64,000 nucleotides of DNA from Candidatus Enterousia sp. GTDB lineage: Bacteria > Pseudomonadota > Alphaproteobacteria > Rs-D84. A program made the position numbers and the translations under genes. The notes beneath the pieces were generated by a model that saw nothing but the letters and a program-made list of their open reading frames with translations, was not told the origin of the DNA and did not search any database. Position 1 is the stretch's first letter; every line of letters starts with the position of its first letter. The stretch lies in contig JAZLAZ010000020.1 of the NCBI GenBank assembly GCA_045613445.1, positions 74,433 to 138,432 on the forward strand, given 5' to 3'. This document shows, piece after piece, positions 1 to 64,000 of this stretch.

Positions 1-1290
1 GCACCATATGTTCGTGTTGATAACTTGTCATATGCAGATGTTAAAAATGCAATGCAGACATTGATATTTAACTGCGCTGTGCCTTGTCGTTGGGGTACAC
101 AAACACCATTTATCAACTTTACATTTGACTGGACATGCCCAACTGATTTGAAACCACAACGTCCATTTATTGGTAAAAAGCAGGCTGACTTTACATATGG
201 TGACTTGCAAGCAGAAATGGATATGATAAATAAAGCCTTCTTAGAGGTTATGACCGAAGGCGATGCACTGGGGCGTCCGTTTACATTCCCAATTCCAACA
301 TATAATATCACACCTGATTTTCCATGGAATCATCCAAATGTAAAACCATTGTTTGATTTGGCGGCAAAATACGGTATTCCAAATTTCCAGAATTTCTTAA
401 ATTCTGATTTGAATCCAACAGATGTACGTTCAATGTGCTGTCGTTTGCGCTTGGATGTGCGTGAATTGTTAAAACGCGGTGGTGGATTGTTCGGTTCTGC
501 GGAAAAGACTGGGTCAATCGGTGTCGTTACAATCAACTTGTCAAGATTGGGGTATGTGCATCGTGGTAACCGCGAAGGTCTGTTTACAGAATTGAAACGG
601 TTGCTGAATATTGCACGCGATACATTGGAAATCAAGCGTGATATTATTTCCAAGAATATGGAACGTGGCCTGTATCCATTTACAAAACGTTACCTTGGTG
701 ATTGGAACCATCACTTTTCAACCATTGGTGTAAATGGTGCCAATGAAATGGTTCGTAATTTTACAGGGGACAAAGAAAACATTGCAACACCAATGGGTAA
801 AAAGTTGGTTTTGGATGTAATGGACTTTATCCGCGAAAATCTGGCAACTTTCCAAGAACAAACAGGAAATCTGTATAATTTGGAAGCGACCCCAGCCGAA
901 GGTTGTTCATATCGCTTTGCAAAGACAGATGTTAAAAATTTCCCAGACATTATCACTGCTGGAACAAAGGATGCGCCATATTACACAAATTCAACTCAGT
1001 TGCCTGTAAGCTATACAGACGATCCATTTGTTGCGTTGGAACACCAAGAAGAGTTACAGCGTAAATATACAGGCGGTACAATGTTGCACTTGTATATGGG
1101 TGAACCTGTATCCAGTGGCGATGCGGCACAAAAAATTGTGCGTACGATATTTGAAAATTACAAGGTGCCATATATGACACTGACACCAACATTTTCAATC
1201 TGTCCAAAGCATGGTTATCTGCCAGGTAAACATGAATTCTGTCCAAAGTGCGATGCAGAAAATGCCGCAAATCAAGACACACAAGAATAA
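1..1290 (+). CDS. nrdD: anaerobic ribonucleoside-triphosphate reductase NrdD, large piece (5' end cut by window; ends before glycyl-radical loop)
   Basis: Frame 1 is open from base 1. Translation is NrdD-like (GGTMLHLYMGE; C-terminal ribbon ICPKHGYLPGKHEFCPKCD). TAA at 1288-1290. Confidence 0.9.
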   Translation, partial: APYVRVDNLSYADVKNAMQTLIFNCAVPCRWGTQTPFINFTFDWTCPTDLKPQRPFIGKKQADFTYGDLQAEMDMINKAFLEVMTEGDALGRPFTFPIPTYNITPDFPWNHPNVKPLFDLAAKYGIPNFQNFLNSDLNPTDVRSMCCRLRLDVRELLKRGGGLFGSAEKTGSIGVVTINLSRLGYVHRGNREGLFTELKRLLNIARDTLEIKRDIISKNMERGLYPFTKRYLGDWNHHFSTIGVNGANEMVRNFTGDKENIATPMGKKLVLDVMDFIRENLATFQEQTGNLYNLEATPAEGCSYRFAKTDVKNFPDIITAGTKDAPYYTNSTQLPVSYTDDPFVALEHQEELQRKYTGGTMLHLYMGEPVSSGDAAQKIVRTIFENYKVPYMTLTPTFSICPKHGYLPGKHEFCPKCDAENAANQDTQE

Positions 1291-1336
1291 ACAAATAACA
1301 AATCAAAATTGTCAATCTAGTTAGGGAGGATTAAAC

Positions 1337-1519
1337 ATGACAAACAATGCACACAGAACACCTTGCGAAGTTTTTTCAAGATCAATGGGTTTCATCAGAC
1401 CTGTATCAAACTTTAATATTGGTAAGTATTCTGAATTCTGTGAACGTAAAACATTTACCGAAGCAAACAGTTTGTCAGCGGGCGCCCGTCACTATGAATT
1501 ATTAAAACGTGCGGCATAG
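1337..1519 (+). CDS. stand-alone NrdD glycyl-radical peptide (60 aa)
   Basis: SD AGGGAGGA at 1323-1330, 6 nt before the ATG. EVFSRSMGFIRPVSNFNIGKYSEFCERK matches the NrdD C-terminal radical loop SRxxG(Y/F)xRPV..N.GK..E...R. Different frame from the large ORF. Confidence 0.7.
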   Translation: MTNNAHRTPCEVFSRSMGFIRPVSNFNIGKYSEFCERKTFTEANSLSAGARHYELLKRAA

Positions 1520-2225
1520 TAAAATGCGTGAAGTTCAAATTGGGGGATTGGTTCCGTTCACCACAATCGACTATCCCGGGAAACTGTCAGCGGTTTTATT
1601 CTTGGTTGGTTGTCCATTACGGTGTGCATATTGTTCCAATCCTCATTTATTATCTGTGGGGGATGGTGAATATGACCCTGCGCGTATGTTTGAATGGCTA
1701 CAAAAACGCGTTGGAAAATTGGAAGCGATTGTATTTTCTGGTGGCGAAGCATTAATGCAAGGCGATATTGCGATTGAATATATGCGTCGTGTGCGCGATT
1801 TGGGTTTCAAGATTGGTTTGCATACAAATGGGTTCTATCCTGATTTGTTAAAGCGTGCGTCGGACATTGTTGATTGGATTGGGCTGGATTTCAAGGCAAT
1901 ACGTGAAAAATATCCTGATTTAACTGGTCAACATATCGCATACGATAATATGATGCGTTCGTTGGATGTATGGCTGGATACAGGCAAAGAATTCGAAGTT
2001 CGTATCACATGCGACCCACGATATATATCTGTTGATGATTTATATGAAATCGCAGATATCTTAGCGGGCAGGGGGGTAAAGAATATCGCAGTTCAAAAGT
2101 ATATTCCACACTTTGAAGACGAAGATAACAAAACCACAGATGCCATGCGAAATCAGTTCTTTAATGATTATGATTTGCGCGACAAATTAAATTCAATGTT
2201 TGAATCTGTTATATGGCGCGAATAG
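1509..2225 (+). CDS. nrdG: anaerobic RNR activating enzyme (radical SAM)
   Basis: CPLRCAYCSNP radical-SAM CxxxCxxC motif near the N-terminus, directly after nrdD. Start is GTG 1509 or ATG 1524. Confidence 0.85.
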   Translation: MRHSKMREVQIGGLVPFTTIDYPGKLSAVLFLVGCPLRCAYCSNPHLLSVGDGEYDPARMFEWLQKRVGKLEAIVFSGGEALMQGDIAIEYMRRVRDLGFKIGLHTNGFYPDLLKRASDIVDWIGLDFKAIREKYPDLTGQHIAYDNMMRSLDVWLDTGKEFEVRITCDPRYISVDDLYEIADILAGRGVKNIAVQKYIPHFEDEDNKTTDAMRNQFFNDYDLRDKLNSMFESVIWRE

Positions 2226-2238
2226 TTTTTTCAGGAAG

Positions 2239-2267
2239 CAAACACCCCCATTTGGGGGTGTTTTTTA
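2239..2267. terminator. bidirectional intrinsic terminator between nrdG and metK
   Basis: aaACACCCCCAtttGGGGGTGtttttt. The T-tract contains the metK stop codon. Confidence 0.75.
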
Positions 2268-3287
2268 TTTGTTAGCAACTTTTAATGACTGTAATCCTTG
2301 TGCACACAATTTTGTGTATATGGGTTTGTCCAACCCCAAGAATTTTATTAATTCACGTGGTGGATGAATACAGAACAAATCGCGTTCTGTTATAACACCG
2401 TTACGTATGGTTTTTATCAGCCCACTGGGCAACAACTTTTGCCCAATACAAGATGACAAATATACCCAACATTCATCGTTGCGCCCCAGATTTTCCAGTG
2501 CTAAATATCGTGCATACATATTCAGTGTTAAATCTGCCTTGGTTGCATCTTTGGTCCATGGCGAACCACCGCCAATTGGTGATGCGGTTGAATAAAAATC
2601 GCACGCTAATTTGCGACCTGTTACGCCACAATCTGCGATTGATGAATGATATGTGTAAATGCCGGTTCCATTAACAATAATGTCTTCTGGTGTTTGCCCC
2701 AGTGTATCAATGATAAACCGATGCAAATCTTGATGCTTTAACATTGGAATTGCAACAATTGCAGTCTTTATTTTTCCATTTTCATCAATTGTAATCTGTG
2801 TCTTGATGTCCAACCCTAAATTGTCAGAGCTGCGTGCCATTTCATACAACGCGCGATTTAATTTGCGTGCCAGATATAATTCCAGATTGATGTTGTCTGG
2901 GCCATGACACGCGTATCCAACGAATACACCTTGGTCGCCCCAAGCACCTGATTCAACACCGCGATTTATATCTGGTGATTGTACACCGATAAGATTGATG
3001 ACATTTACTTTGCTGGTATTAATGGCATAATCACCCCAAACAGATGAATATCGACCATCATATCCGATTTCACGTAACGCAGATTTAACATATTCGCATA
3101 CGTTTGACAGGTCCACATTACCTGTGATTTCACCGCCAAGTATAACAGTGTTATCTTTGACCATAACTTCGACTGCATATTTGACAGAATTGTCCATTTC
3201 AATCATGCGATCCAAGATATAAGATGAAATATAATCGGAAATTTTATCAGGGTGTCCCAGCGACACCGCTTCTGCTGTTTTTAACAT
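2265..3287 (-). CDS. metK: S-adenosylmethionine synthetase, short divergent form (340 aa)
   Basis: GHPDK, GAWGDQGVFVGYA, DIKTQIT, GVTGRK and GGGSPWTKDATKADL correspond to canonical MetK motifs. Confidence 0.8.
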   Translation of the reverse strand: MLKTAEAVSLGHPDKISDYISSYILDRMIEMDNSVKYAVEVMVKDNTVILGGEITGNVDLSNVCEYVKSALREIGYDGRYSSVWGDYAINTSKVNVINLIGVQSPDINRGVESGAWGDQGVFVGYACHGPDNINLELYLARKLNRALYEMARSSDNLGLDIKTQITIDENGKIKTAIVAIPMLKHQDLHRFIIDTLGQTPEDIIVNGTGIYTYHSSIADCGVTGRKLACDFYSTASPIGGGSPWTKDATKADLTLNMYARYLALENLGRNDECWVYLSSCIGQKLLPSGLIKTIRNGVITERDLFCIHPPRELIKFLGLDKPIYTKLCAQGLQSLKVANK

Positions 3288-3410
3288 AGAAAGACTCCTG
3301 TTTTAGTCCATTGACGCAGGACAAGTAAGGATTTAAATCCGCGGTCACGCAACACCATGTCACATGACGAAGATAATACTATCATTAAAAAATACAATTT
3401 GCAAGGTAAT

Positions 3411-3458
3411 AAAAAACACCCCATTGGGGCATTTTTTATTTATGGCGGATGGTGAGGA
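3411..3458 (-). repeat. direct repeat copy 1: terminator hairpin plus last ~15 nt of tRNA-Ser (orphan 3' fragment)
   Basis: aaaaaacaccccattggggcattttttatttatggcggatggtgagg is nearly identical to 3672-3719. Confidence 0.85.
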
Positions 3459-3671
3459 CTGCCTTGATATACAAAAATTAAAATCAAAAAAATCTTGTGA
3501 ACTGCGATTTTTTAAGATTTTACTAATTGTTTATCTGCGTATTCCCTTGGCGCATGTGCCTGCGGGGCAACCGTGACGATTTCAATGCGTTTCACTGTTG
3601 AAATCTACTTGTTGTCGAACCTTGGCAACTTTGTTGCGGTTCTAATCCCAAACCACACATCAGCATAAATA

Positions 3672-3719
3672 AAAAAACACCCCATTGGGGCATTTTTTAT
3701 TTATGGCGGATGGTGAGGG
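3672..3719 (-). repeat. direct repeat copy 2: terminator hairpin plus true 3' end of tRNA-Ser
   Basis: Same ~47-nt string as 3411-3458; one extra A in the A-tract. Confidence 0.85.
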
Positions 3720-3793
3720 ATTCGAACCCCCGGTGGAGTTGCCCCCACAACGGTTTTCAAGACCGCCGCATTCGACCGCTCTGCCAACCATCC
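3704..3793 (-). tRNA. tRNA-Ser(UGA), CCA encoded
   Basis: Reverse complement is GGATGGTTGGCAGAGCGGTCGAATGCGGCGGTCTTGAAAACCGTTGTGGGGGCAACTCCACCGGGGGTTCGAATCCCTCACCATCCGCCA. Long variable arm; anticodon loop CUUGAAA. Confidence 0.9.
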
Positions 3794-3918
3794 TAAACTT
3801 TCAAAATATTTCCGTCGGTCTTTCAAACCTACGGTTTTGTTCGCTTGTCGCAACTGTCGTTGCTGCTCACCACTCGTTAGCGTTCGGCTGTACTGCGTTT
3901 GCCTTACTTACTCGTATG

Positions 3919-3954
3919 CAAGACCGCCGCATTCGACCGCTCTGCCAACCATCC
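3919..3954 (-). repeat. orphan 5' half of tRNA-Ser (positions 1 to mid-anticodon)
   Basis: caagaccgccgcattcgaccgctctgccaaccatcc is identical to 3758-3793. Homology stops inside the anticodon. Confidence 0.85.
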
Positions 3955-4240
3955 GAAACTGTTATATCATAGGTTTCTAAGCCACGCACAGTTTATATTT
4001 TGACAAGATAAATGTCAAATGTTTTTTATCTTAATCTTCAACTTCTATTTTTATATCAGTAACCCTTTATGCATCAAAATCCATTGTGATACCCTTTGTC
4101 AGTCTTGATTGTCATCTTCAAGTATAAAATCCGTTCCCATGAAGTTCCCCTTTATTTTAATCAATCTTGAGTATCATCTCTCTTTATCAGTTCGTCAACT
4201 TCACGTTTGATTTTCATGGCATTTCTCCCTTGGTTTGTTG

Positions 4241-5050
4241 TCATAATTGTAATTTATTTCTTTTAAGTGCGCAAGTTAAAATAAGTGCACCGCACATGAA
4301 CATCAACCCAGACAGCAGTTGTCCCATTGTCAATCCCCATGTTGTCAGGAAACCGATATGTGCATCTGGGGCGCGGAATTGTTCACAAATCATACGGAAT
4401 ATCGCATACAGCATTCCCATAATACCTGCCAAGGCGCCTGGGAATTTGCGCAGTTTTGTAAATCTGTACAGGCAAAACATTATAATAAACAACAATGCGC
4501 CTTCGGTGGCGGCTTCATACAATGGACTTGGGTGACGTGGAATTGTTGTGTCGCCAGTAAATACAATTCCCCATGGTGCATCTGTTGGACGCCCCATAAC
4601 TTCGCGATTTATAAAGTTGGCAATACGACCAAAAAACAGTCCGATTGTTGTTACAACAGACATTAAATCCAGTAATGCCCATGGATTTTGCCGTTGTTTA
4701 CGGGCAAATAAAAATATAGCGATAATAACACCCAGTAATCCGCCATGAAAGCTCATACCGCCATGCCAAACAGCAAATATGTCCAGCGGGTGTAACAAGA
4801 AATAGCCCAGATTATAAAACAGTACATAGCCCAAACGACCACCAATAATAACACCAAATACAATTGCGGTCAGTAAGTCATCTGTTTGCTGTTTTGATAT
4901 TTTGACAACACTGTCGGGCTTGCGTGTCAGATATTTGAATAACCAATATCCAAAAAGAAATCCCGCAATGTACGCCAGTGCATACCATCTGATGTCCAAT
5001 CCGAATATGGAAAATGCAACTGGTGAAATTGACGGGATTGTTATAGCCAT
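4241..5050 (-). CDS. lgt: prolipoprotein diacylglyceryl transferase
   Basis: Polytopic membrane protein with GGMSFHGGLLGV and GRIANFINRE motifs. ATG 5050 preferred over the ORF-track start at 5113. Confidence 0.85.
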   Translation of the reverse strand: MAITIPSISPVAFSIFGLDIRWYALAYIAGFLFGYWLFKYLTRKPDSVVKISKQQTDDLLTAIVFGVIIGGRLGYVLFYNLGYFLLHPLDIFAVWHGGMSFHGGLLGVIIAIFLFARKQRQNPWALLDLMSVVTTIGLFFGRIANFINREVMGRPTDAPWGIVFTGDTTIPRHPSPLYEAATEGALLFIIMFCLYRFTKLRKFPGALAGIMGMLYAIFRMICEQFRAPDAHIGFLTTWGLTMGQLLSGLMFMCGALILTCALKRNKLQL

Positions 5051-5060
5051 TATATTTGCT

Positions 5061-5297
5061 TTATCTGGATAGAGACCATTCCAGAGTTGCAATAATTTTT
5101 TTGATCCTTTCAATGCGGGCAGGGTCTGGATATTGAGAATTGACTTCTGCCTCTAAATCCAGTTTGCGTTGTTCCAGTATTTTCGAAGTAGATACCTTGG
5201 CGCAACGTGCATTGTGAGTCGCCACTAAAATATCTCTTTCGCCGCGGCAACGTTTTTGTTCGATGCGTGCGCGTGCTGCGTAATCTTCTTGTAACAT
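5061..5297 (-). CDS. hypothetical small coiled-coil protein (78 aa), upstream of lgt
   Basis: ORF ends 10 nt before the lgt ATG on the same strand. No motif recognised. Confidence 0.35.
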   Translation of the reverse strand: MLQEDYAARARIEQKRCRGERDILVATHNARCAKVSTSKILEQRKLDLEAEVNSQYPDPARIERIKKIIATLEWSLSR

Positions 5298-5383
5298 GTT
5301 TTACCTTTTTTTATGTTTATTATCTTGAAATACTAGTCTATTGTATTATATATTTATCAAAAGACAAGGAGAAAAACAAAAAA

Positions 5384-6139
5384 ATGACTACAAAAAAAAT
5401 AATTGTCAAAGATACTACGGCGAGAACTGTTTCTGCTGGTCGCAAACAATCGGTTGGTGGAATTGATTTATATTTCAAACGTATATTTGCATTGATGTTT
5501 GGTGCAGTTGGTGTAACTGCGCTGGCGGCATATATGACGATTTTGGGGGGTGGATTACAATATTTGTTTAATCTGCACACAGGCGGTATGTCTGGGTTAT
5601 ATTATGTTTTATTATTTGGTGGTTTGGCATTATCAATTTGGGCACAGGTTCGTGTGTTTAATATGAAACCAACAACAGGTGCATTACTGTTGGCACTATA
5701 TGCGATTTTGATTGGTGTAACAATGACACCATTGATTGCGGTTGCGTTGGCAGTGAATCCATCGTCTATATTGATGGCCTTTATTGTTGCTGCATTGATG
5801 TTTGCGTGTATGGCAATGTTTGGTTATAAAACAGTCAAAGATTTGTCTTTTTTGGGTATCTTTTTGATGATGGGAATGATTGGTTTGATTATAATTGGAT
5901 TATTGTCATTTATATGGCCAACAATGTTGGGTGGCGCGTTTGGTACAGTGGTTTGTTTTATCGGTGTACTGATATTTGCGTTGTTCACAGCATATGATAT
6001 GCAGAACCTGAAACGCGCATATGCATATGTTGGTGATGGTACACAGAAAAATCAGTTGGCTGTTTTGGGTGCATTGCATTTGTATATATCTTTTGTTGCA
6101 ATGTTCCAATATTTGCTAAGCTTGTTTAACCGTGAATAA
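5384..6139 (+). CDS. BAX inhibitor-1/YccA family membrane protein
   Basis: RBS AAGGAG at 5366-5371. Seven hydrophobic segments; the N-terminal and C-terminal sequence patterns look typical of the BI-1/YccA family. Confidence 0.75.
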   Translation: MTTKKIIVKDTTARTVSAGRKQSVGGIDLYFKRIFALMFGAVGVTALAAYMTILGGGLQYLFNLHTGGMSGLYYVLLFGGLALSIWAQVRVFNMKPTTGALLLALYAILIGVTMTPLIAVALAVNPSSILMAFIVAALMFACMAMFGYKTVKDLSFLGIFLMMGMIGLIIIGLLSFIWPTMLGGAFGTVVCFIGVLIFALFTAYDMQNLKRAYAYVGDGTQKNQLAVLGALHLYISFVAMFQYLLSLFNRE

Positions 6140-6163
6140 TAAAAAATAAAAAGGGATGTAAAA

Positions 6164-6346
6164 ATGGCATATAAAATAGATAAAACAAAGTGTATTGGTT
6201 GTGGCACTTGTATGGGGATTTGTCCTGTTGGTGCAATCAGTATGGGGGCAGATGGTAAATGTGTTATCGATTCGTCCAAATGTATTTCGTGTGGTACATG
6301 TGCTGCGGTTTGTCCTGTGGGGGCGATCGGACCAGATAATATGTAA
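6164..6346 (+). CDS. fdx: 2x[4Fe-4S] ferredoxin (clostridial type, 60 aa)
   Basis: Two CxxCxxCxxxCP motifs (CIGCGTCMGICP, CISCGTCAAVCP). Confidence 0.9.
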   Translation: MAYKIDKTKCIGCGTCMGICPVGAISMGADGKCVIDSSKCISCGTCAAVCPVGAIGPDNM

Positions 6347-6351
6347 AAAAA

Positions 6352-6376
6352 AATTCCCCAAAATGGGGGTTTTTTA
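6352..6376 (+). terminator. intrinsic terminator after ferredoxin
   Basis: ttCCCCAaaaTGGGGgtttttt. Confidence 0.7.
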
Positions 6377-6434
6377 TTGTAAATTGTTAAAAACTGTATA
6401 ATATATAATCGGTTATAAATGATAAGGATTGAAT

Positions 6435-7796
6435 ATGCCAGCAAAAACAGTCAATGATATTGTCGCATTATGTAAGCGTCGCGGATTTATTTTTACAGGT
6501 TCTGAAATCTATGGTGGATTGGGTGGAACATATGATTATGGCCCATATGGCGTTGAATTGATGAAAAATATTCGCAACGCATGGTGGAATGCGATGATTT
6601 ATTCGCGTGATGATATCGAAGGACTGGATTCTGCATTGATTACAAATCGTCTGTTGTGGAAATATTCCGGTCACGAAGCAGGTTTTTCAGATCCATTGGT
6701 CGAATGTAAAAAGTGTGGTGCCCGTATGCGTCAGGATAAAATGAAAGATTTATCTAAATGTGATAATTGTGGCAGTACAGATATTACTGAACCGCGTGCA
6801 TATCAATTGATGATGGGGCTGTCGATTGGCGCAACCGCAGACGGTGCAATAAATGCGTATTTGCGTCCGGAAACAGCGACAACAACATATACAAATTTCA
6901 AAAATGTTTTGGATGCGCGTCCACATAAATTGCCATTTGGTATTGCACAAATTGGTAAGGCGTTCAGAAATGAAATATCGCCACGTGGATTTGTATTCCG
7001 TATGCGTGAATTTGAACAGGCAGAAATGCAGTACTTTGTAAACCCAGCGGATGATGAAAAATTCCATGAAATGTGGATGCAAGAACGTTTGGCATGGTGG
7101 ATAAATGTATTGGGAATACCTGCGGAAAAATTGCGTTTTATGCCGCATGAAAAGTTGGCGCACTATGCCAAGGCGGCGGTTGATATTGAATATGAATTCC
7201 CAGATGGTTTTGATGAGGTCGAAGGAATCCATAACCGCCAAGACTTTGACTTGGGTTCGCATACCAAGGGTCAAAAAGAATTTGAAATTCATGCCAATGT
7301 TCTGGAAAACAAAGACAGTACAACAAAATTGTCTTATTCAGATCCACAAAGCGGTGAAAACTTTATCCCATATGTAATTGAAACAGCGATGGGTGTAAAT
7401 CGTGCAATGTTGGCTGTAATGTTAGAGGCGTATAATGAAGAAGACCTGGGCGATGGCAAAACACGCACGGTATTAAAGTTAAAGCCAGCACTGTCACCGG
7501 TCAAGGCGGCAGTTATCCCATTGGCGCGTAATGTTCCAGAACTGTTGACAATATCAAATGATATTGTTGGAAAATTGCGCAAACTGGGAATTGGCCGTAT
7601 TGAATTGGAAAATTCTGGTAATATTGGTAAAAACTATCGCAGACATGATGAAATTGGAACGCCGGTATGTATCACAGTTGACCATCAGACAATGGAAGAT
7701 AACACAGTCACATTGCGTTATCGCGATACAATGGAACAGGTCCGTATTGCAATTGATGATGTCGTGCCACGTGTACTGGAAATAATCAACGAATAA
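6435..7796 (+). CDS. glyQS: glycine--tRNA ligase, single-chain dimeric type
   Basis: RGFIFTGSEIYGGLGGTYDYGPYG N-terminus and class II motifs. RBS AAGGA 6 nt upstream of ATG 6435. Confidence 0.9.
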   Translation: MPAKTVNDIVALCKRRGFIFTGSEIYGGLGGTYDYGPYGVELMKNIRNAWWNAMIYSRDDIEGLDSALITNRLLWKYSGHEAGFSDPLVECKKCGARMRQDKMKDLSKCDNCGSTDITEPRAYQLMMGLSIGATADGAINAYLRPETATTTYTNFKNVLDARPHKLPFGIAQIGKAFRNEISPRGFVFRMREFEQAEMQYFVNPADDEKFHEMWMQERLAWWINVLGIPAEKLRFMPHEKLAHYAKAAVDIEYEFPDGFDEVEGIHNRQDFDLGSHTKGQKEFEIHANVLENKDSTTKLSYSDPQSGENFIPYVIETAMGVNRAMLAVMLEAYNEEDLGDGKTRTVLKLKPALSPVKAAVIPLARNVPELLTISNDIVGKLRKLGIGRIELENSGNIGKNYRRHDEIGTPVCITVDHQTMEDNTVTLRYRDTMEQVRIAIDDVVPRVLEIINE

Positions 7797-7798
7797 AT

Positions 7799-7826
7799 AA
7801 AAACGCCCGTTTGGGCGTTTTTTTCT
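7799..7826 (+). terminator. intrinsic terminator after glyQS
   Basis: aaaACGCCCgtttGGGCGTttttttt. Confidence 0.75.
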
Positions 7827-7865
7827 GTTGTTATTTTTTTTCAAATGTTCTAAATTTTTAATGCT

Positions 7866-10097
7866 ATGAGTAAAGAAATTATTGAAAATATTGATTCACA
7901 ACAGTTATCAGATGCGTTGTCTGAACGCTATCTGTCGTATGCGGTCAGTACGATTGTATCCCGTGCGTTGCCGGATGTGCGTGATGGGTTAAAGCCTGTA
8001 CATCGCAGAATTTTGTATTCTATGTTGCGTCAGAAATTATCGCCAAATGCCGCATTTCGTAAGTGTGCAACAGTTGTCGGTGATGTATTGGGTCACTATC
8101 ACCCACATGGGGACAGTTCTGTGTACGATGCGATGGTACGCCTGGCCCAGGATTTTTCTGTACGCTATCCATTGATTGATGGTCAGGGTAACTTTGGTAA
8201 TATTGACGGTGACCCCCAGGCGGCATATCGTTATACAGAATCCAAGATGACCGAAGCAGCTATGCTGATTATGGAAGGTTTGGATGAAAACAGTGTTGAT
8301 ATGATGCCGAACTTTGACGGTACAACATTGGAACCGGTTGTTATGCCAGGTGCGTTCCCAAATTTACTGGCAAATGGTGGTATGGGTATTGCGGTTGGTA
8401 TGGCAACAAATATTCCAACTCATAATGTGGCTGAGGTTTGTGATGCACTGAATCTGGTTGTGGATAAACCTGATGCGACAACTGCCCAGATTATGAAAAA
8501 AATGATTGGGCCAGACTTTCCAACAGGTGGCATTTTAATCGATGGGTTTGAAACGATTGTAAAAAATTATGATACAGGCAAGGGTGCGTTCCGTATTCGT
8601 GCCAGATGGGAAATTGAAAATCTGGAACGTGGTGGCTGGCAGGTTGTGGTGTCTGAAATCCCATACGGTATTGTAAAGTCAAAATTGGTTGAACAAATTG
8701 CATCACTGATTGATGCGAAAAAGTTGCCATTGGTTGATGATATTATCGATGAATCAACCACAGATGTTCGTATTGTTATCACGCCAAAGTCGCGCAATAT
8801 CCCTGCGGATAAAATGATGGCACATTTATTTGCGATGTCGGATTTGGAATATCGCTTTAACATGAACTTTAATGTGATTGATTCACATGGTGCGCCGCGT
8901 GTAATGCCAATTGGCGATGTCTTGCGTGAATTTATTGCGCATCAAAAAGATGTTTTGTGTCGTCGTACACAATGGCGTTTGAATAATATTGCGCGCAGAT
9001 TGGAAATCTTGGGCGGGTTGCTGGTTGTATATCTGAATTTGGACAGGGTAATTGAAATCATCAGAAATGAAGATGATGCTAAAGCTGTCTTGATGGCTGA
9101 ATTCAATTTGACCGAGGTACAAGTAGAAGCCATATTAAACACACGCCTGCGTTCGTTGCGTAAATTAGAAGAAATGGAAATCAAACGCGAAGATGCTGCA
9201 CTGCGCGAAGAACAAAAACAATTACAGGCATTGTTGGCCAGTGAAGATGCACAAAATGAACAGTTAAAGGCATGGTTTAACGATATTAAAAAGACATACG
9301 ATAAAAAGACTAAGTTGGGGCGTCGCCGTACAACATGGGCAGAACAGACAGAAGAAATTGTTGTCAACGCAGATGAATTTATCGAAAAAGAACCGCTGAC
9401 TATTATTTTGTCCACAATGGGTTGGATACGCGCCGCCAAGGGACATTTGGACTTGAATGCGTTGGATATGAAATTCAAAGAAGGTGATGAGTTACATTCC
9501 GCGTTCCATGCAATGTCAACAGACAAGATAAACCTGTTTGTATCCAGTGGCAAAATGTTCACATTATCTGCGAACGATTTGCCGTCTGCCCGCGGTTTTG
9601 GTGAATCTGTGCGTATGATGGCAGATATTGCTGCGGATGAAGATATTGTTTGTGCATTTGTGCTGGATACAAATGCAAAATATTTGCTGGCAACACGTCA
9701 TGGAAATGGTTTCATTATTTCTGGGGAAAATTGTTTGGCCCAGACCAAAAACGGCAAACAGGTAATGAACATTGATGGCAAGAATACTGCGCATATGTGC
9801 GTGCGTGTGTCGGGAGATATGATTGCGATGTCTGGATCAAATGATAAATTGCTGATATTTGCGACAAATGAAATACCAGAGATGTCCAGGGGCAAGGGTG
9901 TAATATTACAGAAATATAATGCCGAACGCACATATATTTTAGATATAATGTTTTTTAATGAAAGTGATGGTTTCGGCTGGACAACGGGTCGTGGTACGAC
10001 CAAGTTGGATGATTGGGCACCATGGCGTGGCAAACGCGCATCCCAGGGGCGTACAGTCCCAGTTGGATTCCCACGCAGTGGAAAATTTGGAAAATAA
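7866..10097 (+). CDS. parC: DNA topoisomerase IV subunit A
   Basis: [18 protein letters not shown] and [11 protein letters not shown]. At 743 aa with no GyrA-box, ParC is favoured over GyrA. Confidence 0.8.
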
Positions 10098-10122
10098 AAT
10101 CCCCCGACCGGGGGATTTTTTA
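10096..10122. terminator. bidirectional terminator shared by parC and the MotB-like gene
   Basis: aaaATCCCCCgaccGGGGGATttttt. The stop codon of the minus-strand gene lies in the T-tract. Confidence 0.75.
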
Positions 10123-11211
10123 TCTGTTGGTCAGTTGTAATTCAATACGACGATTTTTTTGCAGGCTGGTTGCATCGTCGCCAGATGATATTGGATACAT
10201 TTCTCCAAATCCTGTTGGTATCAATCGACGCTTTGACACGCCGTTGGATACCAATTCGTTTACAACAGCGCTGGCGCGTAATAATGATAATTGTGTGTTG
10301 TTGCGATAACCACGCGTCCCAGATATCACCTGTTTTTTATCTGTGTGTCCGTCAACGCGGATAATCCAATCAATGTCTGTTGGGATTTGTGATTCCATGT
10401 TTTTTATTACATCGGAAATCAATTTTAACTGCTTTTTACCCGCCGCAGACAATTTATAAGAACCACTGGGAAATAATATGTCACTGTTCACGATAAACCT
10501 GTCACCGTCAGCAGTGATTGATGTATTGTCGCCCATCGCCAATTTTACAGCTTTGTAAAATTGCGATTGGTATTTTGAAACATCTTTTAATTCGGCAACT
10601 TTATCAGCCAGTGCCTTGTTTAATTTGTTTGACATTTCAATATATTGGATTTCTTGGGCGTGGGATTTTTCTTCTGCCATGTCCAATGCTGCCTGTAATT
10701 TGCCCAACTGGGCTGTCAATTCTGCATATTGAGCAGACATTTGTTCTTGCAATAATTTGCGTTCTTGTTCCAGTTGAATTGATTTTTCGCGGCTGATGTT
10801 GGCCTGATTTAACTGGACAGCCAATTTGTCGATTTCTGATTGTTTTAAGTCGATTTCAGCCTGTTTTTCAGTGATTTCAGATTGCATAGTTTCAATCTTG
10901 GATTCGTATGCGCCAATCAAATCTTCTGTATTTATGTCAACGTTTTCCAATTCATCACGTGCCAGTAATAATAAACGATTGGCTTCGCGTTTGTATGATT
11001 CCATTTCTTCAATCGTTTGCGCTTGTTCTGCATTGACTTGTTTTAATTCAGCAACTGCGCGTGTGCCAGTGGACTTGTTAAACACACTGGTGGTCGTCCA
11101 CAAGAATACAAACATAATCAACAAGAATATCAATATAATTACCAGATTTGAAAACAGATCGACAAAACCTGGCCATGCGCTGGTTTGACTGCGATAACGG
11201 ATATTCATCAT
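10120..11211 (-). CDS. MotB/OmpA-family stator-like protein with long coiled coil
   Basis: N-terminal TM with a conserved Asp (AWPGFVDLFSNLVIILIF). About 200 aa of heptad-rich linker, then a C-terminal OmpA-like PG-binding domain (VDGHTD...NRRIEL). Confidence 0.75.
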   Translation of the reverse strand: MMNIRYRSQTSAWPGFVDLFSNLVIILIFLLIMFVFLWTTTSVFNKSTGTRAVAELKQVNAEQAQTIEEMESYKREANRLLLLARDELENVDINTEDLIGAYESKIETMQSEITEKQAEIDLKQSEIDKLAVQLNQANISREKSIQLEQERKLLQEQMSAQYAELTAQLGKLQAALDMAEEKSHAQEIQYIEMSNKLNKALADKVAELKDVSKYQSQFYKAVKLAMGDNTSITADGDRFIVNSDILFPSGSYKLSAAGKKQLKLISDVIKNMESQIPTDIDWIIRVDGHTDKKQVISGTRGYRNNTQLSLLRASAVVNELVSNGVSKRRLIPTGFGEMYPISSGDDATSLQKNRRIELQLTNR

Positions 11212-11242
11212 TTTTTTCTCTCTCTATTTTTTTCTTTTTGTG

Positions 11243-12016
11243 CTATGCGTCAGACAGGGTTTGTTCTAATGTCTGAACACTTTTGGTCAGTTCATGGGTT
11301 GCTAAGTTTATCTTTGGTAAAACACGGGCGATTTCATCAGCTGCAGAAATGGTCGTGCGGGCAGATAAAAAGTCTGATAATGTGCGGAATATGCTGTTTT
11401 GTGCAATTTGAACCTGTAACCCCAAAAAACCAACAATCAAACTGCCTGCCAGACCCAATAATGAACTGGTAAACGCGGTTGTCATTCCAGATAAAGGCTT
11501 GTATATGCCTGTTTGCATAGACTGTAATACCGATTCGTCAGAAAAGTTTAATGATGCAATCAATTCTGCAAAACCACCAACAGTTAAAATCAACCCCCAA
11601 AAGGTACCCAATAACCCCAAGAATATTAAAATGTTCGTTATATATCGTACTGATTCACGGGAATCTTCAAAACGCATCTGTATCATGTCCGATACATTGT
11701 CCAATGTTGATGCAGATATTTTACGGGTGTTGTGTGATAATATTTGTGCCACAGGACGCAATAAACGCGGAGGTATAATAAGCGCACCACGACCAGATGT
11801 GTATGCGTGTAACCATTTGTATTCAGGTAATAGTTGAAATACCAATACAAAACACAGACCGATTCCGAACAGTGTTGTTCCAATAATAATACCGTTTAAC
11901 CATATGTTTGCAGTTGCAATTTGCATGAATTCTGCATTGAAATACAGTACCAATGCAACAACTAGCGCGGTAAATAACGCCATACGGTTCAAAACAAAAT
12001 GAAATTGTTTCTGCAT
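11243..12016 (-). CDS. MotA/TolQ/ExbB proton-channel family protein
   Basis: LGLLGTFWGL and TTAFTSSLLGLAGSLIVG signature segments. Directly upstream of the MotB-like gene. Confidence 0.7.
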   Translation of the reverse strand: MQKQFHFVLNRMALFTALVVALVLYFNAEFMQIATANIWLNGIIIGTTLFGIGLCFVLVFQLLPEYKWLHAYTSGRGALIIPPRLLRPVAQILSHNTRKISASTLDNVSDMIQMRFEDSRESVRYITNILIFLGLLGTFWGLILTVGGFAELIASLNFSDESVLQSMQTGIYKPLSGMTTAFTSSLLGLAGSLIVGFLGLQVQIAQNSIFRTLSDFLSARTTISAADEIARVLPKINLATHELTKSVQTLEQTLSDA

Positions 12017-12109
12017 ATAATATAATCCCTGCCTGATGATAGAATCATAGTAAATTTTTGTAAATTATGTCAATAGGGATTTGTTATGCTTGTTGTTATT
12101 AAAAAATAC

Positions 12110-12138
12110 TTGATTTTTGTCAGAATTTATACATAATA
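12110..12138 (+). promoter_or_regulatory. putative sigma70 promoter of rpsF operon
   Basis: aaaatacTTGATT, 16/17 nt spacer, cATAATa. Confidence 0.45.
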
Positions 12139-12196
12139 TGTGTCGTTCCTGCTGATAACAATGGTGTTGTCGGCTGTATAAACCAAAGGAAATAAA

Positions 12197-12535
12197 ATGG
12201 CTTATTACGAAAGCGTCTTGGTTTTCCGCCAGGACTTGACTGAACCGCAGGTAAAAGAAAAAGCGGCTAAATTTACAGAAATTATCAAAGAATTGGGTGG
12301 GGATGTTAAATCTACAGAATTCTGGGGATTGAAAAACTTGGCATACATCATTCGTAAAAACCGCAAGGCTCATTACGTTATGTTGAATATCGAATTGCCA
12401 GGTGCACAAATTACAGAATTGGAACGCCGTTCACGCATTGATGAAGACGTTATTCGTTTCTTGAATGTTCGTGTTGAAGAATTATCAACAACACCTTCTA
12501 TTATGATGAAAAAGAACACAGAGGAGGTAGAATAA
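12197..12535 (+). CDS. rpsF: 30S ribosomal protein S6
   Basis: [14 protein letters not shown]... typical S6; followed by rpsR. Confidence 0.92.
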
Positions 12536-12762
12536 TGGCAGTTCGTGCAGCAATTTATCGTAAAAAATCTAACCCATTAAAAGGTAAGGTTATCGATTAT
12601 AAAGATATTAAATTATTGTCACATTATATCACAGAACGTGGTAAAATCGTGCCAAGTCGTATCAGTGGTGTTTCTCAAAAAGATCAACGCGCGTTGGCAA
12701 CAGCTATTAAACGTGCACGCCATTTGGGATTGATGCCATTTGTTCGCAACAATCTTGGATAA
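12535..12762 (+). CDS. rpsR: 30S ribosomal protein S18
   Basis: [26 protein letters not shown] motif. ATG overlaps the rpsF stop. Confidence 0.92.
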
Positions 12763-12910
12763 AAATAATCATAGTGGATATTTAATTGTTGGTGACAGTG
12801 TGTAATATTTGTATATTTATGCTTTATCGCCAACAATATATCGCTTTGATTGTTTACTAACAATATTTGGGAATAAGTCCCTAACTTATAAAAAACAATA
12901 AGGACAGATT

Positions 12911-13507
12911 ATGAAAGTTATCTTGACAGAAAAAATTACAAAATTAGGCAATATCGGCGATACAGTCGAAGTTAAAACAGGTTTCGCACGTAACTATTTG
13001 TTGCCAAATGGTAAGGCAATGCGTTTCACACGCGAAAATGTTGCTTTGTTCGAAGCAAAGAAAGCAGAATTGACAGCACGTCAAGAAGCGGCAAAAAAAT
13101 CAGCAGAAGCAAATGTAGATGCAGTGAAAAATGCAAAATTACATATGATTCGTCAGGCTGGCGATACAGGTCAATTGTATGGTTCTGTGTCGACTCGCGA
13201 TATCGCACGCATGTTGAAAGAAGTCGCAAATGTTTCTGTTGAATCAGCACAGGTTTTGTTGGGCGCGCCAATCAAATCTGTTGGTGCGTTTGATACAAAA
13301 ATCGCATTGCACCCAGATGTAGTTGTGCCTGTAAAAATCTATGTTGCTCAGACACAAGATGAAATTGAAGCATTGGTTGCTGGTAAAGTTTTGACATTTG
13401 GTTCAAAGAAAGTCGAAGAAGAAGCAACAGAAGAAGTGGTTGCAGAAGAAGCAGTAACAGAAGAAACTGTTGTTGCAGAAGATGCACCGGTTGCAGATGC
13501 GGAATAA
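12911..13507 (+). CDS. rplI: 50S ribosomal protein L9 with acidic C-terminal tail
   Basis: MKVILTEKITKLGNIGDTVEVKTGFARNYLLPNGKA. Confidence 0.9.
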   Translation: MKVILTEKITKLGNIGDTVEVKTGFARNYLLPNGKAMRFTRENVALFEAKKAELTARQEAAKKSAEANVDAVKNAKLHMIRQAGDTGQLYGSVSTRDIARMLKEVANVSVESAQVLLGAPIKSVGAFDTKIALHPDVVVPVKIYVAQTQDEIEALVAGKVLTFGSKKVEEEATEEVVAEEAVTEETVVAEDAPVADAE

Positions 13508-13524
13508 TTTCTGATGATATGTAT

Positions 13525-13553
13525 AAAAATCCGCCAAATTGGCGGATTTTTAT
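13525..13553. terminator. bidirectional terminator between rplI and the methyltransferase gene
   Basis: aaaaATCCGCCaaatTGGCGGATtttt. Confidence 0.75.
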
Positions 13554-14473
13554 TTTTCAAATACTGAAAACAATTCCCAATGTGCACTGCCACAGAATTG
13601 ATCAACGGGAATTAGTGTCGTTATGTGATAGCCACCTGATTTTAATATTTCTGAATCTGTTTTCCATGTGTTTGGATTGCATGATATGTAAATAATTTTT
13701 TGTATGTTGCTGTGTGCCAATTCTGTGCACTGTTTTTTTGCACCAGCACGCGGAGGATCCATGATAATACAGTCATATTGCTGTAACATGCCGATGGTCA
13801 ATGGATGTGTAAACAAGTCGCGTTTTATGCCTGTGCCAACAATGTCAAAACCTGTGGCGTTTGTAGCAAATGTAAAATTGCCCAGACCGCAGAACAAATC
13901 TGCAATTTTTGTATAACCTTTTGTGTGTTCTGTAACTAGATTGCGTAAATTGTCTGCACCATTGATACTGGGTTGTAAAAATGCGTTTGATGGGTATTGT
14001 ACTGTGTGTTCACCGAAACGGATGATCGGTTGTTCTGTTTGTTTTATTTTTTGATTGTTCCAAGTTATACGAATGGCGGGAACTTGTATTGCAGATGCAC
14101 GAAATTCTGGTGTGAAATATGGGATGTTTGATGTTATCGCAATGTCGATTCCATTGTCACATTCTGTGATAAGGCATGAACCAGAACCGCACCATGGTAA
14201 TTTGTGCATGTATGGTAATATTTGATTTATGCCATCTGTCAGGTTTATACAATTATCAATATTTATAATGTTTTTTGTTTTGTTTTCATAAAAACCAAAT
14301 TGATTTGGGGCAAAGCAAAAGTCTGCACGACGGCGTGTGCCATATGGTATCCATATAGGGTGTGTAACAGGTAACGCACTGTCTAGTGATTTTAGCTTTT
14401 TTGATTGGTATTCTGGTGATGTAAAATCGTATTTGCAACCCCCACACTTGCCAAAAAATGGACATCTGGTCAT
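13550..14473 (-). CDS. RumA/TrmA-family SAM-dependent RNA (uracil-5) methyltransferase, no TRAM domain
   Basis: N-terminal Fe-S Cys cluster CPFFGKCGGCKYD, DPPRAG motif, catalytic-Cys region ISCNP. Confidence 0.7.
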   Translation of the reverse strand: MTRCPFFGKCGGCKYDFTSPEYQSKKLKSLDSALPVTHPIWIPYGTRRRADFCFAPNQFGFYENKTKNIINIDNCINLTDGINQILPYMHKLPWCGSGSCLITECDNGIDIAITSNIPYFTPEFRASAIQVPAIRITWNNQKIKQTEQPIIRFGEHTVQYPSNAFLQPSINGADNLRNLVTEHTKGYTKIADLFCGLGNFTFATNATGFDIVGTGIKRDLFTHPLTIGMLQQYDCIIMDPPRAGAKKQCTELAHSNIQKIIYISCNPNTWKTDSEILKSGGYHITTLIPVDQFCGSAHWELFSVFEK

Positions 14474-14485
14474 TGTGTGCCTTTT

Positions 14486-15142
14486 TTAGAAGTGTATCCG
14501 TGCGCCAGCGCGTAATTGATGGGCGGTTGGTGCAAAGTCAGATATGATATTGTTGGCACCGTTGAACATATAGATATATTTATACCCGAAATCCAACGCA
14601 AACAGTTCGTTAAATTCAACGCTGATGCCCGCCATCGCAGATATTACAGGTGAAAATTTATGTTCCATTATAATACTGTCGCGTCCATAGTTCCATGATG
14701 CGCCCGCACCAAAACCGACATATGGAACCAGTATTTGTGTGTCAAATATGCGATATATACTGTCGATTCTGGCATCCCATATCAAATTCATTATTGCCAT
14801 GTTTGAATTAAATGATACAGAATCCCATTTCGCATTTGAATTTATGTAATTTGCTTCTAAGCGGAATGTGTCATATAAACGAAGACCTGCAACAATATCA
14901 AAAGATGATGTATTGTTGCCGTTCAATGCCATGTTTGTATCAGTTGTAAAATCTTGCCACATTGTATAGTTATATGATGCACCGATATAGTAGTGTTTCC
15001 TGTCTGATAATTCGTGTCTGTTGTTACCATTTGGCGCCAGTTTACGTGGAATTTCAATTTGTTCAACACGGTATACAATTTCTGCATTGGCCATTAGTGG
15101 TAATGATAAACACAGCAATGTAAAGAATAATGTTTTTTTCAT
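14486..15142 (-). CDS. small outer-membrane beta-barrel protein
   Basis: Signal peptide, alternating aromatic beta-strand pattern, C-terminal ...GARIHF. Confidence 0.65.
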   Translation of the reverse strand: MKKTLFFTLLCLSLPLMANAEIVYRVEQIEIPRKLAPNGNNRHELSDRKHYYIGASYNYTMWQDFTTDTNMALNGNNTSSFDIVAGLRLYDTFRLEANYINSNAKWDSVSFNSNMAIMNLIWDARIDSIYRIFDTQILVPYVGFGAGASWNYGRDSIIMEHKFSPVISAMAGISVEFNELFALDFGYKYIYMFNGANNIISDFAPTAHQLRAGARIHF

Positions 15143-15156
15143 CTTGGTTGTCCTTG

Positions 15157-15930
15157 TTAGAAGTTTGCGCGTATTGTGGTCATCAAATTGCTGATACTGT
15201 TGACACCGCCATCAGATGTACCCCAACCAAATCCGTTGCCAATCATCATTTGATATTGATATGCAATATCAATACCAATAATGTCGTTGAACATAACAGA
15301 TACACCCAATGTTGCGCGTGGCGCAGCAATTACCATACCGTCTGATCCATTTGAACCTTGAAATTGATATGTGCCGATTGATGCGCCCAAACCCATAAAT
15401 GGAACAAATGTTCTGCGGTGTGCAATGTCACCAGATTGTATATATCTGCGCGCAAAGTCAAAGTATAGTGTGCCACCAATAGTATTATATGTTGCGTGTA
15501 GATTTGATAAATCTTGGAATTTTAATTCAGATGTTTGAAAATCTATTTCTGTGCGTACATATGAAGATAAGTTCCAGCCCAATCCAATTTGGGCAGTATA
15601 ACTGTTTTCTGGTTTGTGGTCAGAACCAAAATAATTCGCAGAATCTGTTGCAAAATCAAGATTTATTCCGCCACCCATACGAACATACATTGTAGTTGGT
15701 ATGAATACTTGGATGTTGTCATTGGCCACAGCGCCGATATGTTCGTATACAGCGAAACCCAATTCAGTTGGCACATCATCAGGTATTGTTTTGGCCAGTG
15801 TTGGCGCAACAACGATATCCAGTCCAGATGCAACTTCGTTCTTGAATTTCTTGTCTGTATAATTTGATGCATTTGCATATGTCAAACTGCAAAAAATCAT
15901 TAAAAGTGTCATATAAGATATTTTTTTCAT
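15157..15930 (-). CDS. small outer-membrane beta-barrel protein
   Basis: Signal peptide ...TYANA and C-terminal ...TIRANF. In tandem with the previous OMP. Confidence 0.65.
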   Translation of the reverse strand: MKKISYMTLLMIFCSLTYANASNYTDKKFKNEVASGLDIVVAPTLAKTIPDDVPTELGFAVYEHIGAVANDNIQVFIPTTMYVRMGGGINLDFATDSANYFGSDHKPENSYTAQIGLGWNLSSYVRTEIDFQTSELKFQDLSNLHATYNTIGGTLYFDFARRYIQSGDIAHRRTFVPFMGLGASIGTYQFQGSNGSDGMVIAAPRATLGVSVMFNDIIGIDIAYQYQMMIGNGFGWGTSDGGVNSISNLMTTIRANF

Positions 15931-16014
15931 ATTTTTTAACTTTTATTGTTTTGTTTCTGCATATTATTTTATCATAAATTGTAACTTGATTCCAGTCTGA
16001 TTTATTCGTACCAT

Positions 16015-16848
16015 ATGGATATGAAAAAGAAAAATACAGATAAAAAGATTGCTATCGTAGCTGGCGCATATGATTTGCCTTTTTTAACGCGTGATGCATT
16101 GAAAAGAGCAGGTTGGGATGTATTTGTTATCGGCTTAAAGAACTTTTATGATGAACGATTAAATCCTGATATGGTAATTAGGTTAGGTGGTGGTGGTCGC
16201 GCTGTTCGGGCGGCTAAACGCATGGGAATATCCAAGGTTACTTTTGTTGGATCATTGGGACATCCTGATTTGTCTGATTTGCGTCCGGATTTTTGGACTT
16301 TGCGTGCTTTATTTACTTTTTTAAGATATCAACGGGGGTATGATTCAATGGCAATTGCGATAAATAAAATTATGGAAAAACAAGGACTAGAAGTTGTGGC
16401 TGCACAGGATTTGGCCCCAGAATTGGCATTTGAAACAGCGGGGGTAAAAACGCGTGTAAAACCCAGCGCTGCGGATAAAAAGAATATTGAACGCGCAATT
16501 CAAGTTTCGCATACAATTGGTCGCGAAGATATCGGGGCATCTGTTGTTGTGGATAAACAGGTTATTGCCGTAGAAGCAGCCGAAGGTACCGCCAGAATGT
16601 TGGAACGGGTGGTTGCAATGCGTGCAAAAAAAAGAAAGTCCAGTGGGGTATTTGCCAAGATGACAAAGCCAGGACAAGATTTGCGTATCGATATTCCTGC
16701 AATTGGCGTTGATACTGTGAATGCTGTGGCAGCAGCGCATTTAAGGGGAATTGTTGTAAATACAAAAACTTGTTTTGTTGTAAATAAAGACGCTGTTGTA
16801 AAGCAAGCTGATAAGTTGGGAATCTTTATTTTGGCATTGGATGAATAA
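16015..16848 (+). CDS. lpxI: UDP-2,3-diacylglucosamine pyrophosphatase LpxI
   Basis: IAIVAGAYDLP N-terminus and KPGQDLRIDIPAIGVDTV C-terminal motif typical of LpxI/DUF1009. Confidence 0.7.
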   Translation: MDMKKKNTDKKIAIVAGAYDLPFLTRDALKRAGWDVFVIGLKNFYDERLNPDMVIRLGGGGRAVRAAKRMGISKVTFVGSLGHPDLSDLRPDFWTLRALFTFLRYQRGYDSMAIAINKIMEKQGLEVVAAQDLAPELAFETAGVKTRVKPSAADKKNIERAIQVSHTIGREDIGASVVVDKQVIAVEAAEGTARMLERVVAMRAKKRKSSGVFAKMTKPGQDLRIDIPAIGVDTVNAVAAAHLRGIVVNTKTCFVVNKDAVVKQADKLGIFILALDE

Positions 16849-16864
16849 TAAAAAGGAATTGTAG

Positions 16865-17467
16865 ATGTTAAAAAAGACAGAAGTTGTGTTATTTGATTTT
16901 GATGGAACATTATCCGCGTATGATGCGAATTTTGAATTCGCAAAATATTGTTTTCGCAGGTCTTTGCGTCCTTGGTTGTTTTCACCTTTGATTTTGTTGG
17001 GTGCAGTTGCACGTAAATTTAATCCAGGTGGTGTCTGGTGGCGCGAGACTATGCGCAGATTTGTGAATGAGAAGACGGTAAAAAAATATGCATCCGGATT
17101 TATAAAACAGCATAAACGCAATCGCTTTGGTTGGGCTAAAGAACGTGTGCAAAGCGAACGCGACGCAGGTCGTAAAGTTGTTATGTTGTCGGCATCGCCA
17201 AATTATCTGTTGCGTCCATTGGTTCGTGATATGAATTTTGATGCAGTCTTTTGTTCTGAAATGGATCCGAAAAAACCGTGGAAATATCGTGTTTTGTGTT
17301 GGGGAGCGAACAAGGTTTATATTATGGACCAATGGGCCAAGGAAAATAAGATAATTCCACATGTTGTACGTGCATATTCAGACAGTAAGTCTGATATGCC
17401 AATGATGGAAATCGCAGATGAACAAGTTTGGATTGATCCCAAAACTGGTATGCGAAAAGATGCCTAG
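16865..17467 (+). CDS. HAD-superfamily hydrolase
   Basis: DFDGTL motif I; SASP and YSDSKSDMPM motifs. Confidence 0.65.
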   Translation: MLKKTEVVLFDFDGTLSAYDANFEFAKYCFRRSLRPWLFSPLILLGAVARKFNPGGVWWRETMRRFVNEKTVKKYASGFIKQHKRNRFGWAKERVQSERDAGRKVVMLSASPNYLLRPLVRDMNFDAVFCSEMDPKKPWKYRVLCWGANKVYIMDQWAKENKIIPHVVRAYSDSKSDMPMMEIADEQVWIDPKTGMRKDA

Positions 17468-17493
17468 TGAAGTTTATTTAATTTAATATTAAA

Positions 17494-17769
17494 GTGTATC
17501 CTATGGTTATCATGGATACACTTTTTGATGTGCTTAGTGCAACAATTGGTGCGGTTGTTGGTGCAATGTTTGCTTTCTTCTTGAATCGTAAACGCAGTCG
17601 TCAAATGATGCGGCAATCTGTTACCAGTCGTCAAGAACTGACAGCGTTACGACAGGAAAACGATAGATTATTAGAGCAAATAAAAACCAAAGAAGATATT
17701 ATCTTAAAAATGCAAATGCAGTTGCTGGGTGATTCTGGGGCTGTAAAACCTAAAAAATCAAAAAAATAA
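17494..17769 (+). CDS. hypothetical membrane-anchored coiled-coil protein (91 aa)
   Basis: One TM segment, then heptad-like QELTALRQENDRLLEQIK. GTG start. Confidence 0.4.
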   Translation: MYPMVIMDTLFDVLSATIGAVVGAMFAFFLNRKRSRQMMRQSVTSRQELTALRQENDRLLEQIKTKEDIILKMQMQLLGDSGAVKPKKSKK

Positions 17770-17840
17770 ATCGATTGATACAGTCGGTTCTTCGTCCAAC
17801 ACAGACCAAAATAAAAATCCCCAAAAGGGGATTTTAATTC

Positions 17841-17859
17841 TGGTGGCCCTGGTCGGACT
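17841..17859 (-). repeat. orphan copy of the last 19 nt of tRNA-Leu(CAA), followed by a terminator-like hairpin
   Basis: tggtggccctggtcggact is identical to 17995-18013. Both copies are preceded by attc and a GGGG/CCCC hairpin. Confidence 0.8.
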
Positions 17860-17994
17860 GTAAATTCCCATCTGCGGTGCGTCACCGCGATGGGCCCCTT
17901 TCGCCTGCGGCTCGAACCGGTCGGTTCTTCGTCCGGCCCGCAAAATACAATATAAATAAAAAATATCCCACAAGGGGATATTTTCTATTAATTC

Positions 17995-18079
17995 TGGTGG
18001 CCCTGGTCGGACTCGAACCGACACTCCTTGCAGAACTTGATTTTGAGTCAAGCGCGTCTACCAATTCCGCCACGGGGCC
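17995..18079 (-). tRNA. tRNA-Leu(CAA), CCA encoded
   Basis: Reverse complement is GGCCCCGTGGCGGAATTGGTAGACGCGCTTGACTCAAAATCAAGTTCTGCAAGGAGTGTCGGTTCGAGTCCGACCAGGGCCACCA. One C:A mismatch in the acceptor stem. Confidence 0.85.
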
Positions 18080-18099
18080 ATGGCATCAGAAAGCAATTA

Positions 18100-18468
18100 T
18101 TATGCTGCTTTCTTTGCTGCAACTTTTTTTACCAAACGTGCACTGCGGTTTGCCTTGTGTGCAGGCTTTTTTGCAGGTGCAGCAGGTTTTCCAGCCTTCT
18201 TTTCAATGGCTTTTTTAATAGCTGCCATATCTTCTGTCAGGCGTGATACTGGTTTTGCCATTACGTATGCATCCAAACCGCCATGTTTTGTCAATGTACG
18301 CAGACCAGCAGTTGAAATACGTAATGAAAAATCGCGTCCCAAAATATCACTGTGGAACTTTAATGTTTGCAGATTTGGCAAGAATGTACGTTTTGTACGA
18401 CGATGAGAGTGAGATACATTCATCCCAACTTCTGTTTTCTTACCTGTAACTTTACATACACGTGGCAT
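18100..18468 (-). CDS. rpmB: 50S ribosomal protein L28 with Lys/Ala-rich C-terminal extension
   Basis: MPRVCKVTGKKTEVGMNVSHSHRRTKRTFLPNLQ. Confidence 0.9.
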   Translation of the reverse strand: MPRVCKVTGKKTEVGMNVSHSHRRTKRTFLPNLQTLKFHSDILGRDFSLRISTAGLRTLTKHGGLDAYVMAKPVSRLTEDMAAIKKAIEKKAGKPAAPAKKPAHKANRSARLVKKVAAKKAA

Positions 18469-18557
18469 AATACTTATCCTTAAATTATTAATAGCGGACT
18501 AAATTTATAATAAAAATCTAGAAAAGTCAAGTATTGTTTTCATATTTTTTATTTGTT

Positions 18558-19982
18558 TTATTTATGTCCGTCATTTAATAGGTCTGTTACAACCTTGGCT
18601 GGGGTAAATGTCGTTGTTGGAACCGCAACAAATATTGTGTTCCATTTTGACATCGCGCCGTTCCACAGGCCGGGGCGTTCCATTGCACGCAATTCATGTC
18701 CATCCTTTGATTTTGTGGATATAAAGCCAGTGGATTGGTCGATGTATTGTGTCAAATCGAACTTTTTAGCAGTGTAATCATGTGTCATACAAACTAAGTC
18801 CACAGGATTAAAATATTGTCCTTGGTGTAATATGGATGCTGATTCAGGTGCAATTTGTCCAGGTTCGATAATTTGCAAGCTTTCTGAACCATCAGAATTC
18901 TTTGTCCAGAATGGACCGCCACCCGGGGCGCCAGTGTTCTTTATCATACCACATACGCGCAGTGGGCGGTTTAATATGTTGCGGATTTCAGATGTTGCAA
19001 AATTGCGAATCCCAAGGTTATTTGATATAAAATCTTTGATTTCAGTTATATTGGCATTGCCAAAATCAATATCGTTTATATATTTGAATATTTGTTGCTG
19101 GATCTGAATTGCGATGCCTGCCAGTATCTTTTTATATAATACGGTGTCGTTTCTGGTGTCGTTCGTGCAGACATTGTCGATGTTTTTTATAAATATTATA
19201 TCTGCATCAATGTCGTTCAGATTTTCAATCAATGCGCCGTGACCAGATGGACGGAATAACAGCGAACCATCAGAATTGCGAAAAGGTATATTGTCAAGAT
19301 TTACTGCAATCGTATCTGTTTCTGGTTTTTGGGTGGATAAATCAATGTCGTATTTTATGCCCAGTTCTGATTCGTATTGCGGAATAATTTTGTTTAGCAG
19401 TGCTGTAAAACCGTCTTTGTGTTCTGGTGATACGGTAAAATGTATATTTACAATTTTATTAGATTCTGCGTATTGTGCACCTTCATACAGATGTTCCGCG
19501 ATGGCAGTAATGCCAGATTTGTTGTCATTATGGAATTTTAACAATCCTTTGGGCAGGTTGCCGTAATTTAGTCCTGATTTATCAATTATACATTTTATAA
19601 TGTCTTGTTCTGTGGCATTGTGGGGTAAAATTTGTTTCAAATCATTGTAAAAAGCAAATCTTGTCAGGTTGTCTAATACAATTTGTGTTGTTTTGTTCAT
19701 TGTGCCAGTATTCAAAAATTCAAATAGGTCTTTGAACATACGTGTCGCCGCCCCAGAAGCGGGTACAAATTTTGCAATTTTATAATTGTCTTTGTGTGTG
19801 TCGTATAGGTCTGCGTATTTAGTATCGTTGATTTCCATAATACCATCACCAGAAACCGCAGCAGATACAATTTGTATAAATGGAAAGCCTGTTTCAAAGT
19901 CAGATATTTGCTGATTTACTGTATCAAGTGTTAAATTATGATTTGTGATTTGTTCAATATCTTGGGGACTGAATTTTATCAT
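18558..19982 (-). CDS. DUF4301-like protein (UDP-sugar pyrophosphorylase-like fold suspected)
   Basis: FVPASGAATRMFK resembles the nucleotide-binding loop of the UDPGP family and of DUF4301. ATG 19982 preferred over the ORF-track 20186, which runs past the clpB start at 20122. Confidence 0.5.
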   Translation of the reverse strand: MIKFSPQDIEQITNHNLTLDTVNQQISDFETGFPFIQIVSAAVSGDGIMEINDTKYADLYDTHKDNYKIAKFVPASGAATRMFKDLFEFLNTGTMNKTTQIVLDNLTRFAFYNDLKQILPHNATEQDIIKCIIDKSGLNYGNLPKGLLKFHNDNKSGITAIAEHLYEGAQYAESNKIVNIHFTVSPEHKDGFTALLNKIIPQYESELGIKYDIDLSTQKPETDTIAVNLDNIPFRNSDGSLLFRPSGHGALIENLNDIDADIIFIKNIDNVCTNDTRNDTVLYKKILAGIAIQIQQQIFKYINDIDFGNANITEIKDFISNNLGIRNFATSEIRNILNRPLRVCGMIKNTGAPGGGPFWTKNSDGSESLQIIEPGQIAPESASILHQGQYFNPVDLVCMTHDYTAKKFDLTQYIDQSTGFISTKSKDGHELRAMERPGLWNGAMSKWNTIFVAVPTTTFTPAKVVTDLLNDGHK

Positions 19983-20060
19983 ATTTATATCCTGTGGTTT
20001 GCGTGTTACAGAATAATATAAATTTATTTCCTGTGCAAGGGTTGGTATTCGTTCCTGTGT

Positions 20061-20090
20061 CTTGAAAGCTGTTTTTGTGGCACTATATAT
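20061..20090 (+). promoter_or_regulatory. possible RpoH-type heat-shock promoter for clpB
   Basis: CTTGAAA, ~14 nt spacer, cACTATATAT. Loose match to the CTTGAAA / CCCCATnT-type consensus. Confidence 0.3.
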
Positions 20091-20121
20091 AGCACAGAAA
20101 TAATTTATAAGGAGCGTATAT

Positions 20122-22179
20122 ATGAATCCGGATGATTTACAAGAAACACCACAGCAGGCAATCGAAAAGTATACAACTGATTTCACAAAGCTGGCAGCTG
20201 ATGGAAAATTAGATCCTGTGATTGGGCGCGATGAAGAAATTCGTCGTACTATTCAGGTGCTAAGTCGTCGTACTAAGAATAATCCCGTGTTGATTGGTAA
20301 CCCAGGGGTTGGAAAAACAGCGATTGTTGAAGGTTTGGCAACGCGTATCATTTCAGGTGATGTGCCAGAAAACCTGTTGAAAAAACAGCTGTTGAGTTTG
20401 GATATGGGTGCGTTGATGGCGGGTGCATCTTTTCGTGGACAATTCGAGGGTCGCTTGAAAGCAATATTAAAAGCAGTCAAAGATTCAGACGGCAAAATAA
20501 TTTTGTTTATTGATGAATTGCATACTCTTGTCGGTGCAGGCAAGGGTGAAGGTAGTATGGATGCTGCGAACTTATTAAAGCCAATGTTGGCGCGTGGCGA
20601 ATTACACTGTTTGGGTGCGACAACATTGGATGAATATCGTCAATATATTGAAAAAGATCCAGCGTTGGCGCGTCGTTTCCAGCCTGTGTATGTTGATGAA
20701 CCAACAGTGGACGATACAATCTCTATATTGCGCGGATTAAAAGAAAAATACGAAGGACATCATGGGGTTCGTATTGCAGATGCTGCGCTGGTGTCTGCGG
20801 TTAAATTATCGAATCGGTATATCACAGACAGATTCTTGCCAGACAAGGCAATTGACTTGATTGACGAAGCTGCTGCGCGCGTACGAATCGAAATTGCGTC
20901 AAAACCAGATAAGCTGGACGAAGTTGACAGACATTTGATGCAATTGAAAATTGAACAGCAGGCATTGAAAAAAGAAAAAGATGAAGAGTCCAAGAAAAGA
21001 TTGGCTGATTTGGAAAATATAATTAAAAGTGTCGAAGCTGAATCCAAAGAATTGACTGCGCAATGGCAGGCAGAACAACAAAAAATGCGTGGCTTGTCAG
21101 ATGCAATGGCGGCATTGGATGTTGCCAAGGCCGAGGTTGCAACAGCAATGCGAAATGGTGATTATGAAAAAGCTTCTGCGTTGCAATATGGAAAAATTCC
21201 AGAACTGGAAGAAAAAATTGCAAAAATGAATGCTGATGCCAAAGAATATAAAACTGTTCTGCCAGAACATATCGCAGCGGTTGTTAGCAAGTGGACAGGT
21301 GTGCCTGCAGATAGATTAAATGCCGAAGAACAATCGAAGTTATTAAATATCGAAGATGCATTGCGTAAACGCGTTGTGGGGCAGGATCATGCGCTGGGGG
21401 TAATTGCACGTGCGATTCGTCGCAGTCGTGCTGGGTTATCTGATCCGCGCAGACCAATGGGCAGTTTTATGTTCTTAGGTCCCACAGGCGTTGGTAAAAC
21501 CGAAGTCGCCAAGGCATTGGCAGAATATCTGTTTAATGATGATACCGCAATGACGCGTATTGATATGAGTGAGTATATGGAGCCACATTCTGTATCGCGT
21601 TTAATCGGCAGTCCCCCAGGGTATGTCGGTTATGAACAGGGTGGGGTGCTGACTGAAAGTGTCAGACGCAGACCATATCAAGTTTTGTTGTTTGATGAAA
21701 TTGAAAAGGCAAATCCAGATGTGTTCAATGTGTTCTTGCAAATATTGGATGATGGTCGTCTGACAGACGGACAGGGGCATGTTGTGAACTTTACAAACAC
21801 AATTATTATAATGACCAGTAATTTACCAGATATGGATGCGGTTAAAAAGCATTTCAGACCGGAATTTATAAATCGAATTGATGAAATTGTGTTCTTTAAC
21901 CCACTGGGCAAGGATGTAATGAGTGGTATTGTAAGAATTCAATTACGCGGTCTGGAAAAACGTCTGTCTGAACGCAGAATTGGTATGAATATCACAGATA
22001 AGGCGATAAAGTGGCTGGGCGACAATGGGTATGATGCTGTATTTGGTGCGCGCCCATTAAAGCGTCTGATAACATCTGCAGTCGAAGATAAAATTGCAGA
22101 TCTGATATTGTCTGGCACATTAAACGAAGGCAGTACGGTCTATATCGATGTCAAAGGTAAAGATCTGACTGTAAATTAA
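20122..22179 (+). CDS. clpB: ClpB disaggregase lacking the N-terminal domain (685 aa)
   Basis: Starts just before [23 protein letters not shown]. Two AAA+ modules, coiled-coil M-domain. RBS AAGGAG. Confidence 0.9.
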
Positions 22180-22197
22180 ATCTAATGGCATATCTAA

Positions 22198-22253
22198 AGC
22201 GGGTTGGTAATGGCTCATGCAACTTTTGTACACTACGCCATTTCCAACCCGTT
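22198..22253. terminator. long imperfect inverted repeat between convergent clpB and hydrolase genes
   Basis: AGCGGGTTGGTAATGGC, 22 nt loop, GCCATTTCCAACCCGTT. No clear T-tract, and unlike the stereotyped terminators elsewhere. Confidence 0.4.
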
Positions 22254-22294
22254 TATCTATATCACTATCTTTAATTTTCCTGCTAATTATGGGG

Positions 22295-23248
22295 TTATTT
22301 GCGTTTTGAGTATTTTTTCTGAGATTGGATTAAGCGAATAATGGCTTTCCAATCATTGTATTGATCAATAAATGAATGTTTAGAATCTTTAAAGATTACA
22401 AATTTCCATAAGTGGCCATTTTTTCCAGATTTTAGAATGTTATACTTTTTAGATAATTCTTCGGGTGGTGATTTTTTGTCACGGCCACCTGCAACCAAAG
22501 TGATTGGAATATTATATCTGTCCATTAATTCTGGTTTAAATTCAGATTGTTTAACATCATCAAATATGCTTGGCAATACAGATATATATGTGAACTTGCC
22601 GTCTGGTCTGGGTTCGTGTGGGCTGGATATCCCGATTACACTATTATCAAATTGTTTATCTGTTGTTTCTGGGGTGAAATATCGATGTTTATAAAATCCT
22701 TTGATATAGCCTACAAAATCGTTGCAAATATATGGCGCAAACAAAACAGATGCAGAAAAACGTAATTTTTTTCTGTCGCTGATTCTTTTGTTATACATTT
22801 CAATAATAGCAGTGGCACCAGCAGAGTGTGCGATTAAACAAGAGTAGTTATATTTGTTTGTTTTACATTCTGTTTCTATTTTATCAAGGCCTGCATCTAT
22901 TAAATCGATATATTCGTCAAAAGTGTGCTTGGTGGCTAAAACTTGGGATGTTTCTGGTAAAAAGTTGCCTAAAAAAGTATCCAGACAATATACGTCATAT
23001 TTTACACTTAGTGCCCAAAATTCAATAATGCGCATCAGTGGTTCGGTTCTGGTATTGCTGGCCAAGCCTGGAACCAAAATAATACAGTTTTCAGACGGTG
23101 TGTTGTTGACAGAATAGTACGAAATTTGCCCGATTGTTTTATTTTCTGTTCTGGAGCTGTATTTTAGTTCCCAACGAAATGCCGCATCTTTTAATGCGGG
23201 TAATTTAGTTTTATATTCAGTTAAATCGATTTTATATGGTTTTTTCAT
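22295..23248 (-). CDS. alpha/beta-hydrolase fold protein
   Basis: Nucleophile elbow LIAHSAGA, C-terminal D/H candidates. AT-rich by eye. Confidence 0.55.
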   Translation of the reverse strand: MKKPYKIDLTEYKTKLPALKDAAFRWELKYSSRTENKTIGQISYYSVNNTPSENCIILVPGLASNTRTEPLMRIIEFWALSVKYDVYCLDTFLGNFLPETSQVLATKHTFDEYIDLIDAGLDKIETECKTNKYNYSCLIAHSAGATAIIEMYNKRISDRKKLRFSASVLFAPYICNDFVGYIKGFYKHRYFTPETTDKQFDNSVIGISSPHEPRPDGKFTYISVLPSIFDDVKQSEFKPELMDRYNIPITLVAGGRDKKSPPEELSKKYNILKSGKNGHLWKFVIFKDSKHSFIDQYNDWKAIIRLIQSQKKYSKRK

Positions 23249-23302
23249 AATGAAAAATATACTAGTACAAAACACGCGATTGTCAATATATTATTTTTTC
23301 TG

Positions 23303-23331
23303 TTGACATTTGTTTTGATAATGTATAAAAT
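23303..23331 (+). promoter_or_regulatory. sigma70 promoter for tRNA-Ala
   Basis: TTGACA, 17 nt spacer, TAAAAT; ends 34 nt upstream of the tRNA. Confidence 0.55.
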
Positions 23332-23364
23332 CAGTTCGCTTTTAGAAATAAAATGCAAAGTTTT

Positions 23365-23440
23365 GGGGTTGTAGCTCAGTTGGTAGAGCACCTGCTTTGC
23401 AAGCAGGGGGTCGTCAGTTCGAGCCTGATCAGCTCCACCA
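23365..23440 (+). tRNA. tRNA-Ala(UGC), CCA encoded
   Basis: GGGGTTGTAGCTCAGTTGGTAGAGCACCTGCTTTGCAAGCAGGGGGTCGTCAGTTCGAGCCTGATCAGCTCCACCA. G3:U70 identity pair present. Confidence 0.95.
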
Positions 23441-23449
23441 AAACAAATA

Positions 23450-23474
23450 AAGGGGGATGAAAATCCCCTTTTTA
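23450..23474 (+). terminator. intrinsic terminator after tRNA-Ala
   Basis: aGGGGGATgaaaATCCCCTtttt (GAAA loop). Confidence 0.7.
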
Positions 23475-23517
23475 AGTAAAATAAATACAAGTTCGCCGAA
23501 AAGGGGGTGAATATATA

Positions 23518-23724
23518 ATGGTAAAAGTTTTGGTTCGTGATAATAACGTAGAACAGGCGTTGCGTGTTGCAAAACGTAAATCACAAAAAGAAGGTCTGTA
23601 TCGCGAAATGAAAGAACGTCAGCGTTTCGAAAAACCAACAACAAAACGCAAACGTTTGAAAGAAGAAGCTGTGCGCAACGAAAAAAAGCGTCAGTCAAAA
23701 CAGCGTATGGTCTTTGGTTTCTAA
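23518..23724 (+). CDS. rpsU: 30S ribosomal protein S21
   Basis: [21 protein letters not shown]...; RBS AAGGGGG. Confidence 0.9.
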
Positions 23725-23732
23725 AGATTAGA

Positions 23733-23756
23733 AAGTCCCCGTTTCGGGGATTTTTA
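23733..23756 (+). terminator. intrinsic terminator after rpsU
   Basis: aagTCCCCGtttCGGGGAttttt. Confidence 0.7.
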
Positions 23757-23793
23757 TTTTGTTATTTTTTGCCACTTGTATATAATAAATGTC

Positions 23794-24438
23794 ATGAAAT
23801 TGGAATCAGATGGTATTTTAATCGCATTAAAGCCTTTTAATGAACGTGATGCGTTGGGGCGTGTGTTTACGCGTGATAGTGGTATTTTGGTTGGTATGTT
23901 GCGTGGCGCAGTGGTTGCCAGGAAAAATATTCCACAAATTGGACAAAATGGATGCGTGTCATGGAATGCGCGACTTGATTCGCAATTAGGGGTGTTTCAT
24001 TGGGAAGCGGAAAAAAATATTGGTGCAAAAATAATGTTGAATCCAAATGCACTGATGTTTATGAATTCTGCGTTTGACTTGTTAAATACTTTATTGCCGG
24101 AACGCGAAGCGTATGTTGATTTATATAATGCAACGAATCGGTTGCTGGAATCTTTATCGCATGGCGATATGGGTGCATATTTGCAGTGGGAAATTTGTCT
24201 GTTGCGTGAATTGGGATATGCACTGGATTTGTCAAAGTGTTCTGGATGTGGTGGATGCGAATCGCTGGAATATTTGTCACCGCGTACAGGACGCGCCGTG
24301 TGCAGTACGTGCGCCCAACCATATTTGGCAAAATTATATAAATTACCGGTTGATACAAATGTTACATTGCGGTTCTTGGAAAGTGTTTGTTTACAACAGG
24401 GGGTTCAAATTCCACTGATGCGTAAATTATTAAAATAG
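23794..24438 (+). CDS. recO: DNA repair protein RecO
   Basis: N-terminal OB-fold pattern (GILIALKPFNERDALGRVFT) and C-terminal Cys cluster CSGCGG...CSTC. Confidence 0.75.
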   Translation: MKLESDGILIALKPFNERDALGRVFTRDSGILVGMLRGAVVARKNIPQIGQNGCVSWNARLDSQLGVFHWEAEKNIGAKIMLNPNALMFMNSAFDLLNTLLPEREAYVDLYNATNRLLESLSHGDMGAYLQWEICLLRELGYALDLSKCSGCGGCESLEYLSPRTGRAVCSTCAQPYLAKLYKLPVDTNVTLRFLESVCLQQGVQIPLMRKLLK

Positions 24439-24510
24439 TTGCATATTTATTCCTTGCGATTTTTTGAAAATTTGCTATGGTAAGCCTGTTCAACAGAAAA
24501 GGAGAAAATC

Positions 24511-25335
24511 ATGACTTGGACAATTTTGGTACTGATATTGGGTATCGCGTTGTATGTATTTTCTGGCGTACTGGCGAAACAGAACGCAAAGAAACCAACA
24601 GCGATGTCTGTATATGTAAAAAAAGCAATCAATGTTGTTGCAGCATTGTTGATTGCTGGTGGTGTTTGTCGTTTGTATGTTCCATACTATTTGACAGATG
24701 TCAACCCTGGCATTATTCAAGAAATGGTCGAAGGTATGCAGGCACAACAACAGGCAGAAAAAAATAAAATGGTTCGCAAATATGTTCGTGAACATGCAGA
24801 TGAAATGATTGCAGATGCACCAGTATTGGGTAATGAATCTGCAGAAAATACAATTTATGTATGGACTGCTGCATCATGTGGTTATTGCCGTCGTGTACAT
24901 GGCGAATTGGAAAGCGTTTTGGCAGATCGTGATGATGTTCGTGTTGTTGTCAAGAACTTTTCAATCCATGGCGTAATGAGTGATGCACCAGCACGCGCAA
25001 TGATTGCTGCGAAATTGCAGGGCAATGACAAGGCTGCAAAATTGGTTGATATGATTATGACACGTGAATATCGTCCACAAGATCAGTCAAATGACCAAGA
25101 AAAATTGGCTGCTGCGATTGAAAAGAATATCATGAAATACGCAGAAGAAGCTGGTTTGGATACTGCACAATTGAAACAAGATATGAATGGCGAAGTTGTT
25201 GCACGTGAATTGGCAAATGTTCGTGATTTGGCACAGTTGTTTGAAATTACAGGAACACCATTCTTGATTATCAACGATCAGGCGTTCCCAGGCGCAATCC
25301 CTGCAAGCCAAATTAAAGCAGCGTTGGATAAATAA
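24511..25335 (+). CDS. membrane-anchored DsbA/thioredoxin-fold protein
   Basis: N-terminal TM; CGYC active site; GTPFLIIN cis-Pro region. Confidence 0.7.
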   Translation: MTWTILVLILGIALYVFSGVLAKQNAKKPTAMSVYVKKAINVVAALLIAGGVCRLYVPYYLTDVNPGIIQEMVEGMQAQQQAEKNKMVRKYVREHADEMIADAPVLGNESAENTIYVWTAASCGYCRRVHGELESVLADRDDVRVVVKNFSIHGVMSDAPARAMIAAKLQGNDKAAKLVDMIMTREYRPQDQSNDQEKLAAAIEKNIMKYAEEAGLDTAQLKQDMNGEVVARELANVRDLAQLFEITGTPFLIINDQAFPGAIPASQIKAALDK

Positions 25336-25350
25336 TCTTATTTGTTCAAT

Positions 25351-25378
25351 AAAAATCCCCCAAATGGGGGATTTTTTT
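25351..25378 (+). terminator. intrinsic terminator after the dsbA-like gene
   Basis: aaaaATCCCCCaaaTGGGGGATttttttt. Confidence 0.75.
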
Positions 25379-25380
25379 AT

Positions 25381-25409
25381 TGTTGAAAAATATTGAAAAA
25401 TTCAATAAA
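25381..25409 (+). promoter_or_regulatory. sigma70 promoter driving the 25.4-25.7 kb structured leader/sRNA region
   Basis: TTGAAA, exactly 17 nt spacer, TAAAAT. Confidence 0.5.
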
Positions 25410-25415
25410 ATATAT

Positions 25416-25521
25416 GCAGAACTGACAGGGATGTTGGTTCTGGGCCTTAGAAAAGCCAAAGCATTTCGGTGCAGATGCGTCGTAATCTGATGTTATCGGT
25501 GTCTTTGCACCGTTGTTTTTT
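25416..25521 (+). ncRNA. candidate ~105-nt terminated RNA (unknown class)
   Basis: Starts ~7 nt after the -10. Ends in CGGUGCA...UGCACCG (25467-73/25506-12) plus U-tract. Inner CAGAU/AUCUG hairpin. Confidence 0.35.
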
Positions 25522-25537
25522 CCCCGCCATTATATGT

Positions 25538-25636
25538 GTCGGGGTGCTGTTGTGATATGTTGAAAGCAACAGGGTCATTAAATGCTTGATTTTTCTAACA
25601 CCCCGACCGTCAATCTCGTGTGACGGTTTTTGTTTT
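25538..25636 (+). ncRNA. second candidate structured RNA/attenuator upstream of the Cys-rich gene cluster
   Basis: 9-bp closing helix GUCGGGGUG/CACCCCGAC (25538-46/25599-607) enclosing CUGUUG/CAACAG. It is stacked on terminator CCGUCA/UGACGG plus U5. Confidence 0.35.
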
Positions 25637-25747
25637 GGGTAACGATGCGCGGGGAATTGTCGATGTTTATATTCCGACTATAACACCTTGACATAACGAC
25701 TGTTTTCTGTGTTTCGTTTACCGCCATTACAAAGGAACTGTGCATTT

Positions 25748-26779
25748 ATGCGGAGAATGTGGGTAATTTTTTGTTGTGTGATTTCATGCGGGGCGTCTGC
25801 TGCAACATTCAGCAGTGTTCGTGTGCCATTGTGTGGTTATGGTTATTATCGGTATGGTTCTGAATGTCGCGCTGTTGATGTTCAGGCGGATAAGTGTACA
25901 CCGATAAATGGGGTCAGTACATATCGTGTCTTTATGGATTCTACATCATTTATGTTCCAAGAACATTCCGAATTGATATGTTTGGGAACGCATATATTGT
26001 ACGAATATGATGATGAATTATTGGGTACGATGTTCAGTGGTGGCACATTGCGAACATTTGGACCGCCGATGTGTGGATATGGATATTATCGATTGAATAA
26101 CAAGTGTTACAAGAAAACAGATGCAGTTGCATCAGAATTGTGTCCTGAAAACTTTCATAAGACAGGAACGGATACAGCGTCATATATGTCGTTGTTTGCG
26201 TCTGAAAATATATGTTTGGGGACATATGGTGTGTATGAATATTCGGATTTATTATATCCGTTATATAATGGTATTTTGGTGTCTGTTGGTGCGCCGTTAC
26301 ATACTGCGTCTGATATGCGTGGTACGCCGTGCAGTGTGAATTCAGGGCATTATTATAAAATTGCGACTGCGACAGAAGATGCATTTACACATCCAGACAT
26401 TGGCGCATGTCCGACGGCCAGTGGTAAATTTGTTGTGAATACAGATTGCAAGGATATAAATACCAACGATTCAAATGTGTTGGGTAAAAATCCGGTATGT
26501 GGTGTATTGTGCAGCAGTGGTGTTTATACAAATTCTGGGGTATGTTCAGATGGTTATTGTGAACAGAATAACAAGAAAAAGCGTCTGTTTTTCAAGAAAG
26601 AAAACGGTACATACAGTATACCATTGTATTCAACACCGACAACAACGCCGTCGATAAATATTCGTTTAACGGGTGACGATGGGGTTGGACGTACATGTTA
26701 TATGAATTTGATACCAACTGTTCGTGATAACACAATACGAATACAGTATAACGATAAAACATACCACGGCATAGATTAA
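25748..26779 (+). CDS. secreted cysteine-rich protein with internal duplication (343 aa)
   Basis: Signal peptide MRRMWVIFCCVISCGASAA. Duplicated modules: (P)LCGYGYYR..x..C and ICLGT..YEY. Confidence 0.6.
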   Translation: MRRMWVIFCCVISCGASAATFSSVRVPLCGYGYYRYGSECRAVDVQADKCTPINGVSTYRVFMDSTSFMFQEHSELICLGTHILYEYDDELLGTMFSGGTLRTFGPPMCGYGYYRLNNKCYKKTDAVASELCPENFHKTGTDTASYMSLFASENICLGTYGVYEYSDLLYPLYNGILVSVGAPLHTASDMRGTPCSVNSGHYYKIATATEDAFTHPDIGACPTASGKFVVNTDCKDINTNDSNVLGKNPVCGVLCSSGVYTNSGVCSDGYCEQNNKKKRLFFKKENGTYSIPLYSTPTTTPSINIRLTGDDGVGRTCYMNLIPTVRDNTIRIQYNDKTYHGID

Positions 26780-26801
26780 AATACAGGGGGGTAAAAGAAC
26801 C

Positions 26802-27332
26802 ATGAAAAAAATATTGTTTATAATATTTGCAGTAATGATGATTGCGCCAACATTTGGTGCAGATACGAACGAGATATGCAAACGCAAAACATTGACGATG
26901 ATTGTGTTGCAAAAGAATGTAAATGGTTCTGTCAGCGACAGTGATACTGACACGATGCGTTGGGGGGTGGAATACGGGTATGATTTATTTGCAAATTCGC
27001 ATACGGAATATATCAGTGAAATTACTGGCAGTACGACATGTAATGATATTGCGGTAAAAAGTGCAATTGATGGTTCATCGAACAATGCAGGTGCGGCAGC
27101 ACCAGGGGATGCGAATACATTTTTGCGTGCTGCGACAAATGATGTTGGGTCAAATTGCTGGTGCAAGATGGATGGGCCTGTGACATCGTGGTGGGTGTAT
27201 TTGAAAACATTTGACAGTGCAGATGCGTGTGCGTCTGGGTGTACATCGTATTGTGCGAATGGTATGGCCAGAAATACAGAAATGTCCAATGGACGATTGA
27301 TGCGTCATGCGATATTTGATGCCATATGGTAA
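26802..27332 (+). CDS. secreted 7-Cys protein, CWCKM family paralog 1
   Basis: Signal peptide; NVNGS; NCWCKMDGPVTSWWVY; CASGCTSYC. Paralog of 27432-27929. Confidence 0.65.
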   Translation: MKKILFIIFAVMMIAPTFGADTNEICKRKTLTMIVLQKNVNGSVSDSDTDTMRWGVEYGYDLFANSHTEYISEITGSTTCNDIAVKSAIDGSSNNAGAAAPGDANTFLRAATNDVGSNCWCKMDGPVTSWWVYLKTFDSADACASGCTSYCANGMARNTEMSNGRLMRHAIFDAIW

Positions 27333-27364
27333 CGCGGGTGTTCATTGCAGTGTGTCACCGTACC

Positions 27365-27389
27365 GTCATACCCACGCAGGTGGGTATCC
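27365..27389. repeat. REP-like palindromic unit
   Basis: GTCATACCCACGCAGGTGGGTATCC. Same family as 28034-28118; spurious ORFs read ..LRGYD. Confidence 0.7.
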
Positions 27390-27431
27390 ATGGAAAGGGG
27401 CTGAACAAAAAAAGGATTAAAAGGGGCAAAC

Positions 27432-27929
27432 ATGAAATTATTAAACAAGCTGCTGATAATAATTTGTATATTTATAGCTACTCCGTCGATTGCGACGGAA
27501 ATGTGTGCACGAAATGATACGGTTGTAATACCATTGGATTCTAATGTAAATGGCACATCCAATGGTAATAACGCCGCCGAAGCAACATGGTGGGCGATAT
27601 TTAATTATGGGAGTATATATGGATTGTCAACATGTCTGTCTGCCGCCGAAGGTGGTAACCCCAGCGGTTCAATAGGTGTTTATACCAATGACAAGGGACA
27701 AATGTTGCCCCAAGACGAAGCGTTGGCGGGCCGTTCGGGTAAAGATGCCGATGGTAATGACCGGGGCTATTGCTGGTGTAAAATGACACACCCTGCGTCT
27801 TCGCGTTGGGTGTTCGACTTCTTGTTTTCCGCTTCGAATTGCGCTTCCAGTTGTGGTCACTACTGCGGTAGCCACACCGGGAACAATGCCGCTTTTCGGT
27901 CTGGGTTGTTCGGGTCGGTCGGCAAATGA
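27432..27929 (+). CDS. secreted 7-Cys protein, CWCKM family paralog 2
   Basis: Signal peptide; NVNGTS; YCWCKMTHPASSRWVF; CASSCGHYC. RBS AAGGGG. Confidence 0.65.
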   Translation: MKLLNKLLIIICIFIATPSIATEMCARNDTVVIPLDSNVNGTSNGNNAAEATWWAIFNYGSIYGLSTCLSAAEGGNPSGSIGVYTNDKGQMLPQDEALAGRSGKDADGNDRGYCWCKMTHPASSRWVFDFLFSASNCASSCGHYCGSHTGNNAAFRSGLFGSVGK

Positions 27930-28033
27930 TGTGTCGGAAAAGGGGCCCATGGCAAAAACGAAGTTTTTGTTTTTTTACCACCTTTTGTCATTGTGGTGTT
28001 TCCTCTCCCGTTATTCCCGCGTTTTTTTTCATC

Positions 28034-28118
28034 GTCATACCCGCGCAGGCGGGAATCTATTGTGCCCTGCATTTTTATTCGGCACTTTACAATGGATACC
28101 CAGCTTCGTGGGTATGAC
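28034..28118. repeat. composite REP-like element (two inverted units around a central hairpin)
   Basis: GTCATACCCGCGCAGGCGGGAATC ... GGATACCCAGCTTCGTGGGTATGAC. The termini GTCATACCC/GGGTATGAC are perfect inverted repeats. Confidence 0.7.
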
Positions 28119-28172
28119 TGGTATGGGGCGCGGGTTGTTTTTTTGTGTTTTTTTTCTATATATATGATACAT

Positions 28173-28201
28173 TTGCGAAACATTGAAAAATATGTTATAA
28201 T
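28173..28201 (+). promoter_or_regulatory. sigma70 promoter for clpP-clpX
   Basis: TTGCGA, 17 nt spacer, TATAAT. Confidence 0.5.
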
Positions 28202-28229
28202 TTTGCAGAAAAATAAGAGGTTTTATATT

Positions 28230-28811
28230 ATGGCACTGATACCAATGGTTATCGAAGAATCACCACGCGGGGAACGATCTTTTGATATTTATTCGCGTTT
28301 GCTGCGTGACCGTATCATTATGGTAAATGGTCCAATCGAAACAACAATGGCAAACAGTATTGTCGCACAATTGTTGTTCTTGGAATCTGAAAACCCAAAT
28401 GCTGATATTTCTATGTATATCAATACCCCTGGGGGCGAAGTGACCGCTGGGTGGGCAATTATGGATACAATGCAGTATATCAAAGCGCCTGTGTCAACAA
28501 TTGGTATGGGGTTGGTTGCGTCGATGGGGTCTGTATTGTTGGCCGCTGGGGAAAAAGGTAAACGCTTTGTCTTGCCGAATACACAGGTTATGATTCATCA
28601 ACCGCTGGCTGGCGCCCAAGGACAAATTACAGATATGGAAATCCAATTGAATCAGTTTATGAAAAATAAAAAGGTTTTAATCAAACAAATGGCTGAATTT
28701 ACTGGTCGTTCCGAAAAAGAATTGTTTAATGCAATGGAACGTGATAATTGGATGAACCCAACAGAAGCCAAAGAATTTGGACTGATTGACGGTATCTTGG
28801 AACGAAAATAA
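28230..28811 (+). CDS. clpP: ATP-dependent Clp protease proteolytic subunit
   Basis: [30 protein letters not shown]...; GLVASMGS (Ser) and MIHQP (His). The ORF-track extension to 27993 reads through the REP element. Confidence 0.92.
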
Positions 28812-28837
28812 TTTTGTAATTCAGGGAATATATTCAA

Positions 28838-30094
28838 ATGACGGATAATAAAACACCAAATACAGAAAATACTCAGTTTTGTAGTTTTTGTGGCAAGGCT
28901 GTGTATGAAGTAAAAAAATTGGTCAGTGGACGAAATGTATGCATTTGCGATGAATGTATCAATCTGTGTAATGATATTATGGCAGACGATAATCGACGCG
29001 AAATCAGCAAAGATACAGAAAAATTGCCAACGCCATCGCAAATTTGTGCGTTTTTGGATGAATATATTATCGGTCAAGATGCGGCAAAGCGTACACTGTC
29101 CGTTGCTGTATATAACCATTTTAAACGACATAATGTCACTGTGACTTCAAATGTGGAAATTCAAAAATCTAATGTTTTGTTGATTGGTTCAACAGGTACT
29201 GGTAAAACACTGATTGCACAAACATTGGCACGAATTTTGGATGTGCCGTTCGCAATCGCAGATGCAACAACATTGACCGAAGCAGGGTATGTCGGTGATG
29301 ATGTGGAAAGTGTTTTAACTCGTTTGTTGCAAAATGCAAATTTTGATGTGGAACGCGCCAGTCGTGGTATCATCTATATTGACGAAATTGATAAAATATC
29401 ACGCAAATCTGAAAATCCATCGTTGACGCGCGATGTGTCTGGTGAAGGTGTACAACAGGCATTGCTGAAACTTATCGAAGGTACTGTTGCAAATGTGCCA
29501 GCCGGTGGTGCAGGACGCAAACATCCGGGTGAGGCAACTGTGCAATTGGATACCAGTAAGATTTTGTTCATTTGTGGCGGTGCGTTCGATGGACTGAATA
29601 AAATTATTGGAAATCGTACTTGTGAAAGACGTGGTATCGGTTTCGGGGCGCATGTTGAATCAAAACAAGAACGCGAATCAAAGAATTTCTTGCAAGATGT
29701 TGAACCAGAAGATTTGGTTAAGTTTGGTATTATCCCAGAATTGATTGGACGATTGCCTGTCATTACAACACTGCAAGAATTAGATGAAGATGCATTGGTT
29801 AAAATTTTGACAGAACCAAAAAATGCAGTTGTAAAGCAGTTTACTGCTATGCTGGCGATGGATGATGTTAAATTGACTTTTACAGAAGATGGATTGCGCG
29901 AAATTGCAAAAATGGCTGTGGCACGAAAAACGGGTGCGCGTGGATTGCGCAGTATTCTGGAACGTGTTTTAATGCAGCCGATGTTCGATGCACCTGATAA
30001 AGAAGATTTGGTGGAAATTGTTATCGATGCAGATGTTGTCAAAGGTAACAAGGCGCCAATAGAAGTCATGAAAGATGCAAAAAAAGCAGCCTAA
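28838..30094 (+). CDS. clpX: ATP-dependent Clp protease ATP-binding subunit ClpX
   Basis: Zn-finger CSFCGK...CICDEC; Walker A GSTGTGKT. Confidence 0.95.
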
Positions 30095-30096
30095 AT

Positions 30097-30125
30097 AAAA
30101 AAATCCCGTTCGCGGGATTTTTATT
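30097..30125. terminator. bidirectional terminator between clpX and the GNAT gene
   Basis: aaaaaAATCCCGttcgCGGGATTtttt. Confidence 0.75.
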
Positions 30126-30834
30126 TTGTATGTGATTGGTATGCGTTGATTGCTTTTTCAAGACAATGCCTTGCCCAGTTGCTGGTTGTGTGTATTTCAG
30201 TGGTTTGACCACAAATGCCAAAGCCTGTAATCTTGGAATCTATATCCCGATATATAAATATGGGTGTATGTGTGTGACGTAATTGTGCGCGATTGAATGA
30301 TTGTTTTGGCTTGCCAGATATTTGGGCGAATTTATTTAGAATTGTGGGCATGTAACGAAATACAGGCGATACATTGCAATGGCCACTGTTCTTTACAGAC
30401 TTATTATAGTGGTTCGTTTTGGTTGCAGATGTATATCCGTGTTTTTCATAAAATTTGTCTGAAGATCCCATGGCGATCAAGTCTGTCGTGTGCGCGTCAA
30501 CAGATATTGCTGATTCTGCCGCGTTTAACAGGCGTTTACCAATGCGTTGACCTTGGTATGGGGGCAGAATATATAAATGTTCTATTTTTGCGACTTTGGA
30601 ATCGTATGTGCCACTGATAAAACCAATCATTTCGTAATTGTCATATGCGGCAAATGCAAAATTTTGTGATTTTTGCCAGTTTTCTTTGAACTCTATCATT
30701 GTGTCATTGAAATCTTTTTGGGATGTGTCAATGTTATATGTCTGCTTTCTGGTTATTGTACGAATGCGTAAAAAATCATCCCAAATCCTTGGGGCAGACT
30801 GATCAAATATTGGAAATATTTTTATCTGTTTCAT
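30121..30834 (-). CDS. GNAT-family N-acetyltransferase with C-terminal extension
   Basis: Acetyl-CoA motif YILPPYQGQRIGKRLL. ATG 30834 preferred over TTG 30870. Confidence 0.6.
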   Translation of the reverse strand: MKQIKIFPIFDQSAPRIWDDFLRIRTITRKQTYNIDTSQKDFNDTMIEFKENWQKSQNFAFAAYDNYEMIGFISGTYDSKVAKIEHLYILPPYQGQRIGKRLLNAAESAISVDAHTTDLIAMGSSDKFYEKHGYTSATKTNHYNKSVKNSGHCNVSPVFRYMPTILNKFAQISGKPKQSFNRAQLRHTHTPIFIYRDIDSKITGFGICGQTTEIHTTSNWARHCLEKAINAYQSHTK

Positions 30835-30866
30835 ACTATATATAATAGTACAAAAGTATCTGTTTG

Positions 30867-31598
30867 TCAATATGTATTAAAGTTTATTTTTATATTTGGA
30901 AAATTGCTGTGTGTTGCGTTGGAAATCGTAATCAGGTTTTTGCCCGTGGTCCATTTCTTGGACAATTGATATGGTACAATATCGTCTTGGTCTGCGATAT
31001 AGTGGGTTTGGGGCAGTGTCGGCATGCTGTCCATGTCAATCGATTTTATCAGCGGTTTGTCACCAAAATAATGCGTCCAGTCGTTGTGGTTCAAAACACC
31101 GGCAATTGTAATCCATTTTTGGACATTGATGTCGGTCTCTTGTTTTATTATCAGACCAGATAACAACGCGCCACCAGAATAGCCAATCAATATAACAGGT
31201 CGGTTCTGGGAAACGGTTTTGATTGTATGAATCATATTGTCAACTATTTTTTGTGAAAAACGCCCATCTGTCCAATCTGATTGTGTGCAATTTTCAGACA
31301 TATTATATTGGCATGGACGCGCAATATATGCAACATTTGGGTGTAAATCCTGTGCAGCCAGTTCGCGCATAAATGTTCCGCGTGGTGTCGGATTGTGCGT
31401 CGGAATCCCACGCGAGTTAAATGCATAACCATCACCTTCAATATATATGTGTATGGGCAGTGCGGTAGATGTTATCTTTTGATATGTTCGAATAGTAAAG
31501 TCTTGGGCGTGTATGTCATGCTGAATAAATGAATCAGGTGCAATCCATGTGGATGCGCAGCCGTATAATAATAAAAGCAATCCAAAATGCCGTTTCAT
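30867..31598 (-). CDS. alpha/beta-hydrolase lipoprotein (VirJ/AcvB-like by motif)
   Basis: Lipobox LLYGC; nucleophile elbow LIGYSGGA. Confidence 0.55.
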   Translation of the reverse strand: MKRHFGLLLLLYGCASTWIAPDSFIQHDIHAQDFTIRTYQKITSTALPIHIYIEGDGYAFNSRGIPTHNPTPRGTFMRELAAQDLHPNVAYIARPCQYNMSENCTQSDWTDGRFSQKIVDNMIHTIKTVSQNRPVILIGYSGGALLSGLIIKQETDINVQKWITIAGVLNHNDWTHYFGDKPLIKSIDMDSMPTLPQTHYIADQDDIVPYQLSKKWTTGKNLITISNATHSNFPNIKINFNTY

Positions 31599-31723
31599 TT
31601 GTGTTCAGAATAGATAAATTTTATAAAAAAATCAAAATAATAATATTTTTTGACAAATAACTTGACAAATAATTGTTTTGGGCTATATTAGTAGCAAATG
31701 AATTTAACCAAAAGGTGTATAGC

Positions 31724-32455
31724 ATGCCAAGTAAAAAGAAAGTAAAAGCCGCTGCACGTCGTGTAAAAAATACTCGCAAAGCTGCCGTGGCAAAGAAAGT
31801 AAAAAAACAGAATTCTGTTTGGAAACGAATTTGTAATATCGTTTGTTGGCCATTTCGCCAGATTGCAAAATTGTGTCGCTGGGGCTGGAATTGGCTGTGT
31901 GAAATAAATGTTATTGGCTTGGTAAATGTTGCCTTATTGGTGTCTATTATCGTTTTATTTTCAATGCTGATATTGGATGTTACAAAATGTAATAAAGCGC
32001 CTGTGGTAATTGTTGCAGAACCCGTGCCTGTTACAAAGCCTGTGACAGAACGTAATGTGGTGGCGCGCAAAATGCCGGCTTTGCCAGTGGTAAATAAACA
32101 AAATGCACAGCCAGTAAATGTTGTGCCGGTTAAAAAAGCAGAAGTTGAAATCGCAAAAAGACAAATCGCAAAGCAAAATAAAAAATTCTTGGGCGATGTT
32201 GTTATCGACAGTCGGGGCGCAGGTGCATTATTGCAAAATCAAGTGCAAATCAATGGTAATTTGTATTTGCAAAATATGCATAAGTATACTTTGCCATGTG
32301 GTGTAAAAATCAATGGTAATTTATTCTTGCGTGATATCGGTTTGCTGCAGTTCTGTGGTGATTTCGTTGTCACGGGAAATATATATGTTAGCCCACGTTC
32401 TTCGTTTGGTCCAATACCAAAGACCGCGCGTGTCGGCGGATATGTAGTGTTGTAA
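31724..32455 (+). CDS. hypothetical membrane-anchored protein, Lys-rich N-terminus
   Basis: MPSKKKVKAAARR...; one TM. The C-terminus has short repeats INGNL(Y/F)L(Q/R), which may be beta-helix-like. Confidence 0.45.
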   Translation: MPSKKKVKAAARRVKNTRKAAVAKKVKKQNSVWKRICNIVCWPFRQIAKLCRWGWNWLCEINVIGLVNVALLVSIIVLFSMLILDVTKCNKAPVVIVAEPVPVTKPVTERNVVARKMPALPVVNKQNAQPVNVVPVKKAEVEIAKRQIAKQNKKFLGDVVIDSRGAGALLQNQVQINGNLYLQNMHKYTLPCGVKINGNLFLRDIGLLQFCGDFVVTGNIYVSPRSSFGPIPKTARVGGYVVL

Positions 32456-32580
32456 TATAAAAATTTTCATGTTTTCTCCCTTGAAAAAAATGTCGCCTGT
32501 ATATGGCGATATTTTTTTTGTTGGAATAATTATTTTTCTTTGTTTATAATATGTTATATACCAATAAAAAGGATGGAAAA

Positions 32581-32823
32581 ATGTTCGAAAAATTATTGAC
32601 AGTTTTATCAAAGAATTTGGGGTATACAGTTGTTTTGGCAGTGGCATTGTTGTTGTTTGCACTGTTTTCAGATGGCTTGGTTGCAGGGTTGATTACAGCT
32701 GTGTCTGCGTTGTTGGTTTATACATGTACAGCAGCATTGTATAAAGAATACAAGGCGATGTCTGTAAAAAAAACAGTTGTATCTAAAAAAGTCACAGTTA
32801 CTAAAAAGAAATCAAAAAAATAA
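32581..32823 (+). CDS. hypothetical small membrane protein with Lys-rich tail (80 aa)
   Basis: RBS AAGGATGG; two hydrophobic segments; terminator follows. Confidence 0.45.
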   Translation: MFEKLLTVLSKNLGYTVVLAVALLLFALFSDGLVAGLITAVSALLVYTCTAALYKEYKAMSVKKTVVSKKVTVTKKKSKK

Positions 32824-32825
32824 AT

Positions 32826-32851
32826 TAAACCCACCATTTGGTGGGTTTTTT
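32826..32851 (+). terminator. intrinsic terminator
   Basis: aAACCCACCatttGGTGGGTTtttt. Confidence 0.75.
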
Positions 32852-32895
32852 GTTGGATTATATTTTTATTTTATCATGGGGCTTTTTGTGGTATA

Positions 32896-33891
32896 ATGCA
32901 TGATATGAGAAAAAGATATTTTTGTGTTTTACCAATTTTAGCTTGTGTTTTGACTGCGCCTGCGTTCGCAGGGTGGCAGTACGATGGAATTTATTTGCGT
33001 GATGGGTGGTATCAAGATGATGGTTCGCGATTTGTTCTGTCGGTACGCGGTGGTGCTTCTTTTGCAATGGGAACGATTGAAAACAATGCCGGGGCAATTG
33101 TAACAGAATATTATCTTAGTCCGGATAAATCAGAAATCGCAACCAAGGGATATTATGAAGGTGTCTTGGGATCTCCGACGGGGTGGTTCTATGCCGGTTA
33201 TAGCGAGGTTGCTGATATCCCACCAAGTAAGGATTTTGAAAGTTTTTCGTTCGCAGCAGGTGCCAGTGTTGGTTGGACAATTCCAAATACGCCACAGTGG
33301 CGAATCGAGGCGGGTTGGGATCATATAGTAAAAAGTGATTATAATGCATCGCCTATGTTTGCAGGTGATGTTACACTGAAAGACGCAGAACCAGGTGCAG
33401 AAGGTATTATTTTGCCAATGAAAAGTGCATCAGTGAATTCTGATGTTACTACTGATGTTATCAGTATTATGGCTTTCTATGATTTTTATGAGGGGCTGTA
33501 TAAGCCAATGCGTACCGCAATCCCATATGTTGGCTTGGGGATTGGATATGCAGACAGCAAAACTGTATTGAATTTGTCTGACCCATATGGCGATATCGCG
33601 TATCAATTGGATTTGACACAATACGGAGAAGTCGTAAATGTCGGTGGTAATGATATGATTGAATTTTATAAGTCTGAACGACATACATCTAATTTTGCGG
33701 GATTGGTTGCAGCAGGTATGTCGTATGGTATCAATGAACAGATGTTCTTGGACTTTGGTGCGCGTGTCATGTATGTGCCGCGTATAAAGTGGGGACTGAC
33801 AAATGTTGATGATACACGGCATCGCGAATTTTTTAGTGCAAAAAATATGATTTATGCAAATGTTATGTTGGGATTGAGATTTGAGTTCTAA
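32896..33891 (+). CDS. outer-membrane beta-barrel protein
   Basis: Signal peptide ...TAPAFA; C-terminal ...LGLRFEF. Confidence 0.65.
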   Translation: MHDMRKRYFCVLPILACVLTAPAFAGWQYDGIYLRDGWYQDDGSRFVLSVRGGASFAMGTIENNAGAIVTEYYLSPDKSEIATKGYYEGVLGSPTGWFYAGYSEVADIPPSKDFESFSFAAGASVGWTIPNTPQWRIEAGWDHIVKSDYNASPMFAGDVTLKDAEPGAEGIILPMKSASVNSDVTTDVISIMAFYDFYEGLYKPMRTAIPYVGLGIGYADSKTVLNLSDPYGDIAYQLDLTQYGEVVNVGGNDMIEFYKSERHTSNFAGLVAAGMSYGINEQMFLDFGARVMYVPRIKWGLTNVDDTRHREFFSAKNMIYANVMLGLRFEF

Positions 33892-33917
33892 AAAAGCCGT
33901 CAAATGACGGCTTTTTT
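33891..33917. terminator. bidirectional terminator between convergent OMP genes
   Basis: aaaaAGCCGTCAaaTGACGGCTtttt. Confidence 0.75.
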
Positions 33918-33918
33918 G

Positions 33919-34539
33919 TCAGAATATCTCGTCAAGACTGAATTTATATGCCGCACCAAAATATAGCTCTGTTGCAGATGCGGTTGTTGTTGCGAATTCG
34001 TTGCCATGTAATTTATGTTCTATTTCGCCATAGTACTGATATTTTACACCCAGATTTAAATCAATGCGGCTGTTTAATGCAAAGTTTACACCCAACATTA
34101 TTTGGTATGACAGATCAAATGTTGAATCTGACAGGGTTGCATATGTTGTATTTATATCACCCCATATGCTAGCAAAACCAATGCCCAGACCTGCGTATGG
34201 TGCGATTGCATCTGAAAATTCGTGGAACAAGTACATATTAAACATGTTTGACCAAATGTCATATTCAAAATTGTTGGTATCATATTTGCGTTCTGTGCCT
34301 GTGTATGATGATTCAAATTCTATTGTTACATGTTCACTTAAACGATTGCCGATGACCGCGCCAAATCCAAAATTATCACGCCGAACAGTTGTATCAGATG
34401 CGCCATGTATATCGTATTCAAATGTAATATTTTCATTTTTGTGAATGCGCAGACCCGCATATGTTTCGTGTCTGTCGCTGTGTGAAAATGCAGGTGTTGA
34501 CAATGTTATCAATGCGAATAAGTATATCAGTTTTTTCAT
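33919..34539 (-). CDS. small outer-membrane beta-barrel protein
   Basis: Signal peptide MKKLIYLFALITLSTPAFS at ATG 34539; ends ...SLDEIF. Confidence 0.65.
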   Translation of the reverse strand: MKKLIYLFALITLSTPAFSHSDRHETYAGLRIHKNENITFEYDIHGASDTTVRRDNFGFGAVIGNRLSEHVTIEFESSYTGTERKYDTNNFEYDIWSNMFNMYLFHEFSDAIAPYAGLGIGFASIWGDINTTYATLSDSTFDLSYQIMLGVNFALNSRIDLNLGVKYQYYGEIEHKLHGNEFATTTASATELYFGAAYKFSLDEIF

Positions 34540-34634
34540 GATTATTTTCCTTGTTTCCTTTTGAGTATATATGATTATAAATTGTACTAAAAAAGGCAAG
34601 GTGTTTATGATAAAATGTCCATACAGGGGCATAA

Positions 34635-36416
34635 ATGCAGAACAAAAGTCGCAAAGTATCAGAAGAAAAAAATGTAAAACGGTCATGGAAATGGCGATTG
34701 TTTGTATACCTGTTTAATGCAATTTTGTTATGTGGTGTTGCGATTGCAGGTTATGTTGCTGTTATATATTTGCGTATGCCATCACTGGATGCAATTTTGC
34801 ATGAAACCAGGGCTGCAGCAGTGGTTTTTTTGGATAAAGACGGGAATGAAATCCGCAGTGCAAATCGTATAATGGGAACGCCTGTGTCTGTGGAAACTTT
34901 GCCACCGCATGTATGGCAAGCAATTGTTGCAATAGAAGATAAAAGATTTTTTAAGCATGGACCAATTGATTTGCGTGGTATAACACGTGCAGTGTTTTCA
35001 AATTTGGCATCTGGTCGTATTGCTGCAGGGGGATCGACGATAACACAACAGACCGCAAAAAATATATTCTTGTCGCGTGAAAAAAAGATTTCCAGAAAGG
35101 TTCAAGAAGTTATTTTGTCTTATTGGTTAGAAAACAGATTTACGAAAAATCAGGTCTTGGATTTATATATGAATCGTGTGTCGTTGGTTGGTGGTATGCG
35201 TGGAATCGATGCGACAGCACGTGTGATGTTTCAAGTGCCGGCCAGTAAACTATCAATCGGGCAGGCTGCACAAATCGCAGCAATGTTAAAGGCGCCAACA
35301 ACATACAGTCCATTGCGTAACCCGAATAAGAATATTGAACGGGCACGTGTTGTGCTGACTGAAATGGTACGTCAGGGGTATATTGATATAAATCAGGCGC
35401 GTATTGCGGCACAAAGTTTAGGACCAGCATTACCAGCCAGTGATACAAATCAGTACAGATATTGGACTGATTTTGTTATGGATGAATTGCAATCTAGAAT
35501 TGGTGAATTTGATTCTGATATGTATGTGTATACTACAATGGATATGAGTTTACAGGATGGTGTTGCCGCAATATTGTCAAATAAAACAAGGGAGTATCAG
35601 GGTGCAGTTGTGGCAATGGAAACAGATGGCGCATTGCGTGCGATGAGTGGTGGAACTGATTATCAGTCCAGTCAGTTTAATCGTGCAACAGCCCCGCGTC
35701 AACCCGGCAGCAGTTTTAAGCCTGTTGTTTATCTGGTTGCGTTGGAAAATGGGCTGAAACCTGATTCTTATGTAAATGATTCGCCGTTTGCGGTTGGTGA
35801 TTATAATCCAAAGAATTATAATGAAAAATATTATGGTGATATTACATTGTCGACTGCGTTTGCAAAAAGTGTAAATTCTGTGCCACTGAAATTGACCAAA
35901 GAATATGGAATTGATTCTGTATTAAACATGGCGGGGCGTTTGGGGGTTGGGACAAAACTTCGTCGTGAATATTCGACCGTATTGGGTGCGTCGGAAATGA
36001 GTTTGCTGGATTTAACAAATATTTATGCTGTTATTTGGAATAACGGATTTTCTGTGCGTCCGTATTCCATAACTAAGGTAACAGACAGTTTTGGAAATAT
36101 AATCTATGAGCGGAATCCGTCCGAACCAATTCAGGTTTTACAGCCCCAGACAGTTGAATATATGTCGCATTTGTTGTCGGATGTTGTGGCAGCTGGCGGT
36201 ACAGGTGGTCGTGCCAGAACAACTGGTGTCTTGGGTGGGAAAACAGGAACCAGTAACGGTAATCGTGATGCGTGGTTTGTTGGTGCAACAGACGATATTG
36301 TGATTGGTGTGTGGATGGGTAATGATGACTTTACCCCAATGAATTCTAAAATTACAGGTGGTACCATACCAGCAGAGATATTTAAGGAAATAATTCAAAA
36401 AAATATTGACCAATAA
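34635..36416 (+). CDS. mrcA: class A penicillin-binding protein (glycosyltransferase + transpeptidase), short form
   Basis: GT51 motifs EDKRFFKHGPID, GGSTITQQ, RKVQE; transpeptidase motifs SSFKP and KTGTS. Confidence 0.85.
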   Translation: MQNKSRKVSEEKNVKRSWKWRLFVYLFNAILLCGVAIAGYVAVIYLRMPSLDAILHETRAAAVVFLDKDGNEIRSANRIMGTPVSVETLPPHVWQAIVAIEDKRFFKHGPIDLRGITRAVFSNLASGRIAAGGSTITQQTAKNIFLSREKKISRKVQEVILSYWLENRFTKNQVLDLYMNRVSLVGGMRGIDATARVMFQVPASKLSIGQAAQIAAMLKAPTTYSPLRNPNKNIERARVVLTEMVRQGYIDINQARIAAQSLGPALPASDTNQYRYWTDFVMDELQSRIGEFDSDMYVYTTMDMSLQDGVAAILSNKTREYQGAVVAMETDGALRAMSGGTDYQSSQFNRATAPRQPGSSFKPVVYLVALENGLKPDSYVNDSPFAVGDYNPKNYNEKYYGDITLSTAFAKSVNSVPLKLTKEYGIDSVLNMAGRLGVGTKLRREYSTVLGASEMSLLDLTNIYAVIWNNGFSVRPYSITKVTDSFGNIIYERNPSEPIQVLQPQTVEYMSHLLSDVVAAGGTGGRARTTGVLGGKTGTSNGNRDAWFVGATDDIVIGVWMGNDDFTPMNSKITGGTIPAEIFKEIIQKNIDQ

Positions 36417-36589
36417 AATAATTATGTGTGCAACCCCAAAAGTTACAATAAAACTTTATAACCCAAAGGAGGCACCAGTGAGTTTGTTGTATATGTAATG
36501 TTGTCCGTCAAAATATTTGTGACTATTCGTTCTTTTTGGGGGGCAATATTTTAGAAATTAAAATTGATTTTTAACCAAAAGGATAACTT

Positions 36590-36834
36590 ATGTTACGCAA
36601 AATCATTGGACGGCCAAAGTCTTCCAATAAAAACGAGATAAGCAAGATTTAGCACTGCCTAAATCATTGTGGAAATTTTATTTTAAGTATGCATTACCGA
36701 CAATTTTATTGATTGTTGTCTTGAAAGATGGTCATATCATAGAGCAGGGAACACATGCCAAGCTGTTGCGCAAACGCGGTGAATATGCGCGTTTATGGAA
36801 AATGCAATCTGGCGGATTCTTGCAAGATCAATAA
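36590..36834 (+). pseudogene. remnant of an MsbA-like ABC exporter (N-terminal TM1 fused to extreme C-terminus)
   Basis: ...LPKSLWKFYFKYALPTILLIVV|LKDGHIIEQGTHAKLLRKRGEYARLWKMQSGGF* is read in one frame. The upstream ATG at 36590 is in another frame with a TAG. Confidence 0.6.
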
Positions 36835-36861
36835 AAAATGCCCCATGTGGGGCATTTTTTT
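36834..36861. terminator. bidirectional terminator shared by the ABC remnant and rne
   Basis: aaaaaATGCCCCAtgTGGGGCATtttttt. Confidence 0.75.
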
Positions 36862-38653
36862 AACCAATCAACTTTTGCCAAATGCTTTGTTTCTGTGGCT
36901 GCTTTTTCTTTTTTCTGCGATTTGCAGATACTGTTGTGCGCTTTGCATCATTATGCTGGGCGTGTTTCTTTTTTATGTCTGTTGATGGCGCGTGTGCATT
37001 TAACAAATCGTCAGTTTTGTTTTGTTCTGGGGCAACGCGTTGAATCGAATATTGATCAATGTTCAACAGACTGTCATCGCCAACAATTACAATTTCTGTT
37101 TCAAATTCAGATTCCATTGCTGCCAATTCTGCGCGTTTATGATTCAACAGATATACTGCGACATCTGTCGGTACAGTCATAATGATTTTCTGGGCAGATT
37201 TTGCCAGCAGTTTTTCTTGCAAGTGACGGAACAAGATAATCGCAGCAGTTTGAATCGATGGAACGACCCCAGCGCCCATACAGTGTGGGCATGGAACATA
37301 TGAAGATTCCATAAAGCTGCTGCGTAATCTTTGACGCGATAACATCAACACACCAAAGTTGTTGATTTTTGCAACTTGGGTACGCGCGCGATCGCGTTTC
37401 ATGACTTCGCGCATTTTCAGTTCCAGTTTGCGATTGTTCTTTTCTTCTTCCATGTCGATAAAGTCAACTGCAACAATGCCAGCCAAATCACGCAGACGCA
37501 ATTGTAATGCAATTTCTTCGGCAGCTTCCAGATTGGTGTTCAGTGCTGTTTGTTCGATATCTTTTTCTTTTATCGCACGAGAAGAGTTCACATCAATTGT
37601 AACCATCGCTTCGGTCTGATTGATAACCAATGAACCGCCTGATGGTAATTGAACATATGGACCATGCAAACCTTCTAGCTGTTTTTCAACACCGGCTTTG
37701 ACCATCAATGGAACAGCTGCGTCTTTATAATGTACCAGCTGTTTGCGTGGTGCACGTCCGTACATCTGTTGAAAATATTGCTTGGCTGCATCAAATGCTT
37801 CTTCGCCTTGGATAGTTAAAACATCTTCTTTGTCGCTGACAAAATCGCGAACGACACGGCGCAATAAGGAATCTTCGGTATGAATTGTCACAGGTGCAAC
37901 CGATGCCAATGTTGTTTTACGGATTTCATTCCACAGCCCAACCAAGTAATCATAGTCTGCCGCAATATCAGATGCTGTTGCACCCATCGCAGCCGTACGC
38001 AGAACAACTGTCATACCCTTTGGAATTTTTAAGTCGTGCAAAATTTCACGCAATCTGGCACGTTCTGATTTATCAGAAATCTTTTTGGAAATTCCATAGC
38101 TGTTTCGTTTGCGTGAATTTGGCATCAATACGGCAAATCTACCCGCCAATGACAGGTATGTTGTCATTGATGCACCTTTTTGACCGCGTTCTTCTTTGAC
38201 ACCTTGAATCAGCAAGATCTGTTTCGGTTTGATAACATCTTGGATTTTGAATTCGCGTGCGCGTTTAACAAATTCATTATTGTCTTCGCCTGCGCTGTGA
38301 TCATCGTATTCAGCGACTTCGTCTTCTTCGTCATTTGGATCGTCGTCGTCGTCAACGATGTTCGCATGTGCCAGTTCCAGTAACTTTTTCTTTTGTTCAG
38401 GAGTTACTTGATAATAATCTGGGTGAATTTCAGAAAATGGTAAGAATCCATTTTTCCCAGTTCCATAATCAACGAACGCAGCCTGTAATGATGGTTCAAC
38501 ACGGATAACCTTGGCCAGATAAATGTTACCCTTTATCTGAGGTTTTGTTGTTGTTTCAACATCAAAATCAGAAACACGACCAGTTGTTGTATCCACCACA
38601 ACAACACGGGTTTCTTCTGGGTGGACTGCATCCACATATATTTTTTTTGACAT
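36860..38653 (-). CDS. rne: ribonuclease E/G family endoribonuclease (597 aa)
   Basis: S1 domain IKGNIYLAKVIRVEPSLQAAFVDYG; catalytic-core and Zn-link region CPHCMGAG; basic tail. Confidence 0.85.
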   Translation of the reverse strand: MSKKIYVDAVHPEETRVVVVDTTTGRVSDFDVETTTKPQIKGNIYLAKVIRVEPSLQAAFVDYGTGKNGFLPFSEIHPDYYQVTPEQKKKLLELAHANIVDDDDDPNDEEDEVAEYDDHSAGEDNNEFVKRAREFKIQDVIKPKQILLIQGVKEERGQKGASMTTYLSLAGRFAVLMPNSRKRNSYGISKKISDKSERARLREILHDLKIPKGMTVVLRTAAMGATASDIAADYDYLVGLWNEIRKTTLASVAPVTIHTEDSLLRRVVRDFVSDKEDVLTIQGEEAFDAAKQYFQQMYGRAPRKQLVHYKDAAVPLMVKAGVEKQLEGLHGPYVQLPSGGSLVINQTEAMVTIDVNSSRAIKEKDIEQTALNTNLEAAEEIALQLRLRDLAGIVAVDFIDMEEEKNNRKLELKMREVMKRDRARTQVAKINNFGVLMLSRQRLRSSFMESSYVPCPHCMGAGVVPSIQTAAIILFRHLQEKLLAKSAQKIIMTVPTDVAVYLLNHKRAELAAMESEFETEIVIVGDDSLLNIDQYSIQRVAPEQNKTDDLLNAHAPSTDIKKKHAQHNDAKRTTVSANRRKKKKQPQKQSIWQKLIG

Positions 38654-38858
38654 TTAATAATCCTTTTGTTTTGGCGATGTATGATACAGCAACAACCTGT
38701 CCCCGTGGGGCGTCCAAGCCCATGCCAAGGGAAAGCACCATGATACAAATCAGCGCCATGCAAATTGTTGAAATTAGTGACAATATAAACACTTTTTATA
38801 ACCCCATGTCATACACAGGGGATATTCTAACATGACAATTAGTGTATTAGCAAGGTAT

Positions 38859-39881
38859 TTATTTTCTAATTTTTATTTCATTTTTAATGTTTTTGATTTT
38901 TGCAGGAATTTTATCTTTGGCTTCGGCCAGCCAACGTTTCATGCGGGAACGCAACCAGCGTTCGTATATAAAAAACAAGCTGCCAATTCCAATCAATGGC
39001 AATACATAGTATATAATTCTGTATGCCAACAGTGCACCAAATATATTCGCTTTATCAATTGTGTCCGGCAGTGCCAACATAAATACACTTTCGAAAACAC
39101 CAATGCCACCAGGAACTTGACTGAATACGCCTGTGGTTTGGGCTATTACAAACAGGCCGATAAATGTTGTAAATGGTATCTGTACAAATGGAATTAAACA
39201 GAAATATAATACCAAGCCAGCCAAAACACTGTCGGTTATTCCAAGAATTGTTTGGCTGAATGCCATTTGTGTCGTTGGAACTTGGAATTTTATGTTGCCA
39301 ATTTTGATACTTTTTTTATGGAATATTAATGTTATTGCAAAATACGTCAGCAGTATAGTGGCGCAGAATATGAATAATGTATTTAATCCCATGCTGACAC
39401 CGATTGAATTATCAAATACTGCATTTGGAATTAAAAAGTATCCAATAACAACAATTGCAGATGCACCAAGGAAATATGTAAATCCAGATATTGTCAGCAT
39501 TTTTAATATGTCTGCACCGCGAATTCGCCATCGTGTATATAATCTGTATCTAATTGCGCCACCACTGACCACAGCATGACCTGCATTATTGCTGATTGCA
39601 AAACCCAGCATACCGGCCAGCATCCATTTCCACCATGTAACACGACCACCAACATAACGCAGTGCCAAGTAATCATATAAAGATAATGCCAAATAACCTG
39701 CAAAGCATGCCAAAGATGCCAATAGCAAATTGATAAATGGTATATCTAGTATTGCATGCGCAATGTCTGATAAACTGTAATTTCGCAATTGCCACCACAA
39801 CATACCGGCAGCCAGTGCGAAAAAGAAAATGCCTGCATAACTGATTATCTTTTTGAACAGGCGTTTTGTCTGAACTGACAT
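38859..39881 (-). CDS. UPF0104/MprF-flippase-like integral membrane protein
   Basis: About 8 TM segments. The N-terminal pattern WWQLRNYSLSDI...LALSLYDYLALRY resembles the YbhN/lysyl-PG synthase TM region. Confidence 0.55.
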   Translation of the reverse strand: MSVQTKRLFKKIISYAGIFFFALAAGMLWWQLRNYSLSDIAHAILDIPFINLLLASLACFAGYLALSLYDYLALRYVGGRVTWWKWMLAGMLGFAISNNAGHAVVSGGAIRYRLYTRWRIRGADILKMLTISGFTYFLGASAIVVIGYFLIPNAVFDNSIGVSMGLNTLFIFCATILLTYFAITLIFHKKSIKIGNIKFQVPTTQMAFSQTILGITDSVLAGLVLYFCLIPFVQIPFTTFIGLFVIAQTTGVFSQVPGGIGVFESVFMLALPDTIDKANIFGALLAYRIIYYVLPLIGIGSLFFIYERWLRSRMKRWLAEAKDKIPAKIKNIKNEIKIRK

Positions 39882-40006
39882 AAAAATCCTTTTAAAGCGA
39901 TTGATAGGATAACAGTATTATATCAAAAAGCAAATCCAAAAAAAATTGCAAAACATCTGGCCGTCAATGGTCAGTCGAAACGCAATATAAAAATCAGAAA
40001 TGTTTT

Positions 40007-40930
40007 TTATTTTTTAAACATTTTATTTAGATGTTTTATCGCGACAATCTGTTCCCGCATAAATTCAATCTTTTGCAGGTTGTTTTTTACACCTTTGTCG
40101 GATTGCGGGTTGGTGCGCAAATCATCTGATGCTTTGATAAAGCGACGCAATAAAACGAACATCATGCGATATATCATAATAAGGCGCAATGTGTTGTTGT
40201 TTGGACTTGGCATAGAATATTTTTGTTTGTCATGTAATTGATGATATCTTTGATATACATGTTTACATATTCCCAATTCAATTTGTAGGGGTGAAAATAT
40301 ATCACGATATATGAAACTGTAATCTGCTTCGGCAAAATCAATAAAAGACAATGTGCTGCTTTTTATATCGTATAATACATTTCCAGAATTCAAATCACAG
40401 TGTGACCATGCATAACGTGTATCGTATGTGAAATTTGCAATATTGTTACGGATGGCAGACATGTCTTGAATTTCGCTGTCTGTAAACCAATTTGACATTT
40501 TGTTGTCGATAAAATTAGATAGTCTGTTGAATTTTAATTCTGATGAAATTTTATGGTTGTTGATATCTTGGACTGGCTTTAATTCATTCATATCTACCAA
40601 AAATGCGGCAAGTCCGTCAATAATTTCGTATTTTTGGCGCTGGGACAGTTTCATGAATAGTTCTGCGGTCAGATGTTCCCCTGGCGCACGTTCTTCAAGT
40701 AACTGAAACTCATCATCTTTGATATATACCATACGTGGGATGCTATATCTTGGATTTCCAACAGCGTGAATTTCGTCAATTGCTTGTTTTGTGCGGTGTT
40801 GTTTCGCCAACCATGATTTACATGCGTCTGGTCCAAATGTCGGCAGTGGGCGCTTCATAACAAATTCTGCACCAAAATCAGCGATATATGTTTCACGACC
40901 ATGAATAAGATTTTCGGTATCTGTTGGCAT
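40007..40930 (-). CDS. APH/choline-kinase-like phosphotransferase
   Basis: Catalytic loop HCDLNSGNVL and metal-binding IDFAEA. AT-rich by eye. Confidence 0.65.
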   Translation of the reverse strand: MPTDTENLIHGRETYIADFGAEFVMKRPLPTFGPDACKSWLAKQHRTKQAIDEIHAVGNPRYSIPRMVYIKDDEFQLLEERAPGEHLTAELFMKLSQRQKYEIIDGLAAFLVDMNELKPVQDINNHKISSELKFNRLSNFIDNKMSNWFTDSEIQDMSAIRNNIANFTYDTRYAWSHCDLNSGNVLYDIKSSTLSFIDFAEADYSFIYRDIFSPLQIELGICKHVYQRYHQLHDKQKYSMPSPNNNTLRLIMIYRMMFVLLRRFIKASDDLRTNPQSDKGVKNNLQKIEFMREQIVAIKHLNKMFKK

Positions 40931-40932
40931 TT

Positions 40933-41664
40933 TTATAACGTCTTAGATTTTGTTAGCAGTTTGATTATGTCTTGTTGTGTGCGAACCATGCATTGTGACA
41001 TATATGCATAGTAAGCTTTCTTGTCACCGCATGCATATTGTGCGATTGCAGCCTTGTATCGCTGTTTGTCATTAGGTCTGTTAAATACAATCGGACGATA
41101 CCCGTTTTGAACAAGTATCCAATTCATTACCAGACGGGCAGTACGTTTGTTAAAATCGTCAAATGGCTGTAATGCAATTATTTCATAGTGCGCATCAAAT
41201 GCACGGTGTAGTACATCTTTGGATGTGTCGTTCATATTATATGCAATTATGTTTAATGTATATGGTATATCGTACGAATCTGGTGCGTGCATGCGTTCGC
41301 CATTGATAGTTATTTCTAATATTTTTGATGTAGTACGAAAATTACCGCCATCAATGTATGTGTTTTGACATAAAAAGCTGTGCAATTTACATATGTCACT
41401 GGCTTCGATGCGTTTGTTTTTGTTTTGATTGTTGATTATATAGTCGTATGCGCGGCCTAAATTGTTCATACAGTTAAAATCTAGATAAAAATTCTGTTCT
41501 TTTAACGGTATATAAAATAATGTGCGGGGTTCTGTGTACGATATTTCATGACGCAACCAATTGATGTTATTCAAACGTTTGACAGATGCCGCACCGGATA
41601 ATTTTTCGGTGATGGTGGCACGATTTGATTCTATCTTTGCTCTCAGTTTTGGTTGCTTTGTCAA
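40933..41664 (-). CDS. Fic/Doc-family protein with degenerate, Doc-like motif
   Basis: QPFDDFNKRTARLVMNW aligns to HxFx(D/E)(G/A)N(G/K)R. His is replaced by Gln; NKR as in Doc. 2-nt gap to the downstream kinase gene. Confidence 0.6.
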   Translation of the reverse strand: MTKQPKLRAKIESNRATITEKLSGAASVKRLNNINWLRHEISYTEPRTLFYIPLKEQNFYLDFNCMNNLGRAYDYIINNQNKNKRIEASDICKLHSFLCQNTYIDGGNFRTTSKILEITINGERMHAPDSYDIPYTLNIIAYNMNDTSKDVLHRAFDAHYEIIALQPFDDFNKRTARLVMNWILVQNGYRPIVFNRPNDKQRYKAAIAQYACGDKKAYYAYMSQCMVRTQQDIIKLLTKSKTL

Positions 41665-41813
41665 ATTTTTACCTCAGCTACTTGTTATAAATATAATACA
41701 TAAATTTGATTTGTCAATATTTTTTAGGATTTTTAATTCTGTGTAAAAATCGTGTTGAATGTGGGGTAAAATTGTTCTATGCTGGGGCATACATAAGTAG
41801 AAAGGATAGGTAA

Positions 41814-43181
41814 ATGTTAAAAAAAGTATTGCTTTTAATAGCGTTATTTATGCCAATGGTTGGTGATGCTGCGCCAAAAAAGAAAAAAGAAGAGCCGGTG
41901 GTTCATCTGACCAACGAACAGATATATGAAGAATTAAAAAAATTGGCAATGGTATTTGAAGTTGCACGTGAAAGTTTTGTCGAAGAAGCTGATGAAAAAA
42001 AGATGTTGGAAGCTGCGATGAGCGGTATGTTAGGGGCCCTGGATCCCCATTCGTCGTATTTGTCTGCTGATGATTTCAAGGAATTTAGTGATAAATCACA
42101 CGGTGAATTTGGTGGTTTGGGAATTCAAATCACCAGTGACAGGGGGGCTGTGCGTGTTATATCGCCAATTGATGATACACCTGCAGCCAAGGCCGGTATC
42201 AAAGCTGGGGATTATATTACGCATATTGATGATGAACAAGTGTTTGATTTGACATTGAATCAGGCTGTGAAAAAAATGAAGGGACGTCCAGGAACAAAAG
42301 TAAAACTGACAGTGATTTCCGACGATGGTGAACCAAAAACATTGACATTAAAACGCGATATCATCAAGGTGAAATCTGTTAAATTTGAAGAAAAAATGTT
42401 GGCAGATGCAGATACAGAAGACAAAGACACACCAAAGGTTGGATATATCAGAATATCGGATTTTGGGGCGACAACTGCACGTGACTTAAAAGAAGCACTG
42501 GAAAAGTTAGAAAAGAAAGATGTTGTTGGATATGTTTTGGATGTGAGAAATAATCCAGGTGGGTATTTGACTGCTGCAATTGATGTATCTGATGCGTTTT
42601 TGGATTCTGGTGAAATTGTTTCAACACGCGGTAAAGAAAAAACAGATATCGAACGCGTACATGCGACATCAGGAGATTTGGCAAATGGAAAACCTGTGGT
42701 TGTGTTGATAAATCATGGTTCTGCATCTGCGTCAGAAATTGTTGCAGGCGCAATCCAAGATAATGGTCGTGGTTTGGTTATGGGGTCGCAATCGTTTGGC
42801 AAGGGCAGTGTACAACAACAAAAACCATTGGGGGATGGTACCGCAATTCATATAACAATTGCACGGTATTATACGCCGTCTGGTCGTTCTATTCAGAACG
42901 AAGGTATTACCCCGGATATCGAAGTTTTGCAATCTAAATTGGAAGTGCTGGAAAAAAAGGAAAGTATGTATTCCGAAGCATCATTCAAAAATGCATTAAA
43001 AAATGAACAAGCCAAGAAAAAATCTGATAAAAAATCAGATGATGATAAAGAAGAACTGACAGATGAAGAAAAAGATGCCCAAGATTATCAGTTGCAACGC
43101 GCGATGGATATGGTGATTGCAATGGGAACGTTGCAGTCAAGACAGCCTGTGGTTGTAGACGAGTATCATGTCGATGAATAA
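41814..43181 (+). CDS. ctpA: carboxy-terminal processing protease (S41)
   Basis: PDZ region GIKAGDYITHID; GSASASEI Ser motif; catalytic Lys region SFGKGSVQ. Confidence 0.85.
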   Translation: MLKKVLLLIALFMPMVGDAAPKKKKEEPVVHLTNEQIYEELKKLAMVFEVARESFVEEADEKKMLEAAMSGMLGALDPHSSYLSADDFKEFSDKSHGEFGGLGIQITSDRGAVRVISPIDDTPAAKAGIKAGDYITHIDDEQVFDLTLNQAVKKMKGRPGTKVKLTVISDDGEPKTLTLKRDIIKVKSVKFEEKMLADADTEDKDTPKVGYIRISDFGATTARDLKEALEKLEKKDVVGYVLDVRNNPGGYLTAAIDVSDAFLDSGEIVSTRGKEKTDIERVHATSGDLANGKPVVVLINHGSASASEIVAGAIQDNGRGLVMGSQSFGKGSVQQQKPLGDGTAIHITIARYYTPSGRSIQNEGITPDIEVLQSKLEVLEKKESMYSEASFKNALKNEQAKKKSDKKSDDDKEELTDEEKDAQDYQLQRAMDMVIAMGTLQSRQPVVVDEYHVDE

Positions 43182-43205
43182 AAATGGGGCGTTGCCCCAT
43201 TTTTT
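43180..43205. terminator. bidirectional terminator between ctpA and the ClpP-like gene
   Basis: aaaaATGGGGCgttGCCCCATtttt. Confidence 0.75.
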
Positions 43206-43830
43206 AACGATTGTGTATCATACCTTTTTCATTGATTATCCAATCTGCAAAAGAGAATTTAAGTGCGTCATTGGCAGTTACAAAACTGTCTTTGGACATT
43301 AGTTTTTTTAACTCTTTTGGTGTGATTTTTGTATTGTTTAGATACAGGTTTTTCCAATTAGCATGATTTTCTTTCATATTATTAGTTATGGAATCAATTT
43401 CACTTTCTAGTTTTGCTGTGCGGCTTTGTGAACCAAAGTGAACCAAATGATATGCGTTAGAATACATGATGCGGAATCCTGGTGTGCCCATAATTGCTAA
43501 TGCGCTGCCACAGCTGTATGCTTTGCTGCATACTGTTGTACGGATAATTGCACCCTTGGATTTTGCAATCCCAAGCAGTGTAGTAATAGTATTTAATATA
43601 GTAACATCGCCACCATTGGAATTGATAAATACATCAATAATGTTGTATTGTTTTGTATCAATGTCATATGGTGATTTTAATGTTCCCTTGTATTTGTATT
43701 TGGCACGTGGTTCTAAATTCATTACCAAATCAGACAGGTTACCAATCATTTCATTAGTAGTAGTTGTTCTAAAATCATCTAAAATAAAAACACTGTTTCC
43801 TAATATATAGTTGCTTTCTTTTTGTGCCAT
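43204..43830 (-). CDS. orphan ClpP-like (S14) serine protease paralog
   Basis: INSNGGDV, AYSCGSALA (Ser) and YHLVHFG (His) parallel ClpP's INSPGG / AASMG / MIHQP. AT-rich by eye. Confidence 0.55.
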   Translation of the reverse strand: MAQKESNYILGNSVFILDDFRTTTTNEMIGNLSDLVMNLEPRAKYKYKGTLKSPYDIDTKQYNIIDVFINSNGGDVTILNTITTLLGIAKSKGAIIRTTVCSKAYSCGSALAIMGTPGFRIMYSNAYHLVHFGSQSRTAKLESEIDSITNNMKENHANWKNLYLNNTKITPKELKKLMSKDSFVTANDALKFSFADWIINEKGMIHNR

Positions 43831-43988
43831 GATTTAATCTCTTGTTTTATTATACATAGAAGCGTATCAAGATTGTAGTACACAATGCGTATTTGTCAAT
43901 TGTTTTTTTTAGAATAATTCTTGCGTTTTTTTTGGTGTTTGCTATAATTTTTCCTGAAATAAAACATGGTTCAAAGGAAAGAAAAAAT

Positions 43989-46900
43989 ATGTCCAAATTG
44001 ATTGTTGATGGTAACTGGGCGGCGGCGGATGTTGCGTACAGATGTGTTGATTTTGCAGCGATTTATCCAATCACACCCAGTAGTACAATGGGGGAGTTGG
44101 CAGACGAATGGTCTTTTCAACATAAAAAGAATATTTGGGGTGCAATTCCACAGATAATTGAAATGCAATCCGAAGCAGGGGCGGCTGGTGCAATGCATGG
44201 CGCATTGCAAATGGGGACGTTGGCAACAACTTTTACTGCATCCCAAGGCTTGTTATTGATGATTCCGAATATGTATAAAATCGCAGGTGAACAAACACCG
44301 TTTGTTATGCATGTGGCAGCGCGCGCGTTGGCAACACATGCATTATCTATATTTGGTGATCACAGTGATGTTATGTCTGTTCGTGGAACAGGGTTTGCAA
44401 TGTTGTCATCACATAATGTTCAACAGGCACATGATATGGCCGCGATTGCACATGCTGCAACAATTCGTAGCCGTGTGCCATTCCTGCACTTTTTTGATGG
44501 GTTTCGCACCAGTCATGAAGAATCCAGATTGATACGCATCGATGATGATGTGTTAAAACAAATGATTCCGGATGATTTGTTGCTGGAAAATCGTGCACGT
44601 GGTATGACGCCAGATAAACCAACAATTCGTGGTACTGCACAGAATCCAGATGTGTTTTTCCAAGGACGTGAAGCGGCCAACCCATTGTATGAAAAAACAC
44701 CAGAAATTGTTCAAAAATGTATGGATGAATTTGAAAAACTTACTGGGCGTAAATACGGTTTGGTTGAATATGTCGGTGATAAAAATGCAGAAAATATTAT
44801 TGTTGCAATGGGTAGTGCAGTTGACACAATCGAAGAAACACTGCCACATTTACCAAATGGTTTGGGGTTGGTAAAAATACATTTGTATCGTCCTTTTCCA
44901 GTAGATGTGTTCCGTAACATATTGCCGCAATCTGTGAAAAGAATAGCTGTGTTGGATAGAACAAAAGAACCAGGCAGTATCGGTGAACCTTTATACCAAG
45001 ATGTGAAATCTGTTGTTGGTGCAGGTGTCGAAGTATTTGGTGGTCGATATGGTTTGGGGTCTAAGGAATTTAAGCCGCGTGATGTCAAGGCGGTATATGA
45101 AAACCTGATGCGTGGTACAATTCATCATAACTTTACTGTTGGAATTGATGACGATTTAAGTGGTTTGTCGCTGAAAACAGATATGGCATTTTCTGTTGAA
45201 GACCCTAATTTCAAGACTGCTGTGTTGTATGGTATCGGCAGTGATGGTACAGTCGGTGCAGTTAAAAATATTGTGAAAATTGTCGGTGAAAATTCTGATT
45301 TATATCCGCAGTCATATGCAGTGTACGATTCTAAGAAGTCGGGTGGTTTGACGGCGTCGCATATTCGTTTTTCTGATGCACCAATTAAAAGTCAATATTT
45401 GGTAGAAGTTGCGGACTTTATCAGCGTTTCGAACTTTATGATTGCGCAGCGATTCGATGTGTTCCGTGGATTGCGTGCTGGGGGGACTGTGATGATAAAT
45501 ACATCGCTGGCCCCAGAAGTCGCGTTTGCGAATTTGCCGCGTGATACCCAAGAACATTTAATTCGTATGCGTGCAAATGTTTATTTCTTGGATGCGAATC
45601 GGGCGGCCACAGAATTGGGATTGGGAAATCGTATAAATACTTTTATTATGTTGAATTTCTTTAATCTGACTCAGGTTATTGATCCGCAGGTTGCAGCAGA
45701 TAGTGCCAAGGTCGCAATTGAAAAGACATACAAGAAAAAGGGGATGGATGTTGTGGCAGCCAACTGGGCAGCTGTGGACAAGGCTGCTGAATATTTAGTG
45801 CATTTCAAGTTGCCATCGTCTGTGTCTGGTTTTGCACCTGATTTTGTTCCTGCGATGACACTGGATACACCTGCTGAAATTGCAGGTACGCTTGGGGAAA
45901 TGGCTGCACAACGCGGTGATGCAATACCTGTGTCGCGTTTCCGTGTGGATGGTGAATTTGGAGGTGGACAATATCCTGTGGGGACAGCGAAGTATGAAAA
46001 GCGTGCAATATCAGATAAAGTTGCATCTGTTGATATCGATAAGTGTATTCAGTGTGGTAAATGTGCAATGCTGTGTCCGCATGCGGTGATTCGTGTCAAG
46101 GCAATGACAGAAGAACAGGCACAGCAAGCACGTGAAAATGGTATCAAGGTCGTTCCAATGAAAACACCAGAATTGGGACCAAATATGTACTTTACAATCA
46201 ATATTTCTGCGGCAGATTGTACAGGATGTAATATTTGTGTAAAACATTGCCCGTCTGGTGCATTGTCAATGGTGTCAGCCAAAGAAGTTATGGCAGAACA
46301 ACAGGCGCAGTTTGATGCGGCAGAACAGATTCCAAATATTGAACGCAGTAAGTTAAATTTGAATATACCAAAGCATGTTGAATTATTGCCTCATTATTTT
46401 GAATTCCCAGGTGCATGTGCAGGCTGTGGTGAAACACCATATGTCAGAATGTTGGCTCACTTGTTCGGGGATAAAATGGTGGTTGCAAATGCAACAGGAT
46501 GTTCATCGATATATGGTGCGAATTTGCCAACAACGCCGTGGACATGTGATGCAAATGGGCGCGGGCCTGCGTGGTCTAATTCGCTGTTTGAAGATAACGC
46601 AGAATATGGTTTGGGGATGCGGTTGGCACTGAACCAAAAACGTGATAATTTGAAAGCGTTGTTGTTTGAATTGGGTATCGGTAATGTTGAACAGATGTTT
46701 GATGAAAAAGATACATTAAAACAACGTGAAATCGAATCGAATTTGCGTAAACAATTGGCTAATATAGAAGGTGACAGGGCGCGTTTTGCCGAAAGCTTGG
46801 TTGGTGAAATTGTTGATAAATCTGTTTGGATTATCGGTGGTGATGGATGGGCATATGATATTGGATATGGTGGTGTTGATCATATTTTGCACAGCGGTGA

Positions 46901-47498
46901 AAATGTAAATATCTTGGTGTTGGATACCGAAGGCTATTCAAATACTGGGGGGCAGCAATCTAAATCTACACCGTTTGGCGCCAGTATGAAGTTTGCAATT
47001 GGTGGAAAAAATCACGCCAAGAAAGATTTGGGTATGATAGCAATGATGAGTGGGGCATATGTTGCGCAAATTGCAATGGGGGCAAATCAAGCCCAAGCGA
47101 TTCGTGCATTCCGTGAAGCTGCATCATTTGATGGCCCATCAATTATATTGGCGTATGCACCATGTATTGCACATGGATTTGCATTGCAAAATGGTCCAGA
47201 ACATCAAACACAGATGGTACAAACAGGGGCATGGCCATTGTTCAGATTTGATCCGCGTTTGATTGAAGAGGGACACAATCCATTGACCATGGATTCCAGT
47301 GTTGATAATCCTGCGCCATTGGAAGAATTCTTGAAAACAGAATCCCGATTTGCTGCGGCGCGCGCTGCAAATCCACAGTTTAACAAGTTGGTTGATTTGG
47401 CCAAGGCAAATAATGCATATAAAAGTGAACTGAAAAAGCATATCGCACAGTTCGCAATGCAGAACATGCCAAATGTCAAAGAAAATGGGGAAGGGTAA
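43989..47498 (+). CDS. nifJ: pyruvate:ferredoxin (flavodoxin) oxidoreductase
   Basis: 1169 aa. N-terminal IYPITPSS; two ferredoxin CxxCxxCxxxCP motifs; TPP-binding GGDGWAYDIGYGG. Confidence 0.92.
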   Translation: MSKLIVDGNWAAADVAYRCVDFAAIYPITPSSTMGELADEWSFQHKKNIWGAIPQIIEMQSEAGAAGAMHGALQMGTLATTFTASQGLLLMIPNMYKIAGEQTPFVMHVAARALATHALSIFGDHSDVMSVRGTGFAMLSSHNVQQAHDMAAIAHAATIRSRVPFLHFFDGFRTSHEESRLIRIDDDVLKQMIPDDLLLENRARGMTPDKPTIRGTAQNPDVFFQGREAANPLYEKTPEIVQKCMDEFEKLTGRKYGLVEYVGDKNAENIIVAMGSAVDTIEETLPHLPNGLGLVKIHLYRPFPVDVFRNILPQSVKRIAVLDRTKEPGSIGEPLYQDVKSVVGAGVEVFGGRYGLGSKEFKPRDVKAVYENLMRGTIHHNFTVGIDDDLSGLSLKTDMAFSVEDPNFKTAVLYGIGSDGTVGAVKNIVKIVGENSDLYPQSYAVYDSKKSGGLTASHIRFSDAPIKSQYLVEVADFISVSNFMIAQRFDVFRGLRAGGTVMINTSLAPEVAFANLPRDTQEHLIRMRANVYFLDANRAATELGLGNRINTFIMLNFFNLTQVIDPQVAADSAKVAIEKTYKKKGMDVVAANWAAVDKAAEYLVHFKLPSSVSGFAPDFVPAMTLDTPAEIAGTLGEMAAQRGDAIPVSRFRVDGEFGGGQYPVGTAKYEKRAISDKVASVDIDKCIQCGKCAMLCPHAVIRVKAMTEEQAQQARENGIKVVPMKTPELGPNMYFTINISAADCTGCNICVKHCPSGALSMVSAKEVMAEQQAQFDAAEQIPNIERSKLNLNIPKHVELLPHYFEFPGACAGCGETPYVRMLAHLFGDKMVVANATGCSSIYGANLPTTPWTCDANGRGPAWSNSLFEDNAEYGLGMRLALNQKRDNLKALLFELGIGNVEQMFDEKDTLKQREIESNLRKQLANIEGDRARFAESLVGEIVDKSVWIIGGDGWAYDIGYGGVDHILHSGENVNILVLDTEGYSNTGGQQSKSTPFGASMKFAIGGKNHAKKDLGMIAMMSGAYVAQIAMGANQAQAIRAFREAASFDGPSIILAYAPCIAHGFALQNGPEHQTQMVQTGAWPLFRFDPRLIEEGHNPLTMDSSVDNPAPLEEFLKTESRFAAARAANPQFNKLVDLAKANNAYKSELKKHIAQFAMQNMPNVKENGEG

Positions 47499-47499
47499 T

Positions 47500-47928
47500 A
47501 TGAAAAAAATATTTCTGATTTTGATGTTGGTGATGTCTGCGTGTACTTTTCAGACAAAACATCGTGGATATGTGTTTCCAACCAATGTGGCGGACAAGAT
47601 TGTAAATATCAAGACTACATCTGCATTGATTGATGAAATTGGTGCGCCACAGGTTAAAACTGTATATGGCGATGAAGTTTGGGTGTATTATGGTGCAGAT
47701 GAAAACTATCGTGGGCCATTGGCGCCGACTTTTACGAACGAAACAGTTTTGTTGGTATGGGTGCGCGGTAATCGAGTGTTAAAGACGCAATTGTTACATG
47801 ATGCGGATTTGCCAGATGTAAAAATTGCAGATGGTGAAACGCAGATACCGGCTGCGATTGAATTAAATGCAATTGAAGAATTATTTAATAATATTGGACG
47901 TTTCAGTCCTGCTGGGCTGGGACAATAA
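47500..47928 (+). CDS. bamE: outer membrane protein assembly factor BamE (SmpA/OmlA lipoprotein)
   Basis: Lipobox LVMSAC; GAPQVKTVYGDEVWVYYG pattern. ATG lies 1 nt after the nifJ stop. Confidence 0.65.
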   Translation: MKKIFLILMLVMSACTFQTKHRGYVFPTNVADKIVNIKTTSALIDEIGAPQVKTVYGDEVWVYYGADENYRGPLAPTFTNETVLLVWVRGNRVLKTQLLHDADLPDVKIADGETQIPAAIELNAIEELFNNIGRFSPAGLGQ

Positions 47929-47929
47929 T

Positions 47930-47954
47930 TAAATCCCCAAATGGGGATTTTTTT
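47930..47954 (+). terminator. intrinsic terminator
   Basis: aAATCCCCaaatGGGGATTttttt. Confidence 0.75.
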
Positions 47955-47995
47955 GTATTGTAGAAAATAATAAAAAAAGCTATAATGATATAGTT

Positions 47996-48541
47996 ATGAA
48001 AAGAATATTTATTTGCTTTTTTATGGTGTTGTTTTCCTGTGTTTGTGGCGTGCGTGCAGCAGAATTGTCATGTGGTGCTGGGTATGTGTTGGTTGAAACG
48101 CGACAAAAACTGGATGGTATAAAGGTTTCAGAATGTCAGAAATTGTGGTGTGTTGATTTGGAAACAGGTAAAAAAATGGGAAACGATAATGTTGCAAACA
48201 GTGGTTATGTTATGACGGGCGGGTTTGCAAAACTGTGTGACAATGATAAAACTTGTGTTGAATGTTGGGGGGATCGAAAATGGTGTGCTGGGGAAATGCG
48301 TGGTGAATGGAACCCTAAATATGGTGCGTATACCAGAAATGGTGAAAACAGCGCAACATATGAATCCTATCAAAAAGGCAGTTGTTTTGCATGGCGTCTG
48401 GAAAAACCACAGTGTGATGATGGTATGACTGCGATTATGCAAGATGATAATTGGGTGTGTGTCACTGCGGATGGTGCCAGTGGTGTTTCTCGCGAATCTG
48501 CGGTGCGCAGAACAGGTACAATGCGACGCATTAGGTTGTAA
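47996..48541 (+). CDS. secreted cysteine-rich protein (181 aa)
   Basis: Signal peptide; 14 Cys in the mature part. CGAGYV recalls CGYGYY of 25748-26779. Confidence 0.55.
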   Translation: MKRIFICFFMVLFSCVCGVRAAELSCGAGYVLVETRQKLDGIKVSECQKLWCVDLETGKKMGNDNVANSGYVMTGGFAKLCDNDKTCVECWGDRKWCAGEMRGEWNPKYGAYTRNGENSATYESYQKGSCFAWRLEKPQCDDGMTAIMQDDNWVCVTADGASGVSRESAVRRTGTMRRIRL

Positions 48542-48646
48542 TTTCTTGTTAGTAGAATTTTTTTTCGTCAATTATTTGTTTTTTGGTTTTTTTGTGGTAT
48601 AATACATGGGACAGAGGGAATGGCAACCGTAAAAGGGTAATATGTT

Positions 48647-49210
48647 ATGCCAAATAAAAAATTAGATTTTAAGACAGGGCAATATGTTGTTTATCCAACA
48701 CAGGGTGTCGGAAAATTATTGCGTATCGAAGAACAGACAATTGCTGGCCAGAAAATAAAAATGATGGTGATTGATTTTGAACGCAATCATATGACATTGC
48801 GTGTGCCGTTGGAACGCGCAGAAATATCTGGACTGCGCCCACTAAGCAGCATTAAAAAAATGGATGAGGCAATTGCATCCGCCAAGGGGCGTGCCGGTGC
48901 AAAGCGTATGATATGGGCGCGTCGTGCAGCACAGTACGAAGAAAACATCAATTCTGGCGATCCAATGAAATTGGCCGAAGTTGTTCGTGATTTGCAACGA
49001 CGCAGCGCTGCGGACACAATGACATTTTCTGCACGCCAGTTGTATCTGCGTGCGTTGGAACGCATGGCCCAGGAATTTGCTGTATTGCATAAAATTGATT
49101 TAGATGCCGCGTCGGACAAGATTGAAGATATTTTGGGTATCCCAAAAGAAATAGATTTGAATGCAGTTGAATCGGATGATGATGACGATATTGAAGACGA
49201 AGATTCTTAA
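48647..49210 (+). CDS. carD: CarD-family transcriptional regulator with acidic tail
   Basis: FKTGQYVVYPTQGVGKLLRIEEQTIAGQ (RNAP-interacting Tudor-like domain). Confidence 0.85.
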   Translation: MPNKKLDFKTGQYVVYPTQGVGKLLRIEEQTIAGQKIKMMVIDFERNHMTLRVPLERAEISGLRPLSSIKKMDEAIASAKGRAGAKRMIWARRAAQYEENINSGDPMKLAEVVRDLQRRSAADTMTFSARQLYLRALERMAQEFAVLHKIDLDAASDKIEDILGIPKEIDLNAVESDDDDDIEDEDS

Positions 49211-49235
49211 AAATCCCCCGATATGGGGGATTTTT
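49209..49235 (+). terminator. intrinsic terminator after carD
   Basis: aaaaATCCCCCgataTGGGGGATtttt. Confidence 0.75.
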
Positions 49236-49236
49236 A

Positions 49237-49265
49237 TTGTTTTAGTTTACATAATATGTTACAAT
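49237..49265 (+). promoter_or_regulatory. putative promoter of leader RNA copy A
   Basis: TTGTTT, 17 nt spacer, TACAAT. Same distance to hairpin P1 as the copy-B promoter. Confidence 0.4.
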
Positions 49266-49273
49266 TGTAACCG

Positions 49274-49433
49274 TCATCAGGATTTCTGATGATGGGGCGT
49301 CGAAACCTCTATCTAACGTACAAAGCAAACTCCAACCTCAGGTTGGAGGGCGGCGAATATTTTGAATAAGCCCGCTATTTCGTTAGATGTAGTTTCGAAC
49401 CTCCAACCACTTGAATGTTTTCAGTGGTTTTTT
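49274..49433 (+). ncRNA. structured leader/sRNA copy A (unknown class) with terminator/antiterminator/anti-antiterminator boxes
   Basis: P1 at 49274-92. CUCCAACC 49330-37, GGUUGGAGG 49341-49, CCUCCAACC 49400-08. Terminator AACCACU/AGUGGUU 49405-11/49423-29 plus U6. Homolog at 61666-61837. Confidence 0.6.
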
Positions 49434-49449
49434 GTTTTTTGGGGGGATA

Positions 49450-49659
49450 TTGCGTAGGTTAAAAATATTTTTTTGTTTGTATTTTATTTTGCTGTCAAAT
49501 GTTTGTTTGGCAGTTGGTATTGCATCAACTAATTATGTAGAAGGTGCAATACAAACACGTGTTGATATTTCTGCCAAGGCAAATCAAACAATGGCGGGTA
49601 CATATAATGTGTCTGGCACATTGACTGTTCCAACCCCACCATTACCAGTACTGGAATAA
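49450..49659 (+). CDS. small secreted protein (about 70 aa), head piece of the LRR locus
   Basis: TTG start, then RRLKIFFCLYFILLSNVCLA signal peptide, then IASTNYVEGAIQ...VPTPPLP. The ORF-track ATG 49411 lies inside the terminator loop. Confidence 0.45.
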   Translation: MRRLKIFFCLYFILLSNVCLAVGIASTNYVEGAIQTRVDISAKANQTMAGTYNVSGTLTVPTPPLPVLE

Positions 49660-49660
49660 T

Positions 49661-51274
49661 ATGAAACGATTATTGGTTGTATTTTTTACTTTGTTTACAT
49701 TTACGGCAAATTCTGCCCAGATTGCTAATGTGGAATACATACATAAACTGATTGAACAACAACATGGCATAACTGTTCCGTATAACAGTGAATTGACCAA
49801 TCCACAGGTTGCTGCCAATATGAAATATTTGCTGACAGCCATTGATGCTGCAAACAGTATATTAAGCGGTGGAAAAATAACAGATTATGGTAACAGTGAA
49901 TATGCGACAACTGTCGTCACAGATACCGTTGCGACATTGGAAATGGTGCGTGACCATATTCGAAATTACAAATTCTTTGCGACGACCACCCCTGATACAA
50001 CCAGTTTTAGTTTTACGATATCTGCATCAGGTGTGTTTCATATTGATTGGGGTGACGGAACGCGTGAATCATATCGTAAAACGAATACATCTACCATAAC
50101 ATACAGTCATGAATACGCGACTGCGGGTGAATATGTAATAAAAATTGGCGGATACAGAACAGGTGGAAATTCGATAAGTTTTACCAACAATAAAAATTTA
50201 GGTAAAATTAAAGGCAGCCTGGGGGCAATATTTTCTACGATAAAAAAATCAAACGGTACAGTCAGTAATCCAAGCTTTCAGAACTTGTTTTCTGGTTGCA
50301 CAAATTTAACCGGTGAAATACCAGCAGAATTATTTGATGGTGTATATGGTCAGCCAGTGAATTATATGTTTACCGGTATTTTTGCTGGTTGTGTTTCTTT
50401 GACAGGTGTGATCCCAGAAAATTTATTTGCAGGGGTGGCTGGTGCACCAATTCATGCAGTTTTCAATAGTGTGTTTCAGAATTGCTATGGACTAACAGGG
50501 GAAATACCAGAAGATTTGTTTGCTGGCATTTCTGGGGCGCCAGCATATGGAATGTATGATAATACTTTTAAAGGATGTACGGGATTAACGGGTAATATTC
50601 CTGAAAAATTGTTTGCTGGCATTTCTGGGGCGCCAGCATATAGAATGTATGCTAATACTTTTGAAGGATGTACGGGATTAACGGGTAATATTCCTGAAAA
50701 ATTGTTTGTTGGTATTTATGGACAGCCAAATGCTAATATGTATGCTAGTACATTTTCTGGCTGCTCGGGTTTGACAGGTTCAATTCCTGATGGTTTATTT
50801 GGCGATTTGTCTGGAAAACCAGCCAGTTCTATGTTTCATAATACTTTTTTAGGTTGCAGTGGGCTGACAGGATCTATCCCTGCAAATTTATTTGGTGATT
50901 TAATTGATGCGCCGGCGTATGCAATGTTTCATTTTACATTCAGTGGATGTACTGGATTGACAGGTGAAATCCCTGATGGTTTATTTGGCAGTTTATCTGG
51001 GGATCCTGCATCTTACATGTTTGCAGGAACTTTCCTGAATTGTAGAGGGTTGACAGGTGGTGTGCCAGATAATTTATTTGGTAATATAACAGATAAATGT
51101 GTAGATGCAAAATTTTATCGAACTTTTGAAGGTTGTTCAGGATTAAATGGAGAATCTGCAAAGATGAACGGTGAATTTTTGTATGATATTTGGCCACATT
51201 GTAATATGGGATCTATGTATCGTGGGGCAACGGGGTTGATCGATTATGCTGATATACCAAGTGCATGGAAATAA
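49661..51274 (+). CDS. secreted leucine-rich-repeat surface protein (about 9-10 tandem 31-aa repeats)
   Basis: Signal peptide ...TANSA. A beta-sandwich-like region (FHIDWGDGT...HEYATAGEYVIKIGG). Repeats of the form F.GC.GLTG.IP..LF.G..G.P.... Confidence 0.75.
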   Translation: MKRLLVVFFTLFTFTANSAQIANVEYIHKLIEQQHGITVPYNSELTNPQVAANMKYLLTAIDAANSILSGGKITDYGNSEYATTVVTDTVATLEMVRDHIRNYKFFATTTPDTTSFSFTISASGVFHIDWGDGTRESYRKTNTSTITYSHEYATAGEYVIKIGGYRTGGNSISFTNNKNLGKIKGSLGAIFSTIKKSNGTVSNPSFQNLFSGCTNLTGEIPAELFDGVYGQPVNYMFTGIFAGCVSLTGVIPENLFAGVAGAPIHAVFNSVFQNCYGLTGEIPEDLFAGISGAPAYGMYDNTFKGCTGLTGNIPEKLFAGISGAPAYRMYANTFEGCTGLTGNIPEKLFVGIYGQPNANMYASTFSGCSGLTGSIPDGLFGDLSGKPASSMFHNTFLGCSGLTGSIPANLFGDLIDAPAYAMFHFTFSGCTGLTGEIPDGLFGSLSGDPASYMFAGTFLNCRGLTGGVPDNLFGNITDKCVDAKFYRTFEGCSGLNGESAKMNGEFLYDIWPHCNMGSMYRGATGLIDYADIPSAWK

Positions 51275-51340
51275 AAATTCCCCATTTCTTGCATGTTGGG
51301 AAAATACGTGCTATTATTTGCGTGATAAAGGATTTTTATT

Positions 51341-52549
51341 ATGCAAAATGAATTATTACAAGAATTGGAAGCGCGCGGTTTTATAAATCAGGCATCAAAT
51401 ATGGATGCGTTAAATGATGCGTTGAATGCTGGAAAAATTACTGCATATTGGGGGACTGATCCAACAGGGGATTCGTTGCATGTCGGACATTTGGCGTCTT
51501 TGATGTTGATGCGTTGGTTCCAAAAATATGGGCATCGTCCAATCACATTGGTTGGTGGGGCAACCGGGCGTATCGGTGATCCGTCTGGTCGTGATAAGGG
51601 GCGCCCAATGATGACAGACGATCAAATCGAAAAAAATTGTGCGGGGTTGCGTAAATCTATATCAAAGTTTATCAATTTTGATGATAATCAGGCGATTATG
51701 GTCGATAACTATGATTGGATGAAAAATTACAGTCATTTGGACTTTTTGCGCGATTTTGGAACTGATTTTACTGTGCCACGCATGTTATCAATGGAATCTG
51801 TAAAGCGTCGTTTGGACAATGGTATGACGTTCTTGGAATTTAATTATATGACTTTCCAGGCGGTTGATTTCTTGGAACTGTATAAAAAGCATAATTGTAT
51901 ATTGCAGTTCTGTGGCGCTGACCAGTGGGGAAATTCAATTATGGGTATCGAATTGGTGCGTAAAAAGTTGGGAAAAGAGGTTTTTGTGTTATCAACGGCA
52001 CTGATTACAGATGCAAATGGTAATAAAATTGGTAAGTCTGCGGGAAATGCAGTATGGGTAAACGAAGATAAAACTTCGCCATATGAATATTATCAGTATT
52101 TTCGTAATACACCAGATGATTTGGTTGAAAAATTCTTGAAAATATTTACGGAAATTCCACTGGATGATATTGCACGTTTGTCTGCATTACAGGGTGCAGA
52201 AATAAATCAGGCAAAAAAAGTCTTGGCGTTTGCTGCAACAGAAATTGCGCATGGTCATGATGCTGCTGTGGCAGCAGAAAATGCAGCGGATGCATTGTTC
52301 AGTGGCGGGGCAGATATGTCAAATGTTCCAAGTGTTGAAATTGAAATGTCAAATGATATGGGGATTTTGGACTTTTTGGTCGCAACTGGATTGTTCTCTT
52401 CAAAGTCAGAAGCCAGAAGAATGGTCGAACAGGGGGCTATTCAAATCGATGGTAATAAAATCAGCGATATAAAGCATGTGGTCGCAGTCACTGATGAAAT
52501 GATGGTGCAAAAAGGTAAAAAGACTTTCTTGAAAGTGATAAAAAAATAA
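51341..52549 (+). CDS. tyrS: tyrosine--tRNA ligase
   Basis: HVGHL (HIGH), KIGKS (KMSKS), C-terminal S4-like domain. Confidence 0.92.
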   Translation: MQNELLQELEARGFINQASNMDALNDALNAGKITAYWGTDPTGDSLHVGHLASLMLMRWFQKYGHRPITLVGGATGRIGDPSGRDKGRPMMTDDQIEKNCAGLRKSISKFINFDDNQAIMVDNYDWMKNYSHLDFLRDFGTDFTVPRMLSMESVKRRLDNGMTFLEFNYMTFQAVDFLELYKKHNCILQFCGADQWGNSIMGIELVRKKLGKEVFVLSTALITDANGNKIGKSAGNAVWVNEDKTSPYEYYQYFRNTPDDLVEKFLKIFTEIPLDDIARLSALQGAEINQAKKVLAFAATEIAHGHDAAVAAENAADALFSGGADMSNVPSVEIEMSNDMGILDFLVATGLFSSKSEARRMVEQGAIQIDGNKISDIKHVVAVTDEMMVQKGKKTFLKVIKK

Positions 52550-53622
52550 TGAAGCGAATTATTTTTATTTTCTCTTTGTTATTTGTTTGTGCTGAACCCG
52601 CGTTCGGTGCCAGCGAATTGTCCAAGATAAATGCACAGATTAAACAGACAGAACAGCAAAATAAACAGCTGGAACAAAAATTGAAAACTTCGGATAAGGA
52701 AGTTTCTAAAACAAAAAAAGATTTGGTGCGCGCTGCTGATAAAGTCAGTTCGTTGGAAGATAAACGCACAGAAATGATAAAAAAAATCGCAGAATTGGAT
52801 GCGCGTGTCGATAAAATATCTGCAGATATACAGAAAAATCAGGCACTGGTGTCTGATTCTGTCGCCAGCGTTTTGTTTGTTGCATCGCACCCGAATTTTG
52901 ATACTAAAAATATGCGTGATTATGTTTTGATGTCTGCTGTATTGTCTGGAACGGCCGATAGGCTAGACGAACAAATTAAAAATGCACAGACGCAAATAAA
53001 AGAACTGGAAAAAATTCGTGATGCGCGGGCAGTCGAAAAAGAAAAATTAGACAGAACCGCAAAACGATATAATCGTGAAAAGTCTGAACTGGACAAATTA
53101 TTGCGAACACGCAGTGCACAAAATGAAAAATTAAAAAATCAACAGGTGGCATTACAAAAAAAGTTGCGTGATTTATCCGCACGCGCTAAAAGCATCTCGG
53201 AATTGTCCGCAGGTGTCGGCAGTTCGGAAATGTCTGCGGATTCCAGATTTTCAAAACGAAAGTTAAATTTGCCTGTGCGTGGACGTGTTGTTGTTCGTTT
53301 CGGTGAAAAAACAGCCTTGGGATTAAATTCTGATGGATGGCGTATTCGTACCCGTGGGGATGCGTTGGTGTTGGCGCCTGCGGATGGCATCGTTAAATTC
53401 GCAGATAGTTTCCGTGGATTTGGGCGCGTTGTTATTATGTCACATAAAAATGGTTATAATACTGTTATGACGAATTTAGGGAATATTGATGTCGCGCTGG
53501 AACAGGAAGTTTTGGCTGGTGAACCAGTGGGACGAATGAATCCAGATAAACCAGAAATGTATCTGGAGGTGCGTCGTGGTAACAGTGCTGTGGATCCGGC
53601 CAGATTATTCAAAGATGAATAA
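52549..53622 (+). CDS. EnvC-like murein hydrolase activator (coiled coil + degenerate LytM/M23 domain)
   Basis: Signal peptide, long coiled coil. The C-terminal M23 fold lacks the second His motif (MTNLG instead of YAHL). Confidence 0.7.
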
Positions 53623-53633
53623 GTAATTTTTGC

Positions 53634-53718
53634 TGGTGCGACCAGGGGGAATCGAACCCCCACGGGTTGCCCCACAGCATCCTTAGTGCTGTGCGTCTAC
53701 CAGTTCCGCCATGGTCGC
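53634..53718 (-). tRNA. tRNA-Leu with anticodon AAG, CCA encoded
   Basis: Reverse complement is GCGACCATGGCGGAACTGGTAGACGCACAGCACTAAGGATGCTGTGGGGCAACCCGTGGGGGTTCGATTCCCCCTGGTCGCACCA. Stem CAGCA/UGCUG, loop C-U-A-A-G-G-A. Confidence 0.85.
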
Positions 53719-53806
53719 AATTGATTTCTGGTATTCTTGCAAGTTGGCGTTTGTTTTTCAAGCTTTTTTATGATAAAATAATATCGTTTATGGAAAGGGT
53801 GATGTT

Positions 53807-55294
53807 ATGAAAACTTTATCAAAGTTGTTGTTTAATTGTTCTGTGTTTGCGTTGATGCCGTTTGTTGCAGATGCTGCAGGAACTTACTATACAGGGGGGT
53901 ATCAATCTCCTCAGACCAGATATTCGCAACAATCGTATGCGCAACGCGCAAATTCTAATTATTCGCAGCAGGGGATGTCAAATTATACTAGAAATCAGTA
54001 TGCAAATGCAGGATATACGACTGTAAATCGTGGCAATATGTATCAGCAAAACCGTACAATACAACAGCCAAAACAACAAAATAATGTCGTAAATAAAAAT
54101 GGGTTTTCTTTGGGTGCTGGATTTTCTCGTCAGACAGGTATGTGGCAGTTTGAAATGAAAAATTCTGAATCAATATTGCATTATGATAATGTTGATTGGA
54201 ATGTTTTTGATGTGAATGCTGCGTATGTTTTTGGTGGTAAAACTCAATTTGAGATAAGTGCTGGATTCCAATACGGTATGCAGGCAGGTGAATCAACAAT
54301 GGTTGATGATGACTTGACTAATGGTGGGTATTTTATTGCAGAATTGGTTGATGAAAGCGGTACTGTTGTTGGTAATCAGATTGGACGTGCTTTTTCAATC
54401 GGTACCAGCAAAGACGGTTCAATGTTGGGATTTAATGTCGGTATCGGTCTGAAAGATTTTATGCGTTGGGGAAATTTGAAGGTTACACCATCTGTCGGGT
54501 GGCGCTATTTGAAATATACACTGGAAACTCATAATAATCACGGGATTTCAATGGAAAGTTATGATGGGGGGTACAGTTGCTATTATGCCGACGGAACAGA
54601 TGAATTGCAGTGTGACCCGCTGATTGGATGGTATGATTTTACAACTGATTCATCCGGTAAGATTACAGTTACAGATTCTGCATATCTGGTGCGTGATGAA
54701 AATGGTTTGATTTCTGTGCCAGCAGGTTATATCGATATGGGTGGAAATTATTATTATGGTCAGCCGGGGATTAGTCATAAATATGATGTGGAATGGTCTG
54801 GACCATACTTGGCATTGGATATGTTGTACGATATAAACCAAAATAATAATGTAAATGCATTTGTAGAATTAGGATTGCCATCGTATACTGCCACTGGGGA
54901 TCAACCGTATCGATTCGATTGGCAACATCCAAAGTCTGTCGAAGACAACAAGGGTATCGCAGGTGCATTCCATTTGGGAATGGGTGCAAATTGGACAACC
55001 GCACTGACAAACAGTGTATCTTTGTCTGTTGGCGTGACATATGATTATTATACTGTGTCTGATGCGGATGCAAAAACCTATCTGAATGGCGACTATTATA
55101 ACAGGATTTATAATGAAATCTTTGTAAATGGTGGTTATGCCACAGAACAGGAAATGTTGGATGATAATTCGATTGCACGCGATATTAAACAAATAGAAGC
55201 GGATTGCCCAGGTTGGGTATGTAATGCGGGCGGGGAAATCGAATCGTTTTATAAATCATTAGGTGTTCGAATCGGTATCAATGCGAACTTCTAG
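53807..55294 (+). CDS. large outer-membrane beta-barrel protein with Q/N/Y-rich N-terminal region
   Basis: Signal peptide ...VADAA; C-terminal ...GINANF. Confidence 0.6.
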   Translation: MKTLSKLLFNCSVFALMPFVADAAGTYYTGGYQSPQTRYSQQSYAQRANSNYSQQGMSNYTRNQYANAGYTTVNRGNMYQQNRTIQQPKQQNNVVNKNGFSLGAGFSRQTGMWQFEMKNSESILHYDNVDWNVFDVNAAYVFGGKTQFEISAGFQYGMQAGESTMVDDDLTNGGYFIAELVDESGTVVGNQIGRAFSIGTSKDGSMLGFNVGIGLKDFMRWGNLKVTPSVGWRYLKYTLETHNNHGISMESYDGGYSCYYADGTDELQCDPLIGWYDFTTDSSGKITVTDSAYLVRDENGLISVPAGYIDMGGNYYYGQPGISHKYDVEWSGPYLALDMLYDINQNNNVNAFVELGLPSYTATGDQPYRFDWQHPKSVEDNKGIAGAFHLGMGANWTTALTNSVSLSVGVTYDYYTVSDADAKTYLNGDYYNRIYNEIFVNGGYATEQEMLDDNSIARDIKQIEADCPGWVCNAGGEIESFYKSLGVRIGINANF

Positions 55295-55312
55295 TATAAA
55301 AGGCGATAAAAA

Positions 55313-55927
55313 ATGCATATGTTGAAACAATTTTTTTCTGTGTTGGTTTTGTTGTTGATGTCAATTGGGGCATATGCGTCTGAATTGCGCGGTATGGCGG
55401 CTGTCAATGTAACCAGTGATACTGCGGCAAAAGCGAAAAACATCGCTTTTGAAGAGGCGACACATCAGATTGTGCTTGATACGCTGCGGCAATATGTTGA
55501 CGCAGAGGCATTGGAAACTGCGGTAAAAAACACCAAGGTGGCAGAATTGTCGAACTTGATTCTGTCGTCCAGTATTGACGGTGAACAGACATCTGATACA
55601 ACGTATTCTGCAAATATTTTAATGACGATTGATATGGATGCTGCGCGTGTTTGGCTGGAAGGGCAGGAAATTCAACACTGGTTGCCGAACAGTGCAGAAC
55701 AAAATATGTTTAATGTTGTCGTTACTTTATCAAACAAAATTGATGATTGGGCGGAGTTAAATAAAATTGCAAATTTAGAAAAATGGGATTTAGGTACAAA
55801 GAATATTCATGGAAATGTCGTAAATTTGCAGTTGCCAACATCTGTTCGCGGCGCGTTTACAATTGCTGTGCGCGGTGCTGGTTGGCGTTATTCTGACAAA
55901 GATGGTGCTTTGCATATTTGGAAATAA
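55313..55927 (+). CDS. hypothetical secreted protein (204 aa)
   Basis: Signal peptide ...GAYAS. No motif recognised. Confidence 0.5.
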   Translation: MHMLKQFFSVLVLLLMSIGAYASELRGMAAVNVTSDTAAKAKNIAFEEATHQIVLDTLRQYVDAEALETAVKNTKVAELSNLILSSSIDGEQTSDTTYSANILMTIDMDAARVWLEGQEIQHWLPNSAEQNMFNVVVTLSNKIDDWAELNKIANLEKWDLGTKNIHGNVVNLQLPTSVRGAFTIAVRGAGWRYSDKDGALHIWK

Positions 55928-55941
55928 AAAAGGGGATTGGG

Positions 55942-56793
55942 GTGAAAAAAATATGTTTGTTTTTCTTGGGGCTGGTTTTACCGATGACATCTTTTGCGTC
56001 TGATGGTGCAAAGTTAGATTTGAATGTTCGACGCATCGGTTTGGAATGGTCAAAAACAGAAGTTAAACATGCAAATCAATATGCGGGTTCACCTGTGTCT
56101 GCGTTGACTGCGGATAGTCAGGATTTTATCAAGGGTATTTTTGATACTGCATTACAGTATAAAAAGAACCGTTTCCAATGGGACAATACATTGTTTATGG
56201 AATATGGTGAAACAAAACTTAGACCAGAAACAGGCGAAGCAACAGTCAGTGAAAACGCAGATGATATAATTTTGTCGACAGATGTGTCTTATGCGTGTTG
56301 GGATTTTACTGGGTTTAAGTTTGGGCCAACTGTTCGTGGGGCGTATGATACAGAATTCAAAGCATCTGGGGAAGCACCAAGACAGAATATTTTGCGAACA
56401 AATGTTGGTATTTCTCTGTTTGATAACGAAATTATTAAAGGTTTGTATTTAACGGGTGTGTATGAATATGATTTTACATATGCAGGCGAACAGACCAGTA
56501 AATTAGCAGCAGAATTAGGATGGCGATTGGAATATAAAATTCGTGATGGTGTGAAACTGTCCACCAATGGATACTATCGTGAATATCTTAGTTATTCTGA
56601 ATATGTGCCGATGGATTTAGAACGGGATTTAAGTGCAGTTTTGCGTCTTGATACGAATTTATGGGGTGATTTGACGATGGGACCATATATTCAGTATCGT
56701 CGTGCGCGTGCACGTGGCGTTGATGTGTATGGCAGTAATTTTGTTATGGGCGTGTCGTTCAATTACATAACGACATTTGGATTGATTAAATAA
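55942..56793 (+). CDS. putative outer-membrane beta-barrel protein
   Basis: RBS AAGGGGA, then GTG 55942 and signal peptide VKKICLFFLGLVLPMTSFA. Alternating strand pattern. Confidence 0.5.
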   Translation: MKKICLFFLGLVLPMTSFASDGAKLDLNVRRIGLEWSKTEVKHANQYAGSPVSALTADSQDFIKGIFDTALQYKKNRFQWDNTLFMEYGETKLRPETGEATVSENADDIILSTDVSYACWDFTGFKFGPTVRGAYDTEFKASGEAPRQNILRTNVGISLFDNEIIKGLYLTGVYEYDFTYAGEQTSKLAAELGWRLEYKIRDGVKLSTNGYYREYLSYSEYVPMDLERDLSAVLRLDTNLWGDLTMGPYIQYRRARARGVDVYGSNFVMGVSFNYITTFGLIK

Positions 56794-56818
56794 AAAATCC
56801 CCAATTTGGGGATTTTTT
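56792..56818. terminator. bidirectional terminator shared with lptB
   Basis: aaaaaATCCCCAAtTTGGGGATttttt. Confidence 0.75.
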
Positions 56819-57545
56819 ACATTACGAAATCTTCGCCAAGGTATACTTTTTTTACCATTTCGTCTTGGACAATTTCATCTGTTGTGCCATGTTTTAATAT
56901 CATGCCGTCGTGTAAAACATAACTGCGGTCGGTAATGCCCAATGTTTCGCGAACATTATGATCTGTGATAATAACACCCAAACCACGATTCTTTAACTGG
57001 GATACCAAACCACGAATTTCATTTACGGCAATTGGATCAATCCCTGCAAATGGTTCGTCCAGTAATATAAATTTCGGATTGTTTGCCAATGCACGTGCAA
57101 TTTCAACGCGTCTGCGTTCGCCACCGGATAACGCTGTCGCAGGACTGTGACGCAGTCTGGATATTGCAAATTCGTCCAGTAATGAATCTAGTTTTTTTTG
57201 ACACTTTTTTTTGTCTGGTTCAACAACTTCCAGTATTGCCATGATGTTTTGTTCAACTGTCAATCCACGAAATACACTATTTTCTTGGGGTAAATAACCA
57301 ATGTGCAGGCGCGCACGCTGATAAAACGGTAAATGCGTAATGTCCTGGGAATTCAAAAATATCTGACCGCCTGTGGCCGCTAATTGGCCCGTGATGCAAT
57401 AAAATGCAGTCGTTTTCCCGGCACCGTTCGGTCCCAATAGACCAACCGATTCGCCTTGACGCGCAATCATTGATATGTCGCGGATTACCATCCGTTTCCC
57501 ATATGTTTTAGATAAATGTTCAATTCGCAGTACAGACTGTTTCAT
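56817..57545 (-). CDS. lptB: LPS export ABC transporter ATP-binding protein
   Basis: Walker A GPNGAGKT, signature LSGGERRRVEIARAL, Walker B ILLDEPF. Preceded by lptC. Confidence 0.88.
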   Translation of the reverse strand: MKQSVLRIEHLSKTYGKRMVIRDISMIARQGESVGLLGPNGAGKTTAFYCITGQLAATGGQIFLNSQDITHLPFYQRARLHIGYLPQENSVFRGLTVEQNIMAILEVVEPDKKKCQKKLDSLLDEFAISRLRHSPATALSGGERRRVEIARALANNPKFILLDEPFAGIDPIAVNEIRGLVSQLKNRGLGVIITDHNVRETLGITDRSYVLHDGMILKHGTTDEIVQDEMVKKVYLGEDFVM

Positions 57546-58027
57546 AATCGTATCACCAATTCTTTTGTGCGAATGCGATCCCCATTGCTGGAATCGATTT
57601 TTACATTACCCAGCAATGTTATTGTTTTTTTCGCACTGTTATACTGACCAGTGTTCGCACTGATGTTATCTGTTATTGTGGCACCGTCAACCTGACGATT
57701 GATTGTGCCGTTCACCGTTTCCATAAATATTATGTCAGGGTTTTCGTATTCTTGGTATCCAATCTTGGCATGTATCTTGAAGGGTTTGCCGTCCTTATCA
57801 ATACCAACAAATGATGCGTTTGACATTTTGAACTGATTCGTAACAATGTCGTGCATGTTTATCACAGATATCGGTGTCCACAATAACTGTTTGGTAAATA
57901 ATGAACCCGCAACCAATGCCGCAATCATTACCAAGCCCCAGCCTGTGAAAAAAAACTGCCACAGTCGTTTCAGACGACGATGTTTCGAAAATATTATAAA
58001 GTTTCGTTTGTCTGTTTGCATGCCCAC
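57542..58027 (-). CDS. lptC: LptC-like membrane-anchored LPS transport protein
   Basis: N-terminal TM plus OstA-like beta-jellyroll pattern. 4-nt overlap with lptB; no separate lptA between them. Confidence 0.6.
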   Translation of the reverse strand: MGMQTDKRNFIIFSKHRRLKRLWQFFFTGWGLVMIAALVAGSLFTKQLLWTPISVINMHDIVTNQFKMSNASFVGIDKDGKPFKIHAKIGYQEYENPDIIFMETVNGTINRQVDGATITDNISANTGQYNSAKKTITLLGNVKIDSSNGDRIRTKELVIRL

Positions 58028-58107
58028 AGTTTAGAACGATAATATTAAAAATGCAATTTTTATATTTATCTGTTGCTTTTTTTGTGTTATAATTCTCGCA
58101 AAGAGAG

Positions 58108-58923
58108 ATGAAGAATTTTTTATTGCTTTTTGTCGGTGTGGTTATCGCTGTTCATGGAACAGCTGGTGCTGTCACAATTAAAAAGGCTGCGCCCGTTGCA
58201 ACAAAACAAGCAGATGTTCAGGATGCTGGTGCTTCATTGGTGCCAACGGCATTGAATTTGATTACAGGGGTTATGCAATTAAATCAAAAACAAAAAACAC
58301 TGACAGCTGAATGTGTGCCAACAAATCAGGAAATTACTTTTGTGAATAATATCGTCAAAGAATGGGCGAAAACAGGTGCTGCAACCGCTGATGAAATCGA
58401 AGGCGGAAAAATGAACGGGTTAAAACGGTGCAGTACAGGTAATACTTATGAATCAACTGTGCGTGTGTCTGCGGATTTAGGCGATGATGGTATGATTTGT
58501 TATGACTGGTTTTCTGATGATGAAAATGCTGTTTGGTATAAATTCCCAAAGGCGACCAGTACATACTATTGTACGGATGGTTCGATCAGTGGTTGTGGTG
58601 AAAAAAGTAGACAGTATGTTTCGAATATATATGATGTTTTTAATCTGGTCGATTTTGCCGAAGCGGATTATACTACCCAAGAAGCAAAAATGGCGGGTAA
58701 CTTGATTGCGAAAATTGAACAGTGTTCTTTTGCAAAATTGAACGCCCGTAAAAAAGCATTGTGGGGCGAATTCTTGGTTGGTACAGTCGGTGGACTGGGG
58801 CAAAAAACTGATACTGCAAATATTATGGAAACAGTCAGCGGTATGTCTGGGTCGTTGGGTGGTGGTGGATGGCAGACACTGGGCAGTTTGGGTAGTCTGG
58901 TGCCACAGTTGTTGAATAAGTAA
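58108..58923 (+). CDS. hypothetical secreted protein (271 aa), Gly-rich C-terminus
   Basis: Signal peptide ...HGTAGA. No motif recognised. Confidence 0.5.
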   Translation: MKNFLLLFVGVVIAVHGTAGAVTIKKAAPVATKQADVQDAGASLVPTALNLITGVMQLNQKQKTLTAECVPTNQEITFVNNIVKEWAKTGAATADEIEGGKMNGLKRCSTGNTYESTVRVSADLGDDGMICYDWFSDDENAVWYKFPKATSTYYCTDGSISGCGEKSRQYVSNIYDVFNLVDFAEADYTTQEAKMAGNLIAKIEQCSFAKLNARKKALWGEFLVGTVGGLGQKTDTANIMETVSGMSGSLGGGGWQTLGSLGSLVPQLLNK

Positions 58924-58999
58924 TCTATCATTTTTTCCACTTTACTAAATTGCTAAAAAATCGTATAATATGTCTAATTAAAACAGAAGGATAGGGCAG

Positions 59000-60508
59000 A
59001 TGAAAAATAAATCTTGTGTCGCAACATGGGTGGTTTCTCGGTTGATGATGATGGCTGGTTTTTTTGCATTGGCTGCGTGCAGTCAAAAAAACACCGTGGA
59101 ATATACAGGGCCAATGCCAACACCAACGGTGGATTATGTTGAATCACTGGATGTTTATTCTGCACCCCATCAGGATTCCTTTTTGAATCAGTTGGCAATG
59201 AATTATCGTTCTTATGCAATATATAATGCGCGGACCAGTGGTTATTCTGAAATGGGTGAACTGTTTGCAAACAAGGCTGTGGCTGCGTTCTCTGGTGAAG
59301 TGCCATTTCCAGAAACTTTGGATAATTGGCCGATTGAAAATGAACAGGAATCGTTTGAACTGTATAATGCATACAATGAACTGATGGAACAATTAAAGAA
59401 CGATGCATCTTATTTGAATCCTGAATTGGCTGCCGAAGCTCAAGCGAAATTCGATTGTTGGTTGTCTGCAACCGCCAGTGGTCAGGTTGCAACTGCGCAA
59501 CAATGTCGTGACAGATTTAATAAAACTATGACTGCTTTGCGCGATTGTCAGGGTGGTAAAATTGTAAAAAAACAGTCGACAACAGATGCAAAAACGGACA
59601 TAACAGAATCGGTCACAAGTGTTACGGAAACGCAGACTTATTATCCGGATACACGCAAAATGATGATTGCACGTGGTGATGCCCGTGAAGGTGTTATTAT
59701 CGTAAACAATGTAAATGTTCCAGAACATTTGATAAATCCTGTGCCGGTTCAACCATTGGTATTTAATCAGAATATCTATGGTGGCGATAAAACAATAAAC
59801 AAAGCACAAAAATCAAACCCGCATGGTGTGCTGATTGTCGCAGAAACTGAGGGGGATTGCCCTGAGTGTCAAGAATGTCAGCAGTGTGAACATGTTTCTG
59901 AACCTGAAATCCCACAAATAAGTGATGAATTGGTCAGCCGAGAAGAATTTATCAATATGATGATGGCAATGCGTTCTGAGTTAGCGGCAATAAATGCGCG
60001 CTTGGATGAATTGCAAGCTGCGTCTGGTGAAAAAACAATGATAAAAGTTCAACAGATTCCATTGGAACCAAAACAACATGTAATGGAAGAAGTCTTCGAA
60101 GTTAGATTTGATTTTAATAAGTCTGTTATAAAACCAGAATACCAAGAACTGATCAAAAAATTGGCCAGTGCAACACAGGAAAACAAGAATATCAAGGTTT
60201 CTGTTGTTGGGCATACTGATACAGCTGGGACCAGTAACTATAACTATGCATTGGGTGGACGCCGCGCCGAGGCTGTTCAGAAAATGCTGATACAATATGG
60301 AATTCCAGCCAGCCAGATTGTTGCAGTATCCGCGGGTGAAGAAGATTTGGCTGTCCCAACCCCAGATAATACACCGAATGCAGCAAATCGTCGCGTTCGT
60401 GTTGTAAAAGAAATTCATTATACAGAACAACCGAAACCAGTGCCGATGGAAATATCTGTCGAAGAGGTTACGGTCAGTGAATGTGGTGAATATGGGTGTG
60501 AACAATAA
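59000..60508 (+). CDS. OmpA-family lipoprotein
   Basis: Lipobox FFALAAC; C-terminal OmpA domain VVGHTDTAGTSNYNYALGGRRA...NRRVRVV. Confidence 0.8.
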   Translation: MKNKSCVATWVVSRLMMMAGFFALAACSQKNTVEYTGPMPTPTVDYVESLDVYSAPHQDSFLNQLAMNYRSYAIYNARTSGYSEMGELFANKAVAAFSGEVPFPETLDNWPIENEQESFELYNAYNELMEQLKNDASYLNPELAAEAQAKFDCWLSATASGQVATAQQCRDRFNKTMTALRDCQGGKIVKKQSTTDAKTDITESVTSVTETQTYYPDTRKMMIARGDAREGVIIVNNVNVPEHLINPVPVQPLVFNQNIYGGDKTINKAQKSNPHGVLIVAETEGDCPECQECQQCEHVSEPEIPQISDELVSREEFINMMMAMRSELAAINARLDELQAASGEKTMIKVQQIPLEPKQHVMEEVFEVRFDFNKSVIKPEYQELIKKLASATQENKNIKVSVVGHTDTAGTSNYNYALGGRRAEAVQKMLIQYGIPASQIVAVSAGEEDLAVPTPDNTPNAANRRVRVVKEIHYTEQPKPVPMEISVEEVTVSECGEYGCEQ

Positions 60509-60513
60509 AATAC

Positions 60514-60542
60514 TTGACAAAAAATATTTGTTGGTATATATT
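60514..60542 (+). promoter_or_regulatory. sigma70 promoter of a stand-alone small-ORF unit
   Basis: aaaatacTTGACA, 17 nt spacer, TATATT. Confidence 0.55.
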
Positions 60543-60580
60543 GTCCGTTGTCAGAGAGATGTTTGAAAGAGGCATTTGAA

Positions 60581-60736
60581 ATGACTGATATGGTAAAACA
60601 ATTTGAATTAGCTACAGAAACTCTGAAACATCAGGGTGCCAAGGCGCGCGGTTTTAATAAAGGGGTAGAAGCATTAAATGTTGCTGAAATCTTTCGCAGT
60701 CAGTTTGGTTTGACTTTTGGTGGCAATGAAAATTAA
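60581..60736 (+). CDS. hypothetical 51-aa protein in its own promoter-to-terminator unit
   Basis: RBS AAGAGG 7 nt upstream. MTDMVKQFELATETLKHQGAKARGFNKGVEALNVAEIFRSQFGLTFGGNEN. Confidence 0.4.
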   Translation: MTDMVKQFELATETLKHQGAKARGFNKGVEALNVAEIFRSQFGLTFGGNEN

Positions 60737-60754
60737 ATAAAATATGCTATTGAA

Positions 60755-60786
60755 CCCCATGCAAGGTGTTTTGCATGGGGTTTTTT
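60755..60786 (+). terminator. intrinsic terminator
   Basis: CCCCATGCAAggtgttTTGCATGGGGtttttt. Confidence 0.8.
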
Positions 60787-60807
60787 GTTTGATTTTACAG
60801 AAAATAC

Positions 60808-60836
60808 TTGATTTTTTTAATGAAAAGATATAAACT
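60808..60836 (+). promoter_or_regulatory. putative promoter of rpsD
   Basis: aaaatacTTGATT, 17 nt spacer, TAAACT. Confidence 0.45.
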
Positions 60837-60951
60837 GTGCCTCGCTGGATAACCAGAACTGAATAAGTGGTGGTGCATTTTGGTCCCATCAATGATAAGG
60901 ATTCTGTCAAAATATCTGGCACCGAAAAACCAAAAACAAAGGAAAATAAAA

Positions 60952-61584
60952 ATGGCAAGAGCAGGTGCAAAGCGTAGCACACGCAAATTAAAAATCGGAC
61001 GTAGTCTGGGCGTCAATCTGTGGGGGCAGGCAAAATCTCCGTTCAATAAACGCAAATATAAACCTGGTCAGCATGGACCAACATCACGTGGTGGTAATTC
61101 ATCTGATTATGCAAAACAGATGCGTGCAAAACAGACTTTGAAAGGTTATTATGGTAATATTGGCGAAAAGAAATTCCGTAAATATTATTTAGAAGCTGTA
61201 AATATGAAGGGTGACACACCAGAAAACTTGATTGGTTTGTTGGAGCGTCGTTTGGATGCAGTTGTATATCGTGCAAAATTGGCACCAACTGTATTTTCTT
61301 CACGTCAGTTGATTAGCCACGGTCATATCAATGTAAATGGTAAACGCGTAAAAGTTGCATCATATCAGGTAAAACCAGGTGATGTTATCACGGTCAGTGA
61401 AAAAGCAAAACAGATGCCATTGGTTGTTTTGGCATTGGAATCTGCAGAACGCAATTTTGCAGACTATGTTTCTGTTGACAGTGCAAACTTTACAGCAACA
61501 TTTGTTCGTGTTCCAGCATTCGAAGATGTACCATATCCTGTACAAATGTCACCAGAATTGGTCGTCGAATTCTATTCAAGATAA
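60952..61584 (+). CDS. rpsD: 30S ribosomal protein S4
   Basis: [25 protein letters not shown]...; S4 RNA-binding domain. Confidence 0.92.
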
Positions 61585-61602
61585 TAGATGTAATGCAAAA
61601 GA

Positions 61603-61630
61603 TAAAATCCCCCGTTTGGGGGATTTTTTT
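61603..61630 (+). terminator. intrinsic terminator after rpsD
   Basis: aaaATCCCCCgttTGGGGGATtttttt. Confidence 0.75.
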
Positions 61631-61657
61631 GACAAAACTTCTGAATTTCAATAGAAT
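61629..61657 (+). promoter_or_regulatory. promoter of leader RNA copy B
   Basis: TTGACA, 17 nt spacer, TAGAAT. Confidence 0.55.
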
Positions 61658-61665
61658 ATAAATTG

Positions 61666-61837
61666 ATATCAGGTTTTCTGATGTTGGGGCTTCGAACCCC
61701 CGTGCAATGCATCATAATATTATGATGAAATCACTTCAACCGTGGGTTGGAGTTCGGTGAATATATTGAATAAACCCGCTATACCTTGTAATAGTTTCGA
61801 ACCTCCAACCACTTGAGATATATTTCAGTGGTTTTTG
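61666..61837 (+). ncRNA. structured leader/sRNA copy B
   Basis: P1 at 61666-84. CUUCAACC 61734-41, GGUUGGAG 61745-52, CCUCCAACC 61802-10. Terminator AACCACU/AGUGGUU plus U5. Extra AUCAUAAUAUUAUGAU hairpin. Confidence 0.6.
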
Positions 61838-61861
61838 TTTAACCAAAATTGGGGTGTACAT

Positions 61862-62251
61862 ATGCGGGGGATTGTATTTTTTTTGTTTGTTTTTTCCGAC
61901 CATGACTTTGGGCGCAATACCATCAACTAAATATGTACAGGGGTGATCCCAGAAAATTTATTTGCAGGAGTGGCTGGTGCACCAATTCATGCAGTTTTCA
62001 ATAGTGTGTTTCAGAATTGCTATGGACTAACAGGGGAAATACCAGAAGATTTGTTTGCTGGCATGTCTGGGGCGCCAGCATATAGAATGTATGATAGTAC
62101 TTTTGAAGGTTGTTCAGGATTAAATGGAGAATCAGCAAAGATGAACGGTGAATTTTTGTATGATATTTGGCCACATTGTAATATGGGATTTATGTATCGT
62201 GGGGCAACGGGGCTGAGCGACTATGTAGAAATACCAGATTCATGGAACTAA
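61862..62251 (+). pseudogene. collapsed copy of the small-ORF + LRR locus
   Basis: An ATG signal-peptide stub (stop after 22 codons) and ..STKYVQG are fused out of frame to VIPENLFAG... Only 2 repeats plus the C-terminus remain. Nearly identical by eye to 50410-50560 and 51120-51274. Confidence 0.65.
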
Positions 62252-62261
62252 CAGAAAAAAC

Positions 62262-62290
62262 TTGACTTTTTTGTCAAGTTGGTGTATAAT
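62262..62290 (+). promoter_or_regulatory. sigma70 promoter of rho
   Basis: TTGACT, 17 nt spacer, TATAAT. The -35 is part of the palindrome CTTGACttttttGTCAAG. Confidence 0.6.
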
Positions 62291-62347
62291 GCACAGTATC
62301 AAAACGGCATCGTTCGTATGCCGAAATCCCCAACAAAGGAATATTTT

Positions 62348-63616
62348 ATGCATATAAATGAATTAAAGGCTAAATCGCCACAGCAGTTGCTGAAAATGGC
62401 AGAAGATATGGGTATCGAAAATCCTTCACAATTAAATGTGCAACAGTTGCGCTTTGCTGTGATGCGTGTGTTCGCTGCAGATAAAAAGGTTGTTTTAATT
62501 GGTGACGGTGTTCTGGAACGTATGCAAGATGGTTTTGGGTTCTTGCGCGCACCAGAATCTAATTATCTGGCGGGGCCTGATGACCTGTATGTGTCACCAA
62601 ATTTAATTAAAAAATATGGCCTAAAAACAGGTGATTATGTTGAAGGACAAATCCAGGCACCACAAAATGAATCAGAACGTTATTTCGCGCTGGAAACAAT
62701 CGAACGCGTAAATGGTGATACGCCCGAAAAACTAAAACATCGTGTTTCGTTTGATGATATGACACCATTATATCCAGATGAAATGTTAAAAATGGAAGTG
62801 TCAGATGATAAAGACAAAGGACGTAATCTGTCTGCACGTGTTATTGACTTGATTTCACCGACAGGTAAGGGACAACGTTCGTTGATTGTTGCACCACCAC
62901 GTACCGGTAAGACTGTTATGCTGCAAAACATTGCGCACAGTATTGCAACAAATTATCCTGATGTAAAATTGATTGTGTTATTGATTGACGAACGTCCCGA
63001 AGAAGTTACAGATATGCAACGCAGCGTCAAAGGTGAAGTTATTTCATCTACATTTGATGAACCGGCTGCACGACATATTCAAGTGGCTGAAATGGTTATC
63101 GAAAAAGCAAAACGTTTGGTCGAAGCTGGGCAAGATGTCGTTATTTTGTTAGATTCAATCACTCGTCTGGGACGCGCATATAATACATGTGTTCCATCCA
63201 GTGGTAAAGTTTTGACAGGTGGTGTTGATGCGTATGCATTGCAACGCCCAAAACGCTTCTTTGGTGCTGCGCGTAATATCGAAGGCGGTGGGTCTTTGAC
63301 GATTATCGCAACGGCGTTGGTCGATACAGGATCAAAAATGGACGAAGTTATCTTTGAAGAATTCAAGGGTACAGGTAACAGTGAAATTATCTTGGATCGT
63401 AAATTGTCTGATAAACGTGTTTACCCAGCAATCGATATCACAAAGTCTGGTACGCGTAAAGAAGATTTGCTGGTTGGCAAAGACATTTTGTCGAAAATGT
63501 ATGTCTTGCGTCGTATTATCAATCCAATGGGAACATTGGAAGCAATGGAATTCTTGTTGGATAAATTGCGTTTAACCAAGACAAATGATGATTTCTTTTC
63601 ATCAATGAACCAATAA
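62348..63616 (+). CDS. rho: transcription termination factor Rho
   Basis: N-terminal [14 protein letters not shown]; Walker A PPRTGKT; conserved C-terminal segments match Rho. Confidence 0.95.
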
Positions 63617-63619
63617 TAC

Positions 63620-63646
63620 AAAATGCCCCATCGGGGCATTTTTTTA
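63620..63646 (+). terminator. intrinsic terminator after rho
   Basis: aaaATGCCCCAtcGGGGCATttttttt. Confidence 0.75.
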
Positions 63647-63656
63647 TGGGGTAATC

Positions 63657-63884
63657 ATGAATAGAATATATGTTATTGGGGCGATGTTGGTCGCCTTTGG
63701 GTTCGTGTTTGTGGCTGGGCGCAATAACGGTATGCAAAAATGTCAGAAAAATGTAACGCAAAATGCGCTGCAACAGCAATCAGAAATTATTCAGATAAAG
63801 GAGAAAATAAATGCGGAAACTGTTGCTAGTCGGACTGATGATATTCGTAAGTGCCTGCGCCAGAAATACACCATCGCAGATTGA
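63657..63884 (+). CDS. small N-terminally anchored coiled-coil protein (i-spanin-like architecture)
   Basis: TM IYVIGAMLVAFGFVFVAG followed by a polar helix. The 3' 74 nt overlap the next ORF. Confidence 0.45.
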   Translation: MNRIYVIGAMLVAFGFVFVAGRNNGMQKCQKNVTQNALQQQSEIIQIKEKINAETVASRTDDIRKCLRQKYTIAD

Positions 63885-64000
63885 TACATGCACACAAATT
63901 ATGTGTACGCCAATATATGGGCGTGCAAACGATTGGCAGGCTATCAGTGATGATTTGGCACGAAATATCTATCGACATAATAAATTGTGCGAAGAATACA
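63811..64000 (+). CDS. small lipoprotein, overlapped out of frame, 3' end beyond window (o-spanin-like architecture)
   Basis: RBS AAGGAG at 63798-63803. MRKLLLVGLMIFVSAC lipobox. Open to the window end; not in the ORF track. Confidence 0.5.
   Translation, partial: MRKLLLVGLMIFVSACARNTPSQIDTCTQIMCTPIYGRANDWQAISDDLARNIYRHNKLCEEY

Follow-up and report, generated by a model that had tools for sequence, protein, structure and literature searches.

A class III ribonucleotide reductase of Candidatus Enterousia probably built from two chains, with a separately translated glycyl-radical protein

In the literature consulted on class III ribonucleotide reductases (RNRs), the anaerobic enzyme is described as having one catalytic chain, with a C-terminal radical domain that has to swing outward in order to reach the activase. 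The locus described here raises the question of whether an nrdD gene that ends before the radical loop, followed by a short reading frame coding for such a loop, represents a functional enzyme made in two pieces, a gene from which one chain is still produced by some other route, or a damaged or misassembled gene. It is situated at the beginning of the window, i.e. the whole stretch of 64,000 nucleotides analysed (contig JAZLAZ010000020.1 of assembly GCA_045613445.1, positions 74,433 to 138,432 of the forward strand), which comes from a metagenome-assembled draft genome in 27 contigs that is 95% complete. Candidatus Enterousia, a member of the alphaproteobacterial order Rs-D84, lives in the gut, is uncultured and has genomes smaller than about 1 Mb (PMC12306168).

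The window contains the C-terminal portion of nrdD, while the full-length gene starts upstream of it, at position -743 in window numbering, and encodes 677 amino acids with an ATP-cone (residues 23-111) and an NRDD domain (residues 136-669) that covers positions 1-531 of the 562 in Pfam NRDD (564.7 bits against a cut-off of 26.2). The portion within the window matches the same profile at positions 116-531 of 562 (4e-128), and taken alone it scores 731 bits with NCBIfam NF006126 (cut-off 548, 1e-219), reaching position 651 of 684. Its finger loop carries the MCCR motif, hence is of the double-cysteine type with methionine, the recognized motif classes being MGCR or MCCR (PMC9669993). The CPKH...CPKC of the zinc ribbon aligns to the C..H...C..C of Thermotoga maritima NrdD (4COI), and all four Zn ligands (C, H, C, C) are located in the body; a role for Cys10 of the small protein as the fourth ligand was rejected as unnecessary, since the body already has the full set. 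The body terminates about 12 variable residues past the CPKC of this ribbon, and a scan of all 677 residues for the radical motif R..G[YFW] gave no match, in agreement with the first-pass annotation, which had read nrdD as ending after the metal ribbon without such a motif. The 60-residue ORF, which the same annotation had taken for the glycyl-radical loop of NrdD, indeed matches Pfam NRDD at positions 532-562 of 562, the exact piece missing from the body, although Pfam Gly_radical does not match it and a phmmer search against PDB sequences returned nothing. Thus, with respect to the features that define class III NrdD, family models are matched above their cut-offs, the finger-loop cysteines are present and a dedicated activase NrdG is encoded, while RxxG[YF] is absent from the same polypeptide and is present, as RSMGF, in trans only. 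The body and the small ORF cover adjoining parts of a single profile. We propose, with a probability of roughly 0.85, that this locus encodes an obligate two-chain class III (anaerobic) RNR.

Table 1. Features of the nrdD locus, in window coordinates
Feature	Position	Strand	Details
nrdD large subunit	1..1290	+	C-terminal 429 of 677 codons in the window; stop TAA 1288-1290
Finger-loop motif MCCR	433..444	+	Residues 393-396 of the full protein; read in the sequence
Zn ribbon CPKH-x9-CPKC	1201..1251	+	Complete inside the large subunit; read in the sequence
Intergenic spacer	1291..1336	+	46 nt, A-rich; TAG 1318-1320 in the NrdD frame
Shine-Dalgarno AGGGAGGA	1323..1330	+	Followed by 6-nt TTAAAC before ATG 1337
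Small subunit gene	1337..1519	+	60 aa, +1 frame; ATG 1337, stop TAG 1517-1519
Radical site, glycine G18 of RSMGF	1388..1390	+	Codon in the small subunit gene
nrdG activase (radical SAM)	1524..2225	+	ATG 1524; TIGR02495 NrdG2, 175.6 bits (cut-off 131)
Intrinsic terminator	2240..2263	+	10-bp stem, 6 GC pairs, T run; closes the nrdD-L/small/nrdG operon

The spacer interrupts the NrdD frame with a stop codon, and the small ORF opens in another frame behind a strong and well-placed Shine-Dalgarno (SD) sequence, just as had been noted at first reading (Table 1). No terminator was found within the spacer, and from this arrangement the body, the small gene and nrdG are predicted to be co-transcribed, with the small gene using a strong ribosome-binding site of its own. 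The nrdG gene has no SD of its own and begins 4 nt past the stop of the small ORF, at a start that agrees with the NrdG2 model and with relatives, and its translation is predicted to be coupled to that of the small gene. Concerning this junction, the earlier description of a stop that abuts or overlaps the nrdG start is retained in its first part, whereas an overlap would need an unlikely GTG start at 1509. The convergent metK gene, which adjoins nrdG, was considered as a partner and rejected, as the adjacency occurs in just 6 of 80 species.

A small ORF was present in 30 of 40 relatives, each time in an open frame of 61-122 codons, and all 30 loci display the same succession of body, stop, spacer, GGAG-type SD, ATG and small ORF, with nrdG downstream in 26 of them, namely those where the nrdG query matched. 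Three congeners had no small-ORF match, with nrdD cut by the contig end in two cases and no nrdD found in the third. Among 80 further species-level Candidatus Enterousia genomes the split, the SD and the ATG were each found in 80 of 80, with spacers of 30-56 nt and a gap of 2-11 nt between the small ORF and nrdG. Across the order, NRDD of the split type either ends at profile positions 529-534 or gets to position 562 through stops; none of the genus and order relatives examined has a continuous ORF for this NrdD type, and the sole contiguous NrdD of the order, from genome G027, is of a different and distant type. Pairwise Nei-Gojobori estimates (NG86, 22 species), made with synonymous sites near saturation (pS about 0.66), gave dN/dS values of 0.13 for the small ORF, 0.04 for the body and 0.12 for nrdG. 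Purifying selection is strong on each of these genes, which speaks against decay. Hence, both the conservation of stop, spacer and SD in related genomes and the dN/dS of the small ORF, which the first-pass annotation had put forward as checks, speak for its proposal. With 30 of 30 loci and 80 of 80 genomes showing it, the observed architecture is far beyond chance.

This genome contains one NRDD locus, one NrdG and a single copy of the small gene, and no class I or class II RNR (PF02867) was found either in this 95% complete genome or in 24 congeners. As Candidatus Enterousia has been reported to lack nucleotide biosynthesis (PMC12306168), salvage of deoxynucleosides may be possible. The two-piece enzyme is the only RNR found in this genome and the 24 congeners, and for this reason it is probably essential for DNA synthesis in Candidatus Enterousia. 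A search for a PFL-type glycyl radical enzyme in this genome found none.

For structural modeling by AlphaFold2, a natural in-frame relative (L047) was used, with its one TAA read as Q and hence as a forced single chain, together with an alignment of 143 sequences, contiguous NrdDs among them. In the resulting model (mean pLDDT 80.5, pTM 0.74) the linker 686-697 has a pLDDT below 50, and the small-subunit part (701-740, pLDDT 80-88) is predicted to form a hairpin (706-711/714-717) whose tip bears the glycine; two helices come next, of which the tail helix is less certain. Its top Foldseek matches are the NrdD structures 9D3X, 8P23, 4U3E and 1HK8, with target TM values of 0.64-0.77. The model thus shows that the predicted fold is compatible with the canonical NrdD arrangement, which is a matter of compatibility and not of binding. 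The 677-residue body supplies the ATP-cone, the catalytic barrel with its MCCR finger loop and the Zn ribbon, and the separately translated 60-residue protein supplies G18, the predicted site of the glycyl radical. In the mechanism that we propose by homology with single-chain NrdD, the small protein would dock its beta-hairpin into the barrel beside the finger-loop cysteines. NrdG with S-adenosylmethionine would abstract the C-alpha hydrogen of G18, with the peptide either free or bound, and catalysis would then proceed as for single-chain NrdD.

The position of the split can be derived from relatives in which the two parts are joined. Contiguous relatives display a join of the form ...CPTCDEEAKAAGRYDPDNRQACEVWTRVMGY..., which reads ...SICPHHGYLAGEQRFCPTCDEEAKAAGRYDPDNRQACEVWTRVMGYHRPV... 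in genome G272 and ...CEKCDDEIRAQKGLPMDAHLPDDQRQKCEVWTRVMGY... in genome G237, and the outgroup link between the Zn ribbon and the radical loop is short (CPHCGAKTQVWTRVMGY); hence the cut was made in the linker of variable sequence that connects these two elements. The NrdD of T. maritima aligns with the body through CPVCG and has 42 residues beyond it. In a maximum-likelihood tree computed from bodies trimmed ahead of the radical loop, 31 split and 3 contiguous bodies form a clade with 100/100 support, in which the split bodies of phages constitute one of two basal branches, and the sister lineages of this clade are all contiguous. The split is old, to judge from its occurrence in phages, in many families of Alphaproteobacteria and in at least one group of actinobacteria. 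A single old split with later re-fusions is possible and compatible with the well-supported branches, several independent splits of nrdD represent a possible alternative, and the tree favours neither.

Outside Enterousia, stand-alone homologues of the small protein are numerous. A word-based search gave 440 clusters at 90% identity, of which the best 120 listed are 57-92 aa in length, and an exhaustive HMMER search of 1.84 billion representatives gave 1052 matches, of which the best 150 are all 47-121 aa; among the best matches an M start is found in 146 of 148 and RxxG[YFW] in 144. Within this family G18, G29, K30, E33 and R37 are invariant, and R7, C10, R15, R21, P22, N27 and F40 are conserved in at least 90% of members. 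Of 401 evenly sampled alphaproteobacterial genomes, 48 had a match, 31 of them short frames of 53-128 codons from many families, 16 long and one ambiguous, and some alphaproteobacterial genomes contain 3-5 copies of the small gene. The order of body, small gene and nrdG also recurs at loci from other alphaproteobacterial families, and among the best 120 homologues of a contiguous Holosporales-type NrdD, 46 stop 10-25 residues past CPxCD. One of these 46 is labelled Olsenella sp., and its contigs encode a 672-aa body, a 65-aa ORF (…ERQPCEVWTRVMGYYRPV…) and an activase. The small genes are annotated either as "hypothetical" or, at 63 aa, as "anaerobic ribonucleoside-triphosphate reductase", the latter name being given to RefSeq entries from cultured Undibacterium (WP_186883868.1).

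Relatives of the small protein are also encoded at 41 phage loci in IMG/VR. Thirteen of these contain a body without ATP-cone, followed by a small frame of 77-96 codons, whereas at 25 others the small gene occurs without a body within 4 kb. Among these 25 are five complete genomes of 37-46 kb with terminal repeats, in which no NrdD body was found and the sole NRDD match covers profile positions 530-562. Eighteen proteins from such lone genes have 74-91% identity to Enterousia cores and 56-71% to other groups, a ranking that is biased towards Enterousia because the search patterns were derived from Enterousia-like sequences. A tail-fibre-like gene on contig C6 of this genome matches the same phage loci at 68-76% nucleotide identity across stretches of 350-650 nt, which links these phages to Enterousia. 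In PHROGs, the phage small proteins belong to phrog_4132, described as of "unknown function".

Instead of two chains, a single chain could be synthesized if ribosomes read through the stop codon, shifted frame or bypassed the spacer, the last being known from gene 60 of phage T4, and the two ORFs do share a frame in 31 of the 80 species. However, they are offset by 1 in 26 and by 2 in 23 species, such that the three offsets are about equally common, and the spacers of in-frame species hold one to five stops, both TAA and TAG. Such offsets and stops, together with the SD and ATG conserved in all 80 species, exclude an assembly error as well as recoding in a fixed frame and require independent initiation. 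The RNA structure of the spacer is not significant (z = -0.5), in one relative an ORF of about 130 codons is inserted between the body and the small piece, and neutral evolution is seen in codons 1-6 of the small ORF (pN/pS 0.93, with 0.145 in the core codons 7-40 and 0.27 in the tail codons 41-60), as expected of a former linker; taken together, synthesis as a single chain is considered very improbable. Rejoining of the chains by a split intein, or splicing of the RNA by a group I intron as in T4 nrdD, would follow published causes of split nrdD in phages (PMC3653736), but the spacers are too short for an intron, and neither the variable tail of the body nor the 6-9 unconstrained residues at the head of the small protein leave room for intein halves, which renders this explanation extremely improbable. 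We attach just as little credence to an assembly error or a decaying pseudogene, for which the fragmented metagenomic origin of this genome could be invoked, since the split architecture is seen in more than 110 independently assembled genomes, dN/dS is 0.04-0.13 and the locus is the only RNR found. Thus, the conserved stop, spacer, SD and ATG, the random frame offsets, the purifying selection and the lack of another RNR in the genomes searched speak for a working enzyme in two pieces, as opposed to a random frameshift, which was the central claim of the earlier reading.

An extension of the two-chain explanation, which is compatible with it, concerns the fate of the small protein and draws on GrcA. 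GrcA/YfiD of E. coli is an autonomous glycyl-radical spare part for pyruvate formate-lyase (PFL), which retains its own radical domain that GrcA replaces only after damage. The analogy with GrcA made at first reading is apt insofar as both are small free-standing homologues of the radical domain found at the C terminus of a glycyl radical enzyme, and presumably act as substrates of the same activase and work in trans with a large body. It does not extend to a spare for a radical-bearing enzyme, as the body here lacks a radical domain and there is no second NrdD in the genome, and hence the small protein would be the regular subunit; it also belongs to the NrdD family and not to the PFL family. 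According to a 2026 review, formate lyases are the only enzymes for which spare-part proteins are known, and whether other glycyl radical enzymes have them is an open question (PMC13450708). The small protein could nevertheless be a consumable and exchangeable cartridge, synthesized in excess, charged by NrdG off the enzyme, cleaved by oxygen at the glycine and replaced such that the 77-kDa body is spared, with phages bringing their own copy to raise the dNTP supply. In favour of this view are the GrcA precedent, the strong SD of the small gene in 80 of 80 species and its tight coupling to nrdG, the multiple gene copies in some alphaproteobacterial genomes, the five complete phage genomes with the small gene alone, and the closeness of the 18 phage proteins to Enterousia cores with the shared tail-fibre-like gene. 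However, this genome has the small gene in a single copy and the similarity ranking of the phage proteins carries the bias of the search patterns, and we regard such a replacement cycle as a tentative and rather unlikely addition.

As compared to canonical NrdD with NrdG, for which T. maritima (4COI/4U3E), P. copri (8P23), S. thermophilus (9D3X) and T4 (1HK8) structures and NF006126 served as comparators, the proposed two-chain enzyme shares the ATP-cone, the barrel, the MCCR finger loop, the Zn ribbon, the radical-loop sequence and the adjacent NrdG, and differs in that the radical loop is encoded as an independent polypeptide with a dedicated ribosome-binding site. The earlier comparison to split RNR genes of phages is well chosen, as is one to split class II genes. 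Class II NrdJa/NrdJb of Pseudomonas aeruginosa and Thermus phage phiYS40 similarly consists of two consecutive ORFs with a C-terminal module on the second; however, it belongs to another RNR class, and NrdJb is a large folded domain (IscU-like with a zinc finger) and not a 60-residue radical carrier. The NrdA of Aeromonas phage Aeh1 and the split phage nrdD genes (T4 with I-TevII, phiAS4) likewise illustrate that an RNR in pieces can still work, but in those cases the split goes back to a mobile element or is a recent, isolated event, whereas the Enterousia-type split has no mobile element, always cuts at the same site ahead of the radical loop and is conserved in different families and phyla. 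In published cases, nrdD is split by an intron or an intein, or by recent fragmentation as in phiAS4 (PMC3653736), and no description of a detached radical domain in NrdD was found in the searchable literature.

In practical terms, truncated bodies of this type could pass for pseudogenes in annotation, and a natural 7-kDa radical protein would offer a system for studying recognition by NrdG, docking and a possible exchange after oxygen damage. Phages with just the small gene suggest a novel type of auxiliary gene. Were the small protein indeed replaced as a cartridge, it would be the first spare-part-like system outside pyruvate formate-lyase, and phages of Enterousia would re-arm the host enzyme with their own copy of the small gene during infection.

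All Enterousia small proteins, the separate carriers of the glycyl-radical loop, terminate in K/R/M-A/V-A, most commonly as ...LLKRAA (window 1496-1516 at the end of the small ORF studied here), and ...RRAA is also the C-terminus of some contiguous relatives. Among the family representatives, the best 150 of 1052 HMMER matches to the small protein, a terminal AA occurs in 12 of 150 as compared to 6 of the 761 long ORFs of G000, the genome bearing the window, and a terminal A in 30 of 150 as compared to 28 of 761. Such Ala-Ala ends are reminiscent of C-terminal degrons of the ssrA/ClpX type. Cysteine-rich tails are found in some relatives, where they terminate either the body, the large nrdD product (loci L010, L012, L021, L022 and L030; CQCKCGDHE, KKCMCCDDC), or the small protein (loci L023-L029; CLDCHCE, CCCE, CGCS), and these could serve metal binding or redox activity.

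Within the same order, one relative has an additional ORF at its split locus (Table). Stand-alone small genes occur in 3-5 copies in G057, G231, G042 and G353, genomes from other alphaproteobacterial families. At the two loci inspected in multi-copy genomes (L036 and L041), no NrdD body was present within 1.5 kb of the small gene. G034 (contigs C62 and C21), a genome of the same order, carries a second match to the NRDD profile within an open frame of 1193 codons, and a second stand-alone small gene is located on a different contig from this frame. A profile gap between positions 250 and 275 of this second match possibly represents an intein or an insertion.

Upstream of nrdD, CACTATATGTTGTG, which looks like an NrdR box, is placed about 25-40 nt 5' of the nrdD start and immediately upstream of its SD. 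On the other side of the locus, metK is convergent with the activase gene nrdG; of the 80 related species, just 6 share this adjacency, which is hence probably coincidental.

Location of features in and around split nrdD loci
Feature	Location	Strand	Remarks
Candidate NrdR box CACTATATGTTGTG	window about -785 to -765 (G000:C20 about 73650-73670)		outside the window
metK, short and divergent, 340 aa	window 2265-3287	-	TIGR01034 166.7 bits (cut-off 309.4)
Additional ORF, about 130 codons	L029 (G025) 1077-1497		own SD; between body and small gene
Tail-fibre-like ORF, 625 codons	G000:C6:34478-35140		68-76% nucleotide identity to several IMG/VR phage contigs

The IMG/VR phage contigs matching the tail-fibre-like ORF bear the small gene alone, and this nucleotide identity suggests that G000 holds a prophage related to such phages. 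An Enterousia-type split nrdD locus is also found on a contig labelled Bacteroides fragilis (L109, CAVGNU010000006.1); since its small protein is 89% identical, this contig is probably a mislabelled bin. Finally, contiguous NrdDs with long linkers (L164, L178 (f31, Holosporales-like) and L165 (f193)) are nested in the otherwise split clade, a position compatible with the re-fusion of once-split genes.

Follow-up and report, generated by a model that had tools for sequence, protein, structure and literature searches.

A previously undescribed leader RNA with two mutually exclusive, compensatorily conserved folds precedes secreted-protein genes in Candidatus Enterousia

The c-di-GMP-I/GEMM and c-di-GMP-II riboswitches are found in many copies per genome in front of genes for surface proteins or adhesins, where they operate through terminator/antiterminator platforms. 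Proteins such as BglG/SacY, PyrR and the ANTAR proteins act by antitermination upon binding a leader RNA, and riboswitch-terminated transcripts that act in trans exist as well. New families of structured RNA that are both large and well supported have become rare. Here, we describe a leader RNA from Candidatus Enterousia that resembles both c-di-GMP riboswitches in being a covarying multi-helix 5' leader in which a terminator competes with an alternative helix, and in occurring in several copies per genome with exported or surface-protein genes downstream. Unlike them, it has no sequence or structure match to these riboswitches and contains a 5'-terminal hairpin (P1), a probable S1/S2 pseudoknot, a P3 junction and the hairpin P7.

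The window analysed is the whole stretch of 64,000 nucleotides. A sequence-only reading of it had counted two copies of a structured leader; both are real, and a third, located at 25383-25632, has to be added. The first copy, W1, is composed of the following parts.

49237-49265, + strand: promoter, -35 TTGTTT at 49237-42, 17-nt spacer, -10 TACAAT at 49260-65 (from the sequence)
49274-49292, + strand: P1, the 5'-terminal hairpin UCAUCAG-GAUUU-CUGAUGA (from covariation)
49294-49309, + strand: S1 hairpin GGGG/CCUC, with UCGAAA in its loop (49300-05) as the 5' strand of S2
49311-49318, + strand: 5' strand of P3, AUCUAACG, partner of 49381-88
49330-49349, + strand: P5 hairpin, made of box 1 CUCCAACC at 49330-37, a UCA loop and box 2 GGUUGGAGG at 49341-49
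49352-49372, + strand: P6, a GGC/GCC stem around the conserved loop GAAUAUUUUGAAUAA (49355-69)
49374-49393, + strand: alternative hairpin P7, GCUAU at 49374-78 with GUAGU at 49389-93, the loop being the 3' strand of P3
49381-49388, + strand: 3' strand of P3, CGUUAGAU, partner of the P3 5' strand
49393-49398, + strand: 3' strand of S2, UUUCGA, partner of the S1 loop UCGAAA at 49300-05
49400-49408, + strand: box 3 CCUCCAACC, a predicted 9-bp antiterminator with box 2, the last 4 nt shared with the terminator
49405-49429, + strand: intrinsic terminator AACCACU/AGUGGUU with U6 to 49433, a covarying stem present in the MFE fold

The promoter TTGTTT-17-TACAAT, P1, boxes 1 to 3 and the terminator with its U6 tract are all found in the sequence where the earlier reading had placed them. 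The conserved block that it took for single-stranded is, by contrast, the loop and 3' arm of the covarying hairpin P6 followed by one strand of the alternative hairpin P7, and two long-range pairings had been absent from that reading, namely P3 (49311-18 with 49381-88) and S2 (49300-05 with 49393-98). P7 is mutually exclusive with P3 and overlaps S2 by 2 nt. The folds of all three copies exceed chance; that of W1 has a z-score of -6.18, and its covariance-model score is 87 bits, W1 itself being in the seed. A simple terminator scanner gave no call at W1 because the loop of this terminator exceeds 8 nt. A hairpin upstream of W1, AAAAAUCCCCC...GGGGGAUUUUU, was considered as a part of the element and rejected; it is the organism's common bidirectional terminator, which also lies between convergent genes at 10098.

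Copy W2 (61629-61836, + strand) retains all elements at 78% identity with W1, including the changes from U:A to A:U and from C:G to U:G in P1 and the CUUC version of box 1 that had been reported for it. It scores 54 bits with model R1, for which it is also a seed member, and its fold has a z-score of -3.09. Copy W3 (25383-25632, + strand) is a divergent, type C-like copy, which matched the covariance model with 21 bits (E=5e-5); its MFE fold has the same architecture as that of the other copies (z=-4.84), and it closely resembles the leader at the CarD locus in other strains. A weak model match at 2198-2266 was rejected as a further copy, as it is another terminator hairpin. The elements of the two copies are:

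61629-34 and 61652-57, + strand: W2 promoter, TTGACA and TAGAAT (from the sequence)
61665-85, 61686-701, 61703-07 with 61786-90, and 61710-27, + strand: W2 5' helices P1, S1, P3 and the P4 hairpin, respectively
61734-41, 61745-53, 61756-76 and 61778-95, + strand: W2 switch region with box 1, box 2, P6 and P7, respectively
61795-800, 61802-10 and 61807-33, + strand: W2 3' part with the S2 3' strand, box 3 and the terminator, respectively, the latter with U5 to 61836
25383-88 and 25406-11, + strand: W3 promoter, TTGAAA and TAAAAT (from the sequence)
25417-42 and 25443-57, + strand: W3 5' helices P1, with a GGGA loop, and S1
25448-54 with 25591-97, + strand: W3 S2, UAGAAAA with UUUUCUA
25459-66 with 25580-87, and 25467-512, + strand: W3 P3 and P4
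25522-29, 25536-46, 25547-72 and 25599-608, + strand: W3 switch region with box 1, box 2, P6 and box 3 CACCCCGACC, respectively
25606-27, + strand: W3 terminator ACCGUCA/UGACGGU with U5

The search for further homologs that had been proposed for the leader yielded about 75 by pattern scans and the covariance model, nearly all of them from Candidatus Enterousia / Rs-D84 gut Alphaproteobacteria. They are multi-copy, clustered and variable between strains, often with several per contig and with types B and C together in one genome, and leader-plus-gene cassettes are exchanged between strains. Both DNA scan patterns demanded TTTCGAAC and for that reason missed variants of S2, which the covariance model found. 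As expected of an expression platform, the leader is a 5' untranslated region with its own promoter, directly upstream of an ORF on the same strand. The -10 box matches TATAAT at five or more of six positions in 49 of 56 homologs and ends 27-29 nt before S1 in 50 of the 56, and the terminator has a 7-10 bp stem and U5-7 in all copies, every one of which ends in GGUUUUU. Type B has a box 3 that is shorter by 1 nt. Loop length in P5 varies between 1 and 12 nt; the P6 loop, of 15 nt, is nearly invariant, with an inserted stem tolerated in some homologs. Type C has a different P6 internal loop, and the conserved unpaired nucleotides in the P6 loop and the junctions differ between types A/B and type C, and no unpaired "pocket" is common to all types.

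The absence of a match to any known family, as already suspected from the sequence, held for every copy and homolog in the Rfam searches. Rfam 15 (4227 models, including T-box, c-di-GMP-I/II, tmRNA and 6S) returned only four tRNAs from the whole window at the gathering threshold, only chance terminator-like matches on the upstream hairpin from 49150-49550 with E up to 10, and only tRNAs from ten loci that carry homologs of types A, B and C. Likewise, ARAGORN called four ordinary tRNAs elsewhere in the window, and neither a tRNA nor a tmRNA at the three copies. We also considered GGGGCGUCGAAACC...GUUUCGAACCUCCAACCA as a permuted tmRNA/tRNA remnant and dropped it, as S2 is a covarying helix and the element is multi-copy; the T-loop-like UUCGAA is base-paired in S2 according to covariation. 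The leader, about 165-250 nt long and flanked by its own promoter and a terminator, is a genuine structured RNA that had not been described before.

The helices could be followed through the family by covariation. MAFFT alone misaligned P3 and the boxes, and the main alignment, A5, was N-padded and made by hand. In the terminator (OFF) fold 94% of cells are paired, a percentage that, like the others from A5, leans towards the model owing to the manual curation around helices, which non-cognate controls and a model-based alignment mitigate but do not remove. Around P4/P5 the model-made alignment, A6, cannot be relied upon, and its use was limited to S1, S2 and the terminator. The covariation score of the OFF fold is 0.434, as opposed to at most 0.075 for slid partners, and was reached by none of 500 shuffles. 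In P1, six of seven pairs changed on both sides among 45 homologs, and its arms form at least 7 bp in 93% of cognate but 14% of non-cognate combinations. P3 is present in all 58 full-length homologs as 43 distinct sequences; it is hypervariable, and all nine scorable pairs changed on both sides. All four scorable pairs of the P6 stem covary (for instance UGC/GCA, UCAC/GUGA, CGAC/GUCG and GGU/ACC), as do five of the eight pairs of the terminator stem. Pairing between box 1 and box 2 (P5) holds in 95% of cells, and three of its pairs carry changes in both partners; where box 1 alone has changed, the change is mostly compatible with a G.U pair, and wobbles and mismatches lie at the loop end. The sequences of P1, P3 and the terminator differ completely between copies while their pairing is kept. 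G.U pairs are frequent, for example in 35 of 45 homologs at the base of P1, which argues that selection acts on RNA and not on DNA.

The local hairpin S1 accounts for all variants at its position, and we therefore regard S1 and S2 as supported pairings. In the model alignment of 66 sequences, each of the four S1 pairs has changes in both partners, with variants such as GAGG/CCUC, GGGA/UCCC, GGAG/CUCC and GGGCU/AGCCU. In the same alignment, S2 is paired in 99.5% of cells and has compensatory changes in three of six pairs, examples of variants being UGGAAA/UUUCCA, UAGAAA/UUUCUA, UCAGAA/UUCUGA and UUAGCAA/UUGCUAA. The long-range S2 pairing probably constitutes an H-type pseudoknot, or else a long helix if S1 is open. 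A lower stem, GGGG:CCUCC, by which RNAfold extends S2, was dropped since the GAGG and type C copies need different registers. A kissing interaction between the loops of P1 and P6 was likewise rejected: no consistent register was found, and there is no covariation because the P6 loop is invariant.

The sequence-only reading had proposed that box 2 pairs either with box 1, leaving the terminator intact, or with box 3, dismantling it, and both of these alternatives are supported by covariation. The box 2:box 3 helix is nearly perfect, with 98.6% of cells paired, and this support comes as about ten variant classes rather than as many independent substitutions: there are ten distinct box 3 cores, each accompanied by matching boxes 1 and 2. 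At least 9 bp form in 87% of cognate as opposed to 10% of non-cognate pairs. A 1-nt insertion (L076b) and deletions (type B, L033b) occur as co-ordinated changes in all three boxes; in L041, box 1:box 2 is compensated, but a U-U mismatch is left in box 2:box 3. P7, which belongs to the same alternative (ON) fold, is paired in about 99.1% of cells, with one pair being A:U in 35 sequences and U:A in ten and with four distinct cores across types (ACAAU/AUUGU, RCUAU/AUAGU, GUCAU/AUGAU and GAAUCU/AGAUUU). The terminator fold is predicted to be favoured by a mean of 12.7 kcal/mol in the full-length RNA, a margin that is 6.4 kcal/mol as long as the 3' arm of the terminator has not been made. The difference of about 13 kcal/mol suggests that the default state would be OFF, and the antiterminator fold might rarely form without help, given such a large predicted gap in stability.

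The genes behind the three copies in the window encode mostly secreted proteins.

49450-49659, + strand: 69-aa secreted ORF behind W1, with a Shine-Dalgarno (SD) sequence GGGGGG at 49441-46 (from translation)
49661-51274, + strand: 537-aa protein behind W1 with a signal peptide and 31-residue repeats (from translation)
61937-62251, + strand: remnant of a repeat-protein gene behind W2 (from blastn and translation)
25748-26779, + strand: 343-aa secreted Cys-rich protein behind W3 (ORF)
26802-27332 and 27432-27929, + strand: two secreted "CWCKM-motif" proteins behind W3 (ORFs)

Only 16 nt separate the U tract of W1 from the start codon, and the genes at 49450-51274 are presumably under its control. 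Homologs of the small ORF also stand behind leaders in the Enterousia MAGs L013 and L020. The loci had been described as encoding leucine-rich repeat (LRR) surface proteins; a secreted repeat protein is indeed present, with 31-residue LTGxIPxxLF repeats, while its LRR identity found no confirmation in Pfam, NCBIfam or PDB. The gene behind W2 is truncated and frame-shifted, its upstream signal-peptide part being out of frame, and the remnant shows 92-95% identity to two separate pieces of 49661-51274 in blastn. A W3-associated gene is 41% identical to a gene behind a type A leader in L027, and the genes downstream of W3 had no NCBIfam match. Sequence searches of Pfam, NCBIfam and PDB gave nothing significant for the leader-associated proteins in general. 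Across the family, the leader ends 14-60 nt before the next ORF in most copies, which leaves no space for another promoter, and in 60 of 65 distinct cases the N-terminus of the encoded protein resembles a signal peptide, the proteins being mostly Cys-rich. The set of genes behind the leaders has no metabolic theme.

Since both exclusive folds are kept by compensatory mutations, the leader is most likely an on/off transcription switch. We consider it likely that each copy is a cis-acting transcription-attenuation leader of the terminator/antiterminator kind for surface-protein genes, tipped to ON by an effector. This interpretation builds on the observed anatomy, the compensatory conservation of both folds and the genomic association; from these we infer that termination and readthrough take place, which state is the default, and that an effector exists and of what kind it is. 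In the proposed mechanism, a near-consensus sigma-70-type promoter would start the RNA at the protective 5' hairpin P1. In the OFF state, S1 would form and its loop would pair with UUUCGA just before box 3 (S2), and the long-range P3 would close a junction holding P4, P5 (box 1:box 2) and P6, so that box 3 would remain free, the intrinsic terminator could form and transcription would stop 14-60 nt before the gene. In the ON state, box 2 would swap box 1 for box 3, closing a three-way junction with P6 and P7, and P3 would have its 3' strand enclosed in P7; the terminator would lose its base and RNA polymerase would continue into the secreted-protein gene. Against this interpretation stand the large predicted gap in stability, the roughly ten variant classes behind box 2:box 3 with the mismatch in L041, the absence of a pocket shared by all types, and an intact W2 in front of a gene remnant, which could hint at a role for the short RNA. 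The effector would either tip the balance towards ON or free the RNA from the OFF fold. The single likeliest guess, albeit a tentative one, would be either a small molecule or a second messenger, and the leader would then be an orphan riboswitch; an RNA-binding protein is nearly as likely an effector. Equally tentatively, the family might represent a candidate new riboswitch class, or two related ones (A/B and C) on one switching scaffold, sensing a signal and, by RNA alone, co-ordinating the expression of a large, rapidly reshuffled set of Cys-rich secreted proteins and repeat surface proteins. The gut alphaproteobacterial lineage that carries it is genome-reduced (<1 Mb), has few protein regulators and probably depends on a host or partner.

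With a protein as the effector, an RNA-binding protein at the S1 loop/S2 or at the P6 loop would block the locking of P3 and S2 and permit box 2:box 3, a mechanism we regard as possible if somewhat doubtful. S2, despite its tolerance of compensatory changes, and the P6 loop hardly vary in sequence, the genes behind the leaders share no metabolic theme, and the many copies per genome, with types B and C coexisting, would be in keeping with a regulon under one or two regulatory proteins. However, no candidate regulator gene adjoins the copies in the small fraction of any genome that was inspected, and features like those of RAT or ANTAR targets are absent, as illustrated by the P5 loop of 1-12 nt. 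Moreover, genomes smaller than 1 Mb, such as those of the hosts, carry few regulators (PMC12306168).

Alternatively, the terminated RNA of about 165-250 nt could itself be the product, a trans-acting sRNA or a protein sponge, with readthrough being incidental. Each copy combines its own strong promoter with a stabilising 5' hairpin and a U-tailed terminator; predicted stability strongly favours the terminator fold, W2 is intact in front of a mere gene remnant, and CCUCC in box 3 resembles an anti-Shine-Dalgarno sequence. We nevertheless consider this explanation unlikely, as the leader keeps a fixed orientation 14-60 nt from a promoterless secreted-protein ORF in nearly all 65 distinct contexts, the box sequences differ among copies of one genome, and selection retains box 2:box 3 and P7, which make sense only as an antiterminator. 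A search by tblastn for Hfq, CsrA, CspA and NusG, with the E. coli sequences of Hfq and CsrA as queries for these two, gave no match in about 545 kb, comprising the window and the loci L006-L082, a sample too limited for the result to be informative. An sRNA role is compatible with the cis-acting attenuation model and does not exclude it.

The switch could also act as a physical or kinetic sensor that has no dedicated effector, the fold being set by transcription speed, pausing, NTP, Mg2+, pH or temperature. The two folds share most strands, the outcome hinges on whether P3 and S2 form before box 3 emerges, and no pocket is common to all types. The near-invariant P6 loop and S2 across genera are, however, hard to explain by kinetics alone, and no conserved pause-like element was noticed on unsystematic inspection, which makes such a sensor quite improbable.

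Ribosome-mediated attenuation was rejected, and we give it very little credence. Here, box 2 (AGGAGG) would serve as the SD sequence of a leader peptide that starts at a UUG in the P6 loop and is translated through P3, S2 and the terminator. In W1, a UUG 12 nt past box 2 (49362) does open a 31-codon frame, whose stop at 49455-57 overlaps the beginning of the first gene. Among 58 homologs, however, no frame, length or start codon is conserved: the frame spans 3-96 codons, its end lies between 70 nt upstream and 200 nt downstream of the terminator, ten copies or more lack a start codon there, the frame shifts with the length of P3, and box 2 of type C is not SD-like. A MITE- or REP-like DNA repeat, selfish or neutral and devoid of RNA function, would fit the multi-copy, clustered and strain-variable distribution, but is hardly credible given that compensatory and G.U changes keep the helices on one strand only, that P1, P3 and the terminator differ in sequence yet pair, that promoter, terminator and orientation towards the downstream genes are fixed, and that a scan of viral contigs revealed no copy.

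The attenuation leader, with its seven to eight helices, probable pseudoknot and two rival folds both preserved by compensatory changes, would be an unusually clear natural two-state RNA switch. The family is essentially restricted to uncultured gut bacteria whose genomes measure less than 1 Mb (Candidatus Enterousia / Rs-D84) and whose gene regulation is almost undescribed, and it precedes the genes that are likeliest to mediate contact with host or partner cells, namely those for orphan secreted Cys-rich and repeat proteins. Knowing its trigger would help to tell under what circumstances particular surface proteins are put on display by these organisms, and might enlarge the catalogue of riboswitches and attenuators by a new ligand or mechanism. 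The seed alignment and the covariance model allow the family to be searched in metagenomes and metatranscriptomes.

Among the described systems, the targets of BglG/SacY (RAT), PyrR, TRAP and ANTAR resemble the leader in their exclusive terminator/antiterminator pairs, default termination and an external factor that would shift the balance. The leader, however, lacks their signature motifs, is far larger as a domain than protein-controlled attenuators (165-250 nt with seven to eight helices) and showed no cognate protein gene nearby in the small part of any genome inspected; specifically, it contains no pair of tandem hexaloop hairpins with A1/G4 of which the second overlaps the terminator, as defines ANTAR targets. 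The ops/JUMPStart (RfaH) element GGCGGUAG is not represented either, as no GGCGGTAG occurs in 49237-49449, where the closest string is GGGCGGCGAAT. Similarly to T-box leaders, the Enterousia leader is long, has many helices and ends in a choice between terminator and antiterminator, with ACCA in box 3 pairing with UGGU in box 2. In contrast to them, it has no Rfam T-box match and no T-box sequence or specifier architecture, and its genes encode secreted proteins instead of aminoacyl-tRNA or amino-acid functions. Like trans-acting sRNAs derived from 5' UTRs or terminated by riboswitches, the leader would yield a short and stable RNA, transcribed from a strong promoter, that begins with a hairpin and ends in a U-tailed terminator. 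Finally, it shares with the preQ1-I, SAM-II, fluoride and ZTP aptamers a hairpin loop near the 5' end that pairs with a strand abutting the expression platform, the putative S1/S2 pseudoknot having a 2-nt L1, a 6-7 bp S2 and no L2. Its consensus is unrelated to theirs, and, unlike in those aptamers, loop 3 is a 90-190 nt domain comprising P3 to P6.

The promoter, the 5′ hairpin, the three boxes and the terminator that the sequence-only reading had placed in the first copy of the leader RNA (W1) were all located at their positions in the sequence. Likewise, the second copy (W2) carries every part seen in W1, including the claimed substitutions in the 5′ hairpin (P1) and in box 1, with pairing kept. 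The covariance model of the family (R1) added a third, divergent copy (W3), which had not been listed before and resembles the leader variant type C.

49237-42 and 49260-65: W1 promoter, -35 TTGTTT and -10 TACAAT, 17 nt between
49274-92: W1 hairpin P1, UCAUCAG-GAUUU-CUGAUGA
49311-18 and 49381-88: W1 helix P3, AUCUAACG with CGUUAGAU, from the minimum-energy fold
49330-37: W1 box 1, CUCCAACC
49341-49: W1 box 2, GGUUGGAGG
49400-08: W1 box 3, CCUCCAACC
49405-29: W1 terminator, AACCACU/AGUGGUU, then U6
61629-61836: W2, from the sequence; promoter TTGACA-17-TAGAAT, better than that of W1
25383-25632: W3, from R1; promoter TTGAAA-17-TAAAAT, P1 with a GGGA loop, its own box sequences, terminator ACCGUCA/UGACGGU

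W1 and W2 are 78% identical over the aligned element and fold at -64.1 kcal/mol (z = -6.2) and -50.9 kcal/mol (z = -3.1), respectively, far better than shuffled controls. W3 is predicted to have the same architecture (z = -4.8) and adds compensatory changes in helix S2 (UAGAAAA/UUUUCUA) and in the box 2:box 3 helix. The block previously described as conserved and single-stranded is indeed conserved, but it belongs to a hairpin, P6 (GGC-GAAUAUUUUGAAUAA-GCC), to which it contributes the loop and the 3′ arm. The minimum-energy folds also contain two long-range pairings absent from the sequence-only reading, namely P3 and S2, the latter joining UCGAAA(C) just 3′ of the 5′ hairpin to (G)UUUCGA just 5′ of box 3. 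No further copies were found in the 64 kb by the covariance model with filters off; a weak match at 2198-2266 (9.7 bits) is a mere terminator hairpin, AACACCCCCAUUUGGGGGUGUUUUUU.

A bidirectional terminator hairpin, AAAAAUCCCCC-N3-5-GGGGGAUUUUU, was also observed at 10098-10117, 25354-25373, 49212-49232 and 61606-61625 (four exact matches in the window versus none expected). Three of the four lie directly upstream of leader promoters. Because the fourth sits between convergent genes, the hairpin is a general terminator of the organism, and it insulates the leaders from upstream transcription.

Further homologs were recovered both by R1 and by a degenerate DNA pattern that covers UUUCGAAC, box 3 and the tail of the terminator. 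The pattern returned 37 loci among genomes taken one per species (31 true), 40 in metagenomes (about 32 true) and none in viral contigs. Across 481 kb of retrieved loci, R1 gave 79 matches at E < 0.01, among them copies of type C and roughly ten that the pattern had overlooked. Where a source is named, it is nearly always 'Candidatus Enterousia' or an unnamed alphaproteobacterial MAG of animal or human gut origin. The window's housekeeping proteins share 60-95% identity with their counterparts on the homolog contigs, and the window therefore belongs to the same lineage. This lineage, the order Rs-D84, has genomes smaller than 1 Mb and lives by fermentation (PMC12306168); a full-text literature search found no paper on RNAs of this lineage.

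The copies share one order of elements. From 5′ to 3′, the -10 box is followed by P1 (a hairpin of 7-11 bp, free in sequence), S1 (GGGG-UGUCGAAA-CCCN) and, after a short junction, the 5′ strand of P3. P4 follows as an optional hairpin (0-90 nt), and an A-rich linker leads to P5 (box 1, loop and box 2) and P6, a stem of 3-5 bp closing the loop GAAUAUAUUGAAUAA, with an inserted stem in some copies. Then come CAC(A/U)AUU, the P3 3′ strand, AU(U/A)G, UUUCGAA, box 3 and the terminator. The -10 box matches TATAAT at five or more of six positions in 49 of 56 copies, and ends 27-29 nt upstream of S1 in 50 of the 56. In most copies the next ORF starts 14-60 nt beyond the U run. Of 65 distinct cases, 60 encode a product with a signal-peptide-like N-terminus, and the cysteine content of the product is usually 5-11%. 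In type A copies with a long P4 (L014:3313-3570, L021, L031 and L037, all loci from other genomes or metagenomes), this variable insert often includes a GC-rich hairpin and then a U run, for instance GGCGCGCC-GUAU-GGCGUGUUUUUU, which looks like an intrinsic terminator nested within the leader.

To evaluate the terminator (OFF) fold, we used a hand-curated alignment (A5) comprising 45 sequences of types A and B. The fold is 94% paired, with a covariation score of 0.434 versus at most 0.075 with slid partners; none of 500 column shuffles reached 0.434. Both sides of the pair have changed at 6/7 pairs of P1, 9/9 of P3, 4/4 of P6, 5/8 of the terminator, 3/9 of P5 and 2/4 of S1, and P3 occurs as 43 distinct sequences among 58 RNAs. 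Since P1 and P3 had been located by complementarity search, an alignment-free control of cognate and non-cognate partners was added: P3 windows reached at least 6 bp in 98% of cognate versus 20% of non-cognate combinations, and P1 arms at least 7 bp in 93% versus 14%. S2 is invariant among pattern-selected copies; model-recovered copies carry compensatory changes (UGGAAA/UUUCCA, UAGAAA/UUUCUA, found in W3 too, UCAGAA/UUCUGA, UUAGCAA/UUGCUAA and UUCAAAA/UUUUGAA). The model alignment shows S2 99.5% paired, with both-sided changes in 3/6 pairs, and covariation at 4/4 pairs of S1. S1 and S2 would together adopt an H-type pseudoknot geometry if both form at once.

The proposal that box 2 partners either box 1 or box 3 is backed by covariation for both pairings. 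Box 2:box 3 is 98.6% paired in A5, with one position split between C:G (26 sequences) and U:A (19). Over all copies there are ten distinct box 3 cores (CCUCCUGACC, CCUCCAACC, CCCGACC, CUUCCCGACCG, CUUCCGACC, CCUCCUGCC, CCUCCUGAGCC, UCUCCAACC, AUGCCCGACC and CACCCCGAC), each with matching boxes 1 and 2, down to one-nucleotide insertions or deletions co-ordinated across all three. Complementarity of at least 9 bp was found for 87% of cognate versus 10% of non-cognate boxes. Moreover, a second alternative helix, P7, pairs ACAAU just 5′ of the P3 3′ strand with AUUGU just 3′ of it. One of its positions alternates between A:U (35 sequences) and U:A (10) in perfect concert and independently of box type; types C and C2 have GUCAU/AUGAU and GAAUCU/AGAUUU. 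As P7 and P3 are mutually exclusive, and P7, box 2:box 3 and P6 form a compact three-way junction, selection acts on two complete, mutually exclusive folds, the hallmark of a switch.

In ViennaRNA calculations with fold constraints, the terminator fold was more stable than the antiterminator (ON) fold by a mean of 12.7 kcal/mol at full length and by 6.4 kcal/mol with the RNA cut before the terminator 3′ arm, and it was the unconstrained minimum in 69% of RNAs. Box 2:box 3 is near perfect, and box 1:box 2 has wobbles or mismatches at the two loop-proximal pairs in about 40% of copies, so that box 3 can invade. Invasion would occur once P3 and S2 stop holding the OFF fold, and we infer a default-OFF attenuator requiring an effector for readthrough. 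Ribosome-mediated attenuation was rejected because no leader ORF is conserved among homologs. W1 does contain a 31-codon frame (49362-49457) from a UUG in the P6 loop to a stop that overlaps the first gene's start region; the frame is unconserved among homologs and probably fortuitous.

As for the effector, the sequences of S2 and the P6 loop hardly vary, suggesting that they are specifically recognised. In type C the internal loop of P6 deviates, types B (W1, W2) and C (W3) coexist in this genome, and homologous downstream genes are found behind different leader types. A small molecule or second messenger, which would make the leader a riboswitch, is a possible though tentative identification. 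An RNA-binding protein as the effector is only slightly less probable. It is unlikely that the abundant terminated RNA acts in trans, as an additional or alternative function, and a kinetic or physical sensor is improbable.

W1 lies between the CarD gene with its terminator and a 69-aa secreted ORF, starting 16 nt past the U tract, a 537-aa protein and TyrRS. The 537-aa protein has a signal peptide and 31-residue LTGxIPxxLF repeats, encoded at 50489-50790 by 93-nt tandem repeats of 81-94% identity, which are likely a site of repeat-number variation. W2 is situated between ribosomal protein S4 and a remnant of the repeat-protein gene (61860-62251) with a frame shift and an internal deletion, followed by rho. 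In this decayed paralog, the frame opened by the signal-peptide start (ATG 61862) is ended by a stop, the start region holds G5 and T8 runs, and what is left of the frame (61943-62251) matches two non-adjacent pieces (50402-50588 and 51122-51274) of 49661-51274 at 92-95% identity. Downstream of W3 lie genes for a secreted, Cys-rich protein of 343 aa and for two more secreted proteins (26802-27332 and 27432-27929). The latter two belong to a family of about 145-175 aa with conserved cysteines and a C(W/Y)CKM..P..S.WV motif, the commonest gene type downstream of leaders (L006, L008, L010, L012, L014, L016, L021 and L035), for which Pfam and NCBIfam gave no match. As the proteins behind W1, W2 and W3 match nothing in Pfam, NCBIfam or PDB sequences, the 'LRR' label would denote resemblance rather than established membership.

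Contigs with an identical CarD protein split into two groups by the leader at the CarD site. In L004 this leader is 98% identical to W1; in L001-3 and L005 a longer, different leader has the same architecture, another downstream gene and boxes whose sequences have changed in concert (CCCCACC / GGUCGGGGAG / CUUCCCGACC). The leader-plus-gene cassettes in the CarD-TyrRS interval (49208-51340 versus L001:3565-5840, L002 and L003) thus differ between strains: in the window and in L004 a type B leader is combined with the repeat protein, and in the others a leader of type C2 with a Cys-rich protein of 278 aa plus two more ORFs. Because the break point falls directly 3′ of the CarD terminator, promoter, leader and gene are swapped as one unit. 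Copies are often clustered (L042:6628-8000, L076:277-745, L043:1728-10276, L013:507-5221 and L006:411-5266), with two divergent copies in L076 separated by 80 nt. L042 packs three copies into 1.4 kb; two of these are in tandem, and no clear ORF follows them. The clustering suggests islands of leader-plus-surface-gene units.

The earlier failure to match the leader to a known family agrees with Rfam 15, which has no match at W1 or W2 at the gathering threshold or with E up to 10, nor a leader match at ten homolog loci; ARAGORN found no tRNA or tmRNA at W1 and W2. Because Rfam and the membership tests for T-box, tmRNA, ops, ANTAR and leader peptides were all negative, the leader can be placed outside every described family. 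With strong comparative support, it constitutes a new, lineage-restricted RNA family, whose function we infer, and its biological interest lies in the reshuffled regulon of orphan surface proteins. The leader is predicted to work like the expression platforms of riboswitches and attenuators, and by gene context and copy number its closest likeness is to the multi-copy c-di-GMP riboswitches that precede surface-protein genes.
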